Shown here: piece by piece, positions 1-64,000 of the stretch
How the letters are laid out: each line of letters starts with the position of its first letter
Position numbering within the stretch: position 1 is the first letter of the stretch
Source: Phallusia mammillata
Lineage: Eukaryota
Length of the DNA stretch: 64,000 nucleotides
Direction: 5' to 3'
Assembly: GCA_965637545.1 (NCBI GenBank)
Contig: OZ281500.1
Location: 12,400,001-12,464,000, forward strand
Program-made: the position numbers and the translations under genes
The notes under the pieces: model-generated
The model's input: the letters and a program-made list of their open reading frames with translations, nothing else
What the model was told of the DNA's origin: nothing
Database searches by the model: none

Positions 1-269
1 TTTAAAATCGTTCTTCATAGGCGACAAACCAAAATGCATTGTGACATTTTAGCCCCATTGTGATGCAACAGACGTAAATTTTCAATGGCAACAAACGTCA
101 CATCACAATGTAATGGCTCTTTATTATTGAGTTCCGATGTCGCAGTGCAGTCAAAGTGATTAATTTTTTGGTCCTGGACCAAACGTGGTTGGTATAGTCT
201 GCACCATTTTTGGGTTGCTTGTTAATAAAATAGGACAAAAAATACCAAAACCTCCATAGGGGTCCGCGA

Positions 270-324
270 TTAGCTTGACAGTACCAAAAGGGGTCCGCAA
301 AGGCAAAAAGGTTGAGAACCACTG
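270..324. mobile_element. Right end of a hAT-type MITE (left end not identified)
   Basis: Ends GGTTGAGAACCACTG (310-324), the reverse complement of a CAGTGGTTCTCAACC hAT-type TIR, preceded by GGGTCCGC subterminal repeats. No matching left TIR or TSD found. Confidence 0.5.
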
Positions 325-346
325 CTATAGAGCAAATAGTTGACAC

Positions 347-943
347 CAGTGGTCTTCAACTTTTTTTAAAAGCGACCCCAATTAAAAAGAAGATGAAATC
401 ATCATTTACATGCGACGGTCGACCCATTTTTTTTCTTTCTGCCAAAATTGCCGAAACTGAAACTATTTTCATGTAAATTTTCCCGCTAATTTTTAAAGTC
501 GACTTTAAATATTTGCATTCAGCGTGCATTATTACGGTCAAATGTTAGAATCCAAAAGTTTTATTTAATTTGGCCAATCTAATTCGCGTTATAGATCACC
601 AGTTTGCAGAAATCAGTAAATTTATGTATTTTCCCTGTACCCGCTGTATTATTTTGTCATTCATGTGACTTTATTGCGTAACAATCGGTTGAACAACTCG
701 TGTATTATATAGATTTGGGTCGCAACTATTCGGTTTTGGATTATTGCACCACAATTAAGGATTCGATCGTGACGCGAGGTACCAAGTTGTACTGCAAAAC
801 ATGAGTGAAGGTTGTGAACTAGAACAAAAACGTATTATTTTTGGCTAACAAATTTAAAAGCCAATAAATTTAATTTATAGCGACCCCAGAAAAAGTTTAG
901 GCGACCCCACTTGGGGTCGCGACCCACAGGTTGAAGACCACTG
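347..943. mobile_element. hAT-type MITE
   Basis: TIRs CAGTGGTCTTCAAC (347-360) and GTTGAAGACCACTG (930-943); 8-bp TSD GTTGACAC/GTTTACAC (1 mismatch); subterminal GCGACCC repeats. Confidence 0.85.
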
Positions 944-1073
944 GTTTACACAATCAACCTAATTAAAAAGACATGTTTGGTCAAAACCAGGGTTGTCATC
1001 GACATTTATTCCTAAATAAGGACATTTAAAAAAAAATTCAAATGAAACACGTTTTTGAACAAATTTTTGCATG

Positions 1074-2003
1074 AAATAAGCTACCACAAGCCGACCAGTA
1101 CCATGCGCTATTTACACTTCACATCCCATCATCCTTTGTACCAGAAAAGGGCTGTTATCAAAGCACTCAAAGACCAGGCCAGACGCTTGACGACAGACCC
1201 AGCATTGCTTCAGGCGGAGTTGCACAGGGTAAATGAGGCCCTGCGGTTAAATGGCTACCCGAACTGGATTCTCCGTGATCACAAAAAGGTTTCACGGAAA
1301 GAGATCCAGTACAAAGAACGTGCCTTCGTCACCTTACCCTACATACCAGGGTTAACAGATGTAATCCGTCGTATGTTGACCGATTTCGGAGTATCGGTTG
1401 GGGTCAAACCAGCAAACACCCTACGTCAGATGCTGTCGCACCCAAAAGACCCTCTAGAGTCTAGATGCTACTGCAACTAGGGGTGTGGTGTATGCTATAC
1501 CATGCGGGGAGTGTGACGAAATATACATCGGTGAGACTGGTAGAAGTCTAAATACGCGCCGGAAGGAGCACGAAAGGGATGTGTGCAAGAATGATGCGAA
1601 GAAATCAGCGTTGGCAAACCATGCAACGACTCACCACCACAGCATTAATTTTTCTGCTGCTCAGGTGTTGGTGAAGGAAACTGATTATCACAAGCGAAGT
1701 TTCCTAGAGTCCTGGAACATCCATTCACGCGCCAACACAATGAACGTTAAAACAGATGTTCTAATGCCGATAAATTATCGGTCGCTTTTACACCACTGAG
1801 CTTGTTTTATCGCTACGGTGGTGCGAGTTTGCAGCCGCGCGATCTTGTTATCGCTGTTTTACATGTGTGTGTTTTGCATTTTGTCGCTTTAAAAGAAATT
1901 TGTCTTGCAAGTTATGTCATTATCCTGATGAAGGCGTCTTGTATAGGACGTCGAAACGTCGATTGTTTACAATAAAACTGCTGGATGAGCAATACTTGGT
2001 CAT
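1074..2003 (+). mobile_element. 5'-truncated Penelope-like retroelement (RT thumb region plus GIY-YIG endonuclease, frameshifted once)
   Basis: ORF 1055-1480 has HKPT...YLHFTSHHP...K..VI (end of PLE RT). ORF 1485-1799 has VYAIPC..C...YIGETGR.L..R..EH...SALANH (GIY-YIG). Flanked by an exact 15-bp direct repeat ACAAATTTTTGCATG (1059-1073 and 2004-2018). Confidence 0.9.
1920..1965 (+). ncRNA. Minimal type I hammerhead ribozyme motif in the Penelope pseudo-LTR
   Basis: CTGATGA core 1925-1931; stem II GGCGTC 1933-1938 / GACGTC 1947-1952; GAAA 1953-1956; palindromic ACGT stem III; GTC cleavage triplet ending at 1960; short stem I ATC/GAT. Confidence 0.7.
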
Positions 2004-3333
2004 ACAAATTTTTGCATGTATACGAATCACGACATATCACATTTATTGCCAGAAACAGTTAAGCTGTTCCGTTAACTCCTTGATGGTAGAAAATACGTGC
2101 ATCTCACGACAGCTCAAGTCTAGGTGTACTTTTACTTTTAGAAGAGATTTGGCTGTCATTTCACTAAGTCTGTTCATTTGTATTGTTAAAAAAAAGACAA
2201 AATAAGGACCAAGTTGATTTTCGCTTTTTACTTTTGTGCGACCCGCGAACAATTTTTGCACGTAAATCATTGAATCGATGGTAGTAATTAAAACATTGAT
2301 CATTAAATACAAAGTCATTGCATCTATTGTGGGCCAAGAATAGCCTTCCGCTCTTTGTGACGACATTACACATTCTGTTTGTTGCAAACATCGGCACTTG
2401 GGAAACTTTAAAACAGTTTTAACTGAGTAGTGGCAGAGGTGCTTTGTGTCAATTATTTTTGGCTTTGAAACAGAAAATTCAGCCTGATGTGCGGCCCGCT
2501 AAGTGTTTGTTAAACCCTAATATGGCACTTTATTCTCTTAGTCTTGGACCACCCTGATATAAAATGATTGGAGAGCGGCCTTCTGCGTAACGGTTTCGTA
2601 ACGAAAACATGTCATATGATTTTGATCGACCGACAGACGCAATAACTGTCACCAACCTCGACGGTTGTGACGTAATAGAGGAGATAATCCAGCAAATATC
2701 AAAATCATGGAGGAATTGCGTCAGAAGCCAGCAATACCAGCTGGAGTGGGAACTCAATTACGCCGAGTTCTTGTTCTACATCTAAGATTGTAATAACCGT
2801 TGCCGGTAAAATGTGTAACCTAACTTGTTTAGCATCGATATTTATGATTGCTACAAAAGCTTCGAGTCGTTAGCTGTTTATTGTAGAATTTTGACAATAC
2901 CGTGGTAGAGTTTTGACAAATCCTAGCTTAGCTGGAAAGTCACGGGCCGGAAACGACTAATCTAGCTTTACTGACCGTCCGAGAACTTTATGACAGTTAC
3001 GGAATAGCCGTCATGTGTGACTTTGTTAATCTGAGGTACCGGTCACAGAGAATTTTTAAGAATTTAAATAATGATATCACGTTAGGTTCCTTCACACAGA
3101 TTTTTCTTCAGTGCCAGAAAAAGGTGTTGCGACTGCTCAAAAACAGCAAAAATTATTAATTCTTGTTGTTTGGTAGTTCTTTTTTTTCTTCGCCGTTTAA
3201 GTGTTTCATTTATGTGCTCACAATCGCTTTCTTTCGTCGTACATGCTGTATTAAAAACGACTCAGGTTACAATTATTTTCATTGTACTTTTTGCAGCATT
3301 GAGCTCCTTTTTCGTTAACCTGTTCTTGCAGTC

Positions 3334-6300
3334 ATGAGCCGTAGGAGAAGCCTAATCGATGATGCAAGAGATTCAAGTATTGGTAAGTTTTGTGCTTTTC
3401 ATTGTTTTTGTTAATGGCGTATTGATAAACAACGGGATATTGTGACAACGCAGAGATTACGTAAATTTAAAATAATAAACCAATGTTAATCGAGCTACAT
3501 CTTCATGTGTTAGACTCTTCTCAGGAGCGACTGGACACCATTGAAATGATCATTGAATCAAACTCTGGTCAATTGGAAAAGCAATTTGTTGTCGACATAT
3601 TTGAGGTAAAGTACTTTTACGTTTTGCTGCAAATGGCACTGCTGTTTGCAATTGTGTTCAAAATTGTTTCTGTTTGGCAGAAGGAGGATACTATTGTTTT
3701 CGTGGAGTCGCGTGCAGAAATAAAATTAAAAAGGCGTAAGCAAAGTTATAGCGTTTTGCTTGTAATTGTTCACAAAAATAGCTGAAACTCTTTGTCAACA
3801 GAAAACAAAAACGGACCATCCTGTACCAACGGACTTTACGTTTTCTGTCAGGGATCAGCTGATAAAATTCTTGCAGTCCTGGAAAATGCAACGAAGCACA
3901 AACTTTTGGTCACCATATTCTCCTACTTTAAACAAACAGGTGTGTTATAAATTGACTGGAAATATTGGTTGGGAATAGTTGCTAAACCTATAATATACCA
4001 GGAATTTGGTTTCCACGTTCTAAGCAAGATTTGGACAAGTGCGAACACCTATCAACAGAATACGATCCAACAGTTCTAACTTCACATCCAGGCTTTTGCG
4101 ACGAAAAATATAGGCAACGAAGGAATCAGATTTCGCAACTTGCCATGGAATATAAAGAGTAAGATCGTACAAGCCGGCATGGCGAAAACAAATAATGATC
4201 AAAATATACATTCATAAAAACCAAAAAAATAAACAAAAAACTTGAAGTAAAGTATCCGACAGTAGCAAGTCGAATCTATGGAATAAAAAGTCAAACGTGT
4301 TTTAATTATCCCAGTGTTAAATGCTTCCGCTAGAATGCGCTATAGAATACCAAAAATGTAACTGTTTTAATTTAAAACGGTCAAATATGAATGGCTTGAT
4401 TCTATTGTTTTCAAGGACAAAAACAATTCCATCAATCGTGTACACGAAGGAAGAAACTGAAATTTGGGGTAAAGTTTATTCCAGTGTAAAGATGCAACAC
4501 AAAAAATGGGCATGTGCTGAGTATTTAACTGGTTTTAACCTCCTTGAACGTCATTGTGGCTACTCCATCAACCAAATTCCACAACTTCAGACAGTTTCGG
4601 CATATTTGGAAAGTACGTTATGTAATAACTACACAATATACTCAACTCAGTTCGTGGTATTGTCCGAACCATCGTTTACATTAGATGTACTTATTTGCTC
4701 TTCATTAAATTAAATATACCAATCAAAAAATAACAATGTAACGCGCAACACAAATTTTTTGGATCACAAAAACTTAACTTTGTGTACTTAATTAACGTAA
4801 CTATTGTCATGTCAGAAACGACCGGATTTCAGCTTCGGCCGATTGGCGGTTTGCTTACAGCTCGAGACTTTCTGGCAAGCTTGGCTTTCAAAGTATTTCA
4901 ATGCACACAATACGTACGACATCATTCATCGCCCAATCACACGCCAGAACCGTGAGTTAATACAGATGCACAAGTTTTTTGTCGATTAAACAGTAAAAAC
5001 ATCTTTAGAATAAAGTACCAAACACATAACAGGTGGAACGTAGCTTTTATTCATTTTGCTTTCTGCAGGGACTGCTGTCACGAACTGATTGGTCATGTGC
5101 CGATGCTTTTAGACTCAACATTTGCTCAGTTTTCCCAGGAGATTGGTTTGGCATCGTTAGGAGTGAGTGACGAAGACATTGAAAAACTAGCCACGGTAAC
5201 TATACACGTCGTATACTGTTTATGCTGTTCGCTTAAAGTACCTCGATGTGAAACCACATAATTTTCTGTCAAGCCCCACCCTTCCGCTTTACGTCCAACC
5301 TTAAAGGCATGATTGAATTTCACATGTAGCCTACATTCCTTTCATACATTCAAACAATCGATAGTCTTGACGCCCCAAACACCGAATTTAGTTGCTTTTA
5401 ATATTTCCGCACTGGTGTGACTTTACCATCGATATTGTCCGTTTTTGATTACAATAGTATTAGACATGTCATTTTGGGTGGTGCTTCTATGTCAACCAGT
5501 GGCATAATGTACTTTTCTTCCTCAGTTATACTGGTTTACGGTTGAATTTGGGCTTTGCCGAGAGCACGGCCAAGTGAAAGCTTATGGAGCTGGTTTACTT
5601 TCATCTTGCGGAGAACTGCAGGTAAACAGTATATAGTTAAGTAAGTTAACTATACACAATTGTATATATTTTTACACATTTATTGTTTAGAATACAATTG
5701 GTATACTCACATCGCTATTTAGTGTTGCAAACATATGTTAATTTTGTTTGTTAATTTTGTAGCATGCAGTATCCGATGTGCCACAACATTTGCCGCTCGA
5801 GGTTGAAACCGCAGCTAGACAAGACTACCAAGACTCGGACTACCAGCCGCTGTACTTTGTTGCTGAAAGTCTGAGTCGTGCATTGGATCAAGTCAGGTGA
5901 TCATTTATAAATGTAGTAATATACCCTTTGTACAAACGAAACCGGTTTGAAATTTGCCTAGCTTCATCAGAACCGAATCTAAACATCCTAATCACAAATT
6001 AACGAAAAAGGCAGCTTACTCCTGATCGTTAAACCGGAACAGCTAATAAATTAGTATTGACAACAAACTTACGATGCCAAAAAGTTCTTGCAGTAAAAAG
6101 TTTTATTAGAATTTTAGCAATAGTAAAATACCAAATAAAACCAAACCTATTATTACAAATATCAACTTATGGACAATAAGGAGTAGCAGCTTTGCCTTCG
6201 GTTTTCAAAAATCTAGTTCGGAATTTGGAATTTCAATGTTTCTACTAATCCTTTTAGTGCCTTACGGTATATGCTGAATGAAATATTTATGTTCGCACAG

Positions 6301-6382
6301 ATACTTCTCGCGTCATAACATCAAGAGACCATTTTCTGTTCGATACAACGAAAACATCGATCGTATTCAACTGCAGACGTAG
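3334..6382 (+). CDS. TH: Tyrosine hydroxylase (about 11 coding exons)
   Basis: Exons with GT-AG junctions translate to [12 protein letters not shown] (TH Ser40 motif RRxSLIxDAR), an ACT-like domain, [55 protein letters not shown] (TH-type DCCHE), [10 protein letters not shown] (iron ligands), YQDSDYQP (Asp matching the TH specificity residue rat Asp425) and RPFSVRY; stop TAG at 6380-6382. Confidence 0.93.
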
Positions 6383-8739
6383 TCTATGATTTATCACGTA
6401 CAAACATGAAACGCAAACTTATCAGCAGCAACACTGTACAAATTGCACATTCGTAACATCTAAAAAATATAATCTGTTATCACTTGCTGTGATTTGTAGC
6501 TAAAGGTTGATGAAAGAGCTAGGGATGTGGAAAGAAGCTGGAAAATTCGTTTGTTGCCGCGGGTTTGATTGCATTCTTTTCTTCTGATCCAGTCAATTGC
6601 GTTTCTAAAAACAGTTCGTTTGAAATCAGGTCAACAGTTGTAGCGCCAGCATGTACCTTTCGGTTGCATATATTTTTCTTTAGAACAGCTAGACAAGGCA
6701 ACCTTTAACAAGGATTGAGAAATCACAGAATGTTTGGAAAAGACGATATAAATGTGTATTATTAGCCTACGTGTCACAACTTTGCCAGTGGGAATTGAAT
6801 TATTCACGAATCTGTTCGCTAATTGGTTTAGCCTCAGTTTAAAGTCTTGTCTGGCCCCTTGAACATTTGAAACAGGTTTAGAGTACTTTTTTCAGTCCAA
6901 CGATTTACATTTTTATTTTATCAAGGGGTGCGTGGCAACTTCTAGTGTGTGGCCCTTCATCGTTGTGTGAGTGAAAGGACTTAGCCTATTTACAGTTGTG
7001 CTTTTCCAAAGTTTGAACACGCACATTAAATTTGTAAACATAAAGATGGCTGCATAGTATGACTTAATTTCCTTTTTTGCTTTAGAAATTTTATGACAAA
7101 TACGTCTTTGTGATTCACCTACGATTGTTACCCAACAAACAATTGAAAAAGCGAGTGCGTTGGTGTTAATTTAAGCAAATATGTTGAGAGTAGATTGAGG
7201 TTCGATTTAGTGTCAAACCTGTAAAAATATAAGGAACGTGAAGTTAGTCAGACTGTTACGGTGTAGTAGAGCGACCTTCACTGGTTGCTGTAAGCCTATA
7301 GAGGCAGTAAAAACTATTCAATTGCAGGGTGGCTGTGGTCTTTCTTATATTTAGGGTTTCCCAATGTTACCTTTTCAGCATTGTTTTAATATTTGGCACC
7401 ATTTGTTGTTAAAGATTAGCGCAAATTGAATTCGATGTTTTAAACATAAGATTAAACTTTCCTGGTTTTCGCCGTGAAAATTGACAGAAAGTTGAAGTAA
7501 AAAAGCTTGGTGAAACATACAATATTAGTATACTTGGTGCCTGCTACAATTAAAATGTAGCCTTTAATCTAACGGCGGAACTTTTTAGCGAGGCATCAGG
7601 GCATTCAACACATTCCTACCATGAATTATTATTTATCGTGTTACATCTTTTAGTGGTTTTACCACGCACACTAGCATTTCGATAACCGACGAATTCTTAT
7701 GTCACATGAGACAGGTGCCCCGCCACATCCGCGATTGCCATTTCCCCTCTGTAATTACGATCAGCATAAGTGATTGTGCGCTCTAAGCCCACTCAACGCT
7801 CTTAACGCAACTCGCGCAGTAATCGTAGCATAGAAAACGGCATGAACCACGTTGTCTGAAAGAGCCGGTACAGCTGTTCTGTTTGCAGTGAGAAGCATAT
7901 GTGGTCCACGTGCAAGTTAACGTTCTTTGCCAACTATGGTTCAGATACAGCTTACTGTTTGTATGCTACGGGCGGCTTTTTGATATCATTTAATGGGTTG
8001 GTTGTGAGTTTACATGTGAGAAATTCGAGGAGACTTGGAGCCATTGTGTTCGCAGTGCAGTACAGTGTATTTATACCGCTTAAAATGTGTCATTCATGAC
8101 CCGGAACGTCACTGCACTCAATCGAGTTAAAACAAATTCAAACTATTCAAGCAACATTTTGCTTGACTTGTATCGATGTAAGTTTACATACATCGATCTG
8201 GCGAGTTAAACCGTCTGTAAAATTCTAAGTATATCTTTAAGACCGTCCGTCCGTCTGCGGTAGCATGGCAAGTTCGTGCGGTGTTGACGGTCGATTACTT
8301 AAATAAGGTCCGGTTGATGACGGACTTTAGTTGCCGTTTGTGTGCACGCAAGTAGGAAGTAGGAAGTGGGTTGGGTTGCCTTTGATGTTGTGATTAGTTA
8401 AGTTAATAAATCTGTTTCGTTGAGCAAATTAAATCATGGCACCAGGAAATTTGATGTAAATATAGATACAGCATGAAACGACAACAGCAAGTGCGTCAAA
8501 TGTGTTCAGTGTAAGTTGATTTTAAATTGGCAACATTTCACCCGAGGAAACTGAACAGTATAGTCACTTTCATACGTGGACATATAACAAGCATAACTAC
8601 ATCTGAAATGCAATGTGCGTAAACATAACGTGCTCGATGCAAGTGTGGATGTGGATCATAACGTTGTATCTTTTTGTTTAATCAGGTTTCTGTTTCGGGT
8701 TAGGTTTAAGTTTCACTTTTGGACCTAGCTGTTTCCAGT

Positions 8740-11700
8740 ATGCAAATCCGTGATCGAGTTATTAGTGGAGGCCAGTCAACATCCAACGGACACTCCAATG
8801 GGATCAGCAACGGCGTAGCTAATGGTACAACTCATTCCAAAACTATGAAACCTGTGGCCTCTTGGGGAAGGGCATGGTGGGTTAAAAACGATAACTACAA
8901 ACAAATAATTAATAAACAGTGTTGTGTTTAGGAGTGTGGATACGAAGACTGTCTTAGGCTGTCTTTTTCTTCTTACTTTATGTCCCTTGATGCCGATTTT
9001 TTTCAACGATGCTTGCACCAACCACGAGTGCAGCTTGAAAAAAACCCTGTTGAATTGGACTTTTAAAGGGCCACCTTTTGCACATTTTGCCAACCGCGTG
9101 TGGAGCTCCTTGTATCCTACAATGTTGCTATATTTAACATGGATTACTGGCCAGGTACGCAAACGACCAACTTTCGATATATTGTTAAATGATTAGATTT
9201 CTCAAAAATGCTTTACCAGTAAATCTGTTAAAATGTATGTTTTGACAAAGTTTTATTTCATCAGGTTGTTCTTGCTTTGCTGCCAGATATTGTTCATCAC
9301 ATATTTCCATCGTATGTCGGAGGTATTCGTATGGGTGCCGTTACCCCAGCTGGCCACAGTATTAAGTATAGAATCAACGGTTTGCAGGTACATGCTGTGT
9401 CTAGTTTAAATGTAAAGCTTCTGCTTAAACTAGAAAGTGTCATGTCCAGTAACCCTTCATCATGCGTCACATTATTAATTCGCGTGTCAAAAATGAATTC
9501 TACTTCCTTGACTTTAGGCGTGGCTCATCACACATTTTGCGTGGTTCCTCAACGCATTCTATCTTCATTGGTTCTCACCAGCGATGTTGTTTCGTCTCTG
9601 GGGTCCACTGCTTGTCGTTGTTAACATTCTTGCATACTCCTTGTCTTTTTTCGTGTATATAAAAGGTAGCCAACATGGATTTAAGCCTAAAATTAAGTAA
9701 ATGTAGAAACAATCTTGTGGACCCAAAGTAATTTTCGGTAACAACCTCAAAAATTGTGGTATTTTTTGAACATACGAGATGTGAACATAAACACAAATTC
9801 ATTTTTGTGCAAGGTATTTTCTTTCCCAATCATCCTGATGACTGCAAGCAAAGTGGCAGCGCCATCTATGACTTTGTTATGGGCATCGAGTTCAATCCCC
9901 GTGTTGGTTTGTTCGACTTCAAACTTTTCTTCAACGGAAGACCAGGTCTGATGATATTTGCCAAATAAAATTGGTTTTTGCCTCATAAATTCCAATAAGT
10001 GTGATACTGCATTATGAATTGTACAGTTATGTAACTTTTTGGGGGCATGGAACTGAATCCACAACATGACGTCAAAAAACGTTGTGGCGCAGCATTTATG
10101 TTTAAAGCAGTTTATGCCATTCAGTGCTTTGCCCCCTTTTCTCTGTTTTATATTCATAGTCTCTTTATATCCATGTTTTATACCATATTATATTTCCCAT
10201 GAATTTCCTATAGTAATTATGGGTCCCCTTCCCTGAAGGGGACACATATTGTTTTTGTTTACATTTTTTTTCTTTTTTTTCCCGTCTTACGCGGATTTGT
10301 TCCCACGTTTTGGTCAAGAAAGAATGGTTCTTTTTCAAATTTACACACATTATAGATATTGGTCTAAAGATGGCCCATGTGAATTTTGACCCCGTTTGAT
10401 CCCTCGGTTCACTCACAGCCCCCCAAAACGTGAAATTTTTAAAACGGCTATACTTGCTTAAGCAGATGATTCTGGAGTTTCATACTTTTTTGATTGGTAC
10501 ATTGCAGCGTATTTTAAAGTATTTTGTAACTTGAAGTTGTATATATCCATTTTCACCCCTTTACCCCCAAATATTTGTTTGTTTGTTCACATGTTAATGA
10601 GGTCAGAAATACAAGACTTAACCTGCTGAAATTTTAAACAGCTGTGGATAGGGTGCTCCTTGTTGGCTGTTAAAAATTTCGGTGCAATCGGCTCAATAAT
10701 TACTCTTACAGCCCCAAATATGTTTTTACATGCTGTCTTTTGTCAAATTTGTGCTCGCTCAGTGCACAGCTGACGCAATGGGAGTGATTGACGATAGTGG
10801 CGCATGGAAAAAAATGCCTCTGCTTCACGCATGAACGCAGTCGTCACTTGACCATTTTCTCACTGGTTGGAATTAAGATGTTACGATGTTAGTTATATTG
10901 CGCTGTAAACGTTAATGTAGGTCAACTTATTCGTGTTTCAAAACGCAGAGCGAAAACGTTGCACCTGTGTAACGTGACTTCTCAAACTGAAAGCGTTAAT
11001 AAAAATGTTTCATAACAGGTTTTTAACATAAAAAGCCCAGCTAAGCAATCGTATTGTTGGTATATAGAAACTTAACGGCGCCAGGGAAGCTATGTGCAGA
11101 TTAAAAATCATAATTCAACAAACAAAGGGCTATTAAGGAAAAAAAATGTTGAAACTTTGTTAAAAGTTTAAATAGTTGGACTCATCCATTTTCCACCTCG
11201 TGAAAACAACGCGCAACTCCATGTCGAAGAAATCCCAATTGGGCGCGAAAAGCGCAAACCTGCCCACTGAAAAGCGAATATCTCGGCCTCGCGCATAACT
11301 GGACGTGCTATCAGGCAGTCTTTTTGCACTGTGCAATTAAGATATGTTTGTAGATCTTTTAAAAACGTTAGTTATGCAATTGTTGTATCACGCAGTTTTG
11401 CGTCTTATGGCGGTTAACGACAGGCCCCTCCTGCCGCGATCGGTGCCCATTGGTTTTTGCTTGCAAAAACAATTATGTTATAACAGGCCACAAAAATATT
11501 GGTACCATACTGAATGTATCCATCACATATACATCCCTTACAATTATAATGAATGGTGCGTAAATATGGCACAGTTTCTGTAAAGTGGAATATATAGGAA
11601 AACCACTATTCCAGTTTAACATTGATTGTGCCCTATTTTACTTTTACCAAATCGCAGATGCACATGTGTGGGGACCCATTAGATTATGCTTGCAGAAACA

Positions 11701-14700
11701 ATTATGTTATAAAGTGCCAGGAAAAAGATAGGGACCCAATGAAATGTATTAGGTGCCAAATATATATCCATTATAAATATAGTAAATGGTATATGTGATA
11801 CATCGTTAAATATGATGTTGTATATATAAACTGGCAAAATATATGAAAACCACTATTCTAGTTGTGTTTTGTTCGTCAGTGGGCGTATCCTGTAGTGTAT
11901 AGTACAACCGCGTAATGCCAATGTTTTAGCGGTATTTGCGGTTAAGGTCAACGCCCTCGACGTCGTATTTTTATCTTTATTTGCCACATATTTTCCATTT
12001 ATAAACACTTTAGGCGAAACTAGCAGGTCGTTTATTACCGCAAATAGATTTTAGTTTAGTCATCGATCTGTTGGGAAACTATTTTACCTTTTTTACTTGA
12101 GTTAATACTGTTAACCACAGCTACTGCCGATTGTTAAATTGTCTTTACCAGGCCTTTTTACATTTCTGGATTTTTCAGTTAAACAAATATATTTGTGCAC
12201 ATTGTCAATATAATGTTTATTGTGTTGCACAAAATATATGTCACTAGTTACGTAATGGTTACCACATTAAAAAAAACATGCGTCGATAACAGAAAGCTGG
12301 CTTGCGAATGATTAGGTAATATTTTGCCATTTTGAGTTCAAATCATATTCCTTTCATTTGTTAAGACACGAACGCGGTTAAGTTTCCGCGTAAGCATTCC
12401 TTCAGCTTGTTGAACTACATTCCTTGTGGGTCAGTGTTGTTTAGCAACACGTAGTGCGGTTCCCACAATGCTGAACCAGCATTTTCAAATTAACATTTAT
12501 CGAATGTGTGTCTTTTAAGATTTTCATGGTTTTCGTCTGGATCGTTTTGTTCTTTAATCTGTATTATCCAGTTTTGATGTCCAAAACATTATTACACTAA
12601 CGTATTGCGTAAAAGCTTTTAGATGGTCGACTGGGTTCAAATTTGATCGATTTGCAACACTTAAATAAAGTTCCAATTACAATATCGACGATATTGAAAA
12701 AACACAATTTAGATTTTCAAGACCATGTCAAAAAACACTGTCCAAATTTCGCAATAATACTGTGAGGCAATGCATCGGCCTCAAAATTTCACAAATATTT
12801 TTGAAGGAATTGTCGGGTGGACAATCATCAACTTATCTTACGCCTGGTACCAATTGGAAACCTATGGTTTTGTGAGTGACTCAATGATTTTGCTCAACAT
12901 TTTGCAAGCAATATACGTCCTTGACTTCTTCTGGAATGAGGCTTGGTACCTAAAGACAATTGATATTTGTCACGATCACTTTGGTTGGATGCTGGCTTGG
13001 GGTGATTTGGTGTGGCTTCCATACATGTACACACTTCAGGTGGGTTTACTGCAGAACGAACAGTTGTGTGTCGTTCTCTTGGAGCAGCCTTTCAGAACGT
13101 ATTGGTCAAAATTGACTTATTTTTTTAATTGACTTATGATATTTTTTAACTACTTTCCTTTTGTATTTCAATTTACAGGGATTTTATTTGGCCCACAATC
13201 CCGTCATTTTGGGTCCTGAAAAATCAATTTCCATTCTTGTTCTTGGGTTGTTGGGTTACGTCATCTTTCGTACCTGCAACGCTCAAAAGGACCGGTTCCG
13301 GGCAAAGAAAGACAATTGCCTTATATGGGGTGCGTATGTGCGTACTATGATGAAAATGTTAACTAGTTTGCAAGTTTTTTTGAAGACTCAAAATTTCCAA
13401 ATGCATAACAATATGTCAACTACACCTCAGTATAACCAACTGCTTGTATCGAAATATGCTCACATAGGTCATTTCTTTTGTTGGGATCGGTGGCAAAGGC
13501 GTTTTCTGTAAGGTTTATTTGACACTCCTTTATTACTAACCGTTAAATACCGTGTAATCGGTTCCCGAGCGCTCAAAAGTCACAGGCATTTGTTGTACTT
13601 TTATCGTGTGTATAGAGGATTACAAGAATGACTTTTTACAAATCTGGCTCAAAGTATTATTCGCTACTAAGTATTGTCTTAACTTTGTATTGCTGCACGT
13701 TCATGCGCGGTACTGGTTATTTGTCAACATAGAGATACCACCTAGGGCTGTTATCAAACAAATAATTATTTGATTATTTGAAATTTTTAATTGTTTGAAA
13801 ATTTATCAAATAATTTTTTACACTATTTCAAATAATCAAATAATATTTTCCTATGCAGTAAACCTCGATATATGTGCAAAATCAATTTACTTGAACACAT
13901 TGGTGACAGAGTAACTGAAGCATGTCTCTTTCTGTACTAATTTATTATTTTAAACAGAAAAAAGATGTAGCCTGGATTTAATGACTAAGAGCTTACAAAA
14001 ATCGTTTAGTAGCCTAATTTTAACTGGGATTTTTAATCCTTATTTATTAATAACTCCGGGCCTTATGTATCAGGAGTTCTAAATTATTTGAATTATTTAA
14101 TTATTTGATTTGAAAGGAAAAATATAGAAAAAAAAATATTATTTGAAAAATTAAAAACCTTTAGGTAAATGTCGTTTCAGGTAAAAGACCAAATTACATC
14201 AAGTGCGTCTTCACATCATCGGATGGAAAACAGCACGACAGCACCCTCTTGTATTCAGGATGTTGGGGAATTGCACGACACCTTAACTATACAGGAGACC
14301 TGATGGGGGTAAATGTTTGTTCTCTTGCACAATACAAAAATGACAGGTCATAAACTACTTGCCGTTTCTATCGAAGTCAAGTTTAACAAGCTTGTTAAAG
14401 AAATATAGTCACCCCGGTTGCATAACTAACATGTTTATCTAGACTAGGGGTGTCAAAAGTGCGGCCCACGGGCCAAATGCGGCCCGCGGCGGCATTTCAA
14501 GTGGCCCGCAGCTGTTTTTTTAAAATTGTGTTGCGTATGGCCCGCCATCGTCCGGATTAGGTTTTTAGGATTTGGCGACTTGCGACTTCACGCAATTAAA
14601 GCCTTCCATGGAACTTTATTTCCCGGCAAAAGTGTACATCGTGCTGACGCAACAAAATTCCACAATTTCTTAAATTCCGTATACTTGTTCTAATTTGAAA

Positions 14701-15242
14701 AAATCGTCGGCCTGCGGGCGTCATCACTTGGTAAAAATTGGCCCCCATTAAAAAAAAGTTTGGACACCCCTGATCTAGACGTAAAAGGCTACGCTGCGTC
14801 AGAACACTATACTAAGCTGTTGCCAAACGACGATTGTTTAAACTGCAAAACAAAACACATTGTTCGAGCAGAATCGTAGTGGGATGTGTAATCTCCTTTT
14901 GTGCACCAGGGTAACAATGGTCACTTAACAATTACAAGTTAACATATATCAGCTAAGAAACACTGTAAATTCGGCGTCAATGCTACACAATGCAATTAAA
15001 CTTTGATATGCGACGACAGCAACAGCAGCATTTCTACAAGGTTTTCTATTTTTTAGTCGTTGGCGTATTGTCTGTGCTGCGGAACCGATCACCTTTTGCC
15101 GTATTTCTACTTTGTCTTCATACTGATGCTGCTTGTGCACCGAGTCTACAGGGACGAACACCGATGTTCAGCAAAATACGGAACATACTGGGATGAATAT
15201 ACCCGCCGTGTTCCTTATCGTCTCATACCTTTCATTTACTAG
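8740..15242 (+). CDS. DHCR7: 7-dehydrocholesterol reductase (multi-exon)
   Basis: Spliced translation gives WGRAW, TPAG...[28 protein letters not shown]|[46 protein letters not shown] and [11 protein letters not shown]...YRLIPFIY*, matching vertebrate DHCR7 motifs as recalled. A ~2.9-kb intron splits NGRPG/IVGW. Confidence 0.95.
10217..10450 (-). mobile_element. Helentron-associated (pearl/DINE-1-like) non-autonomous element, 3' part, in a DHCR7 intron
   Basis: 10217-10258 is the exact reverse complement of 44419-44460, including the CCCCTTC-AGG-GAAGGGG hairpin. It is followed by a T-rich microsatellite and a diverged core repeat homologous to 44130-44340. Far boundary not determined. Confidence 0.65.
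11450..11865. repeat. Two diverged direct repeats (~230-250 bp period) in a DHCR7 intron
   Basis: GCTTGCA(A/G)AAACAATTATGTTATAA occurs at ~11458 and ~11688; AAAACCACTATT(C)CAGTT/CTAGTT occurs at ~11599 and ~11847. Confidence 0.6.
13742..14165. mobile_element. Probable degenerate MITE with ATTATTTG/CAAATAAT subterminal arrays
   Basis: Begins TAGGGCTGTT (hAT-like); clusters of ATTATTTGA/TCAAATAAT at both ends; right TIR and TSD not clean. Confidence 0.4.
14445..14772. mobile_element. hAT-type MITE
   Basis: TIRs TAGGGGTGTCAAAA / TTTGGACACCCCTG; perfect 8-bp TSD ATCTAGAC (14437-14444, 14773-14780); GCGGCCC subterminal repeats. Confidence 0.9.
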
Positions 15243-16887
15243 TTTCGTTTAGTTCAACTTTACTGAAATTAAACCTGTTTAAAGTGTTTGTGATTGAATT
15301 TGAAAATAATTAAATGTTTGTTGAACCAGTTCAATTAGAAAATACAACCTACCGTGCTTTAATAAATTGTGTCATAACGTCTGATGCTAAACGATTTTTT
15401 CATGCCTAAAATTATCTTTTTACAAGCCCTATCCTGACATACCGCATAAAATGTTTAAAAGAAAGGGAAGTGCGAGAAAAGATAAATCAAAGGTGAACAC
15501 AGCTTATCTGAAAGAAAGAATTTTTTTTTCGTACAACGCCGACATGTTGGACGCCCACGTGCTTGTGGATAAATGTATTTTCACAAGTAAGTTTTAACTG
15601 GATAGCTTTGGTCTTGTTTCTTGCGAAGTTACAAAAACATATTTTAAAACGTTTCTTCCAAAACCGAATGTTTGGCTTAAAGGATAATTTGGGTCAGATC
15701 TGATCGAACCCATAGACCCGATCTAACAGATGTTTTGTAAACAATTGTTCGTTGTTATCACAAGGCAATACATATGAAACGCTCCCTAATACCTTTACAA
15801 ACATATGAAAAACTGAACTGAAATATTGCCAAAATGGCCTGCTTTGTTTCCGGCAAACATATTTAAAACTTTTCTAAAGAATTGTGAGCGGTTTATGGCA
15901 CTAATAATTTGCATTTTTGGGTCGGAGGGGGCTCTTGCCCTCCCTAGCCAAACCATTGGCATTAAAATTGTTTTGCATGTTTTATACATCTTTGACCGGG
16001 TAGGCCTTTTATTTCACTTCCGCCAACACACTTAAAATCGCATATCAAACAAACATACATACACAGCCACTAACGCAAAATACACGTACAGGAAAAACGT
16101 AAAACAAAATAGTCAAAGGGAAAGTGCAATTTCACGTTTCGTAAAACCACAAATTTTTGCGAATTTTTATCTTCTGAAAAAATTGATGACACGTAACATG
16201 AAGAACAGGCATTACTTCTATGATTGAAAGCTTAAGCAACGACTTCTACAGAAAACCACACAAATGGTTAATAAAACATCGATTTGTCAAACGCGATAAT
16301 TACAAGAAATATTTCCAAAAACTTGAAATAAATATTTAATAATACATCCATAAACTTTAGGTCAAATATATTCCATCCTAGTTTAAGGGAATTATATTGA
16401 ACTGAACGTAACAGAAAGTTTTTTGCACACAGTCAATCCATTTCATTTCGTTTTCATTTTAAGTTTTTTTTTTTCTTTTTGAAAACACGTATTCGCAAAT
16501 ATTTCGATAAAAATGTTAAAAACAAATTATGAGATCGCCAGCAAAACAGTAGCGGCGGAAAACACACAACGGGGGGTTATTTACTTAAACGTGTAAAATG
16601 AATCGCACATTTAGGAAACTGCTTGAGTAGAAATGTAGGGTTACCAAAGTGGGTATGAGGTCAGTGTTGTAAAGAATACATTGTTCTATACAATGTTAAA
16701 TAATAAAGGATATAAACTATGCTCTCATCCCCCTTCCCCCAAAAAACAGTAATCCCCTATTTATATTTTGTACAAACAAAAAAGGCTGTGTTTGAATGTA
16801 TGAAGGCAGTCGATTAAAGCTAGGCGAACAGTGATGCTATGTACATGATCACAGTATAAAAGGCCATCTTAAAACGACTTGGAAAAT

Positions 16888-19809
16888 TTACAAACTCCGC
16901 TTTGCTGCGCGCAATCGTCGTATCCTAGGTTCAGGTGATTTGACCAGGGCGGCACCTCCTTCAGAACGCGGTCGTTTTTTAATCTTGCAACGCAACGACA
17001 CCCGCCTCGTTTTATTGTCCCTTGTTGGAGTTCTGGTTGACGACTTTCGTTTTCCCCAAGAGTTTGTGTTTTCAAGAGTCTGTGATCTTGTGACGCGGCT
17101 TTCTGTAATTCCACTGCTGCTCGGCTCCTCCACTTTTTCGCCACTTTTATCTTCTCCCGCCTTAACTATGACCTCATCGCTAACGTCACCATTTGATGAC
17201 GAAATACTGGCGTCCTGAAGGGGCTCAATTGGTGGAAGTACTAAATGGAAGTGAGACAATTTGTGAAAAGCAATTTCTTTATGAAACCCACAATTATGTT
17301 TGGGGTGAAATTTGATGCTTTAAAATTTTTCAGGAGGTGACAATCACAAGAAACTTGTTCCACATAAACTTCTTCATACAGGTAGTTTGGGGTGAAGAAT
17401 TTGCCTAAATTTAATTCAAAACAGTTGAAAGGTTTACCTGGCTTTTCAACCTCTTCCTCCTTGGGCTTGCCTTCTGTTGGCAGTGATACTTTCATAGGTT
17501 TGTCTGCTAAAACAAAAAAATAATGTAAAAACCTAAAAACTTTTGATGGTAATTTGCTCAAGAAAACACTGACATAGTAAGATCCATAAATATCACAAAA
17601 ACAATTTTGGGGGGTTTAATTTTTTAATATCTCGTTGTAAACCAAGGTATCAATCATTGCCAGACACAGGCTGAAAACCTGGCTTGTTTTAGTGCAAATG
17701 GTGAATCAAAAATCAATACATACCTGTTTCTTTTTCTCCAGTAGCTATGGACCCAAATTCTTCAACATCTGACCCAGTCATTTCACTTCTGATTTAAAAA
17801 AGGCAAATTTAAACATAAACGCAAAGAGAGAATGATTTACATGATAGGGTTATGCAGATAATACTGTATCAGCACTGATACCCGATGCTATGTGTGGTAT
17901 TAGTAGTTCATCTTTTAGTGATCTGGCTATAACATGCACGATGTTGTTACTTCTACCAAAATATTTTGCAAAAGTCTGGCACAACAACCTTTTTATACAA
18001 CATCCACCTATGCTCTTTTCCAAATCAGCAAAATTTAATAGATTTAAAGTTTTCATTTAAGGAGAACGATTTGCTGCTTACTTGGCACTTGTCCAACTTT
18101 CAACATATGTGCCTTTTCCTTTGCTTGGTTCAATTTTGCGTCTTTCAATTATAACCACAATGACACTTGTGTTATCAGCTCTCATCATTCGCATTGCCCA
18201 TCTGTCTAGTGCCAGTTGAACTAGTTTGTGGGCTGGACTTGATATGCTACCCTGCAAAAGTAATCATTAACAGATTACAAATACCAGTAATACATGAAAC
18301 AGTTATAAAATTGGCTTTGATTACAAACTGCAAGTAAAATAAATTTTCAAAAGTTGTAAAAGATTAATTACTGTGTTCTTTCTTTTGTCTTCAATGTCAG
18401 CAACAACAGATACACACTCCTGCGGTCGAACCATATTCCACAAACCATCACTAGCAAGTACAACAAACTGCTCTTTACCGGGATGTAGGTTGTATGCATA
18501 GACATCAGGAACAGGTGATACCTAAGAAACACATATGTTATAAATATAGACTGTGAAATAAATGACAACAACTCTAGATCACACTGGTTGTCACGATAAT
18601 GAGTACATGTCCACAAACACAATATTTTGTAATCCTACAACACAATTTGTTTTAGGCATTTTTAAATGTCTTATTTAACAACAAACTAATACTCACCACA
18701 AATTCATTTAACTCTGAGTTAAAACTCCACAGATCCCCTAGTGATCTTGCCACGGCTAGAAATGGAATTTTGTCCAGTTTTGTGCTCCTTCGAATAGGTC
18801 CATTATGGGTTAACTTTGGTCTTGCCCACACCACTCGATTCACTCCAGACTTATTCATTACACTGATAAAAAACATTATTACCACTCTTCCATATCAAAA
18901 ATATACAGCAACTAGAGTTTTACACTCACCAACCACCGCATTTTTCAATTCGTTTTCTTTCTTTGAGAAGTTCTGGCTTATGATCAATGGTAAGACCAGA
19001 AGCAACATAGGACTTGGGTTGTTGATTGGGTTTTTCACATATATCACGACTCCCCATTACAACCATTGAATCACCAACATTTGCAACATACATCCGATTG
19101 CCTCGAATAATCACCAAACTTGCTGTGGTTCCTGCTGTACTTGGATGGCCTAAAGGAGTCTTTGGCCACTCAGCTAAAAAGATATTGACATTTATGTGTA
19201 CAATAGTTGTTGTTTTGTAAATAATTTATTTTTTGAAACAAACACTGTAATTGATTTACCGAATGATCTTGATTAGGTTCGGACTGAAACCATAAAATAG
19301 TATAGACAATATTTTTGATGTTCCACAACAGTTCTTTTAGTGAGCATAATAGATCGGTTAGGCCAATTTGTAACAAATTATTTGGCAAATCAAAGCTTCG
19401 GTGCATTGTACTTAATATATCGAATCAATTTCTGTTAGTTTAACATGGCCACACACACACGGAGAGACTAATATGTTACAACACTACACCATGGAAACTT
19501 ACGTAATTTGTTCCACATGGCATGGTGGGTTATTACAAATGCCTCAGAAATAGATTTTTTTACAGTGCTTTCATTATTGGAAAAGAATCCTTTCTGAAGT
19601 TTGATAGTTTCGAGAAGGTTATCCCTCGCAAAATGGGCAGCATCTTTTCCTCCATGGCCGTCAAATATAGCGAAGGCAGCATATTCAACAACAATTTTAC
19701 CAGATTTGACTCTTTCAAACTGTACAGAAGTTACATCTTCCATATATTTGCGACCACCTTGATTAACTTCAGCAGTGACCCGAAGATTCCAACAATTCGT
19801 CGGGGCCAT
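16888..19809 (-). CDS. PPM1D: Protein phosphatase 1D (Wip1, PP2C family), multi-exon
   Basis: [26 protein letters not shown]|[28 protein letters not shown], and the PPM1D-specific loop [36 protein letters not shown]. Last exon (16888-17240) is a basic low-complexity tail ending RAAKRSL*. Internal C-terminal exons only approximately resolved. Confidence 0.93.
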
Positions 19810-20730
19810 TTTATGTATTTTTTTACTAATTGAAACAGTCCTAAGTTGGCATGCTTAAAAATACATACACTTGATGAACATGCACTGAACTGGTTAAACC
19901 GATAATCAAAGTCATAGTCAACCTATTGACTATAGTTTCACATGTAATAAAATTGGGCATATTTCTGCCGATCTGCCACTAGCCCACTATGCACATAAAA
20001 TTGTTTTTTACAAAGTATACCGTGTGACACTGTAAGATTGACTTACAGTTTTTTTCTCCTGTCAATACATTATGACAAGTTACAACTTCAAACTCTGAAC
20101 TGACATAAACAAACACTATATTTTCCGTTTTATTGCATAATATGTATATCTGTATATTCACTGTCCGTTAACTGGAGGTCTCCTGTCACAAAGTACAAAC
20201 TTTCCTAGCGTTCTGTATTAATTAAAGTATCTTCCGTTCAAATGAAAAAGTTACTTTTGGAAGATAGCCAAAATTATTCCACTGCTGTAGTCCTTCACAA
20301 ACAAAAAAAATTAAATTTACTGCTTTGGCGTTGCTGATTGGTTGAATTAGTTGTTTAATTCTTACGTCATAAATACTCGAAATCATACATTTTGATGAGT
20401 CACCAAACGTTTCTGCATTATAACTAATTCTTGTTTTGGCCAAACACTTTTTTTAAAAAATTGTTAAATTGATTTTGGTAGCTTTCAGACACCAAATTAA
20501 TTTTATTAGCAGAAGCAAGCTGATTTTGTGTTTAAAATTGTTTGTATTTTTTTTGCACTGGTCAAACAAATGTATTGCAAAAAAATAAAAAAACGGATGA
20601 ATTAATGATCAGTAATTTACAAAACTACCAAAAATTTAAAACTATTTTTGACTTGTTTTAGAGTCGGAAAAAGTTTGGTTTGATGTCGACCTCTAGTGGC
20701 CGCAGTGTTTGCGTGAGCAGTAATCCAATG

Positions 20731-20750
20731 CTTTTCGGCCTTTTTGGCCT
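20731..20750 (+). promoter_or_regulatory. Pyrimidine-rich TCT/5'TOP-like start region of RPL7
   Basis: CTTTTC and CCTTTTT tracts ~15-30 nt upstream of the ATG at 20763, as is typical of ribosomal protein genes. Exact TSS unknown. Confidence 0.55.
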
Positions 20751-20762
20751 GATATAAGCAGA

Positions 20763-23700
20763 ATGGTGGAGAGGTATGTAATCTGCCAACATCTCCGCAT
20801 AAAGTCTCGGTAGAGTCAAACTGTAAAAAGAAATCTGGTGTATTGTGATAGTTGCACAACTAGGCAACTTGTTGTTTACGCACTGACCTTTTATTTATGT
20901 TTTTAGCAAGAAACTTCCCCGGGTTCCGGAGTCTCTCCTGAAGAGGCGTAAAGAATACCAAGCTTTGAAAGCCAAGCAGGCCCAGGCTGCCATTCTTAAC
21001 AAGAAGGTATGTGCTTAAACTTTTACTTTCTATCATCTAAATAAGCTAAAATGTTCAAAAACACAACACATTTTTGATTTATTGCCCGGCAATTTTTTAA
21101 ATTAAGTTAATTTATGCATCTACTATTTATTTCTTTAAATGACTTTGAAACATGTCATTGGTTGCATTATAATTTTCTTTCATGAATTGATTAAACAAGA
21201 AACTACATTTGTATATCTTATTTATATTGTAAAAAATGTTTGTGTTCTGCTTTATTTTTATTTTTTGTAAAGCGGCAACAAGAGAAGAGGAAGTTGTACT
21301 TCAAAAGGGCAGAGCAATACATTAAGGAGTACAGACTGAAGGAGCGTGATGGGATCAGACTCGCAAGACAAGCAAGAAAGCACAAGAACTACTATGTTCC
21401 AGATCAACCAACACTTGCCTTTGTAATTCGAATCAGAGGGTAAGTGTTTTGTTTTGAGAATATTTACTTGACCCTCATTGTTTTACGTGTTTTAAGATAT
21501 GGTTTCTTGGCAACATTAAAAATTAGAAAGAACTGATTTATATTGATATTTAACATGATTTTGTTATGTTTTTTAAAAGCTGTACATATATTTTGTCTTG
21601 GTGGCAAATGTACTAAACACGTACTAATACTGACCATCACAAACAAAGTATTTTAAAAGTCTATTGTAGTTGATTTTTGATGACACATTCTTAAGGCAAG
21701 TTTGTTAGAAGCAATTCTTAACATTGAGGAGAAAGATATATATTTGTAAGCTACCTAGAAAAGTTTCATACTCCAACTGAAACAAATAATGGGCTGTGGT
21801 TGGGGTTTCATAATCCTTACGAAATCGAAAAAAATCTGGATTGAATCAAGTTATGAGCCAGTCTGAGTGTGGCAGCTGCATGCGCGATTTTTTATTTGTA
21901 AAAAAATTTTTGCATGCCAAGTTTTGGTTTTCACGCAGAAATTTTGCACCAAAGGCATTTAATTGGGCTGTCTTGACATCTTTTACCTGCTTTGCACTTG
22001 CTGAAATTGGTCTTGCACGCAAACTTACGGGTTGTTCACGCACACATGCAGGACATGTAGGTTCTGCATGCACGAGATCTCGTCGGGAACTGCCATGTTC
22101 TGCAGACTGTGTTATGAGTTTGTGCTTGTGTTTGTTGCTTATCTCATTTTTACATGTTTGATAGTTATAAATTTAAGTCTTTGATTTTTTACGAAATCTT
22201 TGTAAACATGTTTTGTAAGAGCATTTCTGTTTGTTTTGTATTACTTGGATACCATCAGACTCAGACATATGACATCTTGCGTATATAATGCTTATAATGA
22301 TTGTTTTTTATAAGCAGTATGTCTTGCATATTTTGTGTACTAGTTAATCTGTAATTAGACAACATGGAATTTTAGTTTGTACCTAAAGAGTTAAAGGATA
22401 TTACTTTTATTTGCAATGCAGTATTAACCAAGTCAGCCCAAAAGTGAAGAAGATTTTACAGCTTCTGCGACTTCGACAAATTCACAATGGGGTATTTGTG
22501 AAGCTGACCAAAGCAACCTTGCAGATGCTTAGAATTGCTGAGCCATACATTGCTTGGGGGTAAACTATTATTTTAAAAAATTTTTTATACATCCTCCGAA
22601 ATCTGTACTAAATAAGTAGTTAATTTTTTGGTGATTATTGATTTTTAAAGAGTAATAGGCAAAAAACCTGTAAATACTATTGCATACAAGAGCTGTTTGT
22701 TTGTTAATTTTTATGTAATATGAATGTGCTTGTACATTTTTGACATTCTAGACTTTGTACAGCTGTTTCATTGCATTAAGCAAACAGGACTTGGTAAAAT
22801 ATGGCGGTTTATGGGGTTAACTGCAACCAGGGAGAGAAAATCCATTTTGTTAGTGTTGAGATCTTATTGAAAAGAATATCTGTGTTTACAATGAAAACAT
22901 GCATATATATATATATATATATACATACATATGGAAATGTTTTATTACTTGCAGGAAAGTGCTGTGTTTTTCGCCTTGTGATTGGTTAAACATCCTTTAT
23001 TTAAATCAATGTTAAACTACTTTTTTCAAACCCATTCAAAGTGTTAAATTTTTTGGTAGTTACCCGAACTTGAAGACCGTTCGTGAGCTTGTTTACAAAC
23101 GTGGTCATGGAAAGATCAACAAGAACCGAATTCCTATCACTGACAATAGCAGTATTGAAGATAACTTGGGTAAGTAGTGAAGATATGTGTACTGAATAAA
23201 TGTTTGTTTTAGACTCTTTAAAATGCTACTTAGTTACAGATCCCCTTTCCTGAAGTGGGCATTTTGATTTCACTTTGATTTTTTTCTTTGGTTGGGTTTG
23301 CCCTTTTGTCATGAAACCTTTAATGGATTTTGATAAAACTTTCACAACTGATAGATATAGCAATGTAGATGTGTCAGTTGCTTCTTTGACTACATAGCCT
23401 CAGCAGTTACCCCATTAAACCACAAAGTTAAAAAAAATCATATCATAACATTGCTGGTCACTACAACCGAAAAGTTTCTATAGTGTAATAGTCTGATAAA
23501 GGGTGGTGGCTATTTTTGTAGATGACGGTTAGGGACATATTAACAGCCTTATGTCGCCATAGTTGCTGCTTAAAACACTTTTAACAAATCAGGACAAAAC
23601 TTACAGTAGTTTGGGTCATTGTAGTTTTAGTATTTTATTAGTTACTCCACTAGTCCCCTTAAATAAAGGAATGTTTTTGAACAATGTTGAAATCAGATAA

Positions 23701-24622
23701 AATTTTGACAGTTTATTTAATGGTCAATTGTTGTGTTTCACCCTGTAGCCCTAATATTAACCCCACGAGCCTGCTAAAATGGGTACATTTTTCAAAAAAT
23801 ATTCGAATCACATGATATTTGGACAATTCATATATTAAATGCTGTTTTAAGTTGTTGGTCATGGTGTTTCACCCCTTTTACTTTTAAACAATGTCCAAAT
23901 TGGATGAAATTTGCGCAGTATGTAGAATATGCGATTTTTAGGGGTTGATTGTTGTGTTTGCCCAGACGTAGCCCTATAATTTCACCCCATCTGACCTGAA
24001 TAGAGTTAGATAGTTTGTACTTCACATAGTACGATAATTTATGCAGAATACTGATCACTGTAAGATTTTATGTACATTTTTAGCTATCTCGTGTATTATA
24101 TAAAATGTATTATATACAACATTGCATGAGTAGGAAACCCTGAGTTTCTGCTCACAGAAAGAACTAAGCTTGTAAAAATGTTAAATGATAGGGAATATGC
24201 ATTTTAAAATATGTTATGTGCATAGTATATGTGTTAAGCCACCCTTCTAGTTTCACCAATCTGTTGGTAGATTAATAGCTTGTTTAAATGTTTTTGTTTG
24301 GAACTAAACTAGTTTGCCCAAGGTCACTTAGTGTGGTGTAGCAGGTATATAGCCCTTAAAAAACTAAAACCATCACTAAAATTTTGAAAGTTTTCAAATT
24401 CTATTTTTTACAGGCAAAAGCGGAATAATCTGTGTAGAGGATCTTATTCATGAGATTTTCACTGTTGGTCCCAACTTCAAGGAAGCTTCCAACTTCTTGT
24501 GGCCATTTAAACTGTCATCGCCCCGTGGTGGTTTCCAAAAGGTTACCAACCATTTTGTTGAAGGTGGAGATTATGGCAATCGTGAAGACAAAATCAACAA
24601 CTTGGTTCGCAAAATGAATTAA
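20763..24622 (+). CDS. RPL7: 60S ribosomal protein L7 (uL30), 6 coding exons
   Basis: MVES|[36 protein letters not shown]|[34 protein letters not shown]|[63 protein letters not shown]. Confidence 0.97.
22903..22922. repeat. (AT)10 microsatellite in an RPL7 intron
   Basis: Direct reading. Confidence 0.9.
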
Positions 24623-24930
24623 AATGTTGAGTCCGGGTACTTGTTGTGGTTTCTTGAAAGTTCAGTAACAGATGTTCTGTCAAAACCAATGTCAACAAGA
24701 TGTATTTACAAAATGGTTTTTGTTATTGTTGTGAATTTATTTCTTTGAGGGTGAAAGTGCTGAACCTGCTATGATGGTATAACAGGAATGATTTTGTTTG
24801 AAAGCCCTTATCTTCAGCAAAAGAATTGAAATCGTAATACAGTCAAGGGAATTACCCTTATGTGTTAAGGAAACCTGAAAGGCATAACTGGGATGTGTTC
24901 AATCGAACAATCTGACCTCCCAAAATAGGG

Positions 24931-24963
24931 GGGTTCGAATCCCACTGCAGACTAGAATTTTTT
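24931..24963 (+). repeat. Relic of the tRNA-like family seen at 63468 (B-box, 3' acceptor strand and T-run only)
   Basis: GGGTTCGAATCCCACTGCAGACTAGAATTTTT vs GGGTTCGAATCCCACCGCAGGCTAGA-TTTTT at 63519-63549; upstream sequence is unrelated. Confidence 0.6.
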
Positions 24964-26310
24964 ACAATAATGTATGCCTTGTGCTAAACTGAAAATGATG
25001 CTGCAAAAAGAAATATTCATGGGTGGTTTGAAACCAGTACATCACTCCTATTAGACCTCTCTATGATTGAACACATATTTGGGACTGGGCCAATCCGACG
25101 AAAATTTTAAACACATATGGTTGCTTTTTTATCTTTAGGGCTTGTATAACGTTTGATCCAACTAAAAATTACAAATACTGTTTTGGGGTGATGCAAACAC
25201 GTGGAAACCCGCATTAGACAAAAATTACAAATAAACAGTATGCGAACAGATAAGGGACCACTCATTTCAGCGATCCCCCAACGGAATTTGGTACTTGGGC
25301 TGTTTTAGCCTAAAGTTAAACAAAAACTCTCCACTAATATTGCAAAATGAACCTGTCGGCAGTTCAAATAAATCCGGTGCAAACCCAAGATTAAAATGGA
25401 TATATGCACATAACTTCTTGTAAAATTATTTTAAATACACTGCATTTTTAGAAAATAAAGATCACAACATACAAGTCAATAGAGTTTCTTTTAGGGTTTG
25501 GAAGTTACAAAAGTGCAACCATGCTCATTCGGAATCGTACAAAGGCAATATAAAAGTAAATGTATGTGGAAGGATGCACAACTTTACAACACTAACACTT
25601 GACTCAAACTAGTACGTCAATGCCACAGTTTGTGGAACATAAAATAAGCTGCACAACTGGTGGACGTAAAAGCACCATTAGCAATACATAACAGCGCAAC
25701 GTTGATCCTGACAATTAAGTGTAATCGTATAGCACTGATAAAAAATACAGACACAATGTGTTTTAGGTTGAAAGCGTTTTCCATACTAAGAAAGGGGGAA
25801 AATAGTAGGGCAAATATCTGGTTGCACGGTTCTGTTGTAAAGGATACCACGCCAATTTGGTCTGAACTTGGCTAATTGTCACACAAACAATAGAATCTCA
25901 AATGTAACAACTTTGCCCTGGGGTACAATGTTGTCTAACGCACTTGGCCGGACGCTCGGAAACGTTAACGAGCTGTACAAGCAAGTTGATGCAACAAGGC
26001 ACATGCTTGTTTCTGATCGAAGAGATTAAATCTACTTACAGCGGTGAGCCTACAATTACATGAGGATTAAAACTAAGGTCGAAAGCACTAAAAACAGGCT
26101 GCTATGACGTAAATTAACACAGCGGATTGGCACAAACGGGAGTTCAACAAAATACTGTTCGACTGCACATAGCCAAAGCAGCAGCACAATACATGAGCAT
26201 ATAAATGTCACGGTTTAAATCACGACGTACGTTGTGTACTGTTGGAATGATTTTTACATGTAAAGGGTATCGGATTGCAAAAATAAACAAACACAGCGTC
26301 GATAACGGTT

Positions 26311-29300
26311 TCAAATTTCACTGTACACAGGTTTAAAGTCAATATTTCTTTTTTGTGCGCTTTCGGGTGTTGCAGGCGTCCTTGTTTTATGATGACGGGA
26401 TCGATGATGTTTTCCACCCACGGACGAAACAGAACGAAAGTCTTCCACTTTTAACATAAACACCGTGTTCAGTTTTGCAAAATAGCAATGTATGCTAACT
26501 GCAGGCACGTTCGGTACTTTGCCATGTGAATGTTACTAGTTTTTGTGCAAATTCTTTTCGCCTAACCCTTTAGAGCAGTGGTTCCCAATCGGAAGGAATT
26601 TGAAAACTTTAGGAGAGGAATCTACTTTTTTATGTCTGGTTTGTAAATGGACACTTAAGCTCTGAGAACAAAACCTGTGAAATTGATGACAGACCCAATT
26701 TTTAAAGATCTTTTTATGGTCAACTTTTAATGTAGTCTATTAGGAAGGAATGAAAATATTATGAACGGACAAGAGAGGAATTCGTCAAAAAGGTTGGGAA
26801 CCACTGATTTGAGTTAATGTCAACCCTTGCCAATCTCTAACTCTACCAGCAAAACCGCTTATTGCCAGTTTAACGTTTTTTTTTGTTTCGGTAATTCAAT
26901 CTACTGTAACGCATTATGATGTAATTTCGGTAGATGCATAAAAATGCGAAATTCAATTTTACCTGATAACGAGGTTTTCGTATCCCAGTCTTTGCCAGGT
27001 TTCTGTGGAGATTTGTATTTATGGTGGTGGTTGTGTCCATTGCTCTGCATGGAGCGTTGTTTTTCTTGTTGAACTGTGGTGGTAATTTGGAGGGGTGACA
27101 CCATGCCATCATCCAAGGTCAAGGCACTGAAATAAATTTGCACATAGTTCTGTTTAATTCAAAAAGTCTTTATGTTCAGATATAGCAAAAATCCAGAGTG
27201 ATGTGAAGTATTACAAATGTTCCGTTATTCGGGTTGGTACATTTTTAAAGTTGACATTTGTTTTCATTCAATCCAGCTACCTCTATAACTAATAAATCCA
27301 AAAACACTCAAAGTGAGAAAAGGCGAATTTTCGCCAAAGTGTTTGGGATGCGAAATAGTTTTTCCATAACTTGAGCATCCGTAACCAACAAAAAATGCCC
27401 AAGTCCAAAAAGCAAACAAGCCTCTCGGCAAGGTATTAACAAACACACACCTAAATCCGGACACCGTACTCGATCTTTTATTTGTTGATCTGTGTCTGTG
27501 ACGTCGGCTCGGATTCGGGTTGCCCTCAGTTCTTCAAAGAAACAAATACAAATATTGACTCGTGCAGCAGTGGGCAAAGAATTTAATTCACTTACTTCAC
27601 TTCGGTGTAGGAAATATCATTCATAATTATTGCATCTGTCGGCTCTGTGGGTTCAACAACATCACGCCTGAAAGAAAGTTTATGTAACTTTATTTAAAAT
27701 ATCCACAGTTTAAACAACCCATACACTCATTAAAATTTGAGCTTTGATGAGAGATTTAGGTTTTGTGCATAAAGTTTTGTTTATTTGTGAGGGCTAATAG
27801 TTTTCGTTCTTGCTCTGTGCGCTTTATTCCAAATAATTACATTTAAAAATTGACTTGAAGTTTACTGCATATCTTTTCCTAAAATGTCACGTGAGTTTCT
27901 AAAACCGTACCCATCTGGCCATGTTACCGCACTAAACTCGCAGGAAATAAAATTAAAATGTGACAAAGGCTAGCACTAGCAGACAAGGGGGATTAAAAAA
28001 ACCTTACACTTTTCTCCCAAAATTATGCTAACGCACATCACACATTCCGCAAGAATCATGACATTTGATCTACAACATAATTTCACGTAGTCAACTACCG
28101 GTGCGTGTTTAAGGGAGCTTGGTGGAGTGACTCGCCGGTAAGTTGCCTTCAAACATCCACTGATAAAATTCCTGCGCTTAACAGACGGTGCTTTGATAAT
28201 TACCTGAAATGTTGCCACAACTGTTGCCTTGCCGCTTCGTCTTCCCGAGATAATCTGACCAAAAAGTGAAACATTGCATTAAAATTTTGCCTAAAGCAAT
28301 TCATAATTGTTGTCACCTCGACTTTTAGTCAAAACAAATGAAATGGCAAAAATATATATAAAAGAGTATTGCTCTTCCAGCATTTTTTATGATAAATATT
28401 CGACATTTCGACGTGCTAAATGAGATGCTTTCAACATGACATACCTTGAATGACAAATTTCTTACGAAGTGACCAAAGCATCAAAACACAGACATGATAA
28501 GGATATATTAGGTCTGAAATGTGTCTTGAAACCGGTTTATTATACATACATACAGAACAATGGAGTAGTATGAAGTTATCAACACGTAAATTTTCACAAC
28601 CTGAAAGCGAGCTAACTAAAATGCCTCGTGACCAAAACACATCACCGGACGACGAAATAAAAAGACCGAGACCACTTGCTAAGTTTCTTCCCTAAAGTTT
28701 GTTATCAAGGTAACATACCTTTTCTGTCTCCGTTGCGAGCGACTTTCAGATTGCGGAGATGAGATGGAATTTTGCCGGCGCTTAGATTTCTCGATATCCA
28801 ATCTCACTCTGTTGCCCATTTCCGTGTCTGTGTGGTAATTGCGGCGCCTGTTGAGGATCAAGAGTGGAATGTGATGACGTACGAACACTTTGCCGGTTTT
28901 GCGCAGTAATTAGGGAAGATTATCGGTATGACGTCAAAAAACTTGCCGCGCCAATCTCAGGTAATTACTTTTGTTTGTATTTTACGTTCAAACACAAGAT
29001 CATATTTGGGCGTAAACACATTGTGCATATAGTTCTAATAATTAAATTGGATGGTATTGTAAGAATACACACTGCGGAGTAAATACAGAGTATCAAAAAA
29101 ATGGTACTAGAACAAATAAATCATTAAAACGTATCAAAACAAATACCGGGCAGAATACAACCATTATATTTGTGTACCAGACGTGGAAGACACGTGCGAC
29201 TGAATTTAAAAATTGTTGACGCACATTGAATTTCACACTATTGGGTGACAACTTGACAACAAAAGCCCGATACTTTTTTTATAAAACAATGTTTATCGTT

Positions 29301-32300
29301 AGGAACGACAAAACAACGTTTAAGACGGTGCATTTTAAACCGTGTATTTGAGAATTACTAGCAACAACAGTTAAGGAAAGCCATATTTATTGCAAAAAAC
29401 GATGACATGATTTTTTCACAGAAGTATACATTGAGCAAAATATTAGTACAATGGTGCGTAAGGTTGTAAATTCCTACTAACCCACAACGAGCAGGCATCT
29501 TCGTAATGACGTCACTGCGATTGTTCGACGAGGTTTTATGACGCATACGTAATGGCGACAAGGTAGTGATAAAACACTAAGTCCGACGAGGCCCGACTTT
29601 GTGGAAGCAGGTAATTACGACTTACACACATAATTTTTGCACTGTTTCCACTTCACACATTTGCAGCCAACAACAACTTTGCTGTCTTATTTTGAGTTGT
29701 TGCAGTTTTATGGAAAAACACAATACATGATATGTTTTTGTGTTCTTTGTGCACCATTGCCTTGTTTTTCACGACATCTCACATTATGTTTGTTGTTTAC
29801 TAGGAAGTCATAAACCTAATTTTGAGACTTATACAACCCCCACAATGTTTATGACATGATAATTTTTCTGGATTTATTGACTAAGAGCAGTGATGCACAA
29901 TGATTGACCTACATTACGAACATAAATCCCTACCAAATTAAATGTTCAAATAGGAGTTTTCAAACTAAAAAAATCTAAAGATTACATTTGTCTAATAAAA
30001 CCAAATTTTCTTAGAATAGGTTGAATATGAAGTATGTTGGGTGGGACAAATCAAATAACAATAAACTTACTTTCTTCTGTGAGACACATCACTGGCATCA
30101 CTTTGGTAGTTGGAATGTTTCTGTCTTGCCCTAGATCGAATTCGTCGCTTACTTGGACTGTCAGATTCTTCCCCACTTGATCGACCTCTGCCTGATCTAA
30201 AAAAACAGTGACAGTAAGTTTTCGCGATTTAAAGTGCACCAATTAAACACATACAGTTGTAATCACCCAAAGTTAAATACCTTTAACTGGTATATACACA
30301 TGCAAAATTTAATGAATAAATTTCAAAATACATAATTTTTATAAAAATAAATTGGAAAGTGTACCTATGTTTGCGATTCCTGTTTTCAGTGTCGCTTAGT
30401 GACTGTAATTGTCTGTTTCTTTCCCTCCTTTCACTTTTCGGTGTCATGTACTTAACGGCCATGTTTTGCTCAACATCCGACACGCTGAACATGCCTCTGT
30501 GTATATTTGATTAAACATGAAACTTTCGCGATGGCTTGTATAACACCAAACACCAAACTTTATGGACTGTAAGTTTGTTTGTAACATAACTACTTTTAGT
30601 TGCAATTGACAGATTAAGAAAAAACTATTACTTTTTTTCCATGACTTGATTCCATTGTGTATTTTGTCTGTCATCATTTTGTGTAGTTGTCATGTTTTTG
30701 TTGTTGTTTTCAATATTTTCCTTAGCTACCACCTCTGTTGGTAGAAAATAACAAGTCAAAACACAAAAAACATTCCATTGTTTAGTGTGAGCAATGCACA
30801 TTTAAATGACTCATCTTTAACTAAATGGGACAAAAATGGCATTTTCACAAAAAAAAAACATTACAAACAGAAAGCATAAGGTGTGCCTATTAGCTGTTAA
30901 AGTTTGGTTCAAATCATTACCCTAAACTGCATTGACAATTGTAACAACAAACCAAGTTTTGCATGAAGTTTAAACCTATATAGCAGGGGTGGCCAGACCT
31001 GCTTCATGCTCTTGCCGTATATCACAAAACTTAGTTTAAAGAGCCGCAGCACAAAAAATCAAAAACGAATTTATTCACTCACAATGACATGTACGCTATC
31101 AAATAATTATTATTGTTGTGTGGTGATACTGTGAGTATCCGCCTGGGTTGCAAGGTGTTGATATGATGGGAAAGTTATTGTGTTTAGCTTCGTAATGACG
31201 TTTCAAGTTGCTAGTTTTGTAATGATTGAGCGAAGCTTGACAGATAAGACACACAGGTTTAAACTTTGCAATTATTGCTAGCATAAGTAATGTCAGCCTT
31301 GACTTACAGCTTAAATCTGACAATATATTTGACTGCAATGCACAAGCTAGCACGCTTCTGTACAATAATGTTCTTGTCATTTTTCAGAATGTATATTGGT
31401 TATTATGAAGAGCCAGTATATTGTTAATACGTAATATAATGCATTGTTTTGTCATCTGGTCAGACAACTGCAATGCATGTGCAACATTAAAGAGCCGCAA
31501 TCAAAGGCTCAAAGAGCCGCAGATTGCCCCCCCCCCCCTGCTATATAGTTTTGAGCCTAAATACAAAATCTTGTTATCTTCATCATTTTTTAATTGGTTT
31601 TGATGCCTCGGCTTGAAATATTTCAAATTACTGATGTATTTCCATAAATGGTCAGACATACCAACTCAATGGTATAATAAACAATCGTTTGTTGATAATT
31701 AATTAGGAAACTGAAAGTGGCTCAACTATTCTGATTAATTATCATTAAGCCGAAAAATCTTTGAAGACATACCTTAGTGTACAAATTTCATTAGTGCAGC
31801 ACTACATTTTGTTTCTTATTGCAACAAAACCATATAAGTTTAATGCACTTGATAGATCCTACAAACTGCTCCAATATATATACATGCAAAAACTATAAGC
31901 AACTTTTTGGCAGCAAATGAAACAAAATTTGTGACCTTCACCATCCTTGGCAGATCGTGGGGGATACCGCTTACTGCTTCCTCTGTGAACTTCTGGCTCC
32001 TCACGCTCAACCTCTGACTGCAAAATTTCTGCCTCAGTTCGCCCGCTATACCTGGTTTAAATTCAGTGTCATGGGCATGATACATAACAGAAGTGCACAA
32101 TATGCAATTAGCAAATACCTGAATTTGTTGTTCCATGTGGTGTTGACAACATTTTGAGGTAGTCTGTAAAATACATGATGTTCCACAACACTTTTCCATA
32201 TCAGCTGACATTCCTCACTTGATCTTAGCTCAAAATTGTGTATGCTTTCATTTCCCTACAATTTTGAAAATAACCCCTTAAACACATGTACATGATGTTT

Positions 32301-34037
32301 TTGTAATTGCACTCAATTACCTGCTTAGTTTTAACAGTAATCTTCATGCGTCTATCTTTGTAATCCACTAGTGTAATTCTTGGCCTGTGAAACAAAAAAC
32401 ATCACATTGTCACACATTTAAGCACACAAGTTGCTTGTAACCAAAATAGTGTTCAATAAATTTGCTCTTTCGCAATACAAGAGTGGATTACACTTACCAG
32501 TAGTAAACAGCTATCCTGTATTTGTTTTTAAATGTTTCAATGCCCCTTGGAGATATGCCAAGCATAAATTGCATTCCAGCATCACCTTTAACAGGATTCA
32601 TTTCTACTCCATACATGTCAAGCTGTCGACATTTACGCAAGTATTGCATTTCAGCACTGGCAGGCACCAAGCCTCTACATAAAAAATGCAATGTCACAAA
32701 TTTCCAACAGAACATGACAATTTTGAACGCTTGTTAATACATACTTAAACATGGCATGCAATCTTCCAACTTCATATTCAAACTGTTCATCCTGGTTTTG
32801 AACAAAGCGAAATTCAGAAACATATCCTGATTTGTGTTCCGATGGGTGAAAGTCTCCAATTTCAGCTAAAAATCCAGAGTGGAGGGTTTAATTTGATACA
32901 TCGCATAATTAAAGTATTTTTAAAAATGTTTTGATTTACATTGCAATGCCAAAGCAGATAATTCAGCAGCCTTTTTCCAAGAGCAAGGAAGTCTTGAGGT
33001 AAGAATATCTTGTTTCAATTGAAGAAAAAATTGGTAGCGGGTGACCTCTTCTTTGCATGAACATGGGTCAGCGGGATAGAACTTCACAGCAAATTTCAAA
33101 CTGCATTGACCAGCTGATATAACTACAGATAAAATATTTGATTATAGTATTGGCTGTTATAAAAATTTCATATTTAGGATTAAAAAAAAAGTAATATAAC
33201 ACTGAAAGCAGTAGTCATGATGTAGGTGTTTTTATTTTCATAGTTCTTTCACACCAAACCTATCAATTTCAAATGCAAGAAATGGTTAAAATTACATTGA
33301 ACTAAACTGAACAAAAATAAATCTGCCAACATTATTGATGTGTGCAGACAAATCGGCACACTACCTTTCATAAGCTGTTCATCATTGCACAGTGCTTTAG
33401 CTGGATCCAACCATCTCTGTTAATAAAATAATAGTTTGTTGTTTATTCAATCCACAATGGAGAAATACTGTTACCACAGAAATGGTTTAAATTCTATATT
33501 TAAAAAAATGCCAATAAAAGCCTATGAAATATGTGAAATTACACATGCTACATTTAAAAATAAAATTTGCCGAAATAATACATACATTGTTGTAACTTAG
33601 ATCAACAAATTTGATTCCAAAATAATCTTTTTCAACGAGATTGAGGTGATGGCAAACAACTTCCAGTAAGACATGTCCCTTGCTAGTCACCTATGCACAA
33701 ATAGTAACAGATAAAATATTTGTAAATAAAAACAAGCTAACCAGTCAAAAGAAATCAAACCTTAATATTTTGATTTTTAGAAAATGTGACATGGCTTCCA
33801 TCCAGCAATGAAACTTCACAAGAAAAAGGTTCTTTTTGTTTAACACAACAAAGCATTGAGAAAATTAGTGTCTGCTTACATCAATATAATCATTTTACCT
33901 TAAAAAAATCTGACATAAAATGGTATCTGTCTGACTGTGAAAGAGTGAGTCAGTGTCAGTGAGTTAATTTACATCTCATAAAATCGTTCAACATGAGATC
34001 CAAAATGAAAATTCTTTGAAGATGTTGAACCTTTCAT
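26311..34037 (-). CDS. EPB41L4A: Band 4.1-like FERM-domain protein, closest in motifs to EPB41L4A (NBL4)
   Basis: Exons give [47 protein letters not shown]...RLPC, EIGDF....[56 protein letters not shown]|TEGNP; ends PVYSEI* (class I PDZ-binding-like). 5' end (ATG at 34037) is uncertain. Confidence 0.8.
26576..26806. mobile_element. hAT-type MITE in the last intron region of the FERM gene
   Basis: TIRs CAGTGGTTCCCAA / TTGGGAACCACTG; TSD degenerate (CTTTAGAG vs ATTTGAGT). Confidence 0.75.
30984..31540 (-). mobile_element. Internally deleted hAT transposon with a BED-finger transposase remnant
   Basis: Ends CAGGGGTGGCCA... and ...CCCCTG; perfect 8-bp TSD CTATATAG. Minus ORF 31099-31380 contains [27 protein letters not shown], a zf-BED-like CxxC...H...H motif of hAT transposases. 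Confidence 0.85.
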
Positions 34038-34235
34038 ATCGTAAATATATGACTAAGGTTCAGGACAACAACTCATTTTCCTAACAACACGAAAGTTTAT
34101 CTACTTCAACCTGGGCACAACTGCAACAAACGAATAACAACCGAATAGCATTTGGAAAAAAAGATTGAATGTACATATGGATGGTTTAATTTTCACGGTT
34201 CATTGGACATCAGTTTCACGGTCAATAATAATGAG

Positions 34236-36298
34236 GGTAAGCACTTAATGTAAAGCGGCAGGTCCTGAGTTACCGTTGTCAAGAAGAAATTAGCGAATTT
34301 GGCGCGAAATACTAAAAATGGTGCTTTAAGCCCAGGTAAACTCTTAAACTAGTGATTAAGCGAAAATAGTCAATTAGCTGAGTTAAAAGACACCGTCCTT
34401 TTTGTGCGTGACCCCTATCGAGGTTATTCGCTGTAGCAAATTAGAGGTAAATGTGTTGCAACGGCCGGTAAGTTATTTTTAAAAAGTCAGCAAATCCTTT
34501 TTGCAAGGGGTTTTCGCTTTTTAGGCTTAAAACGTCGCAGTCCATTTTGTTAAATGCTGTGATACGCCTAATTATACCGTACAGTAGTCGATTCTACGAT
34601 TTTAAGTTGTAGCCTGCTAGTGGTAAGTAACAAGTAATCATTTTGTGATTATTGCATCATTTTTAAGTAAAGATGTTTATTTTAAGACTTATCTGTACAT
34701 ACAGGAGCGCTGCTGTTAAACAAACCTGTTGTGTCCTATGACTTCTGCGCCAACTATGTCATCATACTTGTGGTAAGTTTGTGTATGGCCCAATTTCATA
34801 AAAGCTAATGCATGTCTCTCATATCCTAATTCCTAATAATACATGCCACTACCTATTTTTTACTTTTGTTTTAGATAAATAAATAAGAGATTTACTGGGA
34901 GAACAGATACTTTCTATTAATGATCAATCTTTTATCTCATATACCTGCTGGATGCCAACCAACAGAACTGTCATAGCCAAAACTTATCAAATCTTCACAA
35001 GGAAAAGCACTTTTGCCAAACACCAGCAAAGTCAGTGATAAAGGACATCTAAAATCGGCTTTATTATATGGTTTTGAAAACCAAACTTGTTACTTTTAAA
35101 CAAAAACCTCCCAAATTGAAAAATTCCGGCAATTCAGATAAACCTCCAAGTTGCTCCAAATACACAAGTTACGGGATAAAAGTGTGACAAGTACAGTTCC
35201 AGTCAAACTTTGCAGTATTTTACATCAGTTTTACTTTGAAATGTTTCCTTTCTTTTTTGTCATTGTCAGGATGCTTGCTGTTTGCATGTGACCCAAGAGG
35301 TGCAAATATGCTCTAGCTCTACCACTATTTTACCCAAACTAAAAATATCTGTACAAGCCAACCCAACTAAACATTTTATGACAGGCATACTATGGTGAAT
35401 TGTAGAAAAAAAAGAGAAAGCTTAACAAAAGTATAAACAATCTACAAATTTTTACTACTATTATAAGACTACAACATCATATTAATTGAGAAATTTAAAA
35501 CCAACTTCAAAAGTAAAGCAACAATGAAAATGAATTTTCAAACTTTCTGCATAATTATGTTCTTTAATTGTGTTTAGCCAACAGTAAATTGCAAAATAGA
35601 TTGCATGTGGTAGTATCCCTTTAGCATCCCTGGAGAACAAATGTTCTCATTTGCAAAATGAAAGACATTATTTTATCTTTTACGAGTTTCGTTCTGCTGT
35701 GTTTTATACTGTAATTTAAATTTGTGTGTGATGTTTTTAACAACTATGTACTGCATTGTACTTTGCTGCAAAATAAAAATAATGCAACAGTTTTTTTTTG
35801 TAACATTGCTATACAAGTTAGAAGTGACCAGGAAAAAGCTCAAACAAGCGATAGCAAACATTAACATTTTATGCAGCCAAAATGCAAAAAATGCTGTGTG
35901 CAATTTTACTGGATTAACTCCACATTGGGTATAAGAATAGAAATTTGGATTGTAGCAATGAACCAACATTGGTCCTAATTAAAATAATATTTTGTATGAT
36001 GTCAAACACTCAAAAACCTAATTATGCAACTTTAATGTCTGACAGCGACCATCTTTTTCATTTATCCTTGTTTTACATCTAAATACTAACTTTTTATTTA
36101 AAAAAATCAATAAAAATATTGAAACATATAGCAAAAAAGGTTTATACCGCATCATTTACCCTGTGTAACAAGTGGCAAATAGCTTAAACAAGTAATGCGG
36201 GAGTGTGGTTATGACGTCATAAGCGCCTTTCATTTTGATTGTTATTTTTGTGTATCAACCGTAACTCAGGACCTGCCGCTTTACATTAAGTGCTTACC
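34236..36298. mobile_element. Non-autonomous DNA transposon with 43-bp TIRs and 9-bp TSD (Mutator-like by TSD length)
   Basis: Left GGTAAGCACTTAATGTAAAGCGGCAGGTCCTGAGTTACCGTTG; right end is its reverse complement with 1 mismatch. TSD AATAATGAG at 34227-34235 and 36299-36307. No transposase ORF seen. Confidence 0.85.
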
Positions 36299-36999
36299 AA
36301 TAATGAGTACCTACTACCTAGTACCTATGTCCTATTTCCAAAGAACTCCATAGAGTTCTTTGGCATTTCACAACAGCAAGAATTTAAACCACTGGTAATT
36401 TTCCAGAACAGTTTTGTTGCATTATAAATTAACAGAGAAAAAACTGAAAAACTGAAAATTTGACAAAAATATTTCTTGTCATTTGAATTTTTAAAAGATT
36501 TGAAAGAAACAAAATGTTCGGTTACATTGCCTATTTTTTGTTTCAATCAGGGAAAGTGCATACATTTAAATAAGGGTAAGGCGATTTAGATTTTACGATA
36601 TTTCGTACGATACCGCTATAAACTAACCAAAGTTTCCACGGTGGCCGCCACCGTGCTTTACAAACCCAAGGTGGCGGCGCCACCCCGCCACCGCCTACTC
36701 GGCGCCAATGACCAGACCGTTAATACAGTAATACTGTACTCTCATGTGTCATAGTATCAAGGGTGGTAGAGCTACCTATCGAAAATTGAGCACTTTTGGA
36801 TCAGGAGAAACGGATGGTGTTAGTAGCTCTACCATCAAGGGTAAGGGGTGGCATAGTAAATATATTTTCTATTGAATTTAGTTGGTGACGATCAAAAATG
36901 GTATAGCAGCGAGGGTGGCATAATAGCAAGGTGGCATGGTATCGAAGTTTGACTGTATATATAAAAACCAAGTATTTTAAAACAAAAAAGCAGGTAAAT

Positions 37000-37537
37000 C
37001 AGGGGTGTCCAACCTTTTTGGCCAAAGGGCCACATGCGGTTTACGAATGATTGCGCGGGCCACTTGAGTGTTTACTGCTAATTTGTAATCTTAAAATGGC
37101 TGTCCACATGTCCACTTTTCTTAGTATATTCTGTTAGCTTTACTTGCTTTTCGTTTCTTATTTGGCATAATCTATATCACTGCAGAGTGCGTAAGATATT
37201 TCACTGCTGAATGCGTTTTGCGCAAGTGTTTGATATCAGATGTACAACAATGAAGCAAGAAATATTGACTGACTCTTGAAGCAAGAGTAAGATTGTAGAC
37301 GTAACAATGCAGAAATTGTGATGCGTAACAATGTGCATTGTGATGCAATAAAAGTAACTTGAACAGTTGTGTATTACTCTATTAACAAAGAAATAAAGCA
37401 AACAATAAATGCCAATCCTCGGATTGTAAGATCGCCATAAATTGCACAGGCGTTAAAGTTCATAATACAAGTCATTTCGAAAAATACCGCGCGGGCCAAT
37501 CAGAACCTTCCTGCGGGCCACGGGTTGGACACCCCTG
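37000..37537. mobile_element. hAT-type MITE
   Basis: TIRs CAGGGGTGTCCAACC / GGTTGGACACCCCTG; perfect 8-bp TSD AGGTAAAT. Confidence 0.92.
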
Positions 37538-37977
37538 AGGTAAATGGTGGCCGTTGGTAAAATAAGAATCTGCGATGCGGCTGTCGTAGCAAAATGGTTG
37601 TGCACCCCTGCACTTAGGTTTTGTTTTCTTTTTTTGACGCAACAAAGAGCACTGTGAGCGTTGCTCGTGAGCAGAAAAACAACGAAATTTTGTTGGCAAC
37701 AAAAACTTATTACTTATATTTTTCATGTTTGTGTACAGATGTTAAAAATACAATGCTTGATTTTGGTAAAAATAAAAAATAAAAATTGCCGGAATTAAAG
37801 CAACCCTGAAACAAGTTGCTTGTATTATTATGTCAGAATTTAACAAAATGACAAACAGTAACTGTTGCCACTACGCTTAAACAAAAACTAATTACGACCC
37901 ACCAAACAAAGGGAGTAGGTTTTGGGTTAAAAACCTAAAATGTAACTTTGGGGTTCGACCTGAAGTATATCGTAGGG

Positions 37978-38538
37978 CAGTGGTTCCCAACCTTTCTACA
38001 CCGTGGGACCGGTAAAATTGTAACAAAAAATCCACGGACCGGCAACAATTAAAAGATCGTAGTAAATGCAACAGATATTTGAAAGCTTTTTTTTCACCAA
38101 AGTTGTCCTTGTGCAGCATAATGCAAGTTTTAGTCATAGCCGATGTATTTAGGACGAAAAATTACAACTAAACGGCAATCAACTCAACTAAAACAACAAA
38201 ACGCCAATCCATTTACATATAAAAACAATGTTAGTGGGATGTTTGCTGTTGTTTCGCTTCCAGTATGAATCTCATCTCAAAAGCGAAGAATAACTTTGTT
38301 TGTTGAATGCTAGACACAGTTTATGACAAAACAATCACAAACGTCACAAAAGCTTTATTGACCAATTTTACGGATATCAACCCAGTTTTTACAGCCAAGC
38401 GTAAAATGAGTTTCGCAGGTACCAACAACTTTGCAATAGGCCTACATGTCACTCCACTTTAAAAAGTTGCTTGGCTTAAAGTAAGATAGTTTGCGGACCT
38501 ACAAAATATTTACGCGGACCGGCGGTTGGGAACCACTG
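37978..38538. mobile_element. hAT-type MITE nested in the end of an older hAT MITE (outer TIR ends at 38579)
   Basis: TIRs CAGTGGTTCCCAACC / GGTTGGGAACCACTG; perfect 8-bp TSD TCGTAGGG; a second right TIR GGTTAAGAACCACTG lies at 38565-38579. Confidence 0.9.
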
Positions 38539-38839
38539 TCGTAGGGGTTCGGCCGTGATAAAAAGGTTAAGAACCACTGGTTTAACAGAAATATCTACTT
38601 TTAAAATTTTTGGTTGTAAGGGTATAGCCTAGTTTGGTTGCTGGTAGTCGAAAGTAATTCTTTTGTGGTGGAAGCCGTAGTTTAGAAGCAACACTTCAAT
38701 AAGCAAACGTTGATTTTGAGCAGGAGGTAAACAGGCGGCAATGTTTTTGCTTTTTTATGTCGCAACGTGTCTGACATATCCCCGGTTGAAGTAAGTGTAT
38801 TATATTGTATGCTTACAATAGTTTCAGATCATAAAAAAT

Positions 38840-39952
38840 ATGGTAAGAACGTTTAAAAGGAAGACGACAGGAGAGTATGCTTCAAGCGACCAAATGAAAA
38901 AAGCTGTTTTGGCAGTTATTGAAGATGGATACTCGCACAGACAGAGTGCCATTGAGCACGGAGTTAATCGCTCAACCCTATCAGATTATGTCCGACGACA
39001 TAAAAAAATGTGGTGCATTGGCCTCATATTCTCCTAATTTTAAACAGAAAAAGATTTTTCGCAGGAAAAGTCGTTGGCGGATTACTTGCTAAACTGTTCA
39101 AAAATGTTTTATGGTTTGACTCCAAAAGCGACTCGCCGATTGGCACAAGAATACGCAAATGAAAAAGGTCTCGACATAAAATTTTACAGAAAGAACCCCA
39201 AGGGGTCACGTCTAAAACTGCGGGCCCACTTGGCCCGCTAGGCCCAGCACTTGGCACGCCCCATGCAATAGAAAAAACTGCGGGCCCACAGTTTTTATAT
39301 TTGCGAGAGACGCAACAAGCACTGTATATAATGGACCCGTGGTTTTTCCCTGCGAGAGACGCGACATGCACGGGATATAGTGGCCCGCAGTTTTTCCTTG
39401 CGAGAGGCGGGCCAAGCACTAGATATAGGGGGCCCGCAGTTTTTTAATTGCATGAAGCGAGCCAAGTGCGTGACCGACCCCAAAGCAGTGAATTCATTCG
39501 TTGAGCCGCTAGTAGAAGACATCCACGTCGTGGAAAGTAACCGGGTTGTCATGGTTCTGCCAAATCCCGTATCAGTCGTGGGATCCAAAAGGCAAATGAG
39601 TGCCCTAAGATTTCCCATCAACCTTTCCTGTTTTAACATGCGCTAAAGTGCCAGCTTAGCCTAGTCGACTTGTATATCAGATGATTCGTTATTATTTCGT
39701 TTGTCGTTTTTACCAAATGTGTCGAATAAAACAAAAAAACGTATACTGTCCGAGGTAACCCCGGCCATGTCCGATGTTACCCCGGTACCGGGGCAACATC
39801 GGACTCTTGAGAGCCTTAGGAATTTGTCCTTTTACATGCATTAGTTTGCTTTGGCAACGACACTCCTACCCTTTTTCGGCAAAGGATCACCCTTTACAAC
39901 AAACCAAAATTTAAATTAAAAAAAACGTCCGAACCATCCCCGGTCTCCCCTA
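38840..39952 (+). mobile_element. Decayed pogo/Tigger (CENP-B-type) transposon derivative lacking the DDE domain
   Basis: MVRTFKRKT...MKKAVLAV..GYSHRQSAIEHGVNRSTLSDYV (HTH_psq-like), then frameshifted LADYLLNCSKMFYGLT...RRLAQEYA (CENP-B HTH-like). C-terminal tail EDIHVV...LPNP...RFPINL. Repeated CCCCGG motifs and terminus ...CCCCGGTCTCCCCTA. Confidence 0.75.
39203..39476. mobile_element. Small foldback-type insertion with ~49-bp tandem subrepeats, inside the pogo remnant
   Basis: Ends GGGTCACG / CGTGACCG; flanks ACCCCAAG / ACCCCAAA; inverted arms ~39247-39287 vs ~39430-39470; tandem units start at 39283, 39333, 39382 and 39431. Confidence 0.65.
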
Positions 39953-42541
39953 CAGCTACTGCGTTTTTTTACGGTTGCTTCCCCCCTCTGATTAATATTT
40001 TAGCGTATATTCCACCGCTAGGTTTTGCAGCTGTGACTTGATGCCACTTTACCATCATGTGTTACTATGTGTGTTGCGTCCAAGTGCACGTGAACAAAAT
40101 ACAATACGAATACGAATCTAGAAAACACAAGTCGCGATGCCTCCAAGTGCAAAATATTTAGAGTATTTTTTTCAGCTGCCGTGTTGTAAAAGTTGATTGA
40201 AAGCAGGGGTCACCAAACCAGTTTGATAAGGAAATTCTACTAACGTACGGTAAGAATTCAAAACAGAAAACTTTGAATACCGATGTACGGCGCAATTAAG
40301 AGCATTAACGAATAGCGTTATTTAAAACCAAAATTGTGTGTAAATGCTGACACGTATCGGGTTGGGGTGAGCTTTACAATAAAATACCAATAAACCCAAC
40401 TTATAAACTTAGTTCCCTTTAGTTGAAAACATCCTACCACAATAGGCAATGTTGGCGGGTTCGATACATCACTTTGACCTTTGTCTAAAAATGCTGGTGA
40501 GCATAGCATTTTTCATCCTGTTAGTAATTCCCTTTACCGTTAAAGCTCATTTTACCGTTATGACTCGTCGTCAAATCGATGTTGGTCGGTGTGATCTGTT
40601 CGACAAGTTTGTCTCAACTGCTTATTATGTTGGTATGTTTAATTCCTGTGCTTATATGCTATCACGTATATGCTGGAGTTTTACTGTTTGCGAAATATTA
40701 TGTTTTATCGGACGAATGGTGTCGCCATGATCTAATTATTGACTTAATAGCCTGTTTTTATTTATTTGACCGATAAAAAAACTCACAGACCTGCGTACAT
40801 CGTATCAGAAAGCATTGCAGCCTCTTCATAATTATAAGAAACATTCGACTCCACACAATAATTATTTCCTTTAGGCCTATAGATTTTGCAGTACGTCCCA
40901 TCAATAGGTTTGCCACAACGTTGTGGAGTTGTGGTTTGCCACAACTCCTTTTGGAGTTCCACGCCTTTTTGTAATTGCGAAATAATTCTTTTGGTGTGGT
41001 TTAACACAACACAATGTTTTCTTCTCCCGATTAAGTACCCAAAGTATTCGCTTTTGCGAACGCCGTGATACCTATTCACATGCAGTTGTGATACATATTT
41101 TTATGCTAAGTATGTTGAAAAAACACTGCTGAAGTGGATCAACCGAAAATAAGACTTACAAGTACATCTTATCGCCCCAAAACTTGCTTCATTTGTGTTA
41201 AACAAGTTAATTTCTTAGTTGTTTATTTATTTCGTACTACTTTCAAATCACAGTTATTTGTTATGCGCAATACCGTACGTTTGCATTTCATCCTAAAAGT
41301 TGGTCCCATATAAGCTTTTACATTTTTATCCCTTTAAATTTGTACGTACAGTCACCCCGGAAGTAAACTGTTTGCTACGGCTGCTTGGAACACAAAAAAT
41401 CCTTTATGTGGTTTGCCTCAGTGAAAGTGAAATGAGGCAAAGAGCTGTGAATGAGGAGTGCAATGAGGCAAGGAGTGTATAGTTATTTAAGCTATATATG
41501 CTCATACGTTTGCAAAAAAGGAGCAAACGGGGAGAAAAAACATTGTTTAGGAACTCTTGCGTGTTGATTCGTGTAAGTTTGAACTTTAAACCAGTGTTTC
41601 GTGTTGTTTTTCTTCAATTCTTTTCGTACTACCCTTTTCAACTATACAGCGATGCAATGCCTATTGCGTCAACCGAAAATTCAACCGAAAAAAAGATATT
41701 TTCAGCAATGGATAAGCCAAATACTTAAGTGACAAAAGCATTGTAGTTTTAGTGACTATATCCAGTTAAAACATATATTCAGTCTTCTATACCTTCAATT
41801 GGCTCTTCTATACTTTCAAAAAGTTTAACTATTTGTTACGGAAAATAACATTGATTTCTTTTAAGAACGTTTAAGAAGGTTGAGCAACAGCGTTTAGTGC
41901 TGAGCTTTTTGTGATTTGTGTTTTGCAATAGACCTATACTGTAACTGTTCAATAGGGCAAGGACCCCAAACATGATAATTTACATTTAAGTGACATCTAC
42001 ATTCGCATTGTGACTTTAGTTGCTTAACTAAATCTTTGGGTAAGTCACTTCGACACGTCTAATAGTTGTGTAGCTCAGATGTAGATACAACAAGCGAAAT
42101 GCATTTATTAGGGGACGTATACAGGTCTTACATGATGAAAAGTTTTACTAATTGGAGGGTATATAATTAAACGGGATGTTGGTTAACAGGTAAAATGACA
42201 GGTTAAAATGGAGAAGCAAACACGAAAATAGAAAAAAGTCAATTCTGCGATTGCGTTGAGCAACAGTGAAGTCAAAATGCCAAAGTTAATGTTCACCTTG
42301 AAAAACGCCGAAACGACAAACTCGTTGATGTTAAACATGAGGGTGGACAAACAGCTCTTTGTATTTTTGAACTTTAGTATCCAGATTAAGATGGCCAAGC
42401 GTGTATGGAGCTGTGTATATAAACTAAAAAACTAGTATGCTGAGTGTATCGTACAGTAGAAAGACATAGCTTCTGCGGAAGGCAATTAAATTGAATTAAT
42501 AGTGGTGCGTGGATATGCTGATGATAGAAAATTTATATGTA

Positions 42542-45500
42542 TTAGATGGTGAATTCGAATTCTCCGGATCCTCCGTTGAAGTAATCGTCATCTGGTGGAA
42601 AGGGCTCTTTACCGCCTCCTATCCGTGATAAAAATATGAGAGTTACATTTGACATGTTTTCCTAATAAAAGTAACAAAAATGCAAAATTATTGAAAGATT
42701 TGTTTCAGCCACTATAGACAAAGTCGAAAAGAAGCGAGGTAGTTTGAAGTCATGCAAATCAAGCCACACCCTCAAAAAGCAAGAGAATGAAACAAACCTG
42801 GAAGGAGATCCTCATCTTTGATCGAACTTGTCTCGCCATCGTCTGCTGTAAAATTGCACGCGACAATTGTTAAATGACAACTCACACCCCACACCCTCAT
42901 TCACATTTAGTCAGTCCTGTCAATTCAAGCCAAGCAAACCGTTGCACATAGTTAGGTAGCGTCGCCACGCGATAATGCATGCTTCCATGGACGTCAAAAG
43001 CCATACAAGGAAGTTTTCATAGGCTTATCTTAACACTCTAAATTAAATTGTTGCGATTGCCCATGATGAATATCTTATTTTAAAACAGACTTGCCTCTGA
43101 AAGGAATTACATCAAATTAAAACTAGAATGGTGGCTTTCTGATATACTTCCATTTTATATATTCTATACGATATTTACCAATTTACTATACACATCATTT
43201 GATCTACACATATGATTGTTTTTGTAAACAAAAACTAATGGGTCCCCACACGCGCGTTTGTGCGGATTTACGGTAAACAAATGTTGCGGTGATTTTTTAA
43301 TTCTTAAGAACAAATTTTTACAAACATTAACCCAACAATAAAAAAATTTGTTTGTATTTTTTTGCACTAATATTGTCGTATAATTACAAAAACATTAAAA
43401 AAGAACGAAACAAATACTTTCAATTTAATCTCTTGCTTTGACCCAGATGTTGTCATCCAAGGTCGGGTTTTAAACACAATTTTTTTCTAGAAAGCTGTAA
43501 CAGTTGTGTTACAGACACATTAAATTAAAAAGCGATTTGCTGCAAGTGTATACATAACAAATTGTTTTTCATTTAACTTTGTTTCGCAAAACGAGTACCA
43601 TTGACCTGTAGTAACCTTTTAGGGTGCACACACCAAACGACTGTTTGGCCTTTTGACACCGTTTTCAATAGCACGCCGTCCTTAGTGTTCAACAACACTG
43701 TCTGACCTAATTTATACATGCCTTGAGTATTTGATTAAAAAAACGCTACGTTATGACGAAAGAAAGTTCTGAACTGTGTTAGTAATACCTACTAATTGAC
43801 CTTAAGTAACTCGTGGTCATGCAGCGGCCAACCTGACAACGAGCATTTAAAAAAAAATTATCTTCCAAAAAAGTCAAGTTTATTTTTTCATATTTAGTCT
43901 GATTAACAAAGTTTTGTTTGACATATACGAAACCGAAGCACGGTTATTAGGTTTAAATCACGTCATAGGTGTGAAACCTTTGCCAAAACTGAAAATGTGA
44001 GTGATAACTTAATAAAACGACATAGCATTGCTGTGCAAAACAGCTGATATCTAATCACCGAAACGACCTCTCGTAAAACGTCTATCCGACGTCAAGCTTT
44101 TGGAGGATCAAGTTCAGATTAATAACTAACATCTGTCCAAATTTGAATAAATTTGAAGCACGCTTTCTTGACCAAACGAGCGTTACAAACGAGCGTTTAA
44201 ACATTTTACGTTTTGGGGGTCTGTGGGTGAACCGCTGGGTCATTTGGGGTCAAATTTCACGGGGACCAAACTAGGATTAATAACTAACATCTGTGCAAAT
44301 TTGAATAAATTTGAAGCACTCTTTCTTAACCAAACGCGTCTAACAAGCCAGCGTTAGACAGAAAAAAGAAAAAAGAAAAAAGAAAAAAGAAAAAAGAAAA
44401 AAGAAAAAAAAAATACGGACAAAAACAATATGTGTCCCCTTCAGGGAAGGGGACCCATAATGACGAAAAGTCATTCTTAAACGCATACTCACAATAATTG
44501 CAAAAGACTACGGTTTTGGTAAAATGTAAAAGCGTGTCACTTTTCCCAACTGTGCCATAACCCTCTCGTAAATTTTATTTTTTAAATATGTTTACTTGTG
44601 TATTGCGCAACGAATTACGTGTCACAGCTTACAAGGGTCAAATTTTTCGTAAGTAATGTGGTAGTAATGATAAGCTTGCTGCAAACAATAATGTTGTTGT
44701 AGGAGAAGTCAAGAAGCTACAAGACTTGCATGCTACAATTAATTTAAATGTTTTGCAGCTGTAAAAAAACTACTGGGTCGAAATCGACTCCTTCGTATTT
44801 CTATTAACTTATTAATCATGCCGTCACCTTATTCTTTTTAAATGGAAAAAGTGAAATGCTAAAATGCCACAACAAACCGGGCAAATAGATTCACGATCAA
44901 ACTAAAACTTTGATCGCAAGCTTTAAATTACCCAAAAAACAAACTCTAAAAAAGTTGCCAACATAATGCAGAAAGTCGCAAACACTTACATCTGTAGGTT
45001 CCCCTTGCGGCAATACAGATCTTCTCTACCAGCATTTCCTGAATGGTTGCTATGGCAGTGTAATCATCAACACTGAAGATGAAATCGGTCAAGGGGCTCG
45101 AGGCAATTTCCTCAAGTTCAACAAGTTCCGCTTCGCCGACGCCGATCGCAAAGATCTTTGCACCTGACCACAAAGACCCAAACACTACGACAAACCAGTC
45201 GAAAAAAGTACAATGGTACCGCTTGTGTTTGTATAAGATAAAATCACAAAACTAGCTTGTCTCGAAATTGACTGGCAAGGGTCCAAAATGCTCGCGGCAA
45301 CTTTATAAGCGTCGCTTGTTTACTTATGTTTATGTACCGGCTTTACTGTTCCGCTTGAAACTGCACTTGATTATATCGTACACGATACTCTGTGGCATAT
45401 GCAATGTTTAACAATAAATAGGCGGTTCAACAATCTGGTTACTTAATAAACGTTACCACGCCAAGTTCAAAGGATAAGGAACGTGTGAACATGTGCTGTA

Positions 45501-48500
45501 AAATATACCAGTGGAATTGTGCAAACGACACTGACCTGCAATACGCAGTTCTTCTGCAGGGATTTTGACGTCATCTTGACTTCTTCCATCAGTGATGACG
45601 ACAGCAACCTACACAAAGATAAAATATTTCACACCAATGTTTCACCTCCTTACCGTAAATGTAAAAAAACGCAAACATTGTGTACTTTTCTGGAATCCCG
45701 ACTGCCTTCTATGTCATTGTAGAGGGCGTGCGCAAACTCAATTGCTTCACCAGTCTCAGTGTTTCCACTTCTGAAGACCAGATTGTCGATTGCATTAAGA
45801 ACAGCTTGTTTGCTGGTCGTTTGTGAGAAATCGAACTCCAAGCTAAACACAAATCATTATAGCTCAAGTAAAGCACCGAACGTGATAAACAACGCGCAGT
45901 GAAGGTATTGATCAACATACTGAGCATTGTCCGTGTATTGGATCATCGCAACTTGTGTTCCGTCGTTGCCAACGTTGTGGAAACCGCTGACAACATTCCT
46001 CAGGAATTCTTTCAGAAGAGAAAAACCGTTCATTCCCACCGATGAACTGCCGTCAATGATGAAGGCCAGGTCTGTCATGGCGTCGATGCATCCCGGGCTG
46101 CTATCACCACGACTCGGGGGCAAACTTGGGGCAACTTAATAAGACCAACCACAGTATGTTAATGTATTTTGAGGTGAGTAAACGACAAGACAGTCGTCTC
46201 AATCCATGGTTCTCGCAAGTCATGCTAATGAACGCAAAATTACAAAAGTATGTGGAATCTTATGGTTCAGTCGATACTGAGATGATTACTGATGGCATAT
46301 TGGCAAGCAAAATCCTCAATCGGTGATCACGCCGGAGTTTTAGAATGAAGTTACACGAGTGGAAAATTGTTCATATCTTTACTTTGGTTCATATTATATA
46401 ACATGCCCAGACGTAAAGATAAAACGATAACCAGGCGAAAGGTCAATCCCTGTGGGATTTACAGATATTAAGGCCACTTAGAGCAAATCTAATAACTATT
46501 CCCATGAACCCTTACATGATGGATTGCATCTTCTCATGCAGTCTAGTTCATTGTCAAATATGTTGCTTCCTCGACAGCGCTTATACGAAAACCAAGAACA
46601 CTTTTGAAGCGCACTATTCCAGTAATATTTTCCCACAACACGGTTATCGCCTTCGGGATTGCAGTTTCCCAAAGGCACAGGTTGACTGCAAATGTCATCA
46701 CCATCACCTACTGATGGGTCTCGCGTTGGTTTTGGTGGCAGTGGCAAGCCTACGTTTTAAGTTCATCGCAAGGGATGCATGAATGACAAGTGAGTTTGAA
46801 TGGCGTTTAGTGGTTATAGAGGCAAATGTTTGATCAAATACCGTTCGTACGTCAGATGTAGCCGTCGAGTCCAATTAGGGCATCAAAAATAGACAAAAAC
46901 ACTATGGTGAGTTGAGAAGCATCTAATCGCTTTATTTTTTTACACATGCACACCTTTGTGACTAAAGATAACACAGGACAACTACATAATTTGAAATTGA
47001 AGCAGTAAATATTGTGATACAAATGATGAAAATTACAAAAAACACAAAGTTTTGACCAATTACACAGATCGAAGTAATTCTTAAATTAACGCATTAATTG
47101 TAACGAAAAAACTTTGTTTTGTGTGGTCGCATTCCGTTTTGTTGTGTCAAGTTCGCGCTGCGCTCAATAAATGGCGACTTATTTCTTCACATCGCCTCGC
47201 GAAGGGCCTGAAAATCAAAGTACGCCAAATGTAGTTTCCATTACTTTGAAGTGACGTTTTCATTATTCGCACAATGTTGTGAATTTTTTATATCTTTGCT
47301 CGTAACGACTTTATATTGATTTTGGTGATGAAGCGTTTTCCTTGGCGCATGACTTAGCGAAGAAAAAGCTTTCAGCCCATGAGAGCTAGCGCTATGGGCA
47401 CGCGGAGGCGATGTGTTGAAATGGGAATGCGAAATGAGCTCTTACACAATGCCTTGCTTCGGTGAATTTTGCGCGTAAAAGCGAATGCCTGCATACTAAA
47501 TGCCAAAGCAAATGCAATATCAGGAAGTATAAGTGTTAGTCGTCTACAAAGAAGCGTCGGTAATTGGTTTATATTACATGAAATTATTTTCAAATTACAC
47601 TGCAGCGCATTAAACAAAACACCATGAAAATTCTACTCTAATTTATGCTGAACTTCAAATTTAAAAAGGTTAGTAATCGTATGCTGAAAAAGTTGCATGT
47701 TAAGTGCAACTAAAATGCCATTGATATAGAACTTGTGGTCGGGTGGAACTTGTTTGACGCTGGGGCGAATGCTACCCAAGATGACAGGCTAAGGCCTTCG
47801 GTGGTGACGCTGTTTTAGTCCATGGTGACGTCGAAAACGAGCAACTGCAAGACGAGAAAGAGCACAAGGGAGTTGCGAGTCATCAACAAAGTCTAATAAA
47901 GTCGCTTGGTGCCACATGACGCCACAAACTGGAGGTCGCAACTCCCGTCTGCTCATTCTCATTTCACCAAAGAATAATTTAACAATCAGGCAACTTAGCT
48001 CGTCAAGAAAATTTACAAGTTTTCTTGCGCCTGCTCGTTTGCGACGTCACGGTGGCACAGCAACGTCAATGGTCGATCGTTAAGAAACACAGCTACTGCG
48101 CACTACTACGAGAAAACCAAGCATACTTTACTCTGTATCGTTTAACAATCACATATTATAATCTTCCAAACCCAATGCCTGGGATTCGCTCACATTTACA
48201 TGACGGTTTGACGGGCTTACGGTTCGGTATATCTTGGCACAATGCTCAATCGCACGTTGCCACGTAACTAAAGGTGTCCTATTTTCACCGTTTACACCAA
48301 CATATTACGAATAAACGTGCAATCACTTACCGGTTGTCACCACAGGTTCACCAGCTTCTGCAAAACATAAACAAATATCGTTTAAGCTTGGTTGAACACA
48401 GATGTTATGATAAGTTTTACATTCGAAGCAATTACTCGTGCAATTTAAAGCGCATGCAAAAGCAATAAACATGCAGTGCTTCAACGGCAACCATTTACAA

Positions 48501-51500
48501 TACAAATTATACTCGGAACACGGAAAACACATATAAAAAAGACAAGAAATAAAAGCATCATATTTTGTAAAGTCAGAAGTATCATACGCTCACAATTTTC
48601 TAAAAACATGCAACAGGTCACGAAGTCATTCATTTATCGATACGTTTGTCGAGTAAAAAGCAAAATCTACCTATATTAAGTTATTTTTGAAATCGGGAAA
48701 ACAGAAGTTAAACAGTTAGGTACCCATGTTACAGAATACAGTATGCTTTTAATTAAACACCACAGTTAAATACAATGGCACCAATTATGTAAACCATACA
48801 CGGGTATAATCATATAAACGAGGTGATTCTAAAATCATAGAGCGTCTAAAATTCAAAAGTATAATACTGGACGCAAGTTGCTGTTACTGTCCACAGGAGC
48901 AACCAATAAATACAGCTTCCTTGGGATTAAACATATGTTAATTCAAGTTAAAAAACAGACGCTTCCTTACGTGCGTTTGTCGCTACCCATGCAATTAAAT
49001 GGCTGATTCTGACAGCTACGCACTAATTGACAAAGCTGATTGACAACTGCATCATACTTTACCTGCAAGTATTGCGTCGATACCAGCACACGTGTTTTCA
49101 ACAATGTTGGCGATAACGCTTTCCAAGGTTGCAAAATCACCAACATTGAAGACGTGGCCGTTACTGCTGAAATCTAACAACTCTTCGTTGTCGACTTTGT
49201 CGCCAACACCAACTGAAAACATCATGTGGAAATTGGCTCTTGCATCTTCGATTGCAGCTTCGTTGCGGTCATCACTAGCATCCCCATCAGTCATAGTGAT
49301 AAGAATTTTGAACGATCCATCGCGCATCTCGGGTACGACTTCGTCATTGACAAACTGGATGGCGGTGTATGTCTTAGTGCCAGAACGCATTTGCTCAATG
49401 GCTTTAACTTGCTCCTCGATTTCGCTAATGTTAGTTTCGACGTTTTGGTGAACTTCAATGTTGCTACGTTCTGAATACTGCACTACGTCGACGTGCAAAG
49501 GAATTGAACGCATTCCGGGCTTAAATCGATCAACGGCAAGAAGAATCCAGTCCTTGACACTTACAAACTCTTCTCGACCGATTGAGTCACTTCCATCGAC
49601 GAGGAAAGCAACATCAACAGGATATTCTTGACATGTGTTCGGGGGTTCTTGGGGCGGTGCTACATTACACAATACACATGCATCAACCTTACCGTGACGA
49701 ACTGAAGCACTGGTTCACGCGAGACCAGCAGTTACCGGCAGTTACAAGCTGCACCGGTAATAAGCATCATGCAATGTGAATTTAATCAGTATCAGTGGTT
49801 TTACCATTCAGCGCACCACAACATTGATACAAAAAATTTCATAGTGGCTGTTTTTTTGGTCCAAACAAATTACGTACCTTTTTATCACAACATAATAAAC
49901 GGGTAAATATTGTTTGGTTGACAGCACCGCACTAAAGCATACTAGCTATATTTGAACAAGCGACATAATATTACTCTTGTATATTATGAGCGCATCAAAT
50001 TAAGCCCCAAACCCAAAATCATTGCTGAAACTGAAGGTTCGCCGGAGACAACTTACCGCATTCTGCAAAACAATATAAAGTGGCATCAGTAAATGATTTT
50101 AGTCCAACATAAAATTGTGGGAATAGTTTTACGTTAACTGTTGGGTTTCATCTAAATTGGATTACCTGCTGGCAGCAGCTCACGCACAATCTCCGCAATG
50201 ATTGGACGGAGTTGATTGAGGTCAAGTTCGCCAGGGGGTCCACGGGGGCCTGTTTGACCCTGCGGAAAATAGCATTAGTCAATACTGAACTTATAAAATA
50301 GGAAAGCATTAGCATTCCAAACCTGTGGGCCTTGTACTCCTGGAACACCCTGTGCCCCATCAGTTCCATCTGATCCATCGGCGCCTGAATCACCCTGTCA
50401 TCCAAATATTTGCGTGAGGAAGGCAAAGATCAGTAGACGTGAAAACAACAATGGGCGTTTACCTTTCCACCACGGTTGCCCTGAATGCCAGGTCTACCTG
50501 GAACGTCTGACGGTTCACCCTTCTCTCCTTTGAATCCCCGCTCGCCCTGACATTTACGATCGTTACCGATTTCAATAGATCTGAAAGTATGACCTGAATA
50601 CCTGTGGGCCTTCTGGACCTCTCTCTCCACGGAGACCATCTCGTCCAGGGAAACCTTGCTCGCCAGGGACTCCATTCTCGCCCTGCAATAAAATGCCGAT
50701 CACTTTGGTTTGGTTTCAAGGCATTAGGGAGTCATTGTCGTTGAAGTTGAGATTTTACCTCAGTTGAAAAGTAACTACCGAGGGTGTTCACATTTTAGCG
50801 CACTTATAAAAAGATTCGTTAAAGTTTAGTACTGTTATATCAGCTGTGTTGTAACATTGTGCCCACACGGTAATGATAGTAGTTTAATCGTATCCGCCCT
50901 AAACCGCAGTAAGAGAGGAAACCATTCCATTACGACGGAAAGCGTCTGTTCCGTGCAAATGTCAAATCCCACGCACTAACTTTGGACGAATGTGTGACGA
51001 ACGTGCCGCAGCAAGAGAATCGACGCTTGAGCAAATCGGTTGATGACCTCACTAAAATATGTAAGCGGCGACGCTAAGGCGGCCTCTGCAGCCGTTTATA
51101 CCTCTATGATATATTGCGTAGTTTAGCAGTAATCGTTTGTCTGATCTGAGCACAGTTTTACCTTTTGTGTGGGCTCATTAGGTATAAAGTTCATTTTGTT
51201 TAAACAAACTTTTTTAGGAAAAAAGGCAACATGCTCTCAGTTTGCAATTTAAAAATAATCATTTTTTGGTAAACTTACCCTTTCACCGATTTCTCCACGT
51301 TCTCCTCTTGGTCCTTGAACACCTTGCGGACCCTTGAAGGTTAAAAAGGTGCATTAAAATAAAAAACAAAAACAGGACACAGTATTTTACGCTTGACAAA
51401 ACGATGTGGTTGTTCAATCATGATTACAGGGATTACAAAACTCACCCGAGAACCTTCGGCTCCATCGACACCGGGAATTCCATCAGGGCCCTGCAAGTCA

Positions 51501-54500
51501 GAGCAAACAAATTAGGACCAATTTGGGGTAAAAAAAAAACGCGATGCAATGTGGTCAATTATTATACGTTTACGCTAGCTTACTTGGTAGAACTAGAAAT
51601 AACTGAATAATTGGCTCCTTAAAGTGGCCACAAAATACTAAAAAACGTGACAAAAAGATGAGGTTATGAAGTAAAATCTTAACCCAAAGTTTATTCTAAA
51701 ATAAGAACTCACTGGTAATCCAGCAGGTCCCGGCTGACCACAAAGTCCTTGTCGTCCCTTGTCACCCTGAAACGAAATTATTAGTATAGAATGGTGATGT
51801 TAGTGTGTACATGTGAACAAGCCATGTGTATTTAAACCGGTTTGGTAAGCCAGTGGTGTTAGCTAGGCTATATCCGCGCCAAGAGCTGTTCCATCTTTGC
51901 GGTCGCAGCTGTCTTTAAACACATCGTGTCATGGGGAATTAAATTCGTGGTAGGCTTGGTTCGAATACATGTCTTATTGAAACCTTAACTATAACTGACA
52001 ATGTTGAATGTATGAACAGACTAACCTCTGGTCCTAGATCTCCTTTTATGCCTTTTGGTCCAACTGGGCCTTCATTGCCATCATCACCTTCATCGCCCTG
52101 GTAAATAAAAAAAGATAACGTAAAATCATTGCATACCTTCTAACAAAATATCCAGCATACCTTGACGCTTTCTCCTTTCTGTCCTTTGACACCCTGGGGA
52201 CCCTCAATACCCTGAAAATCAACATTTTTATTATGACATTGACGTTTCCATAAGACACCGACAAAGGGAACTTGTACACACCTGTTCACCAACATCACCT
52301 TCGTCTCCCTTGTCGCCCTAAAAATGAATTTGAAGCAATAAGTTGTTACCTGTTTCAATTCGGAAATAAAATGTCAAAATTACCTTGAGACCTTGTATTC
52401 CTTTTTCGCCCACTTCTCCCTTTTGTCCTGTTTCGCCCTGTAATTATAGTTTGTTTTATTTTTTGCATTACAAAGAAGGGCTTTTAAATAAATCTAATAA
52501 TGTTTACCCGATCACCGTCCTCTCCGTGATTTCCATCAACTCCAGATTCACCCTTTTGCCCCTGTACACCCTTTTCTCCTTCATCACCCTGCAAGTAATA
52601 AAAAAATCGAGAATGTTTGATATCCTAAAATAAAACACGCAATCATCGCATACCTTTTCACCCTCAATTCCTGCAATCCCATCAATACCCTAAAAGAAAA
52701 AAATGTTACTGTTTGCCAAAACTAAACAAAGATTTCGTGTCTACTGGTTAAGCAACTTGGTTATTACAATAAGTGTCGGGTAAAATACGACATACATTGC
52801 TATGTTTAGAGGAGATTACATAAGTAACAATAAGGGGGTTTATTCGCACCGTGAAACCGTGGTGTCTAGAGATTGTACATTGTCAATGTTCCCATCTTTA
52901 AGCTGGTTTTTACACCCGCGAATTTAAAGCTGTGTCAACTTACCGGTGGTCCAATGTCTCCCTGTTCTCCTTGATCTCCCTAAAAGAAATCTTTGTTTAG
53001 GATATATCGACCAATAACACTCGACAAAGAGCAGTTGTTATTTAGCTTGGTCCACAGACAAAGTCGTATTAATCATCTACTGTTTCTAATTTACGGACAT
53101 CGATTCAACGATTTGGTTACATTTTCTACTTACTTTATCTCCCTTTTCTCCCTGTAAATAACAAAAACATTTTTAAAGTCTTAAAAACAGCTTTAAAATT
53201 TCTACTTGAACAGATAAACGCATAGCAATATATTATGATTAAATGTTACTTAGATGCGAGGATCAAACTGTCACAATTTAACTTTGATAACTGCGGTAAA
53301 CAACTGAAAGTTCTTGAAAGTCTACTATTAATTGAAGTGTTTATACGATAAATCTTCAAAGGTAAATTAATATATTGTATATGTAGTGATACCTCTTCTC
53401 CTTTTAGACCTCGTGGTCCATCAGGGCCAACTTCGCCTTTCTTTCCTGGTTCTCCCTTTAAATACACATGGTTGGCTTAATGTGGTAAAACGTTGCAACA
53501 TCGTGAAATTCATGTTTAAGACACGCCTGGGCGAAATTGGAAAGCGAACGAACTTTTGCAGCAAGCCTCGTGTGTGGCGACAAAAGCGCCATCAATCAAC
53601 GCGGCTCAGAAACTCGTGAACGATGACACTCAAATACAAGGCGTATTGTATGAAATATCTGCGTGGGCGGTGTTAAAATATTCCAAAAAACTTGCTAAAG
53701 CCCATCTACCAGAAACGCTTGCAAATTACCAATGTATCGCAAAAAGAAGCTAATCATTGTTTTCACAGGTAAAGTGTGTTTGCAGTGTGGTAAAAATCAG
53801 CGGAACTTTGAGGTTCCACTCATGGTTGCACCAATCTTTTTTAAAAGATAACAGTTCGAGAGGTGCCCACGCCACTAATGTGTGTTAAAGTACTTTACTT
53901 GCGGTATTGTGCAAAACGAAACGCTGAGTGGCAAGGTTACCGCAGAGAAACCTCGCATGACAAATATTGGCCTAATTCAGTAAGCTTTTATCGCCTTTTC
54001 AAAAATTTCGCTTGATAAAATTTGTGCTTTTCCTAAGCACATAAACACTTTGATGTCGGTCTAATAATTTAAAAACATCCAATACTAAAGGTTACCTTTA
54101 CAGAAGGTCCTGGTTCTCCTGTTTTGCCGATGGGCCCGGGGGGTCCAATTGGGAGCTGCAATAAAAGTCAGAGTTCTTTTACAACTGTCATTTACATTTG
54201 CCTACAGGGTGTAACACAGTACCAGCATTCACGACAGATGTAATTAACATTTCGAAAAAATCATTAAAATCTTACTTCGCATTCACAAGTGCAGTTGTTG
54301 CAAGACGGTCCAACTTTTCGATCATTGCGTGAGTCTGGGCACTAAACGTTAATAAATTTGTTAAGTCAGTTAAGTTAGTCAGTAAGATACAAAAACTTAA
54401 GTAGATCATAAAAGGAAACCAAGCACGGGTTCTCAAACCATGATCCAGTCCCGAGGGCACAACTCACCTTCTGCAAAGCAAGAACAGGACGGGTTAGAAA

Positions 54501-56102
54501 ATTACTCTTCTCTCTGGTATTTATGATTGTGCAATTTAATATACCTGCAGTGCGTTGATGAGTTCCGTCGTGGTTTCGTGTGAAGTCATTTCCAAGAAAG
54601 ACGACCCTTCTTCTCTTCCCACTTTGGCCAAGCTGTTAAGTATACCAGTAGCCGGGCAGAGGCCTTCGTTCCACGCAACGGTTTGAACGCCGCTGCAATA
54701 AAGCAAAAGTTGACTTTAATAATAAAAAAATAAAAATACCCACATATTGACAAATTTCCAATTTATAAAAAATATTGGGTGCGAGTTATCAAAAGTTTCG
54801 ACTAACCGCAGAAACTATTTGATGCAATCCTCAAACGGAAAGTCGGTAATTTGTTCGAAATTAATTCTGACAAGTAACAACAAACAAACACAGGTGGTCA
54901 AAACCGTTACCACCCTAAGTTGGCTGTGTGTGGCCTGCGATAACTTAAAACGGAGAAAGTAGTTTGGCTTGTGAAGAATGCATAAAAACCAAATCACTTA
55001 CTGGCATTCTCTTGTTACAGATATCGGATAGACAACTACCCCAGCCTCGGCAAGACCAGCAATCGATGCATCAATATCTTCCATTGTCACATCCGGATGA
55101 CTTTTGCCGTTTGTCATTAAAATCAGTACCTACAACATTGTAGATGATAATTTGTTATTGCAGCAAATTTTGGTAATTAAACAAGTTGTAACCTTGCGTG
55201 GTGTGGTTGGTGCAATATCATCCAGGATCGGGTCAGGTCGTGGTTGATTACGGAAATTATCCACCGTTGTGTTTAGTGCTAAAAAATGACATAGAACTTT
55301 TTGTTTCAGAGCAAATATTAACTTCAACACCCAGACTTCAACACCCAGACAGTCATAAGTATACCTTTGTTAAGAAAGGAACCTTCGCCGAGAAAACGCA
55401 AGCCGTTTACCCTTTCCAGGATTTCAGCTTGCAAATTCTTTGCACTGGCCGGGTTTGTGTAATCTTCAAATGAGCGAAGTTCAATGGGATTTTCAATATC
55501 GCTGCTAAACTGCAAATACGAGTGGGTTAGGTTAAAACATTCTTTTCACAAAAAGTATATACTTGTGTTTCGCACCTGCATTAGGCCAAGGCGTGTTTTG
55601 CTTGCGCCGTATTCAATGTCGTCGACTCGGCCAATTTTCCGCACAAGTTTCTTCAGAAATCGCATCATCCTGCCATGATGGTCACGGAAGCACGCGCTGC
55701 TATCCACAGCGACCATGACGTCATTCACACATAGAGGTGGTGGTTCTATCAAATCTGAAACATGACGGTATCAAATTTTCTTCATGTTACATGAAGCTCA
55801 ATTTAGTTTCTTATAATCTATTGCGTTTTGCGACTGGTAACCGCCACTTTTTGCTTTACCAAACGCACATGACATTTCATTGATATCAATCGATCATTAC
55901 CTGCGGGTGCATTTTCGCAGCATTTGCATGAACATTCTCCAATCATCGTATCGGGTGGAATTGGTTCAACCTCCAAAAGAGGATCGTCGGCAAGAAACAT
56001 GTTGGTTTTGCCGAGCATGCGGGTTTTCATTTTATGCTTCCGACCGGTCGCATTGCTTCCGATAAGGAGCAAAACTGCAAATGCCCCCAACAAGGTTTTC
56101 AT
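42542..56102 (-). CDS. Collagen VI/XXVIII-like protein: signal peptide - vWA - ~100 Gly-X-Y triplets - vWA - Kunitz - vWA
   Basis: MKTLLGAFAVLLLIGS signal peptide. vWA1 at ~54545-55752. Cys-rich linker CNNCTCECE (54276-54341). About 17 small phase-0 Gly-X-Y exons at 50160-54157. vWA2 at 49062-49670 (DGSDS...TDG). Six-Cys Kunitz at 46515-46750. vWA3 at 44990-46135 (DGSSS...TDG). Two short final exons end GGSGEFEFTI* (TAA 42542-42544). Junction phases checked were compatible; single-gene status is inferred. Confidence 0.8.
44117..44460 (+). mobile_element. Helentron-associated (pearl/DINE-1-like) element: tandem core repeats, microsatellite and 3' hairpin
   Basis: Core repeat starts at 44117 and 44275 (158-bp period); (GAAAAAA)n at ~44360-44412; 3' end ACAAAAACAATATGTGTCCCCTTCAGGGAAGGGGACCCATAA. 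5' boundary not determined. Confidence 0.7.
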
Positions 56103-59100
56103 TTCAACAACACAGTTTGCCTACTGTAGACTAAGTAATTGTCCTGTGACCCTAACAAAACAATTACATAACATACTAAATTTTATCCTCTTTAATTTTG
56201 AGTCATTCATTCGCACTGTGTTAACATCATCCCAACCTCCAGTTCAATTTTAGCTCCGGTGTTTAACGTGAAAAGATCACAACAAAACCTCAAGTGTCTA
56301 ATTGTTCCGCTTTATGCTAAGTGGGTCAGTTGTTGGAAGAGATAAAGGATGCACTGTGAAAACGCAGACCTCACTATTTCTTACGCGTTTGTGTCTCGAT
56401 AATCGCTTGTGGGAGTAAACACCCATTCACAGTCGCGCAGTTGTTCCTGTTATTACTCAAACACGACTATGCATTGTCGCAGAGTTAGCCCACACTTGAG
56501 TTCTCACTTCAAGGGCAAGGAATCGCCGCGATTATGGCCTGATAAGCGTTGATTGACAATCTAGCGCCACTGCTTTAGACTACAGAAGGTACTTGCAACC
56601 ACAGCATCACCATTGCGAAGAAATCCAGACAAAAATAAAACTCCCAAGGTTTCCTAAACTCGTATTGCGCCGTGTGCCTCCCTCTGACGCAAGTAAAATC
56701 CTTTCATTTCAAGCATTAAACAAGTTTTTTTTTTTGATCTGATGGAAGGCAACAATCGTCAGGAGATTAGATTTCCCTCAAACGATAACCTCATGTCCCA
56801 CGACTGACCTGGACGTGCTATGTGACTTTTGTTTCCTCGGGGTATAAAGCTAAAGATTGCGGTAAATTGTCGTCCAATTCAAACAACACCAACCGCCTTC
56901 AAACGTGGAGATTCCGTCGATACAAAGCTTAAAAAGACCGTTCGTGTCACGGGAAAAAGTTTTTCTGTTGAACTTTGCTTCGTTTTGTGTGATTGAACAC
57001 AATGTTGATTCTATTTCGTCGATAAAACTACAGCACCAACTCACTGACTTTTATTAAACAAACATCATTGGGTGCTTTTTCTCTGTGGCCTGCTTGTCAT
57101 GGTTTCTGTATTCAGAGTGAAAACTCTGCAACATACAATCAAACACAGTCTGCTTGCGAGTTGCGACCATAAGCTGGTATGGTTTCGGAAAATTGCCATT
57201 TTTTTCCTTGCATATTTTTCCTGCTAACATAGTGAACTACGATGCTCAACCACTACCATTAAAACAACTTAACTTCAGCATACTTAAATATCTGCTTTAT
57301 ATTTAACTTCTACGAATTATGAAAGGCGGCGCATTTGATTGCAAGATAATTATCTCCGTTTGTTTCGCTGTCATCTTTAAATTTTGTTCCTCGATCGATT
57401 TGTTAACACTGCCATCGGTCACTCCAAAACGTTATCTGGGCTACCTCGTCCGTTTAACGGTCGGTTGTCCGTAACCACCAGGGTGGACACACGTTGCCCT
57501 GCTACGATAGCTAAACAAACTTTTTTCTAATTTGCCTGAACAGAGACTTCTTCTGATGGTATAAAAGTATTGAGCCAACTTAAGGAATTAACGTAATTTG
57601 ATGCGATGTCACCACAATCAATGCATAGTTAGACGCTATCACGAGCTAAGGTTGTACCTTAATGCCTAAAATGAAATTAGGATCGACCCTACTAAAAGCT
57701 TTTGCTGGATCAACTTCTTCAAGCTGACGCAAACGATATGGACATGGATAACACAGCACAAGGCAGCTGCCACAGTGAACGCATAGTTCCCTTGATACTT
57801 GAAAGACGAGTAGGCGATATATACCGATGTCTCTTTTATTACCACAACCTTTTTATTCGTATGAATATAACCGTAATGTATTTTCCCCGACTTGAATCGA
57901 ACATGAACTATGTTAAAAGTGCAATTTCATTCTAACGGCCTTTCATTTTCTCCTCCACTAGCGCAACAAGGCTAAATGTAGCCGGGCTCCCTTCCTTTGG
58001 AGCCATGTCTTCTGCGCACTATGTCAATAGTTGCTTGTAAATATCACCGCTGATTTGATATTTGCGAACTGTTTGTCGAAGGCAAACATGGCCGTATGTG
58101 CGCGCGAGCAAAAACCGCGCGTTTTTGCAACTCTTCTCAAACTACTGTAATTTTTATCTTATATTAGCGGCGGGCTAAGAAAATATTCGTTCTTTGAAAC
58201 AGCAATAATGCGGAATAAACGTTTCTTCGAAATTTTAACCATGTGGAAAATGTGTTTCCAACTCCATGGGTTGGTCTATCAGCACTTGAGGAGTTTGAAA
58301 AACCCGCGGCTTACCTACCCGCCTGAGTAGCGCAGCACACCCGTGGTGGTTGTCGCCTGGTATAGACACAACGCCACATGCAAAATGTCAGACAGTTTCT
58401 TCCGGAAACCAACATGTCCGCATCGGAATACCCTCTTATTGACGAAATTCGCTACATGGCAAGATTTGGATTATTCCAAAGGGCATCGTGTCTCAGGTGG
58501 TCACCTACTTTACACGGTCCACTGCTTCTAAGCAAAAAATGACGCTAAGTTTACGTCATCAAAATTCCCAGGGGGCACGGCACTGTAGGCGATTCCTAAA
58601 AATGATCTCAGCTTCACTTCATCGATTTTATCTTTACCTGCATTAAGTGTCAGGCCGGAAGAAGTTGCGCAAATAACATAACCCGATTATTGCCTGCAGC
58701 CAACACGAATCTTATGTCATTATTTATTCATGCATTGTTTTTTTGCTGCACGTTTTTTTTCAACTCGCAATTTCGAACTTGGGTTACATCGATTAGTGCT
58801 CGAACTAGTTTTTAATTCTTTATACCACAACCTACAACAAACGCATGCTACTTTTCATACACCCATTTTGCCGGTGAGTAACTCACTCAGACATGGGTTG
58901 TATTTCCTTGTTACATGGTAAAAAGTTAATTGTTTGTCTGTTGTCTCCCACGTGGAAAATTAATGACCAGAAGTGAGATTGGTGTCAGGAATCAGCAAAC
59001 AGTATGATAAATTTACGTCGTTAAAGTTTATGCGATGGAAACCGTGAATCTCGGAGCCAAGTAACCGCGCCTGCTTAACAAACACAAGACACGACCGTGG

Positions 59101-62100
59101 AACAAACTTCCCTGCGTGCTGCCGCGAGTTTGAGACAAGTGTATTATCAGCACGTGATGGGACATGTCGACAAACAGAAATTGATGTTTCCCATAGGACA
59201 GCTGTCTACGGCCACAGAGTATTCAACAAATGCCCGTACTGCGCTCACCTGGTTTACCGCCCATTGGCAAGCAATCTAAACCGCGGGTTTGAATTTTCTT
59301 TGACTAGGTCGGCAACAAATGTTCGTACTTATGTGGCACAAGTCGCTGACCTGTGGCGCAAACTGCTTCATGACTAAACTACAGGTTACGTCTAACTCTA
59401 GTGCCCCATAAGTCTTCAGCACATGTTTGATAAAGCATACACACGCCGGTAACCGCTAATTTACAACAACAAAATGTAAAAAAATCGAAATGTGATCGAG
59501 GTACATATGTGGTGTGCTTTATTTAAAGTCTCCATTTACATTTGCAACAACCTGCTTGACATCCAAAAAAAACTGTTTAGACTGAAGTATATGCTTCAAC
59601 ACGTTTCGTCGATTCGTGACGTTTATTTATTTCAGAGTTCGCAGTAACGGCTGAGTTTCATATCTTTAACGTATAATTTATATTTGCAGACATCACACTA
59701 ACGTTATGCACTATAAAGAATTGCTCACAAAAACACATTAAACATGCCGAGACCTGTTTGTTCTTCACAAATTTTACTGCTGTGCAGAAAATTCAGCGAC
59801 CGATTTGCCATTCATACAGTTGGTTGGCGCCACGCTGTGCACAAGCTGAGATTTTGCCACTTGCGGTTTTCGCGAAGCTAAAAGCGGATGAAGTGTTGGG
59901 ATATAGATTAAACTCTTTTTTCATTTATCGCCAAGGTGGTCTCGGCGCTCTCTTGTTAATTTTTATAATGTGTTGTAGTTGAGTGAGCAATGTAGTCTAA
60001 TATAGAAAATGCGAAATTGCCTTGCCACTGTGCTCCCTACACTTTTTATAGCTAATAATAAATTCGCATTCTTTTTGTGTATTTGACTCCCAATGAGCAA
60101 TATAAACGGTCTTGTCACGCTGTAACTATAAAACTGCGATAGAATTGCTCCCAAGTACATCCCTGTCACGTTGCAGTTCGCTGAATGGGATATGTTTAAA
60201 CGGCGCCAGGCCTTTGTCGACTGTCACTTCACAATACAATTCTGCAACTAAAGCTTTCAACCCTGTAGTAATACCATCATTGAAATACACACACCAGCCA
60301 GAGCAACCACACTTCGCGTCAACTAAAAGCATTTTTTGTACCTTCTGTGTGTTTAGCAAAGTAAAACTGTTCCTTGTGAATCCTTTGTTTGTTGCATAAA
60401 CACCTTTGCTTTGCAGGATTTTTGCGTACCCACCAACAAAAGTGAATTAACAAAAGTCGAACTTTGTTGTAAATTGCGTTACCTTTGTGCAAGTTTGCAT
60501 CTGGCATTGATACTGGTTTACCGATGCCTGACCATTTAGCCCTAGGCTCTTGCCGAATATACAACAAATAAGCAATCGTTTCCATTGAACGATCATGAAG
60601 TATTTGTATAAGACCCCGCTTCTCGTGCTCGGAATTGAAGTTTGTATGAAATCACTTGAATACACATGACTGTTTGCTGTCTGTTCGGTGGTCCGTTTCG
60701 ACACGTTCCACTGGAGACAATGATGTCTGGCCTATATTTACCGGCTTCGATGATTGATCTTGTCTTTTATCTCAACCTTAAATATTCGGGTCATAAAGAA
60801 AATGTTGTTCACACACGCTTTTTGCAAAATTAGCAAAATCAAAAAAGGATTTACAAAACGAAAAAAATCAAACGCCGTTTCTTCGCTTTTGAGTTGCCGA
60901 CGGTAACGACATCATAGCAGAGATGTCTGCACGACGATGTTTAACCCTTTCTGATACAATCTGAATTTATAAATAAATCTCATTTTTGTGGCATTTAAAA
61001 AAGCTGGGCGTTTCTTTGATCATTGTGGAAAGTAGTAATTTAAACTGTAAAAGTAATGGTGGAGCATTGGGGATTCGTAATGCATCGCAATCATAAACCA
61101 ATCATCAAAATTATTTCTTACGCGTTGCCTTGTACTCAACAGCGCCACATTGCGGATAACAGCTCATAAAATATCTGTGTTTGGTGTAATTTGACATTTA
61201 CAGTAAAATGCAGTAGATACAAAACAAAAATGTTAAACAAGAAAATGTTATGGACAGAAAGGCTTATAGGTCAAACAAACCAACTCATTTTTTGCAAATA
61301 ACAAAGAAAGAACATGTAGTGCTGTGTTCTTCATGCAAACACAAAAGGGGGTAAATCTAGGTAACAACGGCAGTAACTTACAAGTAGGTCTGATGTTTCT
61401 AATTTGATTAAGGTGTCAAATTCATTCGGTTCGAAAAGCCCTCGGCCCTTACTTTAGCAGCACTGTAGAAAGTGTATAAGACTAGAGAAGTACCACATCG
61501 TGTAAAGTGGTGCGCAAATAATCAAACGCGACACCAAGCTTTGTTGCGTCACAAACTAATTGATTCCGGGTTGTTGAATTGTCTTGAGTGTTCTTCACCG
61601 TCAGTGTTAAAACTAGTATAGTTTGGGTGTAGCTGACTTGCTGTTCAGTTTATACGTTAAATATGTTTTTATAACGTATTAATGTTGAATTTGGCCACTT
61701 ACTCCAGTTAATCACAGTATTTTGGAAAACAAAAGACTATTCTCTTGAAAAGATATTTTTTTGAAAATAAGCCAGTTGTCGTAAAAAAAGCTTGGTCGGC
61801 GAGGTGAAATTAGTTGGTTTTGTACAGATTATGATCTTTGATGTTATATTCGTATTGGACCATATTCTTATCGTTAAAGGCAAGAATTAATAATAAGCAT
61901 CATTTACAGTTTACACGCTTTTGTAGCAAACAAGGTAACCATGCTTGCACAATCGAAATTTAGGGTCCAAAATTTCGTTCAAAGGTGTATGTAAGCGATA
62001 CATATTTTATCACGTGATCCATATGTCAGGCATATTCCACAAGCTATTGAATTAAACGTCGATCAGTCCTACATGAATGCCTTCCAATGTTCGTGTTTTG

Positions 62101-63350
62101 TTATCAGTACATAGTTATAGAGATTGAAAATCACCGAAGAAACACCATAGTGATAACATAAGTCTGCGGTCAGCCAACATTGACACCCAACCACAGTTTT
62201 TCAATTCTAACGCATCGAGGCGATGAATGACGTAACAAAACCTTTGTCTCTTGTTCCAGGATCAACTGTAATAGCGTTAACTGCACCAAAGCATACAAGA
62301 CATTTCGATGTGCTGTTCTTAAACATGAGGATTTTAGCTGGTGGAGTATATTTGCTGGTTTCACACTTGGTTTTGTGTGAAGTGATTTCTTACGCGCTGA
62401 CAGCAGCAAACGGGAAGGAATCGTTAAAAATAAAGAAGAAACACAACTATGATCATAATTCTTCGGGATTAATGTGTGAGTTTATCTCAGTTGAAAGAGG
62501 CTGTGGGCGGTTAAGGAACAGGTAAAATGATTTGTAGCAAACTGTACTTAGCGATTTTGTCTAAGCAACATTGACCTTTTGTATTGGCTTTTTTGAATTA
62601 TTGCAATTGACATTTGATCAAAACTTAGTTGACGGAAAAACTTATTCACAAGAAAATGTTAAAAGTGTGTTTTTCAGCAAAAAAATGATTATTTTGAATG
62701 TTGTACAGATTGTTGACGACAAGTACAGGAAAAAAGTTTTGTGCGCGATATCGGAATAACCAAGATTTATTACGAGGCGAATACCTTTCATATTTGACGT
62801 CGGTGTTGCTAGAAATGCACAATGTTCCGACTATTATTCCAGTTCAGGTATCTGGCTGTTATGTGATTGTCAAACAAAACCAAACCACACCTGCAAAATT
62901 TCCACGAAAATGTTTTTCGTAGGTCACCATAAACTCAATCATGTGGTCAACCATCTGGTTTGAATTGAAAAGCGCTGGATGGGAAGCAAACGCCATCGTG
63001 ACGTTAACGGCATGGATGAATGATTTACGACCGGTGGTAGCGCCAAAGTGCATCCAGCTTCTGATTCCTTGTGACTTTGGACGTCAAAGCAACACAAAGG
63101 TCTAAAAACTTTCAATACAAATCTTTGCAAACATATAGTTTTTTAAATTGTGTCAATTTGTTTCCTCTGGATTTCTCTAAAAAATAATCGCAATTAAACT
63201 AAATAATCGAGGAAGTAGCTGCATATAGTTAATTGGATAATGTTGGTCTAAATAAAAACTGTTGGTCTAAAAAACAAATTGAAATTGAAACTCTTGAAAA
63301 AATGTTTATCGTAACGTATCTAAATTAAAAAAAAACATTTTATGCAACGT

Positions 63351-63710
63351 CACAGTACGCCAGGGCCATTGAAGGCGCTATACCGAATCAGCCGGTCACC
63401 TGACATGTGCAGCATACGAGGCAGGCAACGGTGCTTGTGATTCGACTTTCGGCGGATTCTCCACTGAGCCTGTGTAGCTCAGTTGGTAGAGCGCGAGTCC
63501 CGGAAAGACTCCTGTCGTGGGTTCGAATCCCACCGCAGGCTAGATTTTTCTAGCCTACGCCTTGCCATATGGTGGTGAATGCTTGGTGACCGGCTGATTC
63601 GGTATAGCGCCTTCAATGGCCCTGGCGTACTGTGATTTAATGAGTGTGCCGTGATCGCTGGTCTGCATAGACGCTTCAGGGCTGATCCCAGTTATGAATT
63701 TATGTTCTTC
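63351..63710. mobile_element. 360-bp composite insertion: inverted repeat - tRNA-like core - inverted repeat - 75-bp tail
   Basis: Perfect 51-bp inverted repeats at 63350-63400 and 63585-63635; exact 13-bp direct repeat TTTTATGCAACGT at 63338-63350 and 63711-63723. Confidence 0.75.
63468..63541 (+). ncRNA. tRNA-like Pol III unit (Lys-like scaffold, GGA in the anticodon position); more likely SINE-type or pseudo-tRNA than a canonical tRNA
   Basis: Acceptor stem GCCTGTG/CGCAGGC, D stem GCTC/GAGC, anticodon stem GAGTC/GACTC with loop CCGGAAA, T stem GTGGG/CCCAC with loop TTCGAAT. A-box TAGCTCAGTTGG, B-box GGTTCGAATCC and a downstream TTTTT terminator are present. Position 33 is C, there is one extra nucleotide after the D arm, and the variable loop is short. 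Confidence 0.8.
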
Positions 63711-64000
63711 TTTTATGCAACGTTTATGAGAATTTTGTTCTCAGTATCAGTAAACACTCTTTAAACAATTTCAAACTTGCATTTTATATTTTTTTGGATT
63801 GTTAGTAAATACAGCAAATTTTACATATAATTTATCAGTGATCGTCGACAAAAAAGATGCCTACCACTTGCGGGATAGATCCTGTACCAAACACTAAATG
63901 TCTATTTAATCGGTAGTTTTATAATACGAAATGTGTACTTCCGCGTGGCGTATCAGTAAACAAAATGGACACAAAATAAAAAAAAATACAATAAAAAATA

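What the first reader, a model, noticed from the sequence alone, without database searches (positions are those of the whole stretch)
63338..63723. Intact tRNA-like cloverleaf enclosed by perfect 51-bp inverted repeats in a TSD-flanked cassette
Seen: a 74-nt cloverleaf with all four stems paired, intact A/B boxes and a Pol III T-run that sits in its own hairpin (GGCTAGA-TTTT-TCTAGCC). It lies between perfect 51-bp inverted repeats beginning CACAGTAC, followed by a 75-bp tail, and the 360 bp is bracketed by an exact 13-bp direct repeat. Established: ordinary tRNA-derived SINEs start at the tRNA head and have no enclosing inverted repeats; eukaryotic Ser tRNAs have a long variable arm, U33 and normally no GGA anticodon. 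Inference: a Pol III transcript would start at 63468 and stop near 63548, excluding both repeats, so the cassette cannot be copied from its own Pol III RNA. It may be a MITE carrying a tRNA-like passenger, or a fold-back product retrotransposed from a read-through transcript, where the repeats would form a 51-bp dsRNA stem. Full pairing with an unusual sequence suggests a young or structurally constrained RNA family.
Basis: partly seen in the sequence, partly recalled or inferred. Interest (0 to 1): 0.78.

Follow-up and report, generated by a model that had tools for sequence, protein, structure and literature searches.

The report
Penelope-style retroposon copy with tRNA-like gene
The "inverted-repeat cassette" is one young copy of an abundant non-coding jumping element that carries a tRNA-like gene; its inverted arm is an insertion scar of the kind left by Penelope-like retrotransposons, not the working end of a DNA transposon.

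Summary

The inverted repeat is not a family feature. The family is a 355-bp unit: about 840 tRNA-like modules and about 1,900 body ends in the assembly. It inserts as 5'-truncated or multimeric head-to-tail copies with a 3' end at unit positions 320-337 and 9-17 bp duplications. Many insertions carry an inverted 5' arm. Arm length varies, but its outer end is fixed (17 of 19) at the body/tail boundary.

The window's left arm is such a scar. Both arms share a private variant, so they were copied from one template.

Truncation, partial tandems, head-to-head inversion and a tail on one side only match published Penelope-like element (PLE) insertions. I found the same anatomy in a coding PLE of this genome, which holds many intact PLE ORFs.

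No hammerhead ribozyme was found, so it is not a retrozyme in the strict sense. The partner PLE, any RNA and the role of the tRNA-like part remain unshown. The scan has reported this family on other DNA of this genome with the same reading.

The parts
63338..63350 (.). left copy of the 13-bp target-site duplication TTTTATGCAACGT (the last T could equally belong to the arm)
   Evidence: D5, 100%; other insertions of the family have their own 9-17 bp duplications
63351..63400 (-). inverted 5' arm: reverse complement of unit positions u247 to u197; outer end at the body/tail boundary; an insertion scar
   Evidence: outer end at u244-254 in 17 of 19 arms; shares the private variant of the right arm
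63400..63467 (+). start of the direct, 5'-truncated copy (u12-u79), upstream of the tRNA-like gene
   Evidence: window/L001: u12-u327, 97.8% to a reference unit
63468..63541 (+). tRNA-like cloverleaf (u80-u153) with A box TAGCTCAGTTGG and B box GGTTCGAATCC; C33, nominal anticodon GGA, short variable loop
   Evidence: 842 copies of its anticodon-arm 27-mer in the assembly, control 0
63534..63559 (+). hairpin whose loop holds the T5 run (63545-63549); its 5' arm overlaps the 3' strand of the acceptor stem
   Evidence: I7; in the MFE fold of the unit RNA this hairpin forms and the acceptor-stem pairing does not
63585..63635 (+). end of the element body (u197-u247); acts as the 'right arm' only because the left arm copies it
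   Evidence: body-end 16-mer found 1,908 times, 46% of them not followed by the tail
63636..63710 (+). one-sided 3' tail (u248-u327), ending ...ATGTTCTTC; present only at this end of the insertion
   Evidence: tail 26-mer found 1,127 times; parallel 88-nt one-sided tail in a coding PLE
63711..63723 (.). right copy of the 13-bp target-site duplication

Best explanation
Window 63351-63710 is one insertion of a non-coding, non-autonomous retroelement family built on a 355-bp unit. The unit runs: about 79 nt, then a 74-nt tRNA-like gene, a T5 hairpin, about 85 nt of body ending ...GTACTGTGA, an 81-nt tail ending ...TTCATCTTAA, and a 26-nt spacer seen only between tandem units.

Shown: an RNA-type, 3'-anchored copying process. 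The 3' end is fixed, 5' truncation is variable, head-to-tail multimers occur, and target-site duplications are 9-17 bp.

Inferred: integration is by target-primed reverse transcription carried out by a Penelope-like element (PLE) RT/GIY-YIG enzyme supplied in trans. One DNA synthesis starts at the end of the tail. A second, on the other target strand, starts at the body/tail boundary and yields the inverted, tail-less arm. The two products are joined at a variable inner junction.

In this copy the arm is 50-51 nt (u247 to u197), the direct part is u12-u327, and the duplication is 13 bp. The 51-bp inverted repeat is therefore a by-product of integration, not a transposase site.

The tRNA-like part is not a working tRNA. 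Its most likely role is a captured Pol III promoter or RNA-handling module. That role is inferred, and the 5'-end data do not support it as the start site of the copied RNA.
For: Family anatomy:
- The common piece is query 50-360, not IR-tRNA-IR, and it occurs in tandem with a 355-bp period.
- 23 insertions were dissected. 3' ends lie at u320-337. 5' starts are scattered but enriched at u343-u20. Multimers reach 2.9 units. Target-site duplications are seen in 13 or more, most often 13 bp.
- The inverted arm's outer end lies at u244-254 in 17 of 19 (0 of 20,000 simulations reach this).

Genome-wide counts:
- tail 1,127 > tRNA-like 842 > spacer 326, a gradient expected for 5' truncation.
- 1,908 body ends against 1,021 followed by the tail.
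- On contig C1, 16 head-to-head pairs and 0 tail-to-tail pairs among the 100 listed sites.

The window copy:
- Both arms carry the same minority variant (consensus G at u232 in 94% of depth), so they came from one template.

Link to PLEs:
- Published PLE insertions show 5' truncation, partial tandems, an inverted 5'-truncated copy at the 5' end and a tail at one end only (PMC8557442; PMC3846280).
- A 678-aa RT+GIY-YIG ORF in this genome sits in a head-to-head pair with an 88-nt tail at one end only.
- A genome search with that PLE protein gave 68 matches, most without internal stops, from 917 first-look candidates.
Against: - No sequence similarity between the unit (or its tail) and the one PLE family whose ends I could read (p = 0.37), so no partner is identified.
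- No hammerhead or other known ribozyme was found in the unit.
- No run on record as RNA holds it, and only contigs were available, so transcription, RNA ends and RNA topology are untested.
- The tail is 81 nt against the published 30-40 nt.
- Two insertions (L004, L015) end at u107 and u164 instead of the tail end.
- The enzyme assignment rests on insertion anatomy, which a LINE enzyme with site-specific second priming could in principle mimic.
Confidence: 0.7

Rival explanations
1. A SINE-like element mobilised by a LINE (non-LTR) enzyme. The inverted arm would come from ordinary twin priming, and the multimers from template jumping.
For: Variable target-site duplications of 9-17 bp, a fixed 3' end and 5' truncation are also LINE/TPRT hallmarks. 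5' inversions are known from L1 twin priming (established knowledge).
Against: Twin priming starts at scattered internal sites, whereas here 17 of 19 arms start within 11 nt of one position. [quoted passage not shown] The same anatomy occurs in a coding PLE of this genome. There is no poly(A) or simple-repeat end.
Confidence: 0.15
2. A retrozyme-like element whose template is a 355-nt circular RNA copied by rolling-circle reverse transcription. The tRNA-like part would replace the hammerhead as the processing signal.
For: Constant 355-bp head-to-tail units and 326 unit junctions. Two runs assemble the unit as a 385-letter contig, which equals 355 + 30, a closed cycle. Animal retrozymes are thought to be PLE passengers (bioRxiv 10.64898/2026.07.22.740005).
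Against: A closed cycle in a de Bruijn assembly arises from tandem DNA just as well. No ribozyme was found. Unit ends (u329/330, u247/248) do not coincide with the RNase P/Z sites of the tRNA-like part (u79/80, u153/154). 5' ends are clustered, not uniform. The unit RNA is not unusually structured (z = -1.5).
Confidence: 0.1
3. A MITE or foldback DNA transposon with 51-bp terminal inverted repeats carrying a tRNA-like passenger.
For: A perfect 51-nt inverted repeat starting CACAGTAC, and a flanking direct repeat.
Against: The left arm is unique to this copy. 8 of 22 dissected insertions have no arm, and the others have arms of different length. The duplication lies outside the 75-bp tail, not next to the right arm. 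Duplication length varies from 9 to 17 bp. 5' truncation and the copy-number gradient point to RNA copying.
Confidence: 0.02

Closest known systems
Penelope-like elements (EN+ PLEs) and their non-autonomous derivatives (e.g. non-autonomous Chlamys/MRC1; trans-mobilised pLTR cassettes in Adineta vaga)
   Same: 5' truncation, partial or multicopy head-to-tail insertion, an inverted 5'-truncated copy at the 5' end, an extension ('tail') at one end only, and variable short target-site duplications (PMC8557442, PMC3846280). Here.
   Different: No coding capacity. No detectable similarity to the one local PLE family examined. An 81-nt rather than a 30-40-nt tail. An internal tRNA-like gene with a Pol III-type A box, B box and T5 terminator, which I did not find described for PLE passengers in the held library.
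Animal (non-LTR) retrozymes
   Same: Short (170-400 bp) non-coding units in tandem, dispersed, thought to depend on PLEs.
   Different: The defining type I hammerhead ribozyme is absent. Circular RNA is not shown.
tRNA-derived SINEs
   Same: A tRNA-related module with A and B boxes, non-coding, hundreds of dispersed copies with target-site duplications.
   Different: The tRNA-like part is internal (about 80-105 nt from the preferred 5' ends) and is followed at once by a terminator. There is no LINE-type or A-rich tail. Insertions are multimeric and part-inverted.
TRIMp3 elements (Cassandra, Helenus, Ajax): non-autonomous LTR retrotransposons with 5S or tRNA-like sequences in their repeats (PMC10886601)
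   Same: A small-RNA-gene-derived, Pol III-type module captured inside the repeated part of a non-autonomous retroelement that is not LINE-dependent. The cloverleaf is not a working tRNA.
   Different: Those have true LTRs, PBS/PPT and fixed 4-5 bp duplications. This one has none of these and shows PLE-type scars.

Membership tests
PLE-type insertion (non-autonomous passenger of Penelope-like elements) | frequent 5' truncation from a fixed 3' end | tested here: met
   count gradient tail 1,127 > tRNA-like 842 > spacer 326
PLE-type insertion (non-autonomous passenger of Penelope-like elements) | partial tandems or head-to-tail multimers (pseudo-LTR arrangement) | tested here: met
   family. The window copy itself is 0.9 unit and has none.
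PLE-type insertion (non-autonomous passenger of Penelope-like elements) | inverted 5'-truncated copy adjoining the 5' end (head-to-head only) | tested here: met
   window arm 63351-63400; 16 head-to-head against 0 tail-to-tail pairs on C1
PLE-type insertion (non-autonomous passenger of Penelope-like elements) | [quoted passage not shown] | tested here: met
   arm outer end at u244-254 in 17 of 19; 46% of body ends lack the tail; same in the local coding PLE. Length is 81 nt against the published 30-40.
PLE-type insertion (non-autonomous passenger of Penelope-like elements) | sequence shared with an autonomous PLE (3' end or pLTR) | tested here: inconclusive
PLE-type insertion (non-autonomous passenger of Penelope-like elements) | potentially active RT+GIY-YIG PLEs in the same genome | tested here: met
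Animal non-LTR retrozyme | type I hammerhead ribozyme in each unit | tested here: not met
   Rfam at E<=1 (window) and E<=10 (full tandem units) finds only tRNA
Animal non-LTR retrozyme | unit-length circular RNA | not testable with these tools
   only contigs were available, and no run is on record as RNA
tRNA-derived SINE | tRNA-related Pol III head at the element's 5' end, with the transcript equal to the element | tested here: not met
   tRNA-like at u80-153, T5 at u157-161; 5' ends cluster at u343-u20
tRNA-derived SINE | LINE-derived or A-rich / simple-repeat 3' tail | tested here: inconclusive
   the end is ...TTCATCTTAA with no A-run; LINE tails were not compared
MITE / foldback DNA transposon | terminal inverted repeats shared by the family, directly flanked by a fixed-length duplication | tested here: not met
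Functional tRNA gene | canonical cloverleaf with U33 and, for Ser, a long variable arm | tested here: not met
   cloverleaf scores 55.3 bits, but has C33 and a short variable loop; the rule itself is established knowledge

The most novel reading that the evidence does not exclude
A distinct class of short retroposon: a 'SINE' that depends on Penelope-like elements rather than LINEs. In it, a captured tRNA-like Pol III module has taken the place that the hammerhead ribozyme holds in retrozymes, for example by driving or marking the template RNA in tandem masters. Its fixed body/tail boundary would mark where the PLE enzyme starts its second DNA strand, which would make the poorly understood PLE integration cycle readable from hundreds of young scars.
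Probability: 0.35. Interest if true: 0.65.

Novelty: new variant of a known kind. Interest (0 to 1): 0.5.

Why it matters
How PLEs integrate is still poorly understood. The tandem/inverted structures and the one-sided tail are described in the literature but not explained. A young family of roughly 1,000-2,000 pieces and only 355 bp gives many clean insertion scars. These include a sharply fixed start point for the inverted arm and a preferred 5' end, and integration models can be fitted to them.

The family would also widen the idea of a SINE: a tRNA-like, Pol III-type module riding on a non-LINE retrotransposition machine. The known parallel is the TRIMp3 group among LTR elements.

For genome annotation, such copies mimic MITEs, palindromes and tRNA genes, and should be masked as one family.

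Tried and rejected
1. MITE/foldback reading: rejected. The arms are copy-specific, and the duplication lies outside the tail.
2. Known ribozymes: none in the unit, and none in the local PLE pair.
3. Eyeballed motif resemblance between the PLE tail and the unit tail (GTGATCG ... GATCC ... ATGT(T)C): not better than shuffles, local score 18 against a mean of 16.9, p = 0.37. Dropped.
4. BLAST of the unit against the PLE/GIY-YIG loci L031-L041: only T-arm matches to genuine tRNA-Leu genes next to the PLE.
5. Unit RNA fold: no rod-like or unusually stable structure on the + strand (z = -1.5). The - strand gives z = -3.3, but I could attach no meaning to it.
6. Conservation of the tRNA-like part among 62 aligned pieces: low mismatch (0.40%), but the other parts are also at 0.2-1.5% once private variants of my reference unit are set aside. 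The copies are too young to show constraint.
7. RNA evidence: the runs are labelled 'RNA?' only by guess and are kept as contigs. They show the unit without the window's flanks, which low-coverage DNA would also give. No conclusion.
8. Empty site: not found. The one informative DNA run has the filled site. Organism B's run holds the unit but not the flanks.
Checking listed tail hits on C1-C2 against PLE ORF coordinates gave no adjacency.
10. Literature: no paper in the held library describes a tRNA-like-bearing PLE passenger. Repbase and Dfam could not be queried.

Full report
**Observation**

The region reads as described.
- A perfect 51-nt inverted repeat, 63350-63400 against 63585-63635.
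- A 74-nt cloverleaf at 63468-63541. ARAGORN calls it tRNA-Ser(GGA). Rfam's tRNA model scores it 55.3 bits against a gathering score of 29.
- A T5 run at 63545-63549 in the loop of a hairpin.
- A 75-bp stretch, 63636-63710.
- An exact 13-bp direct repeat, TTTTATGCAACGT, at 63338-63350 and 63711-63723.

The anticodon loop is CCGGAAA, so C rather than U stands at position 33, and the variable loop is short. By established tRNA rules this is not a working serine tRNA. No ORF of note overlaps it. It is the only ARAGORN tRNA call in the window.

**What the family looks like**

A search of the window's own 240-Mb assembly with 63351-63710 changed the picture. The recurrent piece is not IR-tRNA-IR. 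It is query 50-360 alone, often in head-to-tail arrays with a 355-bp period. Only the window copy has this left arm.

A tandem array (L016) gave a reference unit. I number the unit u1-u355; window position = u + 63388.
- u1-79: pre-tRNA part.
- u80-153: tRNA-like gene.
- u157-161: T5 run.
- u197-247: end of the body (...GTACTGTGA).
- u248-329: tail (...TTCATCTTAA).
- u330-355: spacer found only between tandem units.

The window copy lacks u330-355 and u1-11.

**Dissection of 23 insertions**

- 3' ends lie at u320-337.
- 5' starts of the direct part are scattered. Ten of 28 fall between u343 and u20 (scan-statistic p about 0.009).
- Multimers reach 2.9 units.
- Thirteen or more insertions have clear target-site duplications of 9-17 bp, most often 13.
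- About two thirds carry an inverted partial copy at the 5' side. Its inner end varies. Its outer end lies at u244-254 in 17 of 19 cases, and none of 20,000 random simulations reaches that.
- Arrays that seemed to end at u248-250 are the same structure seen from the other strand. There are two exceptions, L004 (end at u107) and L015 (end at u164).

The window copy is thus: duplication, arm (u247 to u197, inverted), direct part u12-u327 including the tail, duplication.

Both arms carry the same minority base, where the family consensus is G at u232 (94% of depth in a DNA run). They were therefore copied from one template. None of the other dissected insertions shares the u197/u12 junction, so the arm arose with this insertion.

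**Genome-wide counts**

These are pattern searches; reversed controls gave 0-1 hits.

| Piece | Mismatches allowed | Count |
|---|---|---|
| tRNA-like anticodon-arm 27-mer | <=2 | 842 |
| Tail 26-mer | <=2 | 1,127 |
| Inter-unit spacer 28-mer | <=2 | 326 |
| Body-end 16-mer | <=1 | 1,908 |
| Body end followed by tail start | <=1 | 1,021 |

- The decline tail > tRNA-like > spacer is what 5' truncation from a fixed 3' end predicts.
- Nearly half of the body ends are tail-less, which is the expected mark of inverted arms.
- Among the 100 listed sites on contig C1 there are 16 minus-then-plus pairs 54-570 bp apart, and no plus-then-minus pair. The inversion is therefore strictly head-to-head.
- About 11 of those 16 pairs carry the tail start on one side only.

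**What it resembles**

Craig et al. 2021 (PMC8557442) and Arkhipova et al. 2013 (PMC3846280) describe Penelope-like element (PLE) insertions as follows:
- highly 5'-truncated;
- arranged in partial tandems;
- often with an inverted 5'-truncated copy at the 5' end that creates flanking inverted repeats;
- with a 30-40-bp 'tail' at one end only;
- with short target-site duplications.

They also describe non-autonomous passengers that insert head-to-tail in many copies. The first paper states that these features are not seen in LINE integration.

I then looked for PLEs in this genome.
- GIY-YIG hits led to a 678-aa ORF with RT and C-terminal GIY-YIG domains (L039:4853-6889, minus strand).
- A genome search with that protein gave 68 matches at 41-100% identity from 917 first-look candidates. 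Most have no internal stop, and some lie in 3.3-kb tandems.
- That PLE sits as a head-to-head pair. One copy ends with an extra 88 nt that the inverted copy lacks. This is the same one-sided tail anatomy as in the short element.
- An isolated copy of that 88-nt PLE tail lies in the window itself at 63821-63902.

**What is not shown**

- The unit has no hammerhead or other Rfam ribozyme. Neither has the local PLE pair.
- The unit shares no significant sequence with that PLE. The other PLE families could not be fetched.
- The unit RNA is not unusually structured.
- No listed run is on record as RNA, and all are kept as contigs. Two runs assemble the unit as a 385-letter contig, 355 + 30, which is the signature of a cycle. 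Tandem DNA gives the same signature as a circle would.
- One DNA run has the same filled site, and no empty site was seen.

**Mechanism**

Shown: 3'-anchored copying with truncation, multimers, variable duplications, and a head-to-head arm with a fixed start.

Inferred:
- Target-primed reverse transcription by a PLE enzyme acting in trans.
- One synthesis starts at the tail end and a second, on the other strand, at the body/tail boundary. One possible reason is that the tail is the part of the RNA held by the enzyme.
- The two products are joined at a variable point.

The tRNA-like gene has consensus A and B boxes and a terminator, so it probably makes a short Pol III RNA. Preferred 5' ends lie 60-95 nt upstream of it. 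Element ends do not match RNase P/Z sites. Its role in transposition (promoter in tandem masters, RNA stability, or a relic) is therefore open.

**Comparison and novelty**

- It works like a PLE passenger.
- It fails the defining test for a retrozyme: no hammerhead.
- It fails the test for a SINE: the tRNA-like part is not the head, and there is no LINE-type tail.
- It fails the test for a MITE.
- The nearest conceptual parallel for the captured Pol III module is the TRIMp3 group of LTR elements (PMC10886601).
- I found no paper describing a tRNA-like-bearing PLE passenger. Repbase and Dfam were not available.

The scan's own earlier notes on other DNA of this genome describe the same family with the same reading. 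They call the organism a sea squirt, which I did not test. I reached the PLE reading before seeing them and tested its main points independently.

**Verdict**

- Observation: confirmed.
- First reading: partly supported.
- Novelty: a new variant of a known kind.
- Interest: moderate.

Noticed in passing
window 63821-63902: An isolated ~82-bp copy (89% identity, 8-nt deletion) of exactly the 88-nt one-sided 'tail' of a coding Penelope-like element (L039), starting at that element's body/tail boundary. It lies 110 bp downstream of the finding.
   Followed up: partly
window 24931-24964: A 34-bp fragment 88% like the unit's T-arm, acceptor 3' strand and T-run trailer (u131-164), ending at a T6 run. 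Possibly a relic of an older relative of the family.
   Followed up: no
L039 1-4316 and 9385-10000 (G000:C4:7513000-7522999): A tandem array of genuine tRNA-Leu (AAG/TAG alternating) and tRNA-Met(CAT) genes with a 486-bp period, interrupted by a head-to-head Penelope-like element pair with an intact 678-aa RT+GIY-YIG ORF.
   Followed up: partly
G000:C8:5582776-5602118 and other places listed: Many divergent Penelope-like families (41-100% identity to the query ORF), most without internal stops. One is in a 3.3-kb-period tandem of at least four copies.
   Followed up: no
G000:C3 3.88-5.07 Mb (L023-L027 and further rows): The same two-unit insertion, including a 90%-identical variant unit, recurs at about ten places with identical structure. 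This points to a large segmental or macro-tandem duplication that carried the element along.
   Followed up: no
run X20 (organism B), laid on L001:1000-2600: A run labelled as a different organism holds the 355-bp unit almost letter for letter (385-letter contig, depth 42), and also the neighbouring PLE-tail repeat, but not the unique flanks. This could be trace DNA of the window's species, a very close relative, or transfer; it was not resolved.
   Followed up: no
G000:C2:1719885/1720227, 1726227/1726569, 1872358/1872700, 28134258/28134606; C3:4108447/4108804: Some arrays of the family have periods of 342, 348 or 357 bp instead of 355, so there are length variants of the unit.
   Followed up: no
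L020 705-1416: The direct part of one insertion seems split by about 455 bp of foreign DNA, with unit positions u280-287 present on both sides. This is probably a secondary insertion with an 8-bp duplication. It was read from BLAST coordinates only.
   Followed up: no
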